A stretch of DNA of 64,000 bases from NCBI GenBank assembly GCA_951406725.2, contig OX597816.1, positions 19,220,001-19,284,000 of the forward strand, given 5' to 3'. Position 1 is the first letter of the stretch. Each line of letters begins with the position of its first letter. Both the position numbers and the translations under genes were made by a program. The notes beneath the pieces are model-generated. The model did no database searches and was not told where the DNA came from. It saw nothing but the letters and a program-made list of their open reading frames with translations. Shown here piece after piece: positions 1 through 64,000 of this stretch. Source of the stretch: Octopus vulgaris (taxonomy: Eukaryota).

Positions 1-147
1 GATAACAATAAATCAAAAACAGGAATTAAGATTAACGACAACGCAGATCCTACAGTAAATGTGAATATAAATTCAGAATGCCAAACCAATATTTATAGAC
101 GGTGTGTGTATAACAACGACAACAAAAACAATAATAATAAGCTTCGG

Positions 148-288
148 TGATTGAAAGTATTATCATGTAAATTGTTTTGTCTTGGTATAAAAGAGCAAAT
201 ATTCCGCTCAATACAACAGATTTGCTAGTCAGTTGTTTGACCTGAACCAGTTGAGCATGTCCCTTAGTAGCTGACAATATATGCACAC
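148..288 (+). mobile_element. Fragment of the unclassified (AAT)n-associated element seen at 57464-58034
   Basis: gattgaaagtattatcatgtaaattgttttgtc...agcaaatattccgctcaatacaacagatttgctagtcagttgtttgacc...catgtcccttagtagctgac aligns by eye with ~57530-57680 and is preceded by a short AAT run. Confidence 0.75.
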
Positions 289-2009
289 CTAAAACACTGA
301 CGCATTTTGCCTTCCGTCATGATATATATCACCATCCCGTTCTGGTGACAGCTGTGGTCCAGGATTTTTTTTTATTTTCGGGTCTGATCCGGAGAAGTAT
401 CTCCAGGTAAAACCCTGACCAGTCCTCTTAGTAGTTCTTGTCACCTCTATCGGGACAGTATCTGCGCCCTCCACGATTACGCATCCCAGATGACACCAAA
501 TATTTAGTCCTGGGGTGATTCTTGGAATGCTGATACGGTCTGTACGTTCCCCATGTGGGAGGAGTACATGATGACTTTGCTGGTTTTGCATGGGGTCCTT
601 GAATGTTTTACAGCGAGGGCTTCTGATTTAAACAGCACCGAAATAGTGTCGTATTTTTCTGCTCCTCGCTATGTATTCGATCTCATTTCTTATGCACCTC
701 CGTGCCACCTCAATATCTACTCGAGCTATCAAAGATGCTCTTTTTGTGGCTGCTGAGAAGCATCTGGAAAGCAAAGTTCATCTCTCCACTACTCCAATTG
801 CCTCTGATGTTAACGTCAGATTTACCCAATTATTCTATTGTTTAATTACTTTCCATGCCTCAGAGAGCATCTGCTCCCTATTTCTAAGGTCTACGGTTTA
901 TCGGAATGTGGCATTAGATGCTGCTGCTGCGGCTGCTGCAATGCTAATTTTGATATTTTATTTGTAGTTTTTGTTATTTTTGTTGCTGTCCCTGTTACTG
1001 CCGCTGCTGCTGTTGTCTTTCTTATCGATGTTGTTGGCGTTAGTTTTGTTGTTGTTGCTGTCGTCGCTTTTGGTCTCGTTGTTGTTATTGTTGTTGCTAT
1101 CACTACTGCCTCTTCTGTTGCTTTCTCTTACGTCGTTGTTGCTGCTCTCACTACTACTGCTCCCGTTGCTGCTGCTGTCTATGTTGCGGCTGCTGCTATT
1201 GTCATTTCTTATTTCTTTAATGCCCAGAAGCGGCTACACACAGAGGGTACAACAATGACAGGCAAACGGATTACGTCGAATATATCGACCTGAGTGCGTA
1301 ACTGGTACTTAAATTATCGACCCCGAAAGGATGAAAGGCAAAATCGACCTCGGCGGAAGTTGAACCCAGAACGTTCACACGGACGAAATACCTATTTCTT
1401 TACTACCCGCAAGGGGCTAAACACAGAGATGACAAACAAGGGCAGGCAAACGGATTAAGTCAAATATATCGACCTCAGTGCGTAACTGGTACTTAAATTA
1501 TCGACCCCGAAAGGATGAAAGGCAAAGTCGACATCGGCGGAATTTGAACTCAGAACGTGACAACAGACGAAACTGCTATTGTCATTTCTTATTTCTTTAC
1601 TGCCCAGAAGCAGCTACACACAGAGAGGACAAACAAGGACAGGCAAACGGATTAAGTCGAATATATCGACTCCAGTGCGTAACTGGTACTTAAATTATTG
1701 ACCCCGAAAGATAAAAGGCAAAATCGACCTCGGCGGAATTTGAACTCAGAACCTGACAGCAGACGAAACTGCTATTGTCATTTCTATCGCTGTTAGTGCT
1801 TCTGCTACTATTGTTTCTACTGTTCCTTTTATTTTGTACCGTGACAGTCTTGTTTTTCTCCTCCTCCCCTCCCCTGCATTGTTGCCATTGACAAAGGGAC
1901 GGGGAGGGAGGTCTTCATGTATTACCATATTGGTAGGAAGGTTTGTTTTGTTTTTCCTCAACTCTTTCAAAACGCGCTCTACCATCTTGTTGAGTTGTAT
2001 GGATTCCAT
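275..2009 (-). pseudogene. Decayed gag/ORF1-like ORF of a retroelement (Thr/Ala-rich linker, start of a zinc knuckle), interrupted by SINE insertions
   Basis: Removing the SINE block 1210-1785 joins ORF 1746-2009 (...ALTAIEMTIA) in frame to the Thr/Ala-rich ORF 891-1103, with two stops between. Near 330-280 the minus strand reads MVIYIMTEGKMRQCFRC, resembling the EG-x-x-x-x-C-F-x-C start of retroelement ORF1 CCHC knuckles. The family assignment is an inference. Confidence 0.4.
1210..1768 (-). mobile_element. Three head-less units of SINE family B (Meta-domain-like): dimer 1210-1572 plus monomer 1590-1768
   Basis: Each unit carries the reverse complement of gagttcaaattccgccgagg...tcatcctttcggggtcgataa...gtaccagttacgcac. 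The 17-bp ctgctattgtcatttct occurs at 1193-1209, 1573-1589 and 1769-1785. Confidence 0.9.
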
Positions 2010-2232
2010 TGAATATTTGCGCCCACCGAATCTATTTGGGGGGCCGAAAATCGCCGGTTTAGGGTTTACACAATATAAAGATCTAGTAATAGATTCCTGT
2101 TGCTTCTATTCACAACTGGGAATGAAATAATTATTGCAAAAAGACACCAAACTGGGTGTAAATAAATATTTTGAACTGAAGTTGGAGCGTTCGAAAACAC
2201 GTCCGGTATGTTCCGCAGCAAATATGATGATG

Positions 2233-2238
<6 letters not shown>

Positions 2239-2296
<58 letters not shown>
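2239..2296. repeat. (AAT)n microsatellite, 5' flank of the R4/Dong LINE
   Basis: Direct reading. Confidence 0.95.
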
Positions 2297-2297
<1 letters not shown>

Positions 2298-4200
2298 CAA
2301 AGTAGCACCAACAATCATAAAATTCATAGAGCACTCTATGAATAAATGGAAAACAGTCCTACACCTCCAAACAAAAGAGGGACTCATGAAAACCAAAGAC
2401 ATCCCCATTAGAAGAGGAATATTCCAGGGAGATACGCTCTCTCCACTCCTTTTCTGCTTGGCACTGTCACCTCTATCTGATATGCTAAATAGAACTGGAT
2501 GCGGATATAAATGTTACGGCAAAACGATCAGCCACCTTTTATATATGGATGACCTAAAACTATACGCTGCAAATGACAAAAAGCTGGAAACACTATTAAA
2601 GACAGTTCATGGATTTACCAAAGAAATAGATATGAAATTTGGATTAGAAAAATGCGCCAAAGTAACCATGAAAAGAGGAAAACTAGTTAAGAGTAACAAC
2701 ATCACACTAGATGAAGCAAATGAAATAAAAGAATTAGACCAAAGCCAAACTTACAAATACTTAGGAATCCATGAACTAGATAAGACACAACACACACAGA
2801 TGAAAGAGAAAATAAAAAAATAATATTATAGACGAGTTAGATCAATACTAAACACAGAGCTCAATGCTAAAAACAAGATAATAGGTATCAACACTTTAGC
2901 TGTCCCAGTTATAAGTTACAGCTACAATATCCTTAACTGGACACGAAATGAACTGACCAAAATAGACAGGAAAACAAGAAAAATAATGACAGGATCTAGG
3001 ATGCATCACCCAAAATCTGACATAGAAAGAATATATACAACGTATAGAAGGTGGTAGAGGCCTTATACAGCTGGAAAACTACTATAAAATAACCACCATA
3101 GGACTGCAAAAATATCTACTTCAGAAGGAAGGAAAACTGATCCAGATAGCGGCAAAACACGAGCAAAACAAAAAACTGTTCTCAGTATTTAAGGAAGCTG
3201 ACAAATACAAACAAGAAATCATACCACCTAATAAACATGAAGAAGAAGAAGAAGAAGATGAAGAAACAACAAAAGCTATAAAAAAAATGAAATCAAAACT
3301 AAAAATAGAACAGCAACGAACCATGATAAAACGATGGCAAGAAAAGCCCCTTCATGGTAAATACTGGACTAAACTAAACGCAAAAGAAATAGACAAAGAA
3401 AAATCCCAGCAATGGTTGAGAAGCTCAGGACTCAAAGCAGAAACAGAGGGATTTTTAATTGCAGCACAAGACCAAAGCCTCCCCAACAGAAATTACCAAA
3501 AACATGTAATGAAAAGAAATATTACAAGTAACTGCAGAATATGTAGAGATGGACAAGAAACAATAAATCATATTATCTCTAGCTGCCCAGTCCTGGCTAA
3601 GAAGGAATATATTCACAGACACGACAGAGTTGGAACTTACATACATTGGAAGCTATGCCAACATTATGGAATAACAACAGAAAAAAGATGGTATAGGCAC
3701 ACACCAGAAAAGGTCACAGAAAACGAGAAAGCAACCATACTCTGGGATATGCCGATACACAGATAGAGAAATTAAGGCCAACAGACCAGATATAGTTGTC
3801 AGAGACCATGAAGAAAAAAAATGCTTTCTAATTGATGTATCAGTACCGGCAGATGACAACGTGTCTCTAAAAGAAATGGAGAAACTCTCAAAATACAAAG
3901 ACCTGGAAATAGAGGTAACTAGAATGTGGAATCTGAAAACAGAAACAATTCCTATCATAGTAGGTGCATTAGGCATGATAAAAAAATATTCAGACAAATA
4001 CATAACAAAAACACCAGGACTTACAAACACATATAACATACAGAAAATTGCACTACTAGGCACTGCACACATCCTACGCAGAACACTTTCCATACAATAA
4101 CCATCAGAGCATCACAACAAATCACAGCACATACCCAAGGCACACAGAGCTGCGCTCGGTAGTGAAGTGAAAGCACGCTATAACAATAAAAATAAAACTA

Positions 4201-4203
<3 letters not shown>
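2297..4203 (+). mobile_element. 5'-truncated R4/Dong-clade non-LTR retrotransposon (RT, CCHC finger, restriction-like endonuclease), pseudogenised
   Basis: RT motifs RRGIFQGDTLSPLLF, HLLYMDDLKLY, KFGLEKCA, YKYLG; C-terminal CRIC...HIISSC...RHD and RPDIVV...LIDV...KYKDL. Stop at 2821 and frameshifts near 3040 and 3760. ORF ends at 4100, followed by a ~100-bp 3' UTR. Flanked on both sides by (AAT)n, as known for Dong elements. Confidence 0.92.
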
Positions 4204-4278
<75 letters not shown>

Positions 4279-4284
4279 TATAAT

Positions 4285-4319
<35 letters not shown>

Positions 4320-4340
4320 TCATGATGATGATGATAATAA
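4204..4340. repeat. (AAT)n/(GAT)n microsatellite, 3' flank of the LINE
   Basis: Direct reading. Confidence 0.95.
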
Positions 4341-4973
4341 TCCATGGATAAGAAGCTTTTATATGCATATTCAAAACGTTCCCGTAAACAAACTTAAAAG
4401 ATGTATACTTTTTTGTGGCTATGGTGTATGTGCGTACATTAGATCACAATATGAGGATAATCTACGATATGAGCTGAGTACCGCCGCAAATAAAGCACAC
4501 ACGCACGCGTTTGTGGTATTTGTGCATACAACGAAACAATATTCTGCAGTTGATTCAAATGTAAATAAGGATGGGGGATGATTAATTTGTTTTACTCGAA
4601 ATATATATTTTAACTTGATCGCATTACCATTATCATTAGACAATAACATGTTTTCTATGCAAATCATAATTTGCTTTGCATTACTGAACTTGAATGAAAC
4701 TAACATATTATAAGATGGATAGGAAATTTTATAAATATATATTCTAATGTTACTTTTAACAATTCGGTTGGTAAATTGCGACAATATTCTATAACATTAT
4801 GTTATAGAAATTAATATGCACAAAGACTATATATAATTTCCCCTGAGTGCGCAAATGAAGCATAAATGTTGATTCTTGCTAAAATTATTTACGTTAATGA
4901 AAATCGTAGCGCCGTGTGTCACGTTGATATAAATATTTGTTATATTCATATATAAACATAAAAAAAATAATAA

Positions 4974-5214
4974 ACGCGCCCATTTAAAGCCTAGTCAGGC
5001 TCATGGGCCCGGTTTCCCGGTTTCTATGGCGTATGTGTTCCCCAGCTGAACGGGACGCCAGTCCATCGCAGCGTTACTCATTTTTGCCAGCTGAGTGGAC
5101 TGGAGCAACGTGAAATCAAGTGTTTTGCTCAAGAACACAACGCGTCGCCCGGTCCAGGAATCGAAACCACAATCTTAAAATCATGATGCTGACACCCTAA
5201 CCAATAATCCTCCA
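4974..5214 (-). mobile_element. tRNA-derived SINE family C (V-domain-like core)
   Basis: The minus strand has an A-box remnant ggttagggtg, B-box ggtttcgattcc, core gcgatggactggcgtcccgttcag and tail gaaaccgggaaaccgggccc. Confidence 0.8.
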
Positions 5215-5257
5215 CAATATACATATATATATTACTATTATTACCTACATTATGTAG

Positions 5258-5466
5258 GGCGGTGAGCTATCAGAATCATTAGCAAACCGGGAGAAAGGCT
5301 TAACAGTATTCCGTCTGCCATTACGTTGTGAGTTCAATTTCCACCGTGGTTGACTTTGCCTATTATCCTTTCGGGGTCAAGGAAATAAGTACCAGTTACG
5401 TCCATGTAATCGACTAGCCCCCTTCCCATAAAAAATTGTCATGGCCTTGTGCTGAGATTAGAAATA
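5258..5466 (+). mobile_element. SINE family B (short-tail variant), diverged, with a 19-bp TSD
   Basis: Head ggcggtgagct, B-box gagttcaatttcc and core atcctttcggggtc. TSD attattacctacattatgt at 5237-5255 and 5467-5485. Confidence 0.85.
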
Positions 5467-6749
5467 ATTATTACCTACATTATGTGAGAAAAATTATTGC
5501 TTCTTACATTACGGACGTTATCAAACGAAGGCAATGCTGCTTTTGAAGAGACAACACATCATACCATAAAAGATTATCGTGCTGTGGGTATCACTAAGTA
5601 TAGGAATGGAATCATTCACTTTAGCCTCTCGTTTTATACTTACCAAGAAAATTTTAGGAGTAATCAATGCGAAGATTTTATAGGCTTATGCAACATCAGT
5701 GTGATGATTTTCGGACATCACACAAATAATTACCCTTGGTACAAAATATAAAATGCTATAAAGTTTTCAGTGATATATCAATGCGAACAACCTACTAAAT
5801 TTTGTAGCAATAATGCCATATATTTAATTTTCAGACTGAGATTAAAATGCGAAACAATTTTACTAATTTGAAAAACAATTAGATGCATTGTACTCGTTTC
5901 TAAATATGTTCATATATTTGTTAATGTTTATATCCATCACGGTACTTATGCAGAGATATCAAACTCTTTAAGTCAATGTGCCTCATCTCAAACAGATTTT
6001 GGAGGTTACATTATAGGAGAATACTTGTCAGCTATTCTTTCAGAGATTACCTTACATACAAGTAAAAAAAAAAAAGAAAACTTTCAGAAGGAATGAAACT
6101 ACAACTTTGATCGCGTATTTGAACGATATGATTCAGCTAGTAGTAGCGGGAAAAAGTGATATAGGACTCTGAAACAGAGATATATGTCACTGAGACATGA
6201 TAATACAGCATATATCCGAATAATTTTCTTTCCACCTGGGATGCATGATCAAAAAATCTGAACATAATCTTTAAGTCTTATAGCATACATTTTTCGCAGC
6301 AAATTTGTGTCTTTGATGACGTGATTGGTCAATAGAAAAAAAAGGTATATTATTATTATTTTATATTGTTTCATTTTCATAGAGACTGCTACTATTTGTG
6401 ACATAGGCAAGACTGTGAAATTTATGTTGTCTGATTATGAATGAATTGGTTAATTCCCTAATAATAAATGCTAGGCAGGATGTGAAACGTTTGCAGTAAA
6501 ATTATCATTAACCAAATCTACGGATGATGTGTAGAATTAAAGTACTTATTTATGTTTGCCTACAAAAATTTACTCTAACACGCTAAGAAACAGAAGATGG
6601 AACGAGATAGCCATTAACAGAAGAGACAGGATACATATATGTATAGGCGTGTGCATGCGCATCGCATATATTCATAACTATATATACATTGTAGTTTGAG
6701 ATTTGAAATTCATAAATACTGTACAAATTTTATACAAGCTATACCTACA

Positions 6750-7158
6750 GGCGCAGGAGTGGTTGTGTGGTAAGTAGCTTGTTTACCAATCACACGGTTC
6801 CGGGTTCAGTCCCACTGCGTGGCACCTTGGGCAAGTGTCTTCTCCTATAGCCTAGGGCCGACCAAAGCCTTGTGAGTGGATTTGGAAGACGGAAACTGAA
6901 AGAAGCCCGTCGTATATATATGTATATATATATATGCATGTGTGTGTTTGTGTGTCTGTATTTGTCCCCCTAGCATTGCTTGACAACCGAAGCAGGTGTG
7001 TTTTTGTCCCCGTTACTTAGCGGTTCGGCAAAAGAGACCGATAAAATAAGTACTGGGCTTACAAAAGAATAATTCCCGGGGTTGAGTTGCTCGATTAAAG
7101 GCGGTGCTCCAGCATGGCCGCAGTTAAATGACTGAAACAAGTAAAAGAGTAAAAGAGT
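6750..7158 (+). mobile_element. tRNA-derived SINE family A (~400 bp, CR1-type tail)
   Basis: A-box tggttgtgtggtaag, B-box gggttcagtccc, CORE-like accttgggcaagtg, internal (TA)/(TG) tract and tail ggcggtgctccagcatggccgcag...gactgaaac(aagtaaaagag)n. Confidence 0.93.
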
Positions 7159-7556
7159 ATGCCTTGCCATAATTACCTTCTACACTTAAAATATATATCT
7201 GATTCTGTAAGTATGCTTCTATTCTTTCACTCTATATAACATCTTGCATTTCATACTGTTATATGACATACGCCGATTTTGTACCATAAAATTATCTCTA
7301 TATCTTATGTACTCTTTCAAGCGCCCTGTATCTCTTTCTTTCTCTCTCTCTTGCTTTCTCCACACACAAACATTCATACACGCAACATATACGTATGCAT
7401 AATGCACGTAAACATAAGTAAACATATGTTCGTTCTGGATGCAATTTTGTCGTACATATTACAATACTTTAATTATATGCAGTTAAGTTTCCTAGATACA
7501 TCCTACCATGTTACGCTTGCATATGGTCGTATTAATGCCTCCTTGAAAATACAGTT

Positions 7557-7779
7557 ACTCTTTTACTCTTTTACTTGTTTCAGTCATTTGACTGTGGCCA
7601 TGCTGGAGCACCGCCTTTAGTCGAGCAAATCGACCCCGGGACTTATTCTTTGTAAGCCCAGTACTTATTCTATCGGTCTCTTTTGCCGAACCGATAAGGG
7701 ACGGGGACGTAACCACACCAGTATCGGTTGTCAAACGATGTTGAGGGGACACACAAACACACACACACACACACACATA

Positions 7780-7827
<48 letters not shown>

Positions 7828-8091
7828 ATACATATATAAACACACCAGCATCAGTTGTCAAGCAATGCTAGGGGAACAAACACAGACACACAAACATATA
7901 TAGACACACACTTATATATATATACATATATACGACAGGCTTCTTTCAGTTTCCGTCTACCAAATCCACTCACAAGGCATTGGACGTCCCGGGGCTATAG
8001 CAGATGACAGTTGCCCAAGATGCCACGCAGTGGGACTGAACCCGGAACCATATGGTTGGTTAGCAAGCTACTTACCACACAGCCACTCCTG
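7557..8091 (-). mobile_element. SINE family A with a duplicated central segment
   Basis: Reverse complement of the family A consensus. The acaccag(t/c)atc(g/a)gttgtcaa...microsatellite block occurs twice (~7716-7840 and ~7843-7930). Confidence 0.92.
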
Positions 8092-8154
8092 TTGTTTAAA
8101 TATAAATATTCTGAACCTGGAATGTACACATATATGAATAAATATATGTATTAC

Positions 8155-8155
<1 letters not shown>

Positions 8156-8221
<66 letters not shown>

Positions 8222-8296
8222 CATGCATATATACATACATACATACATACATACATACATACATACATACATACATACATACATACATACATACAT
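8156..8296. repeat. (TA)n plus (ACAT)n compound microsatellite
   Basis: Direct reading. Confidence 0.95.
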
Positions 8297-9472
8297 TACT
8301 ATTGAAAAATTGAATATCATCTTACGCTGTAAACTTTGTTGTATATTTCTGTGAAATTTGAATATCCCAGACAAAATTGAGGAGAAAATTTTATAAAATA
8401 TATAAATATATATAAATATAAAATTAGTGTATGTAATATGAACGAGAGGGCGTAAAGGAAAAGCAGAGTAGAAACAAACGAAGAAAACATAAACTGAAGT
8501 TATTCATTTAACTTCTTATAATCACAGCAGGAAAGTCTACAGTGATAAATATTATCTGAAATATAACTTGTAGAAAATCCCAAGACACCTTGTTTAAAAT
8601 CTTTAGCTCATCTTCTCTTCCATAGTTGTAGTGTAGACATTAACGAAGAAATGTAGTAATCAATACATTTGAATGGAACAGCAAAATAGAAATAATAAAA
8701 TATTAAAAGAACGCTAATATATCGTACATATAGAAATGAAGATTCCATAATTGGCTTGAAGCCATAGGAGAAAATATGTTAGATAAAGGTACTTGGAAGC
8801 ATGCCACTAATGGTCTCACAGTCAGAAATATCCAAAATGGCGGTCAATGATTGCAGCAATAAAAGGGCTAAGCAAGTTGAAGTATAGCCTACAATTAACA
8901 TCTAAGATGTAGAATAAATCTTTTCCAAGTTCAATCAGTTACTAAGAAAAATGAATAAATTATTTATATGAGACTGTTCGGTTGAGCTTGTATCCGTTGT
9001 AATAATACAATTTTAATTAAAAGCTTTAGTGCTATGAATATCTTCAAAGTGCACACGACACATCATGTTATTCTCATTTGCACACATTAGCATAGATTTT
9101 TCAAATGCTAATATATCAGAGATCATAAAATACATTGAATATAAGATCATTCATGAAAGTATATTTTCTTGAAGTACTTTTATAGGTCTGGCCAAACACA
9201 CAAATAAAGACACGGACATTCATATATGGGAATCTGTAGCTAATGTTAGTCGTATGAAGAACAACTTCGAATTGTGAGAAGTTGGCTGTAATCCTTTTCG
9301 CGGAAGTAATAAAGGTAGGTTTGAATCTTTTGGCACATCTAGAAACAATCATGCATTTTCTGTCATTTTCAAACGGGGGAACACAGATTTTATTAAACGA
9401 CACCATAAAAGCACGAAATCTGAGCAGATATCTTATGGCAAAACGGTTTAACACTTCATTTTTATTTAGTAA

Positions 9473-10499
9473 CTAGCAGTATCGCCCGGCGTTGCTCAGG
9501 TTTGTAAGGGAAATAACTATAAAGCATTTTTAGAGAGTTATAGCCAAAAAATAGCAAAAAAATGGAAAAAAAAATATGGTAATTTTTTTGAGTTAAAAAA
9601 GGTGGAGTTGCGTCCCCTAGACGGTCTGTGGTTTGGGTTTCTGATTCTCGACCCCATGTCGAATTTATCGATTTTTTTCAGAACTGGGGGAACTGTATAT
9701 GTGTGTCGTGTATGTATATGTGTGTCGTGTGTGTAATAGGGTCATTATACACTTAAGATAACACTTAAGACAAGAGCAATTATTTAAGAGTCCAGAAATT
9801 TATTATTAAAATGGTTTTAATTAATTCTACATAATAACAATAAAATGCAATGGCAAACAACGGTAGGTTAATTACCGATACTGTTCGAACTGCAAGCCAC
9901 CTGCTCTTTGGCTCTAAGTGAATCTATAGTGACTTTATTGCCAGCTTGGCCATTTAACATCCTACTACTATCATACCACACCCGCATTCTTTTCTTCTTC
10001 TTCTTCTTCTTCTCCTTCTCCTTCTTCTACTTCTTCTTCTTCTTCTCCTTCTTCCCCTTCTTCTACTTCTCCTCCTTATTCTTCTTGTTCTTCTTGTTCT
10101 TCTTCTTCTTCTTCTTCTTCTTCTTCTTCTCATTCTTCGTCTTCATTCTTCTTTCTTCTTCTTCTTCTTCTTCTTCTTCTTCTTCTTCTTCTCCCTTCTT
10201 CTTCTTTTTCTTCTTCTTCCTCTTCTTCTTCTCCTTCTTCTTCTCCTTCTTCTCATTCTTCTTCTTTTTCTTCTCCTTCTCCTTCTCCTTCTTCTTCTTC
10301 TTTTTCTTCTTCTTCCTCTTTTCCTCTTCTTCTTCTTCTTCTTCTTCTTCTCATTCTTCTTCTTCTTCTTTCTTCTCCTTCTTCTTCTTCTCCTTCTTCT
10401 CCTTCTTCTTCTTCTTCTCCTTCTTTCTTCTTCTTCTTCTTCTTCTCCTTCTTCTCCTTCTTCTCCTTCTTCTTCTTCTTCTTCTTCTTCTTCTCATTC

Positions 10500-10531
<32 letters not shown>

Positions 10532-10725
10532 CTTCTTCTTCTTCTTCTTCTTCTTCTTTGCCAAGAATTCACAACGGCCTCGAACCAACAAGCCGTAAAC
10601 AAGAGAGAAAGAGACAGGCAGAAAGAAAGAAAATGCCGGTTCTATTTGAATTTTTGCTGGTCTTGAGTCGAGATTTGAAACCAAGACATACACACACACA
10701 CACATGTATATATATGTATAGTAGA
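9473..10725 (-). mobile_element. Non-autonomous Helitron-like element enclosing a large (GAA)n tract
   Basis: Minus-strand 3' end cctgagcaacgccgggcgatactgCTAG|T (GC hairpin plus CTAG) at 9473-9500, nearly identical to 43335-43362. Putative 5' end TCTACTATA at 10725; this boundary is less certain. Confidence 0.6.
9988..10558. repeat. Compound (TTC)n/(TCC)/(TTG)n trinucleotide tract, ~570 bp
   Basis: Direct reading. It explains the poly-F/S/L and poly-K/E/R ORFs. Confidence 0.97.
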
Positions 10726-11229
10726 AGAATAAATAGAAAGTCCTCCGCACAGTATTATATATTTGAAAAAATGAACAGGAATAGCTATTCTGATAATTTT
10801 TCCAGGGTAATTATTATATGTTTATAAGTTTACTAAAGGTGACTCTGATAAGGTGTTCTCCCTCAAAAACGGTGTTTTTCAAACTGATATTTTAGAGTTT
10901 GCTATTCACTCTTTACATAGGGACTGCTTAATTGCAAATATGCAAACATACTACACTAACACATACACACAACCACATACATTTATCCATCTATAAACAG
11001 CTATTGAGAGAGATACGCTCACCTACATATACACACATACTCACATACACACACAAAAATCATAGGACATCACACATACACAATCGCAGAGCAACATAAA
11101 ATACATATGCATGTATTCATTTGCATATATTAATGCATATATACATACATGAATAAGTGAGGGTGAAGGAGTAGAATAAAGAAATGGAATTTTCTGGTGT
11201 GGTCATTTTCGTATGAAATATTTCTATAA

Positions 11230-11420
11230 CAGATCGTTAGCCACTACACATTCTTTATGATCTTTCCCTGTTTCTTTCTGTGTTCCTTTCTGTGGAAGAG
11301 CGTAGGCTTGAAACGTTAAAGACTCTTTCACTTCCCGAGCGTTATACTAATACATCTGTTTGTTGTCTACACCACCTGTCTTCGTCTTTTGTTTTTTGTT
11401 CTTTTTTGTGAATTATCCCT
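11230..11420 (+). mobile_element. PLE-type 3' tail (pseudo-LTR fragment) with a variant hammerhead
   Basis: Pyrimidine-rich tail with the same layout as 12390-12597: core, GAAACGTTAAA, then a T-rich end. Confidence 0.6.
11286..11321 (+). ncRNA. Minimal hammerhead-like ribozyme, non-canonical core CUGUGGA
   Basis: cttt-CTGTGGA-A-GAGC(gtag)GCTT-GAAA-CG-TT-aaag: stem I cttt/aaag, stem II GAGC/GCUU, palindromic AACGTT helix III. Confidence 0.55.
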
Positions 11421-11569
11421 ATTTCTATAAAGCCCTGTTAATGGCAAAGGTAACTCACAGCATGTCTACTAACCAATATGGACGCTAACATACACAACTA
11501 CACACACACTCACCCTTCCCTATATATATACAAACCCACCCACAATCACACCGACACACATTTATATAT

Positions 11570-11790
11570 ATTCTTTTATTCTTTTAATTGTTTCAGTCAT
11601 TTTGATTGTGGCCATGCTGGAGCACCGCGTTTTAGTCGAAGAAATCGACGCCTGGACATATTCTATCGCTCTGTTATGCCGAAGTGCTAGGTTACAGGGA
11701 CTTAATCACGCCACCATCTGTTGTCATTCGATTGTGGGGGACAGACACGGACACAAACATACAAATATATACATACATGCATATATATAT
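11570..11790 (-). mobile_element. Partial, diverged SINE family A (3' half)
   Basis: tgtttcagtcattttgattgtggccatgctggagcaccgc...gttgtcattcgattgtggggg matches the family A tail and middle in reverse. Confidence 0.8.
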
Positions 11791-12592
11791 GTTCCATGTC
11801 ACCCCCTATTCCTCCCCCTCATCGAACCTACCCTCGCCCGCACTTCCCGCCTCCTCATCCGTGCCACCATCCGTTCCACCCACTCCTTCCTTCACTCTCT
11901 TGACCACCAACTTCACAATTTCCTCACACACAAAAAAAAACAAAAAACACCACCATCTCCACAACCATTCACCTCCTTCCCCTCCCACACCCCATACACC
12001 CTCTCCTCCAGCTCCCCCGGCTCCCTGCATTCCCGCGTCCACCACGCCCTTCCCCCATGCACCCTCCACATACCCACACACAGGCAACCCTGACTTTTCC
12101 ACCCCAACTCCATTTTGACCCAACCATTTCAACCCTCCTCCCCACACGTCTGCATCCACTCTCCCTGACCCCACTCACCCTACCACTCTGCTGCCACACA
12201 CTGTTGTCAATATACCACCCAACCTCCCCCCTCTCCGCTGCCAAGCGCTCTCTCCTCAGTAGGGGACTCCGCTTCACGCCTCTCACGCTCCACTTCGACG
12301 AATTTGAAACCTGCAGCGACGCCAGACAGTTCCTGCGCCGCATCATTCTATGCGCGTTTTTTCCACACGTCCACACAACATTCAAAATTTGACCGCGTGT
12401 GTACCGTTGGCGATGATTTTTCCTCCGTCTTCCCTTCTTTGGATCTTTCCTTTTCCTATGTTTCTGACGAAGTGCTCCGATCGAAACGTTAAATCCTCCT
12501 TCTTTCTTTCCTTTCCTGATCGTCCAATAACACTACACTTGTTCTACGTCCTCGCGTTGTTGTGTTTTCTCATTGTATTTTCATGTTTGGAT

Positions 12593-12597
<5 letters not shown>
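11791..12597 (+). mobile_element. Internally deleted Penelope-like element: C-rich 5' region and N-terminal domain fused to the 3' pseudo-LTR
   Basis: 12195-12365 translates (one frameshift) to HTVVNIPP..PLSAAKRSLLSRGLRFTPLTLHFDEFETCSDARQFLRRIILCAFF, matching the PLE N-terminal pattern VVN..LS...SLLS(K/R)GL.F.P...D.F...F.RR..L..FF. It is followed directly by a hammerhead-containing tail ending tttggattaac(TA)n. Confidence 0.75.
12460..12494 (+). ncRNA. Minimal type I hammerhead ribozyme (PLE type), stem II partly decayed
   Basis: gttt-CTGACGA-A-GTGC(tcc)GATC-GAAA-CG-TT-aaat; canonical CUGANGA and GAAA boxes. Confidence 0.7.
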
Positions 12598-12644
<47 letters not shown>

Positions 12645-12647
12645 CAT

Positions 12648-12692
<45 letters not shown>

Positions 12693-12748
12693 TATATATA
12701 TATACATGCATACATACAAGATATATATATATATATACATGCATACAT

Positions 12749-12810
<62 letters not shown>
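12597..12810. repeat. Interrupted (TA)n microsatellite
   Basis: Direct reading. Confidence 0.95.
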
Positions 12811-12813
<3 letters not shown>

Positions 12814-13089
12814 GAAAAAAGTGTAAGGTTGGAGATTTATTTTCTATTACTACATTTGTTTCCAAGCCAAGCAACGTAGTTCTCCAGGCGTTCAAGTACT
12901 TGATTATGCAACCGTATCCCTGTATTATGAGATTCAAAAATTTTTCAATTATCTATTCTCACACTACAAATGGCCAGAGGCAACCGTAGATATACCTATA
13001 ATACTACTATGACATAGCAGATGCCCAATTCTGGAGGTCGACAAGCTTTATTCTGTATTGTACTACGTTCTTCACAGAATATACTATAA

Positions 13090-13163
<74 letters not shown>

Positions 13164-13184
13164 TTGTGCGTGTGTTTGTGTTTG

Positions 13185-13229
13185 AATAATTTCTCTTTTT
13201 TTCTGTGTTTTCTTGTTTGGATTAACTTT
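13185..13229 (+). mobile_element. Tiny 3'-terminal fragment of the same PLE tail
   Basis: tgtgttttcttgtttggattaactt(TA)n matches 12570-12598 tgtattttcatgtttggattaact(TA)n. Confidence 0.6.
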
Positions 13230-14679
13230 ATATATATATATATTACTTCAAAGCTAAATGATTATATTAACTTGTGCAATCCATAATTTGACTAAATATT
13301 TTAATGAAACCTGGTATTCATGTTTAGATCTTCCAATCCAACTATATTTGAAATATATTTCATGACTTACATTAACCATATGATAAATTCTTTGGGATAC
13401 AAATGCTTATGGTATCTGAGATTGCTTCCTTTACATAATAATATAAACAAACAATTTGGAAATGTATATTATATTTCAATGATTTAATGTTCATTCATGT
13501 TGTTCCTAAGAAATATAAGACAACTGAAAATATATGTAAGGGGCTCCACTTCACACATAATATTGAGTTTTGGATGATACTCAATGTCCGTTTACCTTAT
13601 ATTTCAATTTGCTTACAACAAATTATTTATAAATATAATGCAAAGGTGTTAAATTGTGTTAAGGTCTGTTATATAAGGAAATATTTCCATGGGAAAATTT
13701 AACTTCTAAAATTATCAATTCGTTTGTAATACACCAACTCATAAGATAATACAATAATATAGCTTTCAGTAAAGAAGATATGCTGAAGATATATGGACTG
13801 GTTCCATAGAGTTAAGTCAAAGGTAATGTATAAAGAACAAAGATAAAGCTTAAGCAGTTCTTAGAATAATTGAAAGTTCTCAGGTATTATTATTTATATA
13901 GAAGAACAGAGGGAAACCATTGATAATCGAAATGTGGGAATATGATGGGGTCATCTGGAAATATGAATATGTAGTCGAATATATTCTGATAATGTGAAAG
14001 TAGAGAGGAATTCGAAATATTAAAGAAGAATCTGGATTCCAAGGTGAAAGCATGATGATAAATTATCCGGAGCTCTTTTAGTGAGATTATATACACGTAT
14101 GAGTAAATATGTAATAAATCTCGGGTTTGTAATTTAGTACTTTATTTTTTTCTATCGTAATTAATATCTATTATTAAAGACTAGGAGGGCAAATGGCGCA
14201 GAAATACAACACAATTTTTGTAGGGAACAGTTTTGTTACTATTGCCTAAGAAAATATTTCGTGGCTTCCATCAGGTTTATGATGCGTATCACTATATAAT
14301 CGAGTAAAATATTCTGAGAAACATATAATTGGAGGCGTAGAGATAGGGGAAATTATATGAATATAAAATGCACAACTGGTTATAAATTCGTTTAGTGATA
14401 GAAAATCACATACTTTCTGTATCAGTTAAATATCATTGTGCAGAACAGTAAAAGGGCTGTAATATTTAGAAAATGATTTCATGCTTTTCGAAATAACAAT
14501 AAACGTGCCAGAAAACAGAACTTAGGAAAATGTTTTGTTGTTTTAAATGGATGCTCGCTTAGCCATTTTTAATCTTAGCATATTTATTACACGGTAAGTT
14601 CAGTATTTCGCTGCCTTTTGTGAAAATATCTGTTTGCAGACTTACGCTTATCTTTCGAATTAAACGCCTTCGTCTAACC

Positions 14680-15091
14680 TTTGCTGTATTGCAGTGATGC
14701 CGCTTTTGCTGCCGAAGAATCTGAAAAGATTACAGGCTCAAATATGCATTTTCAGTTACATTTAAGGAGGTTTACGCTAATAATTTCCTTTAAGTATCGC
14801 TTAGAAACACGTGCGTAATAACAGATGTAAATTGATCCGCATTAAAAAGAACAACTAAGATTAGATATTTAGGAAATTATTGTCAGCTCTTACAGAGAAT
14901 CCGACTATCCCGAAAATCATTTTCGTCGATTTTATTTATATTTCATTAAGAATTGCATTTGAATATTTCAAATGTAATATGATTTAAAAACAAAGGATTC
15001 CAGAAGCTCTGTGTGAATGGATTCGACTACGGATACATACTACTAGTTTGAAATGTAATATATATGTGTGTGTGTGTGCGTATGTGTGTGT

Positions 15092-15163
<72 letters not shown>

Positions 15164-16479
15164 TAAATTAAATGAAATTTTTATTGCTATATTTTAAAAG
15201 AATTACCCATGGAAACTCGTTTCAACAAAGTATATTTTATTTTTTCTAATACAACATGTCATTACTTACATTTTTAGTCCACTGAGGCATAATTACATAT
15301 CAGTTTCCATGGCATTCGCGGAGTCACCTATATGACCAACATGATTTGAGAAAGGTTTGAGGATTGGTGTTGCTGTGGGAAGCGAGAAGGAACCGTCGAT
15401 GTATTATGGTATTTGGAGTTGGACGCAACAAGGCTCGTGAGACTAAGAAATATGTCTTTCATGGAAAGAGCACAGGAAATCAGGAAAAGAAATTCCTTTG
15501 AGCCACGAAACAGAACATAATATAATCGTCAACAGTCAAAATACAAACGCTGAAGGAAATGTAGATGACGGCCATACGGAATGCGTACCTCGGTTATTCT
15601 CAGATCTTTGTCCGCCTATCTGCTTCTTGGTCCGACCACAGATGATTTCTTCAGAAACAGGAAATACCAGAGATAGAATGAATGTGTGTGTTTGTGATCT
15701 CAGCACAAGGCTACTATTTTGTTTATCGACTACGATACATACCTTGGCCTAAGTGGAACCCTGAGCATAGAGATCCGAAGTAATTCAAGTAAAACATACC
15801 CTCTAATGGTTAAATGATCCTACATACTACCTTTCAATTTCTTACTTATATTACTAGAAGTAAAATAAAATATATAAGTGAATTCATTTCTACTTTTGCT
15901 GTATTGCACTCAGTATGATGTCGCTTTTCCAGCCGAAGAAGCTGAAAAACTTACATGCTTAAACATGCATTTTCAGTTACATTTAAGGAGGTTTACGCTA
16001 ATAATTACCTTTAAATATCGCTTAGAAACAAGTGCGTAATAACAGATGTAAATTGATCAGCATTAAAAAGAAAAGAAAATTTTAATATTTAAGAAAATAT
16101 TTAGGAAATTATTGTCAGTCCTTACAGAGAATCAGACTATCCTTTAAATTGTAAAAAAAAATTGTAGCTACATGAAAAAATGTTTCATCCATTATATTTT
16201 TAGATCTGTGCCAGCCTAGAAGGTTTCTTCCAGAAACAGGAAATTCCAGAGATAGAGATAGTATATGTGCGTGTTTATGATCTCAGCACAAGGCTACTAT
16301 GTTTTTTATCGACTACGAGACATACCCTGGCCTAAGTAGAACCCTGAGCATAGAGATCCGAAGTTATTCAAGTAAAACATTCCTTCTAACGGTTAAATGG
16401 CCCTGCATACTACCTTTCAATTTCATACTTATATTACTAGAAGTAAAATAAAAAAATATAAGTGAATTCATTTCTACTT
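14680..16479. repeat. Old imperfect tandem duplication (14680-15895 versus 15896-16479)
   Basis: Block A 14680-14911 matches 15896-16142 and block B 15646-15895 matches 16224-16479. The middle segments differ (~730 vs ~80 bp). Confidence 0.9.
15065..15160. repeat. (GT)n microsatellite
   Basis: Direct reading. Confidence 0.97.
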
Positions 16480-17211
16480 GAATGTAGTGTGAATGTGTAT
16501 GCATAATTTATCTGTATCTTGAAGTTCCATGATCTAGTAATATCGCAAAAAAAAAGGACAAAACAAAACAAAAAAAAAAAAGAAATTCCATGTCGCAACA
16601 CGCAAATCTATTTCAATCTTTAGTTGCCGTCATTGGATTTAAGATTTACGACTAATACATTTTGGAAAATATCGAATGTGAAAGCCTCGTTTTCAACTTA
16701 AATATCTTGAAACTGAGAAATAAATCGCAATGACATTGGAATACTTCATATATCGCCTTTATATTGGTAATAAAAAATTATTTCTATTATAACTATATTC
16801 GATTTTTTCTTAAACATGGTATATTATACCATTCATAATATTCAGTAAACATTTAAATAACAATACTCTAAAATGCGGTCAATATGAATTATTCAGTACG
16901 TAGAATAATGAATGCAGCCATATATTTGATGCGTTGGATTAAGCTATATTGTTATGTGCAAATGCTTACAGATTAGCTCAGCACTTGCCACACGGAATAA
17001 GAAAGCATAATTACAAAACGTCCTGAAATTTAGCAAAAAACCAAAAACGAAAATCTTAGAAAAAGAAAAACATCAGTGCAAAAATCCTTAAGGAATTTAC
17101 ATGATAGGAAACATCGATTCTATGAAAATATGAACCTGCTTACATTTTTTAGTTTAAATGTCACTTGTGTGTATATGCATATATCTCTCTCCCCCCTCTC
17201 TCTCTCTCTCT

Positions 17212-17377
<166 letters not shown>

Positions 17378-17389
17378 TGTGTTAAAATC

Positions 17390-18220
17390 AGTGGTGAAAA
17401 GTATTTCTAAGAGAAGTACAAAATTGTCAGCAAATAAGGACATTTTTAATACCCATTCCCACCTCTACAAATTCGCTTTAATTAATTTTTCTTACTATTT
17501 CCTATAATTTCCTTCTATTTTGTTTTCTTATTTGATACCTTTACCTATTAACCTCTTATCCCCTATAAGTTGTTAATATTCTTAAATGTTGTTATGAACT
17601 TTCTAGTCTCTGAGAATTGATTATAACATGCCGATAATAAAGTACAAATATTTTTTGCATATTTTCGAGTGAGCACACCGTTGAATATGTGTATGTATCA
17701 GTGCACAACATTTTGTTCTGATCCTTAGCTTATAATTAATATATAGATAGCACGATTTACCGCCCCAGTATTCTGTAAGTAAATACCCAGAGCAGTCTTT
17801 ATAGAATCCACCTAATAAATAAATAGTTAAGTACATGAATGAATATTAATCTAATTCTATGTAATTCTCCATTTCTAATGTTAGAAATTGGTATATATAC
17901 ACATTTTATCTATTCTGGTTATAATATCATTTTTGATAATCTTAAATTTTATCTTTATACAGCATAGCAATATTGTTTATATACAATCAGCCATAGTACC
18001 CCATAATAATTTCCTCTGTAGGTTTTATTAGCGCCTTGCTCCTTTAACTGGTAATTAACATCTTGATTTAGAGTATTCCTCTACCCAGCCTCCCATATAG
18101 ACAGTCACTTTATACTAAACCTAAAGTCCTGACAATATATGACCATGTGCTGTCAACTCACTCCTGCCCTCCAATTCTAAACAGACACAGTTCTCCAGTC
18201 TTAGATTTGGCTGTTGTCTA
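17390..18220 (-). pseudogene. Highly decayed LINE remnant
   Basis: The minus strand near 17460-17410 reads roughly [13 protein letters not shown], resembling the RT catalytic motif (F/Y)ADD. The rest is A-rich and not alignable by eye. Confidence 0.3.
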
Positions 18221-18239
18221 TAAGATTAATGAATCAAAA

Positions 18240-18860
18240 ATTAATGTTCGAAACCTAGGTACAAGTGGTAAGTTTTGAAAATGCTTTCATTTTTCATCCA
18301 CTTCGAACTTACTCTTAACTATGGTTTGGGCTTTGACTGCTCTTTTTGGCACGTAAGTTGTCCTGTTAGAGTCACCTCTTTTGTGTGTAAATATACACTA
18401 ATTTTATATGAATAATATGTTGTCTATTGACAATTTTATACATGGTGGCCACGGGTAGAAATATTTCTCTATTTTTTCTACCATATATATTTTCTTAATA
18501 TGATTATATTAATTTTGAAGAATGTCGGCACATATCTTTATTTGTTGACGACTGTAGCTGCACTTGCGCGATGGATTTGGAAGATTATAATCTATAAAGA
18601 TGAGACATAAGCCGTATATTTGTCTCATAATTATACGTTGATTGTGGAGCGCCCTTGCTGCTGAAGAATACAGATAGTAAATTATTATATTTGTTCATTA
18701 ATGTTCGAAATCTAGGTACAAGTGGTAACTATTGCAACTGCTTTTTTTTTTTATTTTCCATCCCTTTCGAAATTACACTTAACCGTGTTTGCTCCTTTTA
18801 GAATGTAATTATCATGTTAGGGTTACCTCCTTTGTGTATAAATGTGCACTAATTTTACAA
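18240..18860. repeat. Diverged ~170-bp direct repeat pair
   Basis: ttaatgttcgaaa(c/t)ctaggtacaagtggtaa...cactaatttta at ~18240-18408 and ~18697-18858. Confidence 0.85.
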
Positions 18861-18866
18861 AGATAA

Positions 18867-18921
<55 letters not shown>

Positions 18922-19469
18922 CTAATGCATAATTTCTTTTATATAAAGCCAAGTCGATCCATATTTTAGGGTGTAAGCTGGTTGACAGTTACTTTACGGT
19001 TGTGTGAGAGGTAAAAGGTACAAATAAATCAAAAGTTATTCATTTGTCACGCGTAGTCCCAAGATGATAATATATGAGAATTATATATACCCTGTGCATG
19101 ATGTTTAACATCCTCGGCCTCCATGTCGTTACATTAGCAGTGAGTATCTCAGTTGTTGTAAAATACTGAAAATACTGCCTCGAAACAGTTCATTCTTGAC
19201 AGCTGGTATGTAATACACAGAGTGCTAATATACAGCACATGCAACAAAATTGTAACAAATATGCTTCTTGGACTATAGGAGTGTACAGTCATATAAATAT
19301 GTGCGTGCGCTCGCATTTGTGTGTATTTTATGGAGGACTTTCGGCAATGGAAGAGTCAAATCCTTAGATAATATGTATTTTAAGCTTTTTCAATATGTCT
19401 CACGCAACCCAAAGATGTAACACAGCATGGTTTCATATCGCGATACCTACGCACGCGCATACACACACG

Positions 19470-19539
<70 letters not shown>

Positions 19540-19547
19540 TATATGTA

Positions 19548-19668
19548 CTAGGCTGAGGAAGAAGTTCGTGCGCCGTGGTAAGGACTATTTTAACACACCA
19601 TTCTTTAAAAAATAATACCGTGTTAAGATAATGCTTAACGCGACGCACGAACTTTTCCATCAACCTAG
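19548..19668. mobile_element. 121-bp mariner-type fold-back MITE
   Basis: TA flanks on both sides. The left arm ctaggctgaggaagaagttcgtgcg pairs with the right arm cgcacgaacttttccatcaacctag, and pairing continues almost to the centre. The TIR resembles the mariner TIR at 27102. Confidence 0.85.
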
Positions 19669-19699
19669 TATGTATATATATATATATATATATATTTGT

Positions 19700-20856
19700 T
19701 TATATATTTGTTGTGCAAGATTTTTTTATGTGAAATCGTGTGTTGAAACAGATATTGTTAGATTTCGGAATGGTCATTTTGCCAGTTTAGCCAATAAAAC
19801 ACACACGCACTATATATTTGGTGTTACTTTGCTTCAGTGTTATTTATTTTTTACATTAATCTTGATCTTATTTCGGCCAGAGTTATTTCGTCACACTCCT
19901 GTGACCGCATCAGTGGTCCTTTGTTTTCCTCCTTATTATTTGTGTCTCTCCTTACTAACCGTCAGCCATTTTGTATTTCTATTGTATGTCTTCATTTGCG
20001 CATGCTTATATCTCTATGCGCATATATGTTTATTTAGTATGTGTGGGGGGATGCCTGTAATATTTGTATCTTCTGTTTATATACGTTCATGTAATTTGTT
20101 TTTGTTGTTGTTCTTTTTGTTTATTCTTATTTTGTTCATGTGTTTACATCCACTTATTATTATCATTACATATGCTTGTATGTATGTATGTATGTATGTA
20201 TAACAACAATACTAGTAATAATAATAATAAATAAATAAAAAATATAATATATTTATTTATTTCTATTTGTTTATTTATCTGTGTATTTATTATGTTTTCG
20301 GGATCCTCTACCGTCATATGTTGTAGTGTGTGCTAGTGTTCCATTCTAGTTTTCTATTCAGGCTTAGTTTATTTTCTATTATGTCTGTAGCTTCTGTAAT
20401 TTGGCTGATTGTTGCATCTGTTCTATGTGTGGACATTATTTTAATTTCTATGTTGTTGATTGATACCCCGTGTTCCTGTTCGGCGTGTTGGTACAGAATC
20501 GATGAGCTTTTACCTTCCTTGAGTTGTCCCCAATATTCATTTATCCGCTCTCCTATGCTTCTTGCCGTTTCCCCTAGGTATGTCGTTGTCTTGTTACAGC
20601 ATCGTTCCTCTATACATCTTATACTATAGACTACATTTCTGGCTTTAGAGTTCGTTTGTGGGCTAAATCTACATACAGTACTTATCCGTTCAGGGGGTTC
20701 TACTAAAAGGATAGGTTCTACCAATTATAGATTTGATAGGGTGGCCTGACTTTTCAACAACCTTAATCCTTAGCTTAAGTTTGTCTAGGGTCCGTCTAAA
20801 GCGGTACGCCAGTTCACCTCCAGGGGTGGTGTCAATGAACATGACACTCTGGTATA
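19700..20856 (-). mobile_element. 5'-truncated Penelope-like element: linker, GIY-YIG endonuclease and 3' tail with hammerhead
   Basis: YQSVMFIDTTPGGELAYRFRR...IKVVEKSG..IKSII.RTYPF (20856-20690), then after a frameshift NVVYSIRC...TYLGETARSIGERINEY...ILYQH...H...E...I...LN (GIY-YIG, to 20314). The tail ends at (TA)n. Confidence 0.88.
19875..19919 (-). ncRNA. Hammerhead-like ribozyme in the PLE 3' tail, variant core CUGAUGC
   Basis: Minus strand ggacca-CTGATGC-G-GTCACA(ggag)TGTGAC-GAAA-taac-TC-tggcc: perfect 6-bp stem II and stem I cca/tgg; A9 reads C and helix III is weak. Confidence 0.65.
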
Positions 20857-20861
20857 TAAGG

Positions 20862-21060
20862 TAAATAGTAATAATGTATTTTGAATGGCACAACAATACA
20901 TTGTAATAACAACAATGGACTACAATAACTGGTGTCATTCAATCATCCACAGACTGATATACCAGGCGATGGATGGCTAAATTACACCAGTTATAATAGT
21001 TCATTGTTGTTATTATAATGTATTGTTGTGCCACCATTCAAAACACATTATTAGTATTTA
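20862..21060. mobile_element. ~200-bp fold-back (hairpin) element/MITE
   Basis: Arms of ~88 bp (taaatagtaataatgtattttgaatggcacaacaatac...catcca and its imperfect reverse complement) around a ~20-nt spacer. Confidence 0.85.
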
Positions 21061-21102
21061 TTATTATTGCTCACAAATAATACACCATGCTTCAAGCGAA
21101 CT

Positions 21103-21148
<46 letters not shown>

Positions 21149-21149
21149 A

Positions 21150-21295
21150 TTCGAGACCAAACCACTATTTTGCAAAACAAACAAGGAAAGACTTAATCAA
21201 TACATAAACATTTTTAATATAAAGAAATAAACCGCCACTACAATCGTTTCATGTCTTCAATGACATTCGTCAGGTGGATTTTCGATCTCCTAATC

Positions 21296-21300
<5 letters not shown>
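21150..21300 (-). mobile_element. ~150-bp non-coding PLE-tail/retrozyme-like module within (TA)n
   Basis: Unique 150-bp segment bounded by (TA)n on both sides, carrying a complete hammerhead and a T-rich 3' part on the minus strand. Confidence 0.7.
21235..21277 (-). ncRNA. Canonical minimal type I hammerhead ribozyme
   Basis: Minus strand CCAC-CTGACGA-ATGTC(attgaa)GACAT-GAAA-C(gatt)G-TA-GTGG: all core nucleotides present, 4-bp stem I, 5-bp stem II, GUA cleavage triplet. Confidence 0.88.
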
Positions 21301-21364
<64 letters not shown>

Positions 21365-21862
21365 TGAGAAATTTGAAAAGCTGAACGCGAAACCGGTCAT
21401 TTCTTCTAAACTATGTCATTGTAATAAAAAAAATTATAACATTCTTCAGATATATTGACTCAAATATATATTTTTTAACATTTTAAAACAAGCCTTCTAT
21501 AGTTTTTTCACTTTTTACTATTTTCTATATATATTATTTATTTTATATTCTAAAGGCATATTTTCTCTTGTGGTTCATCCAAACACAAAACGGATATCTC
21601 ACAATCATTACACCGAGTGTATGACAACAAAATCATAGTGACGAATGAAAATTTACATTCAGCTCGGAGCATGTCGCGGCATATAGTGCAGGGAACAATG
21701 TGTTTGCGAATAGATACATGATACAAGCCAAACGTTTACTGATGAAACCCATAGATTTAAATAATCTAAATGTAATTGACAGTCTACTCACAACTTTTGA
21801 TCTCGACAATATGTCTCAGGATCGAGAGAAAGACAGAGACAGAATGTAAGAGAATGTTTGAA

Positions 21863-23198
21863 GGCAACGAGCTTGCAGAAACGTTAGCACGCCGGGCGAA
21901 GTGCGTAGCCGTATTTCGTCTGCCGTTACATTCTGAGTTCAAATTCCGCCGAGGTCGACTTTCCCTTTCATCCTTTCGGGGTCGATAAATTAAGGACTAG
22001 TTGTGCACTGGGGTCGATGTAATCGACTTGATCCGTTTGTCTGTCCTTGTTTGTCCTCTCTGTGTTTAGCCCCTTGTGGGTAGTAAAGAAATAGGTATTT
22101 CGTCTGTCACTACATTCTGAGTTCAAATTCCGCCGAGGTCGACTTTCCCTTTCATCCTTTCGGGGTCGATAAATTAAGGACCAGTTATGCACTGGGGTCG
22201 ATGTAATCGACTTGATCTGATTGTCTGTCCTTGTTTCTCCTCTCTGTGTTTAGCCCCTTGTGGGTAGTAAAGAAATAGGTATTTCGTCTGTCGCTACATT
22301 CTGAGTTCAAATTCCGCCGAGGTCCACTTTCCCTTTCATCCTTTCGGGGTCGATAAATTAAGGACCAGTTATGCACTGGGGTCGATGTAATCGACTTGAT
22401 CCGTTTGTCTGTCCTTGTTTGTCCTCTCTGTGTTTAGCCCCTTGTGGGTAGCAAAGAAATAGGTATTTCGTCTGTCGCTACATTCTGAGTTCAAATTCCG
22501 CCGAGGTCGACTTTCCCTTTCATCCTTTCGGGGTCGATAAATTAAGGACCAGTTATGCACTGGGGTCGATGTATTCGACTTGATCCCTTTCTCTCTCTTT
22601 GTTTGTCCCCTCTATGTTTAGCCCCTTGTGGGTAGTAAAGAAATAGGTATTTCGTCTGTCGCTACGTTCTGAGTTCAAATTCCGCAGAGGTTGACTTTCC
22701 CTTTCATCCTTTCGGGGTCGATAAATTAAGGACCAGTTATGCACTGGGGTCGATGTAATCGACTTGATCTGTTTGTCTGTCCTTGTTTGTCCTCTCTGTG
22801 TTTAGCCCCTTGTGGGTAGTAAAGAAATAGGTATTTCGTCTGTCGCTACATTCTGAGTTCAAAATCCCGCCGAGGTCCACTTTCCCTTTCATCCTTTCTG
22901 GGTCGATAAATTAAGGACCAGTTATGCACTGGGGTCGATGTAATCGACTTGATCCGTTTGTCTGTCCTTGTTTGTCCTCTCTGTGTTTAGCCCCTTGTGG
23001 GTAGCAAAGAAATAGGTATTTCGTCTGTCGCTACATTCTGAGTTCAAATTCCGCCGAGGTCGACTTTCCCTTTCATCCTTTCGGGGTCGATAAATTAAGG
23101 ACCAGTTATGCACTGGGGTCGATGTATTCGACTTGATCCCTTTCTCTCTCTTTGTTTGTCCCCTCTATGTTTAGCCCCTTGCGAGCAATAAAGAAATA
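21863..23198 (+). mobile_element. SINE family B: one tRNA-like head followed by seven tandem 184-bp head-less units
   Basis: Units start (gtatttcgtctg) at 21911, 22095, 22279, 22463, 22647, 22831 and 23016. An imperfect 21-bp TSD lies at 21841-21861 and 23199-23219. Confidence 0.95.
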
Positions 23199-24058
23199 AG
23201 AATGAAAAAGAATGTATGAGGTGAATTCATGATCAGCGATATTTTGTGAGTAAAAGTATTTTGTGGAACGTAAAAAGCTTCTGAGTTCTGTTACTATATT
23301 TAATAGCAGTACTGCTATAATGCATGCAAGAAAAGGGAAACGTTAAGAAGGAATCCACTATGTGTAAAAGCTTACTCCAATTTTTCTGCCTGTTAAGAAA
23401 TACTTTTGTGTAACATCATTAATATCACTTTTTGCGACAAGTTGTAAGGTGTCTACACCTCTGAGGTTTAGAAAACTTTTGTCCTTTATTTGCTATTTTC
23501 AGCAGAATGAATTTATCAGATACTTCTATAATTTTTCCTACCTAAGACGCATTTGTGAAATATATTTGAAATAGACTTCTGCTGGAAAACAATAATAAAC
23601 ATTCTACCAATCTGGAATATTGTAATATAGATTACCTTAGGGTTAGATGTGTGTAAATTGTTGAAGATGAGAGTAGAATACATGAAGAAAGGAAATCTCA
23701 ATACGTTGAAACGAGATGTTCTTTGCGAAGAATAATATTCGATTTTACAGAAAAAAACAACAGAAAAGTGTTTGAAAAAGAAAATTCACAAGATATTTCA
23801 GATACGAGAATGTATAGAATATGTAAATGAAATTCATGTACTAACATACACATGAATTCAGTATTACCAATGTTTGTACCTACCTGTCTTCCTATCATTC
23901 GGCCGATATACCAGTCAGTAAATTAATCAATAAGTCGATCAATCAATCAATCAATCAATCGATCAATCAATCTATCCATATAACAATCTAGCTAGCTAGC
24001 TACTTATTTAACAATAGTGTCCCGTGCTTATAGATGTTTGTCTTTACATATGTATATG

Positions 24059-24093
<35 letters not shown>

Positions 24094-24258
24094 CATGTAT
24101 ATATGTATGTATGTGTTTATGTGTGCGTTTATATGTATGTACGTATATGCATATATATATATATTTGTAATATATATATGTATATATGTACACACACGCA
24201 AACGCACGCACACGTTAACGCACACACGCGTTAACACACATACACCTGTATGTATGTA

Positions 24259-24314
<56 letters not shown>

Positions 24315-24929
24315 GGGTCGAAGGGATTGATCATATATACGTGAAGAAAATACAATAAAAATTTGTGAAATTGTTAAGAAGCGAAGCGATTTGAATATCG
24401 AATGTGAGCAAGGAGTGTGATATACCATATTAATTTACATAGCCCTTGACGTGAATAAAAATATATGATAGAATGAAAAAAATATATTTAAATCTATTAA
24501 ATTAATACTACAAGACTATGATATATATATATATATAAATAAGGCAGAAGTATTCCTGAAGTTTCCGTAAGGAATATTGACGTAATTATGAAGAAATCAC
24601 ATCCTATTTGGTGTCAAAATTCAGTTTTAGTAAAGAGAACTGTTTTATTAATAACGACTCAGACATTAAGAAGGAAGTTGAAAACATGACTGTGAACTTA
24701 TGCGATAAGGATATTAATGATAAAAACAACTAAAACAACTCTAAATAGATAATATAGAAGCCTGAATAAGGTGTCTTGTTGTCGTAGCTGCATAATATTA
24801 GTATGACCTGCATACTTACTATATCTTACAGCGTCAATGTTCATTAAATTGTTATTTTAATATCTTTATTAGGTATCGAATTGTCATAATCATTAACACA
24901 CCGTATAAAATTCTTTGCGATATTTCATC

Positions 24930-25005
24930 ATGCCCTTTACATTCTGAGTTTAAATCCCTCTGCGGTCAAATTTGCCTTACGGTGTCCATACAATAAAGGA
25001 CCTAT
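24930..25005 (+). mobile_element. Decayed SINE family B fragment
   Basis: ttacattctgagtttaaatccctctgcggtcaaatttgcctt resembles the B-box/core junction. Confidence 0.5.
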
Positions 25006-25879
25006 ATTTACTTATATGAGCTTTGACAGTAATATCCTAGTCATCAGTCACAACCCTACGAATATTTTGCCAATATTTTCTTACCCTTTTCTCTTATATA
25101 ATTTCAGCGTAAAATACAACTAAAGAACAAAATTATTAATATCGCTTGTGTCGATAAAGATATCTATCATTAACAACAAGGTGCAACGTCAATCGTACGA
25201 AAAGCTTTCATAAATATCAACGGTTCTACTATATTTCTTTAAAAGTTATTATATTAAACTTATGTGAAAACACAAATATTTAAAATAACTTCAATTAATT
25301 ATAATTGTATGATCATAATAAATACTTATGCAAAATATATATTTTTAAAGATAATTAATTTGCCCAAACAATGACGCTAGAATGACATTATATTGTGTAG
25401 GATGAGTTAATTATCAATAAACAATATTATGCTTATGCACAGTCTATAACTTCTAAATGCTCTCATTGTTTTACTTGATTTTGTTTTCTATTGCAGCCTG
25501 GATAGAATTCAACAATTTACAATTGCAAGAATGGAGCACACGTTTGCAGACAACTCAGAAGATAAAAAAAAACAAGAAGTCAACCACTCAAATGTTGTTT
25601 CATAAATATTAAACTTTGGAAAGAAACAATCCCCAATTTTTTGCTGGTAAGCTTGGATTGTAATAGACTCAAAGTAAAATTAGCGAGTCTATTCTCTTCT
25701 GCCTTATATTGTTGTGTCTTTAAAGCTGATATATTGAATATAAGGATACGATTCTACAGGCAACGAAGTGAATTTCGTGAGGTGAAGCTACAAAAGCGGT
25801 GTGGCAGGAAATGTGAAAACATCATCTAAATCGGGAAATAATATCAAAGAAGGGATAAAATGCAATTGCTATTCAAGAA

Positions 25880-26150
25880 GAATCACATCTTCCCAAGAAT
25901 ATCTCCGTTCTTAACAATAAGAAAGAAATTTACAGAAATTGAAAGATCTCAAGTAAAGGAATTAAATTCAGCTTATTCCACAGATCTCCATTCATTTGAC
26001 CATTGGATCTTTATGATCGTCGACAAGAAAATACGCTCTTTAGGAAATAGTAGACTTACTAAAAATTCCTTTGCTGCTCTTTCTCTGCTCTTATAGATTC
26101 CTCTGAAAATGTATCTGTGTCTATGAGTCTAGTTTGAAGATTATAATTGG
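25880..26150 (+). pseudogene. Decayed mariner transposase C-terminal remnant
   Basis: SAYSTDLHSFDHWIF resembles the mariner motif PPYSPDLAPSD(Y/F)xLF. Confidence 0.4.
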
Positions 26151-26339
26151 TATCAAAAAGTCAAATAAAATATTTTGCTCTTAAATATCTGGGTAATGAA
26201 ATCCCAAAGAAAATAATTATGATTTATGCTTTTTCACTTGATATGGTTTAATACGGTATAAATAAAAATGTCTTTTCATGATGAGTTTGCGATTGTGCGT
26301 TCGTTCCACATGTTTCACACTTATTATCGATTTATCAAA

Positions 26340-26530
26340 GACAACGAACTGGCAAAATCCTTACCGGTTATTTCACCTGTCTCTTCGTTCTGAGTTCAAA
26401 TTCTGTCGAGGTCGACTTCACTTTTTATTCTTTCGGGGTCGATTAAATAAGTACTAGTTACACACTGGGTTTAATGTAATCGAGTTAATCTCTTCCTCAA
26501 GCTACCCTTGTGGCAAAAATTGAAATCATT
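26340..26530 (+). mobile_element. Diverged SINE family B
   Basis: gaactggcaaaatc...gttctgagttcaaattctgtcgaggtcgactt...ctttcggggtcgattaaataagtactagtt. Confidence 0.8.
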
Positions 26531-27101
26531 ATTATCTATGTATCTTTTATCAGAGGAAAATAAGAGAAGAATAGTCTTATCCACATTATATAACAGAAAA
26601 TTTCTTGTATGAACCTTTTCTTTTTGTTCATATTCAATGCAAATAGTTTTGAAGATGTCCATAACACACATTATGAACCCCTCCAAGATATTCTATTAAT
26701 GACAGGCATAATTTCTAATATAATATATAAATATTTAATCGATCAATATTTGTAAGGTGCCTGCATAAAGCTGGTCGTTAATTAAGTATCAATTTCTAGA
26801 AAAAAACAATATTCTGTTACACACACATACCCTTTTGACAGTTATATGAAATTATAATTATCTTGTTTCCCGCTCCCAAACTTCAGACAATCGTACTTTC
26901 GATAACATGAAATAAAGATATATTGATTATAATGTAAGTTTATATATGACAGTGACATATAAAAACGTAAGCCAAATATTTTCACAGCAATATCGTCTGG
27001 TGTTTGTAGAGGCGCCTTGAATAAAGGAATAAACAATTGAACGCTCTGCACACACGCATACAAACTCACTACAAATCAACACAGACATACACACATATAT
27101 A

Positions 27102-27666
27102 TTGGGTTGTCCGGAAAGTTCGAGCCAATTTATAGTAGCTTACATTTCGACTTGTTTTAGAACATGGTTGAGTCAATAAAATAGGATTTGACTACACCTA
27201 CATTTAGAACACAGTTTAAGCTATCTGTTAGTGGAAGAAGGTTTATGTTCCTACAACCTGTGTTAATTCTGTAACTCTTTAAAATGGAAGATAAGAAAGT
27301 TCATTTTCGGCACTTGATGCTTTGGGAAACAGAAAAAATTGCTGCAACTCGGCAGGGATGTGTTACCCCACCCTCCATATTCCCCAGATATTGCTCCTTC
27401 AGAGTTCCACTTACTCAGGTCTCTGCAGAATAGTTTTAATGGTAAATATTTCAGTTCCTTGGATTACATAAAATGATACCTTGATGAATTCTTTGTCATG
27501 AAACTACCTCAATTCTGGGAAGAGGGTATTTTCAAGTTAAATGAAATATGGGGACGCATTTTGCAGCAAAATGCTTCATATTTGGTTGATTAAAAATGTA
27601 ATAGCAAGTGTTTATTGACCTTTTTCTTTCCTTTAAATTCCGGCACGAACTTTCCGGACAACCCAA
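27102..27666 (+). mobile_element. Internally deleted mariner transposon (565 bp)
   Basis: TA TSD and TIRs ttgggttgtccggaaagttcg / cgaactttccggacaacccaa. N-terminus MEDKKVHFRHLMLWE (ATG at 27284) is fused to the C-terminus KLLQLGRDVLPHPPYSPDIAPSEFHLLRSLQN...GIFKLNEIW. Confidence 0.93.
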
Positions 27667-29889
27667 TATATACATGAACACACATATACCTAACTACACA
27701 CACACACATACGCACACACACACATACACACACACATACACACACACATACACACACATACACACACACATATATATATATATTTATACAAATACATTGC
27801 ATCATATTTTCGAATACGCACATACACAAACACGTTTATGTATACATTTACATATAGTATAGTTATATGTGGATGCGTGTATGTACTTGCAAACAGTTAC
27901 ATACTTATGTTTATGAAATCTATTGAATGAAATTTTTAGGCTCGAATAATATGCATAATGCCAAATTGTTTTTGTTTTGAGGCAGGCTAAATGAGCTAAG
28001 TGCCAGAAACAGCTTCCATGCTGTTGAATTACTCATAATGTAAAATTCACCGTGTTCACGAAATACTGATGTTTACAAAGCTTACATATTTTGAAGACAC
28101 GGCACACATTTAGAAAAAAATACAGAACAATTTCTTTTAAGATAAAACTTTTATAAGCTCGTCTGCTGGAAACAATCTTATCAGTTGCGGGTAAGCTGAC
28201 AATGAAACTATAATCCTTCACCTAAACAAATACAAAAGAACAATAGAAATAGATTAAAAATAAAAGAACTAATAATGTATCAATACCGAACAAAGTCGAT
28301 TTGACAGTACAAGGTGAAGTACTTCCTGCCTTTTATTATGGGACTTACAATATGTTTTATTTTACTGTTTTTCTTATCTTTTTCGATATTTTGGTTACTG
28401 AAGATTACAATTGATTGTTTCTAAGAAGTGATTTAATATGACAAGGCTTTTAGAATATTTAGTTCTGAAGATGGTTTTAGCGTTTAGTTCAAAGTCGTTT
28501 TGTATCATTTGAAAATAATAATTCTCCGGAAAAGAACCGAAAAGGATTATTGCAAAGATAGTAGCAGGACTGTTCAGATAATGTCAGCAACTAACGAGTA
28601 AATTGGATATTAATGGAGTGTAAGAGAGCAATTTCGGAAGATATCTAGAATAAGAAGGAAAAAAATACATTTGCTGTTTTCTAATGCTTCTGAAACTTGC
28701 ATTACTGTGATTGATAACGACGGTTTCGTAATGCGTTTTAAAATCTCAACGGAAGTTCTACCTGAATGATAGAAACAGTAGCTATTAACTGAATGACAAC
28801 ATTTTTCTTTACATTTCGTTGGAAATTTTCGTGTAAATTGAATCATATAGCAGGAGAGAATATTCTTTAATTGTGTGGGTGATTCTCCTGTCTGTGCTAT
28901 GATATTGATCTGTATCTCAGTACATTTAACAGTAAAGTTATCTGTTGAGTGAATTAGATGGTTACGTTGAAGAGACGAAGGACTCAATTCTCAATTAACC
29001 AAAACATAAATCTATATTGTCTGTATGTCACTGGTCGTGAATTAGTGGTGTTTCTTTTATAAAATGAAATAGAGCAGCCTTCACTACCTTATATGTTTTA
29101 CTCCATATATTAATTATTACAAAACTGCTACGGCATAACATACGCTCTAGTTTCGATTAAATATCAGTTAACAATTTTTAGTTGATTAATGGTGTAGAAT
29201 GTTGTTAGACATGCAATTTATGGGCATAAAGACGTTTTTAGGCACATGTCGCCATAGAATTTCAATTAATTACAAAATAGATTTTACATTATTTAATGTA
29301 CATACCTTCCTAATAAGTTTCAATGAAACAACGAAAACATCATAATTAATATAAGTAATATAAATATTTGATAAGTAATGCTGGAAAGAGACGCCTATGT
29401 TATTAAATAAACAAAAAGGATATATATCTGGTGTACATTTAAGAGAATAAATGAACCATTAGTTCGAATAATCATAAACGCCATCTGTGAAATGAACAGT
29501 TTAAACTTTCTGTTTAACCTGAGGACATAGTGGCCTAAATGCGCTAAAAAACCTTTACACTGTAATTTGCCTTATGATTTCTGTAAAATATACTGAAAAA
29601 TCTATCACAAATTTGCATGCATTTTTCATCATATGATAAATATTTTATAGGATCCCAAAACTGTCAAATAAACCCGGTGAGTGTGTCAATGGATATATTT
29701 ATTTATTTATTTCAACCTTGGTAGTTAGTGCCTTATCTCCTATGAATCTTAGGGCCACTTACCACATTTCCATGAGGTATAGTTGACTAGCATATCAGTA
29801 TTCCCCCTTAATAGCACGCCAGTTTTATTACAAATTATGACTTGTTTTTGCTATTACTTGTTACTTCTTTTAAAAATAAAAAAAAACAA

Positions 29890-30025
29890 CACTCTCTCTA
29901 GCACGCCAGTTTGATTCTGGGTTCCATAATTATAGGTGAGTGAACAAGCGGAAATAAAGTGTTTTCCTCAATAATACAACGCACTGCCCTTCGTCCGGGA
30001 TTCGAGTCTATAATCTTGCAAACAA
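29890..30025 (-). mobile_element. Decayed SINE related to family C/D
   Basis: aagtgttttcctcaataatacaacgcactgccc...ccgggattcga resembles aagtgttttgctcaagaacacaacgc...ccaggaatcga at 5118-5165. Confidence 0.5.
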
Positions 30026-30425
30026 GGACAAACAGTAGACCTTTGCATATTATACGGTGCACATTTGGTAAAAACCAGTCCGAGGTAAGCTTTTCTGTGT
30101 TGTGTTAGCTGCCGGTTCTCCTAACAAAAACTTCGGTCACGGTACATTGTGAAGGAGGATTGACTTTCCAGTGTGAAATATTTAGTGTTATCCAGATCAA
30201 TGATTATAGTAAATAACCTTCCGTAATGAAGGATACTCAGGAAAAAAAATTGACTTTCGTTTCCTTAAAAAATTGTATGCAGCAGTTTCCGTCTGCTTTC
30301 CTCTGAATTACACGGACACTTTATTTCGGGGAGTATTCACACTGGATAAACATTCTAACAACACAATTGCCAGAATCAACATGCAAAAAGATAAATCTGT
30401 ACGCATATATGTATCATTATATGTT

Positions 30426-30480
<55 letters not shown>

Positions 30481-32744
30481 TGGCACTCCGGAGACTAGAT
30501 AGCCTTCTAGTGTTATGTCTAGTTATGATTGATGTTATTTCATTTCTAGCTGCAAATGACAGACTGAAGATTTAGAAAGCTATAACACTAAAACTCAATT
30601 AAAATCGCACAACTATAAAACATATTAATGAAACCATATCGATATAAATAATATTAACTCAATTTTTTTTTAATCTCCTTTAGTCCTAGGATGAAACCGG
30701 GCTGGAATGATTTGATGCGATTTGACTTAATTCAAAACAGACGAAGCCCCAGTTTTCTTCCCTTCACTAGTGTTAAGTAGAGATCATTGACGATAAAAAA
30801 ATGAGTGACAAATAAGATTTCAATATATCCCTAATCACTTCGCTCTGTATCTTAAACTAGCCACATTTCAATAACGCAATCTAGTTCGTTGCGAACTTCC
30901 TGTGCTCGATATTCTTGAATGATGGTATAAAATATATATAGCTGGGTGGCACGTGCAAATGCACATGCTCTGTGCAGCAGAAGTACTTTTCGTTCATTCT
31001 AACCAAATAATTTTCCTGTATGACCAACTGTAAAATAGAAGAAAAATATTGATGACATACTTGCCTCCATATTTATATAATTGTTTAAAATCAACACTCA
31101 TATTACTACTAACAATCAAGGGAACTGAAGCCGGAATTACTTGACGGTTAAATTATAGCATTGCTTATACATAGCGATCATTAGTGCTTCGTACTAGACA
31201 GTACGGTTAGTCATCTGAAATATATTAAAGAGTCGCCCGGCTATTTCTATCCCTATTCACTCACAATAAGTCATTCAACTACGGTAGTTGTATAATAATC
31301 TTAAGAGCGCAATTTACTCACACGCAACATCTTTCAGAGATTTTCGCTAATTCACTTCTTAACTGAATTAAAAACTGTTTAAAATATCTGAAGAACACTA
31401 GTCCCTACCTACATTTTAGTATTAAAAAATTGAGATTTGTTCTAGTAGAAAAAAGTTTACATCAAACTTTGTAGCAACGTTGTAGGAAAGTAAGTAATGC
31501 CTTCAAACAAGTTTATATCTAAGTAACTTTCTTTAATTTAAAAACAAAATACATTTATCGTAGCTTCAATTGATATGGAAAAGCCTGAAGAATTTCATAG
31601 TTTTGATCCCATACAAGAAAACATCGTATCAAAATGTTTTGAGTTTAAAAATTATGAAAACAAAAAACGAATAAGGCAAACATTTCGACTTAAGTATAGT
31701 TAACAGTTTTTAATTAAGGTTAAATGATGAAATTGAATTCGAGGAATTTCATGGTATCAATCTCATGCAATCAATGAAATTTTAAAAGAAACAATTTTGA
31801 GTATTTTTTTCTCAAATTCGAGGGTTATAATATAATTCTTTGCTTTTATATGGATATAGTTCTATAAGGGGTCCTTTAGTATGTCACCGGTATCATTGAG
31901 GTAAGGAAAAAATTATCATCGCCGTCGCTAATTGACACATTTGACACATTATTAATTAGCATAATAGCATAGACTGGAAAACGATGGATTACATAGACAA
32001 ATGCGAGCAAGAGTAATAACATTCTTAAGATTATAAACTTGGAAAAGTTCAGGACAAGTTATTACAGCTGGTAAAGTACAGAACAAGAAAAGTTTTACTT
32101 AAAATATTGCAACTTAGGATAGAATTTCAAATAAAATATCTAGATTTAGAAAATATTAGCTTTTCTTAAAACTGAAAAAAAATATTACAAGTTATTGCTA
32201 CTTTTCGCTATTGATTGTTACTTCTTTTAAAATTAAAAAAAACAACACTATCATTGGTTTTTGGTAGGAGCCCGTACTGAAAGGCAGGCCCATGAGAAGC
32301 TAAAATTTTGTTTCCAGCAATATAAGGAAACAGTAAATGAACGCTCAGTAATGTTGGAAATAGCTGACCAGTTGAATAAAATCCGCATAGAGTACTAGAT
32401 TGGGATAGATATCTTTTGTTATAAGAAATGGTAATAAGTCCATGATATGTAAAATTACTGAGGAACTTGTCCAGAACGAATATTATATACAAACTGGAAA
32501 TGAACAGAAATTCAACTATTCAATGATGAAGGTCTTGTGAAATTTAACTGCAGCTCAAATGCATACATTTTTGTAGTACTTGTTGCTCTCCTTGGAAATA
32601 AATTTGATTATTTTTGTTATGCGTATAAAGGTATTCTTCTGAATCTATTTTTTAAATATATTAATGTATCTGTGTGTGTATGTGTGTGTGTGTGTGTGTG
32701 TGTGCGTGCGTGTGTCTGCTATGAATCATTTCTATTGATATACG

Positions 32745-32897
32745 GAATAAATCTAATCAGTTCGTGCTAGTTACTAGTACATACATCCTTGAAAGTTTCG
32801 TTTGAATCCATCCAACGGTTCTTGGGATATCTTGTCCATGGTCAAATACACCCGAGTGTAACTGTACCTCCGCCTTTGACAAGGCGGATGTAATAAA
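32745..32897 (+). mobile_element. 3' fragment of a Helentron-associated (HINE/DINE-like) element
   Basis: aaatctaatcagttcgtgctagt...aatccatccaacggtt...cctccgcctttgacaaggcggatgtaataa matches 60245-60392 and has a terminal hairpin. Confidence 0.7.
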
Positions 32898-35179
32898 ATA
32901 GAGTTAAACTCATAGTAATCATGTTATAGAACTTCGATGATAGATATTTTATGAGTTGAAAAACGAGTATTAATTGTAAACCATGAATGTAAATGAGTAG
33001 ATAACACCAAGATTATTTAATTAATAGATATATCTTCACATGCTAATATACCCTAAACATAATATTTTTGATAATGTTACGTAATTTTTAAAGATTCACA
33101 TCAATTATGTATACCTCTATGTGTACTATTTCAAATATTTTTAATATTCTCTTTCATTAGTTATTCATTAAGTCATATATATTTATTTTTTGATATCCTT
33201 CCATACACTTTAATTTCGTGACTTCAACATAATGTGCAAATAATGAGATATTTAATTTGCATAAATTTTACATTTCCATAGATCACATCTTGTACAAATG
33301 TGTTACGATCTACCATTTGCCATCAGTCACGTTTTTTTTCTTTTATTCAGGAAATGATGCTTTGATTAAACAGATTTTTTTCTGAGATACTTACTCAATA
33401 ATACTTCTGCTTATTTTTTGTCGTAAAAATTCATGATGTTTAACGATATGTATTTAGAAGGGAGCATCGTAAAATTTGTACATCCTATGATATGAATATA
33501 TTCTTACCGATTTAATTTTAAAATTTAATTTGCGGTAGCTTTTTTTGCAAATAATACTTAAGCAGCCATGTCTATACATAAGAATTCACTTTCATTAATT
33601 ATCTAGGCTACAGTTGCTGAAAACGTCATCGGGCATATGCTTACAATGTTGCCGTAAAAATGGGGATACGGATATATCACGTCGATCAAATTAGCACGAA
33701 CCCTTTGGGTACACCGAGAAGGAAATGACTAAATAACATCCATAATGTATGTTGATCAAGTTTATGAATCCAATCAGATAATGTAGTGACGATTGATTCT
33801 ATATAGTTGATAGATTCTGGCATGATTCTGTGACGAAACGACCATCCGAAGAGTGAGCGTAGAAAATGAATGGATCGAATAGAGAAAGATGTGCAAGGGA
33901 TATGATTTAATATTCTCCACCGAAGGGACAGAGTAATTTTCGATTTGAATATTTTCTATTTCACATTGTTCTATTGTTATGTGTACCCATAGAAATTGAT
34001 TCAATTATTGGCATTTATGTTACCATTTGTTTATCTCACCTACTAACTCAAATGAACAGTGTTAATATTGGAAATAATTTCAAGAGGTATCATCAAATAT
34101 AAGACAAAATGACATTCAGGGTCATTCTTTGCAATTATAAAATTTCAATGTAAATTGTTGAATTTTGATTAATAGCACATTTCCATACTACCGTTGAAAT
34201 GCAAATTCTCTTCCTTTGATATTATAATGTTCTCTTCTATTTATTCTGAAACGGTTATTTTATTTCAATATGTAGGTAACATTTATCTTGAACATATAAT
34301 ATCTTCTTGTGATTCAATATATTTTCTTTGAAATTTCTCTAATTTATATTAAATTTCTATTCTTGGAAACAATGTTTCGTGTTACAAAAATATAATTTGC
34401 TTTCGTAGATAAACAGAAAAGAATTTCAGACGTTGATTACGTATTCAAAAATGTCACAAGGGAATGGATATATATGTTTTGCTTTTTGTTTTTTGTAATT
34501 ATGTTTACGATGATATTTGTTGCAAGTTGAACTTTCTTGAAACTATAAACTCACATAGAAATGTAAAACAAAGTGAACGAAGCAAATGAAGAAATCAAAA
34601 TATCATTATATCTAACTCTTGAATACTTTTCAAAAGGAACATGGTTTGTTTTCAAACTTTACTGCTTAATATTTCAAGGCATGCATATGGAATATTCAAC
34701 ATACGTATTTAGGTAAATGTATAAACGAATTCTCCTAAACAAGTACCTTCATAAAATCGCTCACCTTTCAATTGCAATAATATGGTCGACAATTCGGTAG
34801 CGATAAACACTCTGCATCTAAATGACATCTACCCTTAAACATTATAGGTACTTACATAAATGTTGACTGTTAATCTTCAGTTCATCTACGCCCCACATGA
34901 TTTTGCATACACAGAATTACATCGTTAAACGAGTCCTTACTCTTGTGTAGGAACATTTTTTAAATACTAAACTAGTAACATTTGGAGTCACGGTTCCTAG
35001 CTATAAAATGCTCAAATTTGCTAAAGCGCTGACAGAGGCGGTTCAACATCTTAGAAAAATCTGATACATCGTCGGGAAATCAGAAAACTACTTTGCAAAG
35101 CATGAAAACTGCAATAAATGGTGCCAAATATATCACAAAGAAAATCATGATTATTTATTTAACCATGATTCAGTGTTGG

Positions 35180-35372
35180 TTTCAAATATTGACATAAGCT
35201 CAGCTATTTCAGGAGAAGGCTAAGTCTATGAAATCGAACCTTGTGCTCAGCTGGAAGAAATTTTGTCAACGCCGAAGGAAAGAAAGGCAAAATCTGCCTC
35301 GGCGGAATTTGAAATCAGTACTGCAAAGACATTTTCCCGTTTTGCTAACTATTCTGCCGGCTCACTACCTCA
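35180..35372 (-). mobile_element. Diverged SINE family B
   Basis: aaaggcaaaatctgcctcggcggaatttgaaatcag...gctaactattctgccggctcact is the reverse complement of core and head. Confidence 0.7.
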
Positions 35373-35860
35373 GCAAGAGTTAATATAAACAACGCTAGAA
35401 AGAGCATATATTTAGCAATGAATTGCGATCACCTACGAAGTCTCTGATAATTGACAGCCAAACTTCCTAAATATAAATGTTAACGTCCTCGAGGAAGAAT
35501 TAAATATAAGTAAAACAATATAAAAGACTCCCTTAGATGTAAAAGTATTCTAGACAAATTTATGAATAACAAACTTAGAATGCTGACACAAACATTTTTT
35601 CATCACATAGAATATTTTAAACAACCGTAAATATATGAAAATTTTCTTCATGTTTATAGCATAAAATTCACAAAATTGCTATGAGAAAATGCAAATCCTT
35701 TGAGAGTGGACAAGTGAAGGAAATATCGCATATTGAAAAGTTTTGTCTGCCTATATTTGAATGCATTAGTAACAAAGATATTTCTGCATTTATGGTTATG
35801 ATTGTACTAGCAACAACAATGAAAAAAATACACACACATATATACATAAATACATACATT

Positions 35861-35891
<31 letters not shown>

Positions 35892-35949
35892 TGAAGGATA
35901 TGTATGCATGAATTTATGTATAAATTTATCTATCTTCCTATCTTTCTGT

Positions 35950-35994
35950 ATATATGCATATATAAATATATATATGTATATATATATATATATA

Positions 35995-36085
<91 letters not shown>

Positions 36086-36134
36086 GTATACACACACATA
36101 TATATATGTGTGTATATATATATATATGTATATA

Positions 36135-36184
<50 letters not shown>

Positions 36185-36185
36185 C
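35950..36185. repeat. Interrupted (TA)n microsatellite
   Basis: Direct reading. Confidence 0.95.
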
Positions 36186-37039
36186 AGAAGAATGAAAACA
36201 TAAATATGGATATACGGTACAGATATATTTAAATTAAATATTCATTCTACATATGCTTACTTAGATGACGTAAATATATATGTGTGTCTATGTGCGCGGC
36301 GTGTTTGTGTATGGGCATACATCTATAAGCAACATAATAACAGGATTATACACGAGTTTCTATTTCTGTATCCAACAGAGACAGCCCTTCGCTGTTTATG
36401 TGACTTTATTCAGCATAACTGTTAAAAGAGAGATTCAACATCGTATGTAAAAAAGAATTTTACTCTCCAAATTTTGACGAATTCTATAACATTTACATTC
36501 CTTCTTCGAAGCTTTTGGTCATTTTTTACTCATCCATATGATTTTGTCTTATGTGTTATAAGTTTCTTATAGCAGCATCAGACGTTGTCCAGTAATTTAT
36601 ATGCTTTTCCCCCCTCATTAAATTAAAAAAGCGGTATTATATTTGCGTATATTCTGTTGAATATTTATATAGCATTTCTCCATAACTTCAGGCTGTACTC
36701 ACACGAGATTTTCTCCTCATATTCAGTATAACTACACTTCCCCCACCAAGCACCACTCCAGAATCACTATGCTAAGCTGCTATATTCTGAAGATTTTCTA
36801 TCCTTTGTTTAAAAACCACAAACGCAACACCACCCCTTTGGATAATTAATGGCTCTGATCTACACTGGACAGAGACCCTGCCTTTATACCTATGGCGTTT
36901 TTCATGACTTACTGCACAACTTTGCCTTTCCTACTCATTCTACATACCTAAGTAGCTATATATGTATATGTATATGTGCAAATTTAGTCGTGAATAAGTA
37001 AATGTATACCTCTATATAATTTTATAATTGTATATATAC

Positions 37040-37085
<46 letters not shown>

Positions 37086-37101
37086 ACATACAAGTACACA
37101 A

Positions 37102-37155
<54 letters not shown>

Positions 37156-37175
37156 TCTCCTCTAACCATAACCCA

Positions 37176-37231
<56 letters not shown>

Positions 37232-37255
37232 ATATATATTTATATATATATATCT

Positions 37256-37482
37256 ATTAGGCATGATAAAAAAATATTCAGACAAATACATAACAAAAAC
37301 ACCAGGACTTACAAACACATATAACATACAGAAAATTGCACTACTAGGCACTGCACACATCCTACGCAGAACACTTTCCATACAATAACCATCAGAGCAT
37401 CACAACAAATCACAGCACATACCCAAGGCACACAGAGCTGCGCTCGGTAGTGAAGTGAAAGCACGCTATAAAAATAAAACTA

Positions 37483-37485
<3 letters not shown>
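37256..37485 (+). mobile_element. 230-bp 3' end of the same R4/Dong LINE
   Basis: Essentially identical to 3968-4203 (one short indel in the A-rich tail) and followed by (AAT)n. Confidence 0.95.
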
Positions 37486-37518
<33 letters not shown>

Positions 37519-37717
37519 CAACATCATCATCATTATCATTGTAAGTCACTAGCTATACCAAATTGAATGACGAGCTTCAATTGGGTGGAAATATAAATAA
37601 AAGTTAAAAGAAAACGGAGACAGAACGGTCATAATCTATTAATGCTACAAGCTATGAAACATTCTACGGAACTCAATTTAGAAATAGAATAAGGGATAGA
37701 TATATTTAATGTTTCAT

Positions 37718-37793
<76 letters not shown>

Positions 37794-38901
37794 CTACCAG
37801 GGACAAGGCATAGATTTTTTCAAAACGGCGATATATCAAATAGTTACAACTTAATATTCTTCCTTACTTTTGTGTTCACAGTGTGATGTTCCACTTTTTT
37901 AAGCTTATCTCTGAATTCTACATAAAATATATAGAACACTTACATAATCAGCATTTCATGGAATGTGTTCCCATATTATTGTATCGTATTTAGAGACTCA
38001 TAATTTATATTCTAATTTAACACCATATATTTTAATTCCCCTAAAGCGTAATTTTTAATATAGTAATCTCAAATTAATTATCAGTTATCATTCTCTTGAA
38101 AATGTTTCCTCACTTTGGTTCCGTATCAGTATGATCCGCCTACCTGAAGCCCTCCATTTCTTCTGCATTTTCATGAAGAATGTGTGACAAAAGAAAGTTG
38201 ACGAAGCAAGACAAGCATTGAGATGGTGTCGATGTAAGTGCATCATTAAATTAAAGAGAAAGGCAACAGTGAATAAAGTACAGAAATACATTGAAAACAA
38301 TGAACGCATATGTAAAAGTCATCTTAAGACATCAAGTACAGACATTTCATGAATAATGAATGTAATCATATACCTTAATGGCAAAATTAATTTTCTCACA
38401 CAAAATATAATAAGAGAGTCGGAAACACAATAAACCGAGAGAACAAATGTATCAAAGATACAGACATTATTTTTTGATACTGAAATAAATTGCATTACAA
38501 CGATAGTCACGCAAGATATAATTTAAGACATGTGAAATTAGAGCTAAGCGTCGAAAGAGATAACGCTGTGTATAGACGTAGACGCATGACTGAACGTAAA
38601 CACACAAGTATATATATGCATACATGAATATGTAGATATAGACACATTGTGGTATATGTAAGCGTGTGTGATTGTATATGCGTAAATATAGACATATGTA
38701 TAATAAACACTTGCACACACACACATATATATATACATATATATTTATACATACACGCAATCATTGTGTCTGTGTATACATATATTTACTGTTAGTAAAC
38801 ACGCTTTCATCAGTTAGCTTGTTCTGATCTTGTACATTCATCTGAACTAACCCAATTGTCTAGACCGAATAAGGCAAATTATGAACCAATGCACATACTT
38901 C

Positions 38902-39465
38902 TATGCATTCGTGATGATACATAGAGCTGTTGGTTACACATTCCACTACAAAATGTAATGAAGTAGCGGATATTAAGCTTATCTTGTATGCAAATAGACA
39001 CAAGGTGGAATGAAGGGAGATGGGGATCGAAAAAAATTCTCAAATAAAAATAAGGTTTTGATACGGTGATCTATATTTATTTACTACCCACAAGGAGCTA
39101 AACACAGAGGGGACAAACGAGGACAAACAAACGGATTAAGTCGATTACATCGACTCCAGTGCGTAAATGGTACTTAATTTATCGACCCCGAAAGGATGAA
39201 AGGCAAAGTCGACCTCGGCGGAATTTGAACTCAGAACGTAGCGACAGAAGAAATACCGCAAAGCATTTCGCCAGGCGTGCTAACGATTCTGCCAGATCGT
39301 CGCCTTATTATGCATTTGTGATGATACTAGAGCTGGCGGTTACACTTTGCACCACATAATGTAATTTAGTTGCGGATATCACGCTTATCTTGTATACAAA
39401 TGAAGGGAAATGGTGATTGAAAAATATACTCTCAAATAAAAATAAGGTTTTGTTACGGTGATCTA
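38902..39465. repeat. ~165-bp diverged direct repeats (38902-39073 and 39309-39465) bracketing a SINE
   Basis: tatgcatt(c/t)gtgatgatac...gcggatat...ctcaaataaaaataaggttttg(a/t)tacggtgatcta is present on both sides. Confidence 0.85.
39076..39305 (-). mobile_element. Full-length monomeric SINE family B
   Basis: Reverse complement from head ggcgacgatctggcagaatcgttagcacgcc through the core to tail ccttgtgggtagtaaataaata. Confidence 0.92.
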
Positions 39466-39743
39466 AAACACGTAGACACTTTATTTAATATTTCAGTGAT
39501 ATCATTAAAGTCGGACAGTGTTTTCACGGGAGTTTGCTATTTTGTAATGATTGGGTCTGGCCAGATTGAAGCAATCCCAAGAATAATCAGCCGAAATTGC
39601 GAAGATAATCTAGTGATTGACTGCAGAGGGGGAGCTTCGAATGACCAATCCTTGTTTTATTTGTATCGTTTATCTGGATGTTCTGTTGTCGCCTCTTTGT
39701 ATCACCTAGGTGTCCAGTTGTTTTGCATTCTTGTCCCAATTTG

Positions 39744-39802
<59 letters not shown>

Positions 39803-40389
39803 TAGCGGCGTAGTACACTTAGTTACTTTATATGTAAGTACACATAAATTATGTATGTATACAGACACACTCATGCGCACACACACACACAAACACACAC
39901 AGAAAGTTGCATACACTTACACACATACGCAGGCACACATATATGTTTTATAATATACAACATATTTATATCTATGTGTGGGTGTTTGAGTATTTTGAGC
40001 TGTATCTGAAATTCAAGAGCAGCTATCGTGACGACTGTTGTAAAGCTTCATGGAACATTAAAATGTCACAATGGAATTTCTAATAATCACATCAGCTAAA
40101 AGTACATGTACGTATTCATCATCCCGAAAATATATGACAATTTTTATCATTGTTATTTTATGCTATACAAGTCGAAACGAACACCTACAGAGGGACAAAT
40201 ATTTTTCAATAAATGTAATGCATAAAAGGAAGAAATTATTGCAAATATTCAAGAAAAGTATTTTCCGAAATGACTTCTAGTGAAATATACGTATTCAAAT
40301 TTTTTATAGTTGGTTGAAAAAATATAAACTATTCTGAAATATGAAATATATTGTAAAGGTTCTGTCTTGGCATAACATCAGCCTATATA

Positions 40390-40426
<37 letters not shown>

Positions 40427-40428
<2 letters not shown>

Positions 40429-40644
40429 TCTTTTACTCTTTTACTCTTTTACTTGTTTCAGTCATTTGACTGCGGCCATGCTGGAGCACCGCCTTTAGTC
40501 TAGCAAATCGACCCCGGGACTTATTCTTTGTAAGCCCAGTACTTATTCTCTCGGTCTCTTTTGCCGAACCACTAAGTGACGGGGACGTAAACACACCAGC
40601 ATCTGTTGTCAAGCAATGCTAGGGGGACAAACACAGACACACAA

Positions 40645-40675
<31 letters not shown>

Positions 40676-40844
40676 CATATATACGACAGGCTTCTTTCAG
40701 TTTCTGTCTACCAAATCCACTCACAAGGCATTGGTCGGCCCAGGGCTATAGCAGAAGACACTTGCCCAAGATGCCACGCAGTGGGACTGAACCCGGAACC
40801 ATGTGGTTGGTTAGCAAGCTACTTACCACACAGCCACACCTGCG

Positions 40845-40846
<2 letters not shown>
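40427..40846 (-). mobile_element. SINE family A, full length
   Basis: Matches the other family A copies; (aaaagagt)n tail. Confidence 0.94.
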
Positions 40847-40899
<53 letters not shown>

Positions 40900-42300
40900 T
40901 GAACGATTCACCAAACCTATTTTATTCAATTTCCTTCTCGCTAGCTATGTCTTCTACAAACCCCTGTCAATCGCCATAGGCTGCTCTTGTATTTTCTCAA
41001 CAGAATCTGTCATTATACTTTCTATTAACCAGTTGCTTAGCGTGAGTCAGGGCTAATGAGCAACTCTTCCCTCCCTTGTAAAACCAGTCTTCTATTGTTA
41101 TACATACCTAATGTACTCATCCATGTGCATTCTCACGAACAAGCTGTTTCTGAAACATGTGCAAATTCGAAGACTACATGTGAGTTGGGACAGATTCGTC
41201 TTTTACTAAACTTTCAACTTAAGAAACTGTGTGGGAAGTAACATCAGCCAACTGTAGTACAAAAACACTTGCAGTTGTTTGTTAGAGAAATTGGAATATA
41301 ATCTCGCTGACACAGTACACCGAAGGGGTACACAGCAGTAAAGATGCAGTGAGCCAGAAATTCAGGTCATTCATGCTGTTATTTCAAGGAACCAATTATC
41401 TGTGACGAGTCATAAATCCGCCATTTTATTGAAGGTCGCACATATCTGCCATCGTAAAACCAGTTTTATCCACATGATCGTATACTGTCTAGGGTGAGGT
41501 ATGCTGCTTGACCCAGATCAGCATTTCTGCAGATTCAAGAATGTTTATGTGGAGAAAAAACGTTTCGAACAAACGATAACATGAAAGCTGCCCATTAGCG
41601 TCGGCTAAGGGTCCGTATTCGGACAACAGTAGTATGTAAGAAACAACTCCCGGTATTAAAGCAGATATATCACTACCGGCATCCAGCTGACACACTTTTG
41701 AACACAGATGTGTATAATATTTCAAATAAGACCTGGAAAATACAGAAAATTCAAGAAAGACGTTGAAATTGCATTTAAAGATATAAATTGCCACTTTCGA
41801 AATCCTGCAGAGAAAATAAGCGATTCAACGAAAAGGAAGAAACGCTATGAATATGAAAGCTTTAAAATTGAATGAGTTCCCTTGCGAACTGCAAAAATGC
41901 ACACAAAAGAGGCATCCTCAATCACAAGGACCCACTCATGCCTTCTTTCTGCCAATGCAATTAGACCCGGTTGCTGTATTAGATAGCTTCATCCGCTACA
42001 CGACTACACACGTATTATTTCTAATATTGCAAAATGAGATTCGTTTTTCTAACAAATTGTACACGTAATTTATATCTCGCATTCTTGATATTATAACGGA
42101 CGTGGTTACCATATACATACATACATACATACAGACATGCATGCATGCTTGCATACATAGTACATTATTATATATATATATAATATATATATCATATATA
42201 TATAAATTGATAATTATTTAAAATATTATATGTATATAATATATATTATATATATGTATATATATAATATATATATATACATATATATATGTATATATAT

Positions 42301-42702
42301 ACAGGAGTGGCTGTGTGGTAAGTAGATTGCTAACCAGCCACGTGGTTCCAGATTCAGTCCCACTGCGTGGCATCTTGAGCAAGTGTCTTCAGCTATAGCT
42401 CCGGGACAACCAATGCCTTGTGAGTGGATTTGGTAGACAGAAACTGAAAGAAGCATGTCGTATATATGTATATATATATATATGTGTGTGTGTATATGTT
42501 TGTGTGTCTGTGTTTGTCCCTCTAGCTTGACAACCCATGCTGGTGTGTTTATGTCCCCGTCACTAGTGGTTCGGCAAAAGAGACCGATAGAATAAGTACT
42601 GGGCTTACAAAGAATAAGTCCCGGGGTCGATTTGCTCGACTAAAGGCGGTGCTCCAGCATGACCGCAGTCAAATGACTGATACAAGTAAAGAGTAAAAGA
42701 GT
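42301..42702 (+). mobile_element. SINE family A, full length
   Basis: caggagtggctgtgtggtaag...ggcggtgctccagcatgaccgcagtcaaatgactga. Confidence 0.94.
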
Positions 42703-42718
42703 ATATAATATATATATT

Positions 42719-42752
<34 letters not shown>

Positions 42753-42773
42753 TTATATATATATACATATACA

Positions 42774-42849
<76 letters not shown>

Positions 42850-42863
<14 letters not shown>

Positions 42864-43362
42864 TGTAGTTGTGTGAGTGTCTGTCCCCTTCGATTTAGAT
42901 TCCTAACTACTCCCACATTTTCCGGTGCAGTTTAACCAAATTCGGATATCGTATAGTCGTGATTCATATCGAACCCGTCTGAGTATTAGCGCGCGTCTAC
43001 GATGAGTCTACGATTTTAAAAATAATTTAACATAATTTTTTATTCCATTTTAATGCATAATTTTTCGTGTGTCGATGGCGACGGAGTTGGCGTCCATGGT
43101 CACACCTGCACCTGTGTTGGCTTCTCCCCCTTCTTCCCTCCCTCGTGAATCTGTGGGGAAGGGAGTGTAAGGAAATCAACGTCGTAAAGCGTTGTCAAGG
43201 AGACCAGCGTTCTTTTAGAACAACGACTTCATGGCTTGAAGACACCAAAACGGTAATGGCTAAGAAAGCCCGAATTGGCATCTATAAGGGAATTAACTCT
43301 CTAAAAATGCTTATATAGTTATTTCTCTTACAAACCCGAGCAACGCCGGGCGATACTGCTAG
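42850..43362 (+). mobile_element. Non-autonomous Helitron-like element (~500 bp)
   Basis: 5' tatataaaactgtagttgtgtgagtgtctgtc emerges from (TA)n. The 3' end has hairpin cccg-agcaacgc-cggg, an 8-nt spacer and CTAG|T. Confidence 0.8.
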
Positions 43363-43366
43363 TATA

Positions 43367-43418
<52 letters not shown>

Positions 43419-43431
43419 ATATATAAATATA

Positions 43432-43468
<37 letters not shown>

Positions 43469-43477
43469 ATTTTTTTT

Positions 43478-43566
<89 letters not shown>

Positions 43567-43569
<3 letters not shown>

Positions 43570-44060
43570 GTAATGCATACCGGCGTTGCACGGGTGTTAT
43601 GTACCACAGCCATATTGTATTATCTGTTCATTTCTTACGGGCAGAATCAGCGTATCTGATATATAGTGAAATGGAATTTATTGTTTGTTTAAAACTGAAG
43701 TGTGTGTGAGGTGATGGGTACACACACGCATTCAAAATCTCTTTTTACATATATGGAAGTGTACAACTCTGTGGTTCCCTCTATCCCACATTCCCCGTGA
43801 TTCTATCTTTTCCTATCTACTCTCCTTCTCTGATACCAACAAACTTCGTTATACCACGTTTTCTCGAACCTAACACTTTTGCACACCTCTCATCTCCTCA
43901 CATAATAGCCTAACTCGTGTATCGGGTCCGTTATCGATTTCTATTGAAATCTAATTATACGATAATTGAACTGGATGTACACAAAATTTGGTGAAGATTG
44001 GTTCCATGGTTTGCGCAACAAGGCGGTAACAGACAGACTTATATAATTGCATTTATATAC
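43567..44060 (-). mobile_element. Second Helitron-like non-autonomous element, tail-to-tail with the first
   Basis: atagtaatgcataccggcgttgcacggg is a decayed reverse 3' end with the same hairpin. The other end has aaatttggtgaagattgg...acagacagac...tttatata, typical of this class. Confidence 0.6.
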
Positions 44061-44101
44061 AAGAAACAAACACGCACACACACACATACACCACACACAA
44101 T

Positions 44102-44136
<35 letters not shown>

Positions 44137-44619
44137 GTACAAACACTCACACATATATATGCATATATGTATATCTTCTGATTTCCCACGGATCCAAAGA
44201 CAATAATAATCATATACATTCACACATACATCTACTTGGAGATACTAAGAAATACTATCAAATTTCTTTGTAGACATTCCATAGCCACTTCATGCTTTTG
44301 TAATAATAATTTTTATACACAAATCAGTATATATCCGCATACATATGCATATATATATATATATATACACACAAATTCAGGGATTGGTGCAGGTAAAATC
44401 CAGACTCGATATGCTTCCTAGCTATGAGAAGCTAGTAACTAATAATTAGTCAGCGAGCAGTACTCAGCTAGTTACTGTTTATGATGAGGATACGTTAGTT
44501 AGATGAAGATTATGTTATTGTCAAATGATCCTGAGTTTATTTGCATGATTGCGCGAAGCATACTAAAAACCTACACCTAGATCATTGGATGTTAAATTAC
44601 ATATATCATTATATAAATA

Positions 44620-44658
<39 letters not shown>

Positions 44659-44744
44659 GGGTGCGTGTGTGTGTGTGTGTGCGTATGTGTGTGTGTGAGT
44701 GGGTGTGTAAATGTTTGTGTGTGTGTGATTGTTTGACTTTCTTT

Positions 44745-44950
44745 TTATTCTTTCATTTGTTTCAGTCATTTGACTGCGGCCATGCTGCAGCACCGCCTTT
44801 GGTCGAGCAAATTGACCCTAGGACATTCTTTGTAAGCTTAGTACTTATTCTATTGGGGTTTCTTGCCGAACCACGAAGTGATGGGGATGTAAAGACACCA
44901 ATATTAGTTGTCAAGCGATGTTGGGGTGTGGTACAAACACTGACACACAA

Positions 44951-45009
<59 letters not shown>

Positions 45010-45171
45010 CGACAGGCTGCTTTCAGATTCCGTCTACCAAATCCACTCACCAGGTTTTGGTCGGCCCGAGGCTATAGTAAAATACACTTGCCCAAGGTGC
45101 CACGTAGTGGGACTGTACCCGGAACAATGTGGTCGGTAAGGAAGCTACTTACCGCACAGCCACTCCTGCGG
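44745..45171 (-). mobile_element. SINE family A, diverged
   Basis: Reverse complement of family A, from head cgcaggagtggctg to the tail. Confidence 0.9.
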
Positions 45172-45229
45172 CTATTGTCTTTACGTCAAGATATAATTCT
45201 TCCAATTTGAAGCACAAGGTCTTAAATGA

Positions 45230-45365
45230 TTAGTGTTCATCTGGTACTAATTTTATCGACTCCGAAAGGATGAAATCCAAAGATGACATCGTCGGAATTT
45301 GAACTACGATGGACGAAATGTTGCTAAGCATTTTGTCCGGCGTGCCAGCGATTGTACCAGCTTAT
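45230..45365 (-). mobile_element. Diverged partial SINE family B
   Basis: ctggtactaattttatcgactccgaaaggatgaaa...ggaatttgaact...gctaagcattttgtccggcgtgc. Confidence 0.75.
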
Positions 45366-46219
45366 GATTCCTTACGAAAAATAAATGAATTTTACACTAA
45401 AGTGAATTGTTACATTTTGTAGAGGACATATTATTATGCATATATACCATTTTATATAAGTGAGTCTGTGTTTACATATATATATATATACATACATAAA
45501 TGCGTGTGTGTGTGAGTGTATGTGTGTATGTATATACTTTGTTCTTATCAAACAGATTTATCTTTATATATTCGTATGATCTAATTTTTGTTGGTTTCCA
45601 GAATTATATTTTCCCCAACCATTTTAAACGTTCATTTACATTCATAGTGTGATATTTAGGATGAAAGAATATTATCGTATGTTGCTACCACTTCATATAC
45701 GTAAAGGTAACTCTAAGTGTTGTATACATTACCACTGGTATTTGCAAATTTATATTACGCTCTTCAATGGTTTTAGTTTTGTCTGTAATAGACGTTAACT
45801 TATCTGCTTTCATTTGTAGCTTTGTGAAATATTTTGTATATAAATTGCATCATTAATCCTATTTCGCGTGCGTATTAATGTAGAATGTATACGTGTTGTC
45901 CAATAAAATTTTGCCCACCAAATACGGTACTGTTTTTTTTTTTTGGCGTATACATTGATATCCATAATATGAATGAGCAACAGCATGCGCCAATATTTAT
46001 AAATACAAAATAATATACTATTTGTGGCGTAAAGTTTTGCGATTTTCTTAATATATGCACTGGGAAGAAGAAATTTGAAGGATCCTATTGAAAAATCTGA
46101 GAAATGGCATTAAACGAAAAATTATAAATCATATATTTAAAGATATTATCTTTAAATGAAACTGTGTTTCCTGCATGCAAGCACACACACACACAAACAT
46201 AACTGGAGATATACAATTT

Positions 46220-46264
<45 letters not shown>

Positions 46265-46425
46265 GCGCAGGAGTGGCTGTGTGGTAAGTAGCTTGTTAAT
46301 CAACCACATGGTTCCGGGTTCAGTCCTACTGCGTGGCATCTTGGGCAGGTGTCTTCTGCTATAGCCTCGGGACGACCAATGCCTTGTGAGTGGATTTGGT
46401 AGACGGAAGCTGAAAGAAGCCTGTC

Positions 46426-46514
<89 letters not shown>

Positions 46515-46716
46515 TGTGTCTGTGTATGTCCCCCTAGCATTGCTTGACAACCGATGCTGATATGTGTTTACGTCCCCGTCACCTAGCGGTTCGGCAAAAA
46601 AGACCGATATAATAAGTACTGGGCTTACAAAGAATAAGTACCGGGGTCTATTTGCTCGACTAAAGGCGGTGGTCCAGCATAGCCGCAGTCAAATGATTGA
46701 AACAGGTAAAGAGAGT
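46265..46716 (+). mobile_element. SINE family A, full length
   Basis: Matches the family A copies, with an expanded internal (TA)n(TG)n. Confidence 0.93.
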
Positions 46717-46804
46717 ATATATGAGCATGGACGCATAGAGGACTGTACAATATATCTATATATATGTACCACTCAGACAGACTCTCTCTCTCTGTTTCTA
46801 TATA

Positions 46805-47664
46805 CCAGCATGCAAAACTGAATGCAATACCCAAGGAATACACTGGACCCGGAGGGATTGCAATCCTAGAGGCACAATCAGTGCGTGACCTGGGTATTCA
46901 CATGAGTGATGACGCGACCTTTCATGTACATGTTGGTAAACTGACAATGAAATGCAGACGGCTGGCTGGATGGATTCTTAGAACCTTTAGAACAAGAGAA
47001 CAAGAAACCATGATGGTCCTCTGGAAGACACTTGTCCTAAGCCACTTTGACTATTGCTCTCAGCTATGGTCACCATCCAGTGTCAAGTTGATCACAGAAC
47101 TTGAGGCGATCCAACGAAGCTACACGAAGAAGATAGCCTCTATGCAGAATGTAAGCTACTGGGAAAGACTCAAGAGATTAAAATTATATTCCCTGGAGCG
47201 TAGGCGGGAAAGATATGCCATAATATACATCTGGAAGATCCTGGAGGGAAGTGTCCTGAACTTTGGCATCGAGAGTTACGCAAATGCCAGAACTGGGCGC
47301 CACTGCGTGGTGCCTAGGACTCCAAACTTGCCATCAAGATGTAGGACAAAATTCTGTGATAGCCTGGGCTTCCGAGGCCCACAGCTCTTCAATATCCTCC
47401 CGAAGAAGCTGAGAGACCTGCATGGGGTGGATACAGATGTCTTTAAAATGGAGCTGGATCTCTTCCTGTCAGGTGTCCCAGATGAACCAACTTCACGGCA
47501 GGAGGGGCAGATGAGGGCAGCTGCATCGAACTCTCTCATGCACCAAATAGCAGTTGCTAGAAAGCCTCCATGAAGTGAAACCAAGTAGCAACACCAAATG
47601 GCGGTGCCCCAGCATGGCCACAGCTCATAAGCTGAAACTAGAATCAATCAATCAATCAATCAAT

Positions 47665-47667
<3 letters not shown>
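46805..47667 (+). mobile_element. 5'-truncated CR1-clade LINE: RT thumb/C-terminus, 3' UTR and (ATCA)n tail
   Basis: Uninterrupted ORF to 47573 with VRDLGI, GWILRTF, LVLSHFDYCSQLWSP, LEAIQR, YWERLKRLKLYSLERRRER. A short 3' UTR stem-loop is followed by (ATCA)n. Confidence 0.9.
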
Positions 47668-47708
<41 letters not shown>

Positions 47709-47843
47709 CAATTATAGAAACCGTGATCAACAATCGGCAACAACGCATGTGAGTAAGGAAGATAGACGCGAAAGAGAATGCTAAAACAAAATTGATGAAT
47801 TTGCATATGTACACGAATGTGCATGTGTATATAGATATACGCA

Positions 47844-47904
<61 letters not shown>

Positions 47905-48029
47905 GTACATATGTATCTTTATATGTATATTCCACCCGTATTAGTTGTTACATATCTAAATAAATAAGTAACCCAGAAATGTTTTTACATTCCGTTCGTC
48001 AGATTTGTTCTAAAGTTAATATATCAGCT

Positions 48030-48690
48030 TAAATATTATTTTCTTCGCTTCCTCCGATTCGATCCTTGGTTCATATTGAACTGCTGTAAACTCAGACTAC
48101 ATGTACATCAGTTCGTCGCTTTATATATTGATATTTTAAATTTCTTTGCTGACCATACGCTTGATATACGGATATACTTTGATCAGAATACTCATCTGCA
48201 GTTGCTGTTTTTGTGAATGGATGCAGCATCGATTTCTGTAAGAACTGTAAAGTAATTCCATCAACCTCCCATTTAGCTTAGGCCTTTAGATTTGCAATTT
48301 GTTAGACGAAGCTGGCATCTTCATAGCCCTAGTGTCAAACTTCATAGCCCTAGTATCAGCTTCCTGTGTCTAATATAGTTTCCTATAGTATAGATAGAAG
48401 TCGGAAGAGTTTATTCTAACAAAGTATCCAATGAAATTCTTAAATTTAGATTCTCCAGCTTCTTTACCTGGCTCTTATCACATGTCGTGCTAAGGTATAT
48501 TTAGTAGTAATTATACCTCTACAACATCAGTCTTTTTTATTGCTTGATTACTGCTTGGAGCTTCATAGATAATTATGGCCTTACGCATTGGATTAAAGAT
48601 AGAATCTTGTTTTACCAGGCTTCAATTGATTGCAAGCAAAATGGGGAATAGTAATCATCCTACAAAAGAGGAATGCGATATCTATGCCAA
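48030..48690 (-). pseudogene. Possible very decayed LINE RT remnant
   Basis: Minus-strand fragments LFCRMITIP and LMYM lie in the order expected for RT motifs; weak. Confidence 0.25.
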
Positions 48691-48792
48691 GGTGATATAA
48701 ATCATTAGTTTATTTCATTAGTAATCAGATTTCAGTGCACGGATACTAATAACCGAAACAGCTGTAGATTCGTAATATATGATCTTTTGTAA

Positions 48793-48997
48793 GACGGTGA
48801 GCTGGCAGAAATGTTAGCACGCCAGGCGAAATGCTTAGCGGTAGTTCGTCTATCTTGACGTTTTGAGTTCAAATTCTGACGAGGTAGACTTTGCCTGGTC
48901 GATAGATTGAGTACCAGTGGCGTACTGGGGTCCATCAATCGACTTGCACCCTCTTCCCCAAAAATGTCGGGTATTGTGCCTAGATTAGAAAAGAATG
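48793..48997 (+). mobile_element. SINE family B short-tail variant with a 14-bp TSD
   Basis: Head gacggtgagctggcagaaatgttagcacgcc; TSD tatgatcttttgta at 48778-48791 and 48998-49011. Confidence 0.88.
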
Positions 48998-49155
48998 TAT
49001 GATCTTTTGTACTTCAACTATTGGTTAATATCGCTCATAATACTTAATTTTGTAAAAAATAATTGACAATCCACTTCTGTTTACCGCCGGAATTTCTAAT
49101 ATTGTAAGGATAGTTCTCAGCAATATTAATCGTTACCGTTATAGCTAAGCGGAAT

Positions 49156-49262
<107 letters not shown>

Positions 49263-49387
49263 TGCATATATGTATGTATATGCGGGGTGTATTGATAAAT
49301 ATCTAGCGATAAATATATATAGACATATATGCACTCATACTCAAAACAACCTACACACACAATCACACACACTCACACTTATACATT

Positions 49388-49464
<77 letters not shown>

Positions 49465-49929
49465 TTATAACTACATGTGCTTGGTACTTTATATTTCCCT
49501 GTGTTCGTCTATGTTGGCACAATATACTTATATATAAAATATACACAGGAGAAGGTAACATGTTATATACGAAGTCATCAAAGTTAGTACATTTCGTTTT
49601 TACATATTTGCTATCTGAGAAACATCATGTGTATTGCATCGTACATAATATATTTTGAGAGAAAAACGTAGATGTACGACATCACATATGCAATCAATAC
49701 ACAAACATTCCAGCTCAGTTTGCATACAATATAAAATTGTGCTACATGCAATAACCTCATCCAATATATTTGTATTGTTTTTGAGGAGAACCTATATACG
49801 CTGTTTCTATGCACTTATCGGTTTGTGTGTATCCGACAATATAATATATATATTCTTCTGAAGGAATGTGTTAAAATGCAGGAACACGCACTGAGATATA
49901 TTATTCTTTTACTTATCCTGAGTCTTGCG

Positions 49930-50110
<181 letters not shown>

Positions 50111-53020
50111 GAACATACACGAATGCAGCACACCCGCACAAACACACACTCGTACCTATACATATATATATATACACGCAATCTCATATACAAAAATTAT
50201 ATATGTATTTTATATGAGGTTGTGTATGGGCGTGCTTCTGTTTTTGTGTGTATGTTAAATGTATGAATGTATCCAAGTCTGGCTCTAGGTAATAAAACAC
50301 ATCAAGTTGTTTCGATGATCGTATATATTTAATGTTTATACTCACATTCAATACCATTGTTGGATCTTTGAACTATTACCTAATATCTGATCCTTTACCA
50401 TTATACGTAGAATATCAAACCAGAACGTAATGTCCCTCGTAAAAAAGAATAGTTAATCTTAGTACAATCTTAGCTCAAATGACCGTTTAATGCAGTATTC
50501 AGAGGGATGATACTTCACCAATAAAAATGCTGATACATGCGTTGGCTTTTGATGTCCTCAGTTCTCATTTCTTTGGAGTCATTAAATAAAGCGTTCGATA
50601 ATATTCGAGCCAGTTTGACTATTGGCCAATACTGCTTTCCATCCTTATTTGAAGCTATATAAACTTCTATCGAAAGTATTTATTTGCTTTCAGTCTTATA
50701 TTGGAAGCTTATGATGAGCTGATTCATAAAACGAATCGTTTTGCTTTGACGAATGAATGAGTCAAGTTTCAGATGAAGGCAATAGTAGGAATTTAAATTT
50801 ATTTTCTTTCACCTCAGAGAGCAGAAAATTCACTGTTGGAATATATTCAAAAATTAAAGTTGTTCTACTTCGCGTTGACGTTGCTGTTGTTATTTATATA
50901 ATTATTACTGCTTTTAATGTTACACTTTTTGTTGCCAAAGAAAATATTGATTTCGTATTTTGGCTCAAGGCCAGAAAATATAGGAGTGAGCTGCAGTCGA
51001 TAGATGAAACCTAAGAACATGACTGGTCTGCATTTTAACGAGTGAGAGTGAGAAATACTATGGATTTAGTGCCACTGGAACGTAACTGTGTCATTTCAAT
51101 ACCGAAAATGAAATGCTAGTTCATCGGAAAATAATAATGCGATAACATTTCCATTACATATCGTTACATCATTATTATTTACTGATTTTATGACTTTCCA
51201 TTTAGTGGTAATTTTAACGAAATATCGTTGATATCTCAATATATATTGGGCGAAATGTAATTTTTCCTTGACATTTTCACTTCGTAATAATCTGCATTGG
51301 CTATGCGTACAATGAGGATTCGTGGCCAATAATGTTGAACATCTGATGGGAAATATATAGTTATGTAAGCACAAACGAGCTATATTAATGGAGACAATGT
51401 ATTCATTAACTTATAAATCCAATCAGAAAATATCATTATATAAAACTATAACCAGTGATATCACTTCATAAAAGCTAATATTTACCCGGTAAGAAATGTG
51501 ATATTATCAATATAATATGTTCTTTTCCCGCCGGTTCCTATAAGAAAAAAACACTTTTCTGTATGAGAAAATACTAGTAAGGGACTGAAATGGATGATGG
51601 CAGTAGAGGAATCTTACCATGTTCATTGTACGAAAATTACAAAAACTATAATAGGAATCTCATAAATTACTTTATTCAAAGTATCATGCATACTCGTAGA
51701 TATCTCTCTCTCTCTATCCAGACGTCTAGGGCTGAGATGAACTATTCATTGTTAAACGCCTGAATTACTCCCACTTCAAATAACAGAAATCCTATTCAAA
51801 TTCGTGTTTTATTCTCTATTGGGCTATTCAGTAACATAACGTTAACCGCTGATTCTTGAACAATTTAAAGATTAAAAAAATATACTTACGCGTTTGAGTA
51901 CTAAATGCATAATGTACAATGCATATTACAGCTCATTAAAATCTTCTGTTGAACGTAGATCGCTTATTAATTAATTGAAGGTCTCAGTGCAGCATGTAAA
52001 TATTTCAGTGTAATTCGGATATTTTATGCGGTATAAATTAATAGGCTTAGTTGTTTAATACACCATCGCAACATGAGCTAACTTCTAGCAGTGATAGAAG
52101 CAAATAAACTCAACGGTTGATCAGCTGACACAAACAGTATGTTTGAATTCTAGCGCTTATCACATTTGAAGTTGAGCTGTTATAAACATAACGCTATATA
52201 AACACTGAATTACACTATACTTGGGTGACAGCATGTATGTATATACGAGTTAAAATGATTCTGTCAGTCCGCAGATATGACTTATATCTACACAAGATAG
52301 CCCACTGTTTGGCTTTCTTATATAAGTTTAAAAATCCGCGAGACGTATTTTCCAAATGATATTGAATCAATCGTCAGTGAAAACATCGTACATTGTAACA
52401 GTAAGTTTCATACCAACCAATGACATTATTGGAAACACGGTTTTTTTTTGTGCTATAGATCATGACAGTTGTAAATATGCCTTTCATAACACCATTGATG
52501 TCAGGGTGTAAAAATCGCATAGGAAACGTGACTGTGCAATAACGAAAAAGTAATGACTTATACACAAACATACGCTTTCTATATATACAGCTGGAAATTA
52601 ACAAGCTGATTGATTAGACGGAAGATAGAAATGATGCTTTCATTAATATGACGCAACAAAATATATTTGCGAAAGTTTAAAGTAAACCAAACAATTAAAT
52701 AAATATTATATAATAAAAATAATGATAAGAAAGAATTTTTATTTTACAAAAAACAAGAGATATTTGAATCAATGATGTGTCAACTAATATTACAAAAATA
52801 TATGGTGTGAAATATTAGAAAAGTAATTCATATGAATTAGCGATAGGAATTAAAACGTGCCAACGTCTTAAAAATTAATATCTGTGTTAATGAACAATGA
52901 TAAATATATGTTCTGAAAATAGGCAAAACAGGAAATAATGTAATGCATTTAGATTTTGTTATATATACATAAAAACAATAATGCATGCATATGTGTGTTT
53001 CTCAGTGACTATACAAACTA

Positions 53021-53067
<47 letters not shown>

Positions 53068-53208
53068 AAGAGAGAGAGAGAGAGAGAGAGAGTTGTGCAT
53101 ATGCGTATACATATATAAATGCGCATATGTATATGCGTATATATATATATATACACATATATAGATATATATATGTATACATACATATACTTATAATCAT
53201 ATATTTAT

Positions 53209-53477
<269 letters not shown>

Positions 53478-53710
53478 AGTGGGGAATAAGAGGAGATAAA
53501 AGAAAGAGAGGGATATATAGATACATAGACGACTTAAAGCTAACTACATTTGCACTACGTTAGAATGCTTCAAACTCTACATATTGCATTTATTGCAGTC
53601 TCTGTTCTTAGATTCTTTAACAAGATCGTGTCTAACGCTTTTGTACACTTTGCATTGAACATTAAGAGTAGCCGTACATCTTATTTATCCCTCCTGAGCA
53701 TCAATCATTC

Positions 53711-53803
<93 letters not shown>

Positions 53804-54070
53804 TGCGTGCGTGTGTGTGTGTGTATATATAAAGCTGCAAAAAAAATCACGTAACGCTGCTAGTCAGAGTTTCATTTTCCCGCTTGTTGGCACTTGTGTT
53901 TGAGATCCTTAATTACATACGGGTACGTGAAACTCTTAGTAGCAGATCTTCGTGAGGCTTTTGCAACTTTAATGATACGAAGAAAAAAGCATATTACTCT
54001 ACATACGATATTCGAGTACTATTATTCTCCACCTTGTTTCACACCAATGTGCTTCCTCTTATCTGTGTAT

Positions 54071-54078
54071 ATCTATCA

Positions 54079-54171
<93 letters not shown>
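54071..54171. repeat. (ATCT)n (GATA-type) microsatellite
   Basis: Direct reading. Confidence 0.97.
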
Positions 54172-54172
<1 letters not shown>

Positions 54173-54974
54173 ACTCGGTGTATTATCCTGGCTACCGAAT
54201 AATTGTCACATATTACATTTACAGATATATATATATGTACATATGAACAGCTCTCGGTACATGTGTGAAAATGTGATTTCATTTTGTTCATAGCATTTTT
54301 TGATAAATACACAGCTGTCCGACTATAGTATTTTTAATCAAGATTATCTGATTTTAACATGAGTTTCTTTATGTTGGGTTAAATAAAATATATAAAAGAA
54401 ATCATGTTCATTTATGTACATTTATTGTTTCTCATTGAACGAATGATTGCGACTAGTCTACATGGAATACATTTCTATATACATGTGTGTGTATGTTTAT
54501 GTGTTTTTTTTTGTGTGTCCGTGTGTGCTTGAGTGTGTACATGTGCGTTTACTTGTGTGTACACTTAGTGTCACATACATTTCAATATATATTAAAAAAT
54601 GCATAGAACTACATAAACTTTAGAGATGTATAAAACATAATATTTAGAAATTTCTACTTGTTTTAGTAACACTTGACGGACAAATACTTCCCATTTTGTG
54701 ATATGATTCATGTGATTTTAAATGGTTTAAACAATATTCCCGTATTACATATATCATATCGATTTATAGTATAATATATACTGTTTTGGCTATGTTTCTA
54801 AATTATAAGTGGCGAAAGATCTGAAGATCTGTCATCAGATTTTGTGTGATCTAATAAAATGTTGTTTTCTTTTGTAATATATATTGAATTCTATCTTATA
54901 AACAGCAGATAAAAGTGCTAATGTAATGTATATCAATAATTACAACTTATATACTCTATGAATGTGGGTGCGTG

Positions 54975-55011
<37 letters not shown>

Positions 55012-55539
55012 CGAGAGAGAGAGAGAGAGAACTAGAGGGAGAAATTGTGTGATGAATATCTCACAATTTAATATTTTCGTAAGTATTTAGTGAGGGAACA
55101 GTTTTGAAGCACAAATTTAGTTTAATTTACTCTGGTAATCATTTTGTTCTTGTGGAAGTTACGATAAACATAAACAGTTTTTTTCTTTATTTGTGTATGT
55201 GAAAATGTGTGTACATTTCTATATATCTACATATATAATTCTGTGTGTGAGTGTATGTTTGTGGGGGGAATTGTAGGAGTGTGTGTGTGTGTTTGTGTGT
55301 GTGGGTGGGTGTGGGTGTGAGTGTGTGTGCCCGTGCATATTTTTTTCACTTGATTTTATTAGTATAAATTTGGTCATATACCTTCTGGTTTGAAATTAGA
55401 ACACAAAATATCAAAGATATTCGCGAAGTCAGTTCTCTGATGATTCAGTCAGATCGCTTTACAATTAGAAATAATCATAAGCGTATATATAACATTATTT
55501 ACAAACACAAGTGCGTACATGCAAATGCAGTATACTAAG

Positions 55540-55810
55540 TGATGATGAAGGCCCACCATGAGCAAAAGAGGACCATTGATTTCAGTCATCGACGACTGTG
55601 GCATGATCACTGTAAGCAGATGGAAAGGTTAGCAGTGAATTGCTCTCACTTCAGTTTCCTTGAGAAGACCCTCTCTGATAGTGAGCTAGATACTGTGGAA
55701 TGTCTTGAAGTGTTGAAGTTAGTATATCCACTTGTCGAAACGCTGATTAAAGTCTCCATTGGCAAGACACCTGGAGTGGATGATATTTTAATGTAAACTG
55801 TTCAAACACA
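55540..55810 (+). pseudogene. Decayed LINE (RTE-like) RT N-terminal remnant
   Basis: GKTPGVDDILM* resembles the conserved (G)KAPGxDGI motif that precedes LINE RT. Confidence 0.5.
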
Positions 55811-56038
55811 AAGCATCTCTTAAAATTTCTGATCATTGTCAAAGATTCTATCTCTTAAAATTCTCTCATCATTGCCACAGACTCTATCACTGTGTCTTAA
55901 TACATCGTTGTTAAGTGATTTTTAACACCACAACGGCTACATAAAATCCTTTCATATTATGTTTGAAAATTGTTTTCTAAAATTGTGAAATATGTCAAGT
56001 CAATAAACATCTTTATAAGATCCCCGGATGTTCCAATC

Positions 56039-56085
<47 letters not shown>

Positions 56086-56601
56086 AGAGGATTTCTACGT
56101 ATATATGTATATGTTTGTATATAAGTATTTATATGTATATATGCATGTGTGTGTGTATGTGTGTGTGTATTTTGTATGCCGCCTCTGTAGTGAAGCCGAT
56201 ATTCGTCACTTAGTCATGAAACACCTGCTCTCTTTTGAATGCAATTCACTAAATATATGCACAGGCAACTAAAGCTTTTTCTCTTCCAATACGAGATTCA
56301 CCATTAGGTTAGGATGTTCCTTTCGTTTCTTCATGAATGGTTACCAAGAAATTTTGGAAAATATATGCTATCTCTGATATGTTTTTTACTTAATTTCGCA
56401 ATGAATAAATATGTCGCTTATCAAGCTAGATATAAGAGCTTATTAGCAAAATGATTTTTATTGTATCATTCATTTTGTTGCTGGCGAAAATTTTCGGTCA
56501 ACGTAGATGACAATTATTTTATGAAATGAATATGAAGGAAAATTACATGTGGATGTAAAGTGATAATTTCCACCGCTAATATGAAGCGCAAAAGAATGAA
56601 T

Positions 56602-56808
56602 GATTATTTCTACTCTTGGCACATAGGCCCACAATTTTGGGGGAGAGGTTCAGTCGATTACATCGACCCCAGGACGCATCTGGTAATTAGCTTATCGACG
56701 TCGAAATGATGATAGGCAAATTCGATCTCGGCGGAATTTTAACTCAGAATGTAAAGACAGACGATATACTGCTAATCATTTCGTCCTGTTTCTGTCAATT
56801 CACCGTCT
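56602..56808 (-). mobile_element. SINE family B short-tail variant
   Basis: gtcgattacatcgacccc...ctcggcggaattttaactcagaatgtaaagacagacg. TSD-like aaaagaatgaat / aaaagagtgaat. Confidence 0.82.
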
Positions 56809-57129
56809 TAAAGAGTGAATTGTATTCAAAATACTTTACACAACGGAGGTTCACTAAAGCCAATACATTATGCGTTTGATATGGCTAATGTGCGAACTGG
56901 TTCTATTTAGCTTAGGTAATTAACATCCATTATTTTGCCATATACACGCTAATATTGTAAAAACATTTCACTGTTTCGTCAAATGATATGAAAAATCTTC
57001 AGCAAACAGTCTGACAATTATAATCTTAACGACCATTTAAATAGCATCAATTAAATTATAGTAAATTGCAAAACACATTTCTGTTATAGCTACTTATCGT
57101 TGCAATGGATATCAACAAAGCATAAGTAA

Positions 57130-57190
<61 letters not shown>

Positions 57191-57382
57191 TTGTAGCGTT
57201 TCAAAAGTACTTTGAAATTTAATAAATATAACTGTTATGACGAAATTGTAGTTGAAGACTTAATATACAATAATATAAATTTCAATTGGTAAACAGTTTA
57301 AGCCAATCAGTAACCATTAAAGTGCAATTTATTACTATAAGTTGCTTTGAGTACACTATGCCTAATATGCGTAAGAGATAGT

Positions 57383-57383
<1 letters not shown>

Positions 57384-57463
<80 letters not shown>
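57384..57463. repeat. (AAT)n microsatellite
   Basis: Direct reading. Confidence 0.95.
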
Positions 57464-57464
<1 letters not shown>

Positions 57465-58034
57465 CCCTGATGCAGTAAATGCCCTGATGCAGTACCAGGC
57501 AGTGGCTCTCATGGCTTCTGATCTTAACTGATTGGAAGTGTTATCATGTACATTGTTTTGTCTCGGTATAAAAGATGGGCTACAGCAAATATTCTGCTCA
57601 ATACCACAGATTTGCTTGTCAGTTGTTTGACCGTAACCAGTTGATCATGTCCCTTAGTGGCTGACGATATGTGCATCTCTGATCACGAGCAGAAGTAGTG
57701 GGGAAGCATCATAGCCATGTGTTGAGAGGGATTCTTTGGGCTTTGAATAGTTCACCTCTGGAAACATGGGTGGTTCTTTCAACATCCTTAAACAACCCTT
57801 ATTCAGGGACCGTTTGAGCGGGATGGGCTACTCAACCTGAAGAAAATTCTAACTGGGCCCCACCTGCAAGGTCATGTGCTGTTTATCTTGATATGAGATC
57901 ACCATGTCGCGCACATATGGTTGTGATGCATGTGCCTGGTGTACCTTTATCAGACGGGTAGTCATGATGGGTATATTGGGCTTCGTATATTTTACCCCAG
58001 TGTCACTTTGATGGCATGAACTGCTCTCTCACTC
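57464..58034 (+). mobile_element. Unclassified 570-bp non-coding element inserted in (AAT)n; orientation inferred
   Basis: GC-richer than its flanks, bounded by (AAT)n on both sides, 16-bp duplication at the left end (atgccctgatgcagta x2), and a second partial copy at 148-288. Confidence 0.8.
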
Positions 58035-58099
<65 letters not shown>

Positions 58100-59408
58100 T
58101 AGTATATAATATAATGGAGAAAGCTGCTTATTAATTAGATATGTAACAATTACAAAATGTACTAACAGAAAGCAATTATTAAATGTTTGACTGTCTGGAA
58201 CTATTTTTTTATAAATTCATGTTCAAAAGATTTCCTATAGTTTTGGTATCTCAAGTTTGGTGAATTTTTGAACTCCAATTTCTCGCAAACTTAAATATTG
58301 CATTCACTACAGAGTAATCGTTTTAATTTGCAAAGTCTCTCAATTTCTGTTTTAATCCGCTATGAATGTATACGCATATTATCACACATGTTATATATTA
58401 TTATCATAATGTTATTTATTGAATTAAATTTTTTAGATACCCTTATAATTTTTGAAAGCGGTGTAGCTGTAAGAAGAAGCTAGAAAGTTCGGTGATTACT
58501 TTTAGAAGACGAAGTGAAAACAAAAAAATGTTACCGACAAATACTCGAAAATTGCACCTTATTCACAGTTTCCAACCACTACTTCAACAGTGACACACAC
58601 GCGAGCGCGTGTACACACGCGCATAAACACACACCAATATACAATATAGATGCACACGCAAAAATGAAATGCAATGAATGCGTGTGTTTGTGCATGTGCG
58701 TGTGTGTATGTGTTGTTGTATGTGCGCGTCTGCTCTTTGCTGACAAAATCACTTTTGTGTAGTCTTGTGAACGAACGGTTCGCGCTTGCAAAGCAACGAA
58801 AATAATTTGACAGAAATGAAGTTTTAATGTTAAGGTGAAACTACCGGTATTTTTATGTTCTTGAATGGTTTACAAACATCTACCATGCTGCAATGGTATT
58901 TTTTTTCAGTACTCGATCGCAGATTATGTCACTTGCTATGCACATATATCTCCGAAACGTTTTAAAATTCACTGTGTTTGACTGCCAGCAAGGAAATTCT
59001 CAGGCTCTCCAATATTCTAATTTCTAAACAGAAACAAATGGGGACAAGGGGTGGGGTTGCAAATAATTTAGAATTTCTCAAATATTCTTTTTTATACCAT
59101 ATAAATGTATTTATGGGTGAAAATATTGAAAAAACTTTAATACATGAGAGAGTGATAAAGAAACAATGAAGGTTGTTTTTGGATGTGCTAGAAATAACAT
59201 CCTAATCACCTTTAAATAACTTTTCCCTCTGAAAATATAAAAATTATTTTTTAGCAAAATACTCTTCTTACTATTTTGATGAAGTGGTGTAATTAAATAG
59301 TTTTCAAAATATTTTTCATACAAAGATCTCCCTCCCAGCCGCATCATTTCGAAGGCTGTGGTTTAAAAACAGTGGGGAAAAATTCCCCAAAAAATTTCTC
59401 AACAATTC

Positions 59409-59817
59409 GGAGTGGCTGTGTGGTAAGTAGCTTGCTAAACAACCACATGGTTCCGGGTTCAGTCCCACTGCCTGGCATCTTGAGCAAGTGTTTTCAGCTA
59501 TAGCCCCGGGCCGACCAATGCCTTGTGAGTGGATTTGGTAGGCGGAAACTGAAAGAAGCCTGTCGTATATATGTATATATATAAGTGTGTGTGTATATGT
59601 TTGTGTGTCTGTGTTTGTACCCCTAGCAGTGCTTGACAACCGATGCTGGTGTGTTTACATCCCCGTCACTTAGCGGTTCGGTAAAATAGACCGATAGAAT
59701 AAGTACTGGGCTTACAAAGAATACGACTCGGGGTCGATTTGCTCGACTAAAGGCGGTGCTCCAGCATGGCCGCAGTCAAATGACTGAAACAAGTAGAAGA
59801 GTAAAAGAGTAAAGAGT
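59409..59817 (+). mobile_element. SINE family A, near full length
   Basis: ggagtggctgtgtggtaag...ggcggtgctccagcatggccgcagtcaaatgactgaaac. Confidence 0.94.
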
Positions 59818-59884
59818 AATTATTTTTTATAATCGTAGTCTATGCCGTTTGAAATGGATTTGTATGAATTTTTCATTAAAAGAT

Positions 59885-60022
59885 ACTCACTCATCTTCCT
59901 AAGGGATGTCGAAAATCACAGTGGGCCTCGGTGGATTTGAAATTCACAACGTGGAGACAGACAGAGGAGATGCTACTGATCATTTTCTCAGGCACGAAAA
60001 CGATTCCGCTATCTCAACGTCT
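59885..60022 (-). mobile_element. Decayed SINE family B
   Basis: cctcggtggatttgaaattcacaacgtggagacagac...ggcacgaaaacgattccgc resembles the reverse head. Confidence 0.5.
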
Positions 60023-60032
60023 TAATAATTAC

Positions 60033-60392
60033 AACAAGGGCTCTGACTGAGCGCAAACTGCCGCCAAGGCAACACCAACCATGAGCCAGAGATTAATTTT
60101 AAAATGAGTATATCTGAAATAAACTCGATTGCTCTCGCAACCGAGTATATTTAAAATGAATCCAACCGCTCTCAAAAATTAAGTAAAAAAAAAAACAGGA
60201 AAAAATAATGCAAAAAATCCGTGTGCGGTTCCAGATCGATTCCGAAATCTAATCAGCTCGTGCTAGTCACGAATCCAAACATCCCTGAACGTTTCATCCA
60301 AATCCATCCAGCGGTTTTTCATTTATGTTGTCCACGGCAAACACACACGAATGGAAACAACACCACCGCCTTTCACTAAGGCAGAGGTAATA
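60033..60392 (+). mobile_element. Helentron-associated (HINE/DINE-like) non-autonomous element
   Basis: Starts aacaagggc and ends with hairpin ccgcctttcactaaggcagaggtaataa. The 3' part is shared with 32745-32897. Confidence 0.7.
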
Positions 60393-60399
60393 ATAATGA

Positions 60400-60476
60400 T
60401 AGCAGCACCAGCCGCAGCAGCAGCAGCAGCAGTAGCAGCATTAGTGGTAGTAGTAGTAGTAGTAGTAGTAGTAGTC
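60400..60476. repeat. (CAG)n/(TAG)n compound trinucleotide repeat
   Basis: Direct reading. Confidence 0.9.
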
Positions 60477-61222
60477 TGAGTTCATAATTTTAATAAATAT
60501 ATAAAAATAATCAAGCAAATTAAATATCCAATAGAGAAACGAAACAATATAAATCACGCGTGTAACATCGCCTACATTTTTGCCTAAAGCTCTACGCTCG
60601 GAACATAAGTTAACGACACTTTGATCGTAGAGTACACGTCACCTAAATCTTACGCGCAAAATTAGTAGAAATCGTATTGTAACTACCACTCCATTATCTC
60701 ACTCTCTGTCTCTCTCTCTTTCTTTCTCCCCATGTCTCTCCTTCTTCCATTCTTTTTTGAATTTGTTAACTTCATGCCACAAGAGAACAGCTATTTCTCA
60801 TAGAAGAGTAATGTTTCAATTATGCAAATTACCTTAGGTTATTACTATAATCTGTTATCTTTCTAGATGTTGAATGCGTGCTGGATTCGCGGAATGAAAG
60901 ATTTATGATCCAAAATCACACCCAGGATGACGAGTTATATTTTCGAGCCTCCAATTCACACTAAATTCTTTTTGCACCCATGAAGTTTCCCAGATCAATA
61001 TATATCTATAGACGAACCTTTCAGAATACATTCCCGTCTCTTATTGTACAATTTTAAATTTTGTTATTAGTTAATTCAAAACTTCTCGAAGCGACGTTAA
61101 TTTAATAAGTCACGAAGTTATAATATATATATTATATTATTTTTGCTGTCGAAATTCACGCCCCCAAAATATATAAATTATGCACATATGTGTGTGACTG
61201 TTGCTTGTACGCTACGCATATA

Positions 61223-61359
<137 letters not shown>

Positions 61360-61445
61360 GTAGGTCCCGGGTTGATTCGGGGTTAACCACAGTAAGTAAG
61401 GTACTCAATACATAGCAGAGTAAAATTAATTTATTATATAGAAGG

Positions 61446-61496
61446 AGCTTCTACAGGACTAGTACTGTTTCATTCAAGAGAAATCTTCAGGAAGCT
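61446..61496 (-). ncRNA. Type I hammerhead ribozyme (minus-strand copy)
   Basis: Exact mirror of 61493-61543. Confidence 0.8.
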
Positions 61497-61543
61497 TCCT
61501 GAAGATTTCTCTTGAATGAAACAGTACTAGTCCTGTAGAAGCT
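61493..61543 (+). ncRNA. Type I hammerhead ribozyme (plus-strand copy)
   Basis: AGCTTC-CTGAAGA-tTTC(tctt)GAAt-GAAA-CAG(tactagtc)CTG-TA-GAAGCT: 6-bp stem I, core boxes, 4-bp stem III, GUA triplet; stem II is short with a U-U closing pair. Confidence 0.8.
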
Positions 61544-61554
61544 CCTTCTATATA

Positions 61555-61560
<6 letters not shown>

Positions 61561-61628
<68 letters not shown>

Positions 61629-61633
61629 GTGTA

Positions 61634-61678
<45 letters not shown>

Positions 61679-61729
61679 ATATATATATTATATATATATG
61701 TATATATATATATATACATATATATATAA

Positions 61730-61799
<70 letters not shown>

Positions 61800-61817
61800 A
61801 TACATATATATATATAC

Positions 61818-61878
<61 letters not shown>

Positions 61879-61912
61879 TATATCTATATGTATATATATA
61901 TATGTATATATG
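61561..61912. repeat. Interrupted (TA)n microsatellite
   Basis: Direct reading. Confidence 0.95.
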
Positions 61913-62293
61913 TAAGTATGTATCTATGTATGTATTAGTGTGCATGCATGTGTGCGTGAACGTGACAGTATTTGTATTCATCATACTGCTCAGATTTGCA
62001 TTATGAAAGACATATTGAAAAGAAAATATAAGGCTTCCTATCTTTTACATTCATGTTTCTCACTAAGCTTCGGGTATATGTTTATAATCATCCATGGCGT
62101 TTTATCTCTTTGAATCTTCACAATAATTTTGCTTTAAAAAACATGATCGTCTTTCAATAATCGCTTTGCATATAAACGTAAATAAAATGGTTACTTATAC
62201 ATAAATGTTAAACGCATCATCACAACGAAAAACACTTGGTGACGAATAATATTTCGGTGATATAAATTATTTTCTAATATTTCGGTTCCGCAA

Positions 62294-62362
62294 GGCGGTG
62301 AGCTAGCAGATACGTTAGCGTGCCAGGTGAAGTGTTTCCCCGTATTTCGTCTGTCTTTACGC
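62294..62362 (+). mobile_element. 5' head fragment of SINE family B
   Basis: ggcggtgagctagcagatacgttagcgtgccaggtgaagtg...gtatttcgtctgtctttacg. Confidence 0.8.
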
Positions 62363-62875
62363 CCTTTCAGTGAGGTCCAACACGGCAATGTAAATATCTC
62401 TGCACACAATTGTCCAACATCCTAGCTTAATCAGACACCTGGATATGTTTTCAAACAGACTCTATCCCATGTACTACGTACCAAAGGACATTGCGAAGAA
62501 TGTTCTGCTACATTTTGTTTCACTCGGATTTCAAATACAATTATCGAAACATACAAACACTGTGTGAACACGATTCGTCCTTGAATAGAAAATTTACCTT
62601 TAGAAACTTTGCATCTAACATAACTGGGTTAAATGTAGATTGGACAATTGTTTAAAATCCAACTGCATTTACGCGAGATGGAGTGAAGAAAATGTCATAT
62701 ATCACTACTTTCAAATGAGGGAAGTGGATTAAATTTCCTTTTACATCAATATGCATGTGCCACTGGAAGTTCTTGTTATTGAAACCTGCAAACGTTATGT
62801 GTTCCTGACTGTTGTTCTATAACTATAACAATGCAGTCAACACAAGGGCTGAAATGTCAGGCAACATATGAATGA

Positions 62876-63257
62876 TACCACGACACTCTATCTGTGACAC
62901 GACGAGGGTTCCAGTTCATTCAATCAACGGAACAGCCAGCTCGTGAAATTAACGTGCAAGTGACTGACCCCTCTATAAACACGTGTACCCTTAACATAGT
63001 TCTCGGAAAGATTCAGAGTAACACAGAGTGTGACAAGACTGGCCATTTGTAACACAGGTACAACAGGATCAGAAAGAAAGAGTGAGAGAAAGTTGTGGTG
63101 AAAGCATACAGCAGGGTTCGCCACCACCCACTGACGGGGCCCCGTGGAGTTTCAAGTGTTTTCGCTCAATAAACACTCAACGCCCGGTCTGGGAATCGAA
63201 ACTACGATCCAATTATCGCGAGTCCGCTGCCATAACCATTGAGCCATTGCGCCTCCA
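62876..63257 (-). mobile_element. tRNA-derived SINE family D (~380 bp)
   Basis: Minus-strand A-box tggctcaatggtt, B-box gtttcgattccc, a long body, and tail actggaaccctcgtcg...gagtgtc. Confidence 0.85.
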
Positions 63258-63566
63258 AAGATGAATATTCATTATTTTCCATGTAATTGGTTCAATAAAA
63301 GACAAGAATTGAAAAAGAGAGGATGGACACGCTGTAAGACCAGTAATTAACTATATATTTTATGGTGTATAAAAGCAGAGAACTGAAACAAATTTTAACA
63401 ATAAATCTGCGTCAAGGAACATTAACCTGCACGTGTACTTCCTTGATACTTGACGTTTACCGACACACAGAGAACCGTTCCCAATAACAGGCAGAGAGAA
63501 CGATGATAATTGATAGAATATAGAAGGTAGAAATCTTATCTGCTATATTTATTGGTATTAAAGAAT

Positions 63567-63804
63567 ATTTTTTTTTTTTTTTTTTTTGTACTTGTTTCAG
63601 TCATTTGACTGCGGCCATGCTGGAGCACCGCCTTTAGAGTGGTGAAAGTGTACAGCAGTGATCACCACCATCCCCTGCCGGAGCCTCGTGGAGCTTTTAG
63701 GTGTTTTCGCTCAATAAACACACACAACACCCGGTCTGGGAATCGAAACCGCGATCCTCCGACTGCAAGTCCGCTGCCCTAACCACTGGGCCATTGCGCC
63801 TCCA
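63567..63804 (-). mobile_element. Chimeric SINE: family D head/body with family A (CR1-type) tail and poly(A)
   Basis: 63804-63638 matches 63257-63095. 63637-63589 is the family A tail ctaaaggcggtgctccagcatggccgcagtcaaatgactgaaacaagt, followed by A21. Confidence 0.85.
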
Positions 63805-63810
63805 CAGGCG

Positions 63811-64000
<190 letters not shown>

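Follow-up and report, generated by a model that had tools for sequence, protein, structure and literature searches.

Tail-linked junctions in an octopus SINE family are probably re-created by insertion of the SINE into its own copies

Multimers of a tRNA-derived SINE in Octopus vulgaris are joined at two fixed points, J1 and J2, where the tail of one unit runs into the head of the next. We consider it fairly probable that a self-targeting loop re-creates these junctions and that the arrays also grow locally. In the genome we observed high junction counts, a linkage between tail type and junction, TSD-bounded multimers, nested insertions at both sites and chimeric middle units.

Results

Anatomy of the array

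The window, a 64,000-nt stretch of contig OX597816.1 (19,220,001–19,284,000), carries at 21863–23198 an array consisting of a 48-nt tRNA-like head and seven units of 183–185 nt connected by six junctions. The original prediction of one head plus seven head-less units was right about the head and the number of units, which are better described as one head-bearing and six head-less. Element positions are given as q1–232, which correspond to the head plus unit 1 of this array. On the plus strand, the head (q1–48; 21863–21910) contains an A box at ~21874–21885 and the 5′ arm and loop of a long hairpin identified from sequence and fold, and unit 1 (q49–232; 21911–22094) contains the 3′ arm of the hairpin, a B box at 21935–21947, the body and a TG-type tail A. 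The box-like motifs at about 21874 and 21935, called with the A/B box consensus, give the element the head of a tRNA-derived SINE; no intact tRNA was found in the element by ARAGORN.

J1 joins the tail end to head position 48/49. Its 20-mer occurred exactly six times in the array (22085–22104 and, further on, at 22269, 22453, 22637, 22821 and 23006, plus strand), and the caaag variant was found in units U3 and U6, which bore out both the fixed junction and the two variant units expected earlier. The imperfect 21-bp TSD proposed to bracket the whole array was likewise present (21841–21861 and 23199–23219, plus strand, 18/21 identical). The element ends in AAAGAAATA; the "agaa" beyond it, previously assigned to the terminal tail, belongs to the start of the 3′ TSD copy, which begins with AGAAT, the letters that follow the CA tail at J2. 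No TTTT was found within 21863–23198, and the first one after the head, a likely Pol III terminator, is located at 23242–23245 (plus strand).

The same junction had been predicted at a second locus, on the minus strand. J1 was indeed located there (1382–1401), but the locus (1193–1785) departs from a pure junction array: three copies of a 17-bp TSD (at 1769, 1573 and 1193) are arranged in the order TSD, 5′-truncated unit, TSD, unit-J1-unit, TSD, and J1 is only one of two joins. The stretch around this TSD-spaced tandem is rich in CAG/CAA and may be coding or of low complexity. A full-length monomer with a TG-type tail A, 88.7% identical to the head plus unit 1, is found at 39074–39304 (minus strand), and older members of the same SINE superfamily, B- or C-type or partial, at 5264–5415, 26369–26490, 35222–35318, 45232–45362, 48799–48946, 56652–56786 and 62300–62360.

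A SINE family with two fixed junctions

In the window, the J1 20-mer had seven exact matches (six in the array, one at the second locus) against 0.01 expected. Genome-wide (2.8 Gb), it had 39,269 exact matches and its reversed control had none; because of this number of copies, the multimer junction is a trait of the family, as the original prediction had proposed. Exact tail-A ends numbered 118,651 and the head hairpin pattern was found 44,522 times. According to the accessible part of PMC13282606, 11.6% of the 2.8-Gb O. vulgaris assembly consists of SINEs, which have for the most part not been classified. The elements are short, interspersed and far above 100 copies, with TSDs of variable length averaging about 15 bp, all features of tRNA-derived SINEs. 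For detailed comparison we parsed 611 arrays or monomers (941 units), with loci mostly chosen by junction or tail patterns and mostly from contig C1.

Three tails, A (that of the window array), B and C, were found on one head and body. Among 178 family matches adjoining tail A, 139 started exactly at q49 and 12 at q15–17. The latter position corresponds to J2, in which the CA tail, previously regarded as terminal, is joined to head position 15, and which had 3,665 exact copies genome-wide. The loci with J2 (e.g. L004:781 and L193–L222) had a period of 217 nt, usually followed by a B-type unit. C was present at position 219 in 34 of 38 units upstream of J2. The earlier division into internal and terminal tail types held only in part: CA tails rarely preceded J1 (748 cases, against 21,968 CA ends followed by non-G) but did precede J2, and the supposedly internal TG tails very frequently ended an element at other loci (20,501 with a non-G letter next). 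For tail B, a joint to q50 was found in just 12 cases, and its spacers varied. The unit downstream of a junction could be of type A, B or C. Back-joints were also detected in contigs whose runs bear the labels of other organisms (J1 in 4/4 runs, J2 in 3/4), so both junctions are old.

The same contigs contained B or C tails joined to q64 (joints 22028/22029 to 21926), and many family fragments started at q64; this may represent either a third joint or a related family of greater age with the same body. A duplicated GAAATA at three junctions (L069, plus; L138 and L132, minus) resembled slippage at the start of reverse transcription.

Multimers as mobile units with mixed partners

A bracketing TSD was present in 71 of 113 multimers with a head and in 51 of 76 A monomers, compared with 2.2% for mismatched flanks, indicating that, as judged from the flanks, multimers retrotranspose as TSD-bounded units. 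Five J1 dimers lay whole in the head of another copy, between inner TSD copies. Unit number varied from one to seven, seven being the longest array found; among 100 matches listed from one chromosome end, one junction was present at 61 of 77 loci, two at 10, three at five and four at one.

The composition of the multimers was mosaic. Head-bearing units (n = 276) represented 196 haplotypes at 11 sites, a count to which private changes and gaps contribute, and linkage decayed along the unit. All 49 of 49 A-A dimers had distinct unit pairs, A-B and A-C heterodimers were present, and last units often belonged to another subfamily (B or C). A small lineage (101C, 133G, GC head), comprising unit 1 of the window array and two loci on other chromosomes, had three different downstream partners at its three loci. 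This mosaicism argues against both one multimeric master and a single circular template, two of the sources suggested by the original prediction. No donor families with rare alleles shared in both units were detected (126 pairs versus ~114 expected, at low power), and Mantel tests across J1 gave r of about 0 with within-unit controls that were weak as well; shared rare alleles in q49–63 were biased by selection on the exact junction.

The founder version of the master hypothesis, in which J1 and J2 each arose once, diversity came from inheritance together with gene conversion and unequal exchange, and nested insertions lead no further, is favoured by the fact that each junction is strictly tied to a single tail allele, by the age of both junctions and by the clear activity of unequal exchange. 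We nevertheless regard it as improbable, given the distinct partners in every A-A dimer, the number of haplotypes, the three partners of the 101C, 133G lineage, the occurrence of both q19 alleles after J2, only 4 nt from the joint, and the nested loci described below, at which new junctions are seen to arise.

Rolling-circle reverse transcription of a 184-nt circular RNA, cut in the head loop and ligated to the tail, could account for the precision of the junction and the likeness of units within long arrays, and a fold of the head-less unit exists in which the 5′ and 3′ ends pair. Such a circle would have no head, yet 71 of 84 arrays begin with one; dimer partners differ, last units come from other subfamilies, and the similarity in long arrays has the polarity of unequal exchange. 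The end pairing was not significant (8% of shuffles were as good), no Rfam ribozyme was present, and the tail-matched priming letters of the two junctions (see below) require no circle. The explanation is therefore very improbable. A search of 21800–22500 for ribozymes or Rfam families at E values up to 10 returned a single chance lncRNA match. Docking of the tail onto the head was rejected as the cause of J1 (−11.1 kcal/mol for TG versus −9.4 for CA, with the same 8% of shuffles as good), and the whole-element fold was no better than shuffles (z = −1.04). TSEN-type intron cleavage was rejected as well, since mapping the head on a general tRNA scheme placed no splice site at q48/49.

Nested insertions at the J1 and J2 sites

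Insertion into the family's own heads, a route absent from the original prediction, was directly visible. Seven of 191 J1-ending arrays (L051, L135, L024, L203, L257, L289 and L281; three of them among the 77 arrays first listed for J1) were nested at q48 and consisted of what was left of a head or junction, an inner TSD that begins at q48, the insert and the rest of the older copy; at L203 and L257 a private base was common to both TSD copies. The picture was cleaner at q15, where 10 of 20 loci, pre-selected by a remnant-plus-head pattern, ended in J2 with a matching inner TSD; eight of these ten inserts ended in a CA or near-CA tail and five were themselves J1 dimers. Genome-wide, a remnant followed by a fresh head was found 130 times at q49–60, three times at the B-box control and 46 times at the q103–114 control, each count including some local tandem repeats; given the latter control, site enrichment at q49 may be as low as about threefold. 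In the 29 q49-remnant loci that were read, J1 came next in 16, a moderate excess over the baseline of about one third.

A scarless in-place insertion was rejected as the main route: the first units of A-J1-B dimers were A-type in the head and at q61–63 (63T in 2/31), so this event must be rare. Visible nested loci constitute only about 4% of J1 arrays, and under the self-targeting model they would be the donors of the rest.

The asymmetry of A-J1-B dimers can also be read in another way. In a template-switching scheme for most mixed dimers, the enzyme, while copying any family RNA, would stall at the head hairpin and jump by homology to a junction-bearing RNA, or re-initiate on a tail, so that the joint is made at each insertion and nested insertion into DNA contributes little. 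The strong head hairpin fits this scheme, as do first units that are A-type with a B part that is B-type from q61, diverse alleles 12–15 nt downstream of J1 combined with a tightly linked tail allele 11–13 nt upstream, and the unrelated units found in 27 of 39 two-J1 arrays. Several q49-remnant loci keep the remnant inside the outer TSD, which is expected if nested loci are recopied, although a template jump could do the same. Template switching, however, predicts units of equal age, whereas donors of the nested kind should give older downstream units. Private non-CpG changes were more frequent in last than in first A units (0.041 versus 0.032; n = 69, p = 0.001); CpG decay in A-A dimers revealed no age gap (0.176 versus 0.181). 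Crossovers in middle units were spread over the unit rather than placed at the hairpin, and 5′ truncations were not concentrated at q48/49 (3 of ~60 truncated A arrays). Since the nested route covers the same asymmetry and is directly visible, we regard template switching as unlikely, if less so than founder masters.

Priming by read-through RNA

In loci that were not picked by their following letters, the letters after terminal TG/TA tails were GGT in 17 of 37 cases and AGA in one, and those after terminal CA tails were AGA in 10 of 21 cases and GGT in three; the background frequencies were 0.23% for GGTA and 0.67% for AGAA. A TG tail followed by GGTA and then by a non-junction letter occurred 4,131 times genome-wide. 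In 30 such loci, the TSD began at the junction letters in 15, two were mutated junctions, and four were insertions into an antisense family copy at GGTAC. Inverted SINE pairs (L137, L150, L156, L162, L221 and L437) have arisen repeatedly where an element entered the antisense strand of a family copy at GGTAC (~q133).

The targets of these inserts thus begin with the junction letters that belong to the insert's own tail, which implies priming on read-through RNA. The simplest reading would be that the template RNA continued beyond the tail into the junction, with these extra letters then pairing with the target. The window array, with a CA tail on its last unit and a TSD starting with AGAAT, is consistent with read-through priming. 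A precedent for such annealing of RNA read-through letters to the target is R2Ol (available sections of PMC6795142).

Nine tail-only matches led to a LINE whose 3′ end is identical to the family consensus of tail A at 34 of 42 positions (22050–22091 in unit 1, plus strand; present in each unit), shares its 4-bp stem-loop and mostly ends in (TATC)n. This LINE, presumably Tx1-like, encodes RVT_1 (below the cut-off on a fragment) and zf-RVT; its closest homolog, 71% identical, had human L1 ORF2p as its best match (~1e-50, versus 1e-24 for R2). The SINE tail was absent from the 30 best RVT_1 loci. Judging by the shared tail, this L1-clade LINE likely mobilises the SINE. The LINE itself (L355–L384, e.g. 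L366:1–1848) is present in many 5′-truncated copies that are ~94% alike and often preceded by (TATC)n, and possibly targets microsatellites.

Self-targeting would accordingly combine Pol III read-through, pairing of RNA with the target, nested loci as the main donors and a LINE partner. Pol III would transcribe from the head on through the junction, which we infer because the consensus unit lacks TTTT. The LINE enzyme would start at any tail, including internal ones, and GGUA (TG tails) or AGAA (CA tails) would pair with the nicked target. Family copies would be hit at q48 and q15 because those positions carry the junction letters; the end products, observed at the nested loci, are a leftover head, an inner TSD, a new junction and a new partner. 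These loci would then be transcribed and spread as dimers and trimers with mixed partners. Unequal exchange between adjacent units, the signature of which is seen in the arrays, would at some later time add or remove units in place and create chimeras, so that the family recombines.

Local growth of longer arrays

In arrays of at least three units (n = 46), unit 2 shared derived alleles with the last unit at q69–100 (18 versus 0) and with unit 1 at q201–231 (14 versus 2). Middle units are, by this allele pattern, downstream-5′/upstream-3′ chimeras of the kind produced by unequal exchange. Stalling and jumping at the hairpin was rejected as a route of trimer growth by the same spread of crossovers noted above. 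Among arrays with at least three J1 junctions, 10 of 11 had a middle unit that differed from such a chimera by no more than 2.7% (null 0.3%), the residual being a minimum over several units and hence biased low; two-J1 arrays split into 12 with a low and 27 with a high residual. TSD copies diverged by 4.3–5.0%. Because the middle-unit residual (2.7%) was below the TSD divergence (~5%), the longer arrays likely grew after insertion.

The window array followed this pattern. Three rare alleles were common to all seven units, and the 133G-168G haplotype was found only there (4/4 exact matches). U3 and U6 differed by two substitutions and U4 and U7 had identical bodies, a likeness that marks a 552-nt, period-3 duplication in which units 5–7 (22647–23198, plus strand; U7 with a CA-type tail) are the likely later duplicate of the head-less units 2–4 (22095–22646). 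The original prediction had set the multimer down to the family and not to local slippage; the privately shared alleles, the duplication and the family-wide signature of unequal exchange in middle units spoke against excluding local events. Arrays of at least four units, the window array included, likely grew later by unequal exchange, judging from these allele patterns, and the window array likely started as a dimer of lineage X and a CA-tailed unit that went through several rounds of exchange.

Local tandems of other kinds were also present. L096 (C5:48225508) and L102 (C24:32712917) consisted of head-less B units, also 5′-truncated at q48–50, with locus-specific joints. Tandems of the head alone or of the head plus part of the body, with periods of ~64–69 and 117–121 nt, were located at C10:17996024–17996499, C5:87874183–87875486, C13:69036082–69036320 and C11:81438143–81438777, and represent nascent satellites of a different register.

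Discussion

In its furthest-reaching form, our interpretation would be that of a SINE family that homes on itself: read-through RNA with a tail and part of the family's own head would steer insertion into other family copies, each hit would make a new promoter-bearing hybrid donor, and the loop would have given rise to fixed junctions in the tens of thousands and to a recombining ("sexual") population with two allele-specific homing sites that also seeds nascent satellites. We rate the chances of this form as evenly balanced, below those of the loop itself. If the loop holds, two tail alleles with two sets of letters and two sites make up a natural experiment, open to counting, on RNA-target annealing in SINE priming. 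It would also bear on two points raised in the literature: the origin of tandem SINEs by insertion into copies or from multimeric templates, both of which are found here in sequence, and the way in which dispersed SINEs seed tandem arrays. Since units recombine, subfamily trees and consensus-based ages for this octopus family would mislead.

Alu elements are dimeric, with fixed left and right arms. The octopus arrays have one to seven units with A, B or C as partners, and no fixed dimer. The multimeric B2, Dip and Ves SINEs, for which the available part of PMC8466645 leaves open insertion into tails versus dimeric templates, are similar as high-copy head-to-tail multimers; they are described there as full-length, whereas octopus units lack the first 48 nt and mix their partners freely. 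Metazoan non-LTR retrozymes (PMC7229834, in the part available) also form tandem non-coding units of 170–400 nt in animal genomes. Unlike them, the octopus SINE has no hammerhead or other Rfam ribozyme in its units and combines a Pol III-type head and a LINE-shared tail with mosaic units that do not derive from a single template. The OK, OR1 and OR2 tRNA-derived octopus SINEs (Ohshima and Okada 1994, as cited in passages of PMC4758252 and PMC3531059) are possibly the same families, a likeness that goes by their description as tRNA-derived octopus SINEs only.

Tandem SINEs of Scapharca broughtonii take the forms TSD1-(SINE)n-TSD1 and TSD1-(SINE-TSD1)n, with an origin ascribed to recombination in the available text of PMC11481361. 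Like the octopus arrays, they have a full head first, head-truncated repeats and a single TSD, and the second locus of the window has the TSD-spaced form. They differ in that internal units are also tail-truncated and that 64 elements form arrays of 4–15 units; neither a family-wide junction nor self-targeting was found in the available text of that account. More generally, no account of this junction, or of a SINE that re-creates a fixed junction by self-targeting, was found in open papers; subscription papers, Repbase/Dfam or supplements may describe the families.

Targeting by read-through sequence is closest to R2Ol (PMC6795142) and to the Tx1-mobilised SINEU-3, which targets Mariner-N4 (PMC4494074). 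In both, as far as the available sections of the two papers go, the RNA carries target sequence beyond the 3′ end of the element, which anneals to the target and so fixes where reverse transcription begins, and nested or tandem insertions with TSDs result. The octopus SINE differs in that the target is its own head, with two sites tied to two tail alleles, while most insertions are in unrelated DNA with few shared letters. With most TSDs in unrelated DNA and visible J1 nesting in 7/191 arrays, the family stays short of the more than 20% of insertions in one target that would mark a SINEU-3-like element.

SINE-derived satellites (sSat) of squamates (available part of PMC10702118) likewise consist of tandem partial-SINE units with one longer terminal unit, variable at short loci and uniform at long ones. 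Their growth is ascribed there to unequal recombination, and true dimeric Squam SINEs are said to be absent. The octopus family shares the partial-SINE tandems with a longer terminal unit and the local amplification and homogenisation; in contrast to sSat, its junction is one fixed joint, present at tens of thousands of dispersed short TSD-bounded loci and probably re-made by nested insertion. Taken together, the octopus family works like a tRNA-SINE that combines R2-style read-through priming with sSat-style local expansion.
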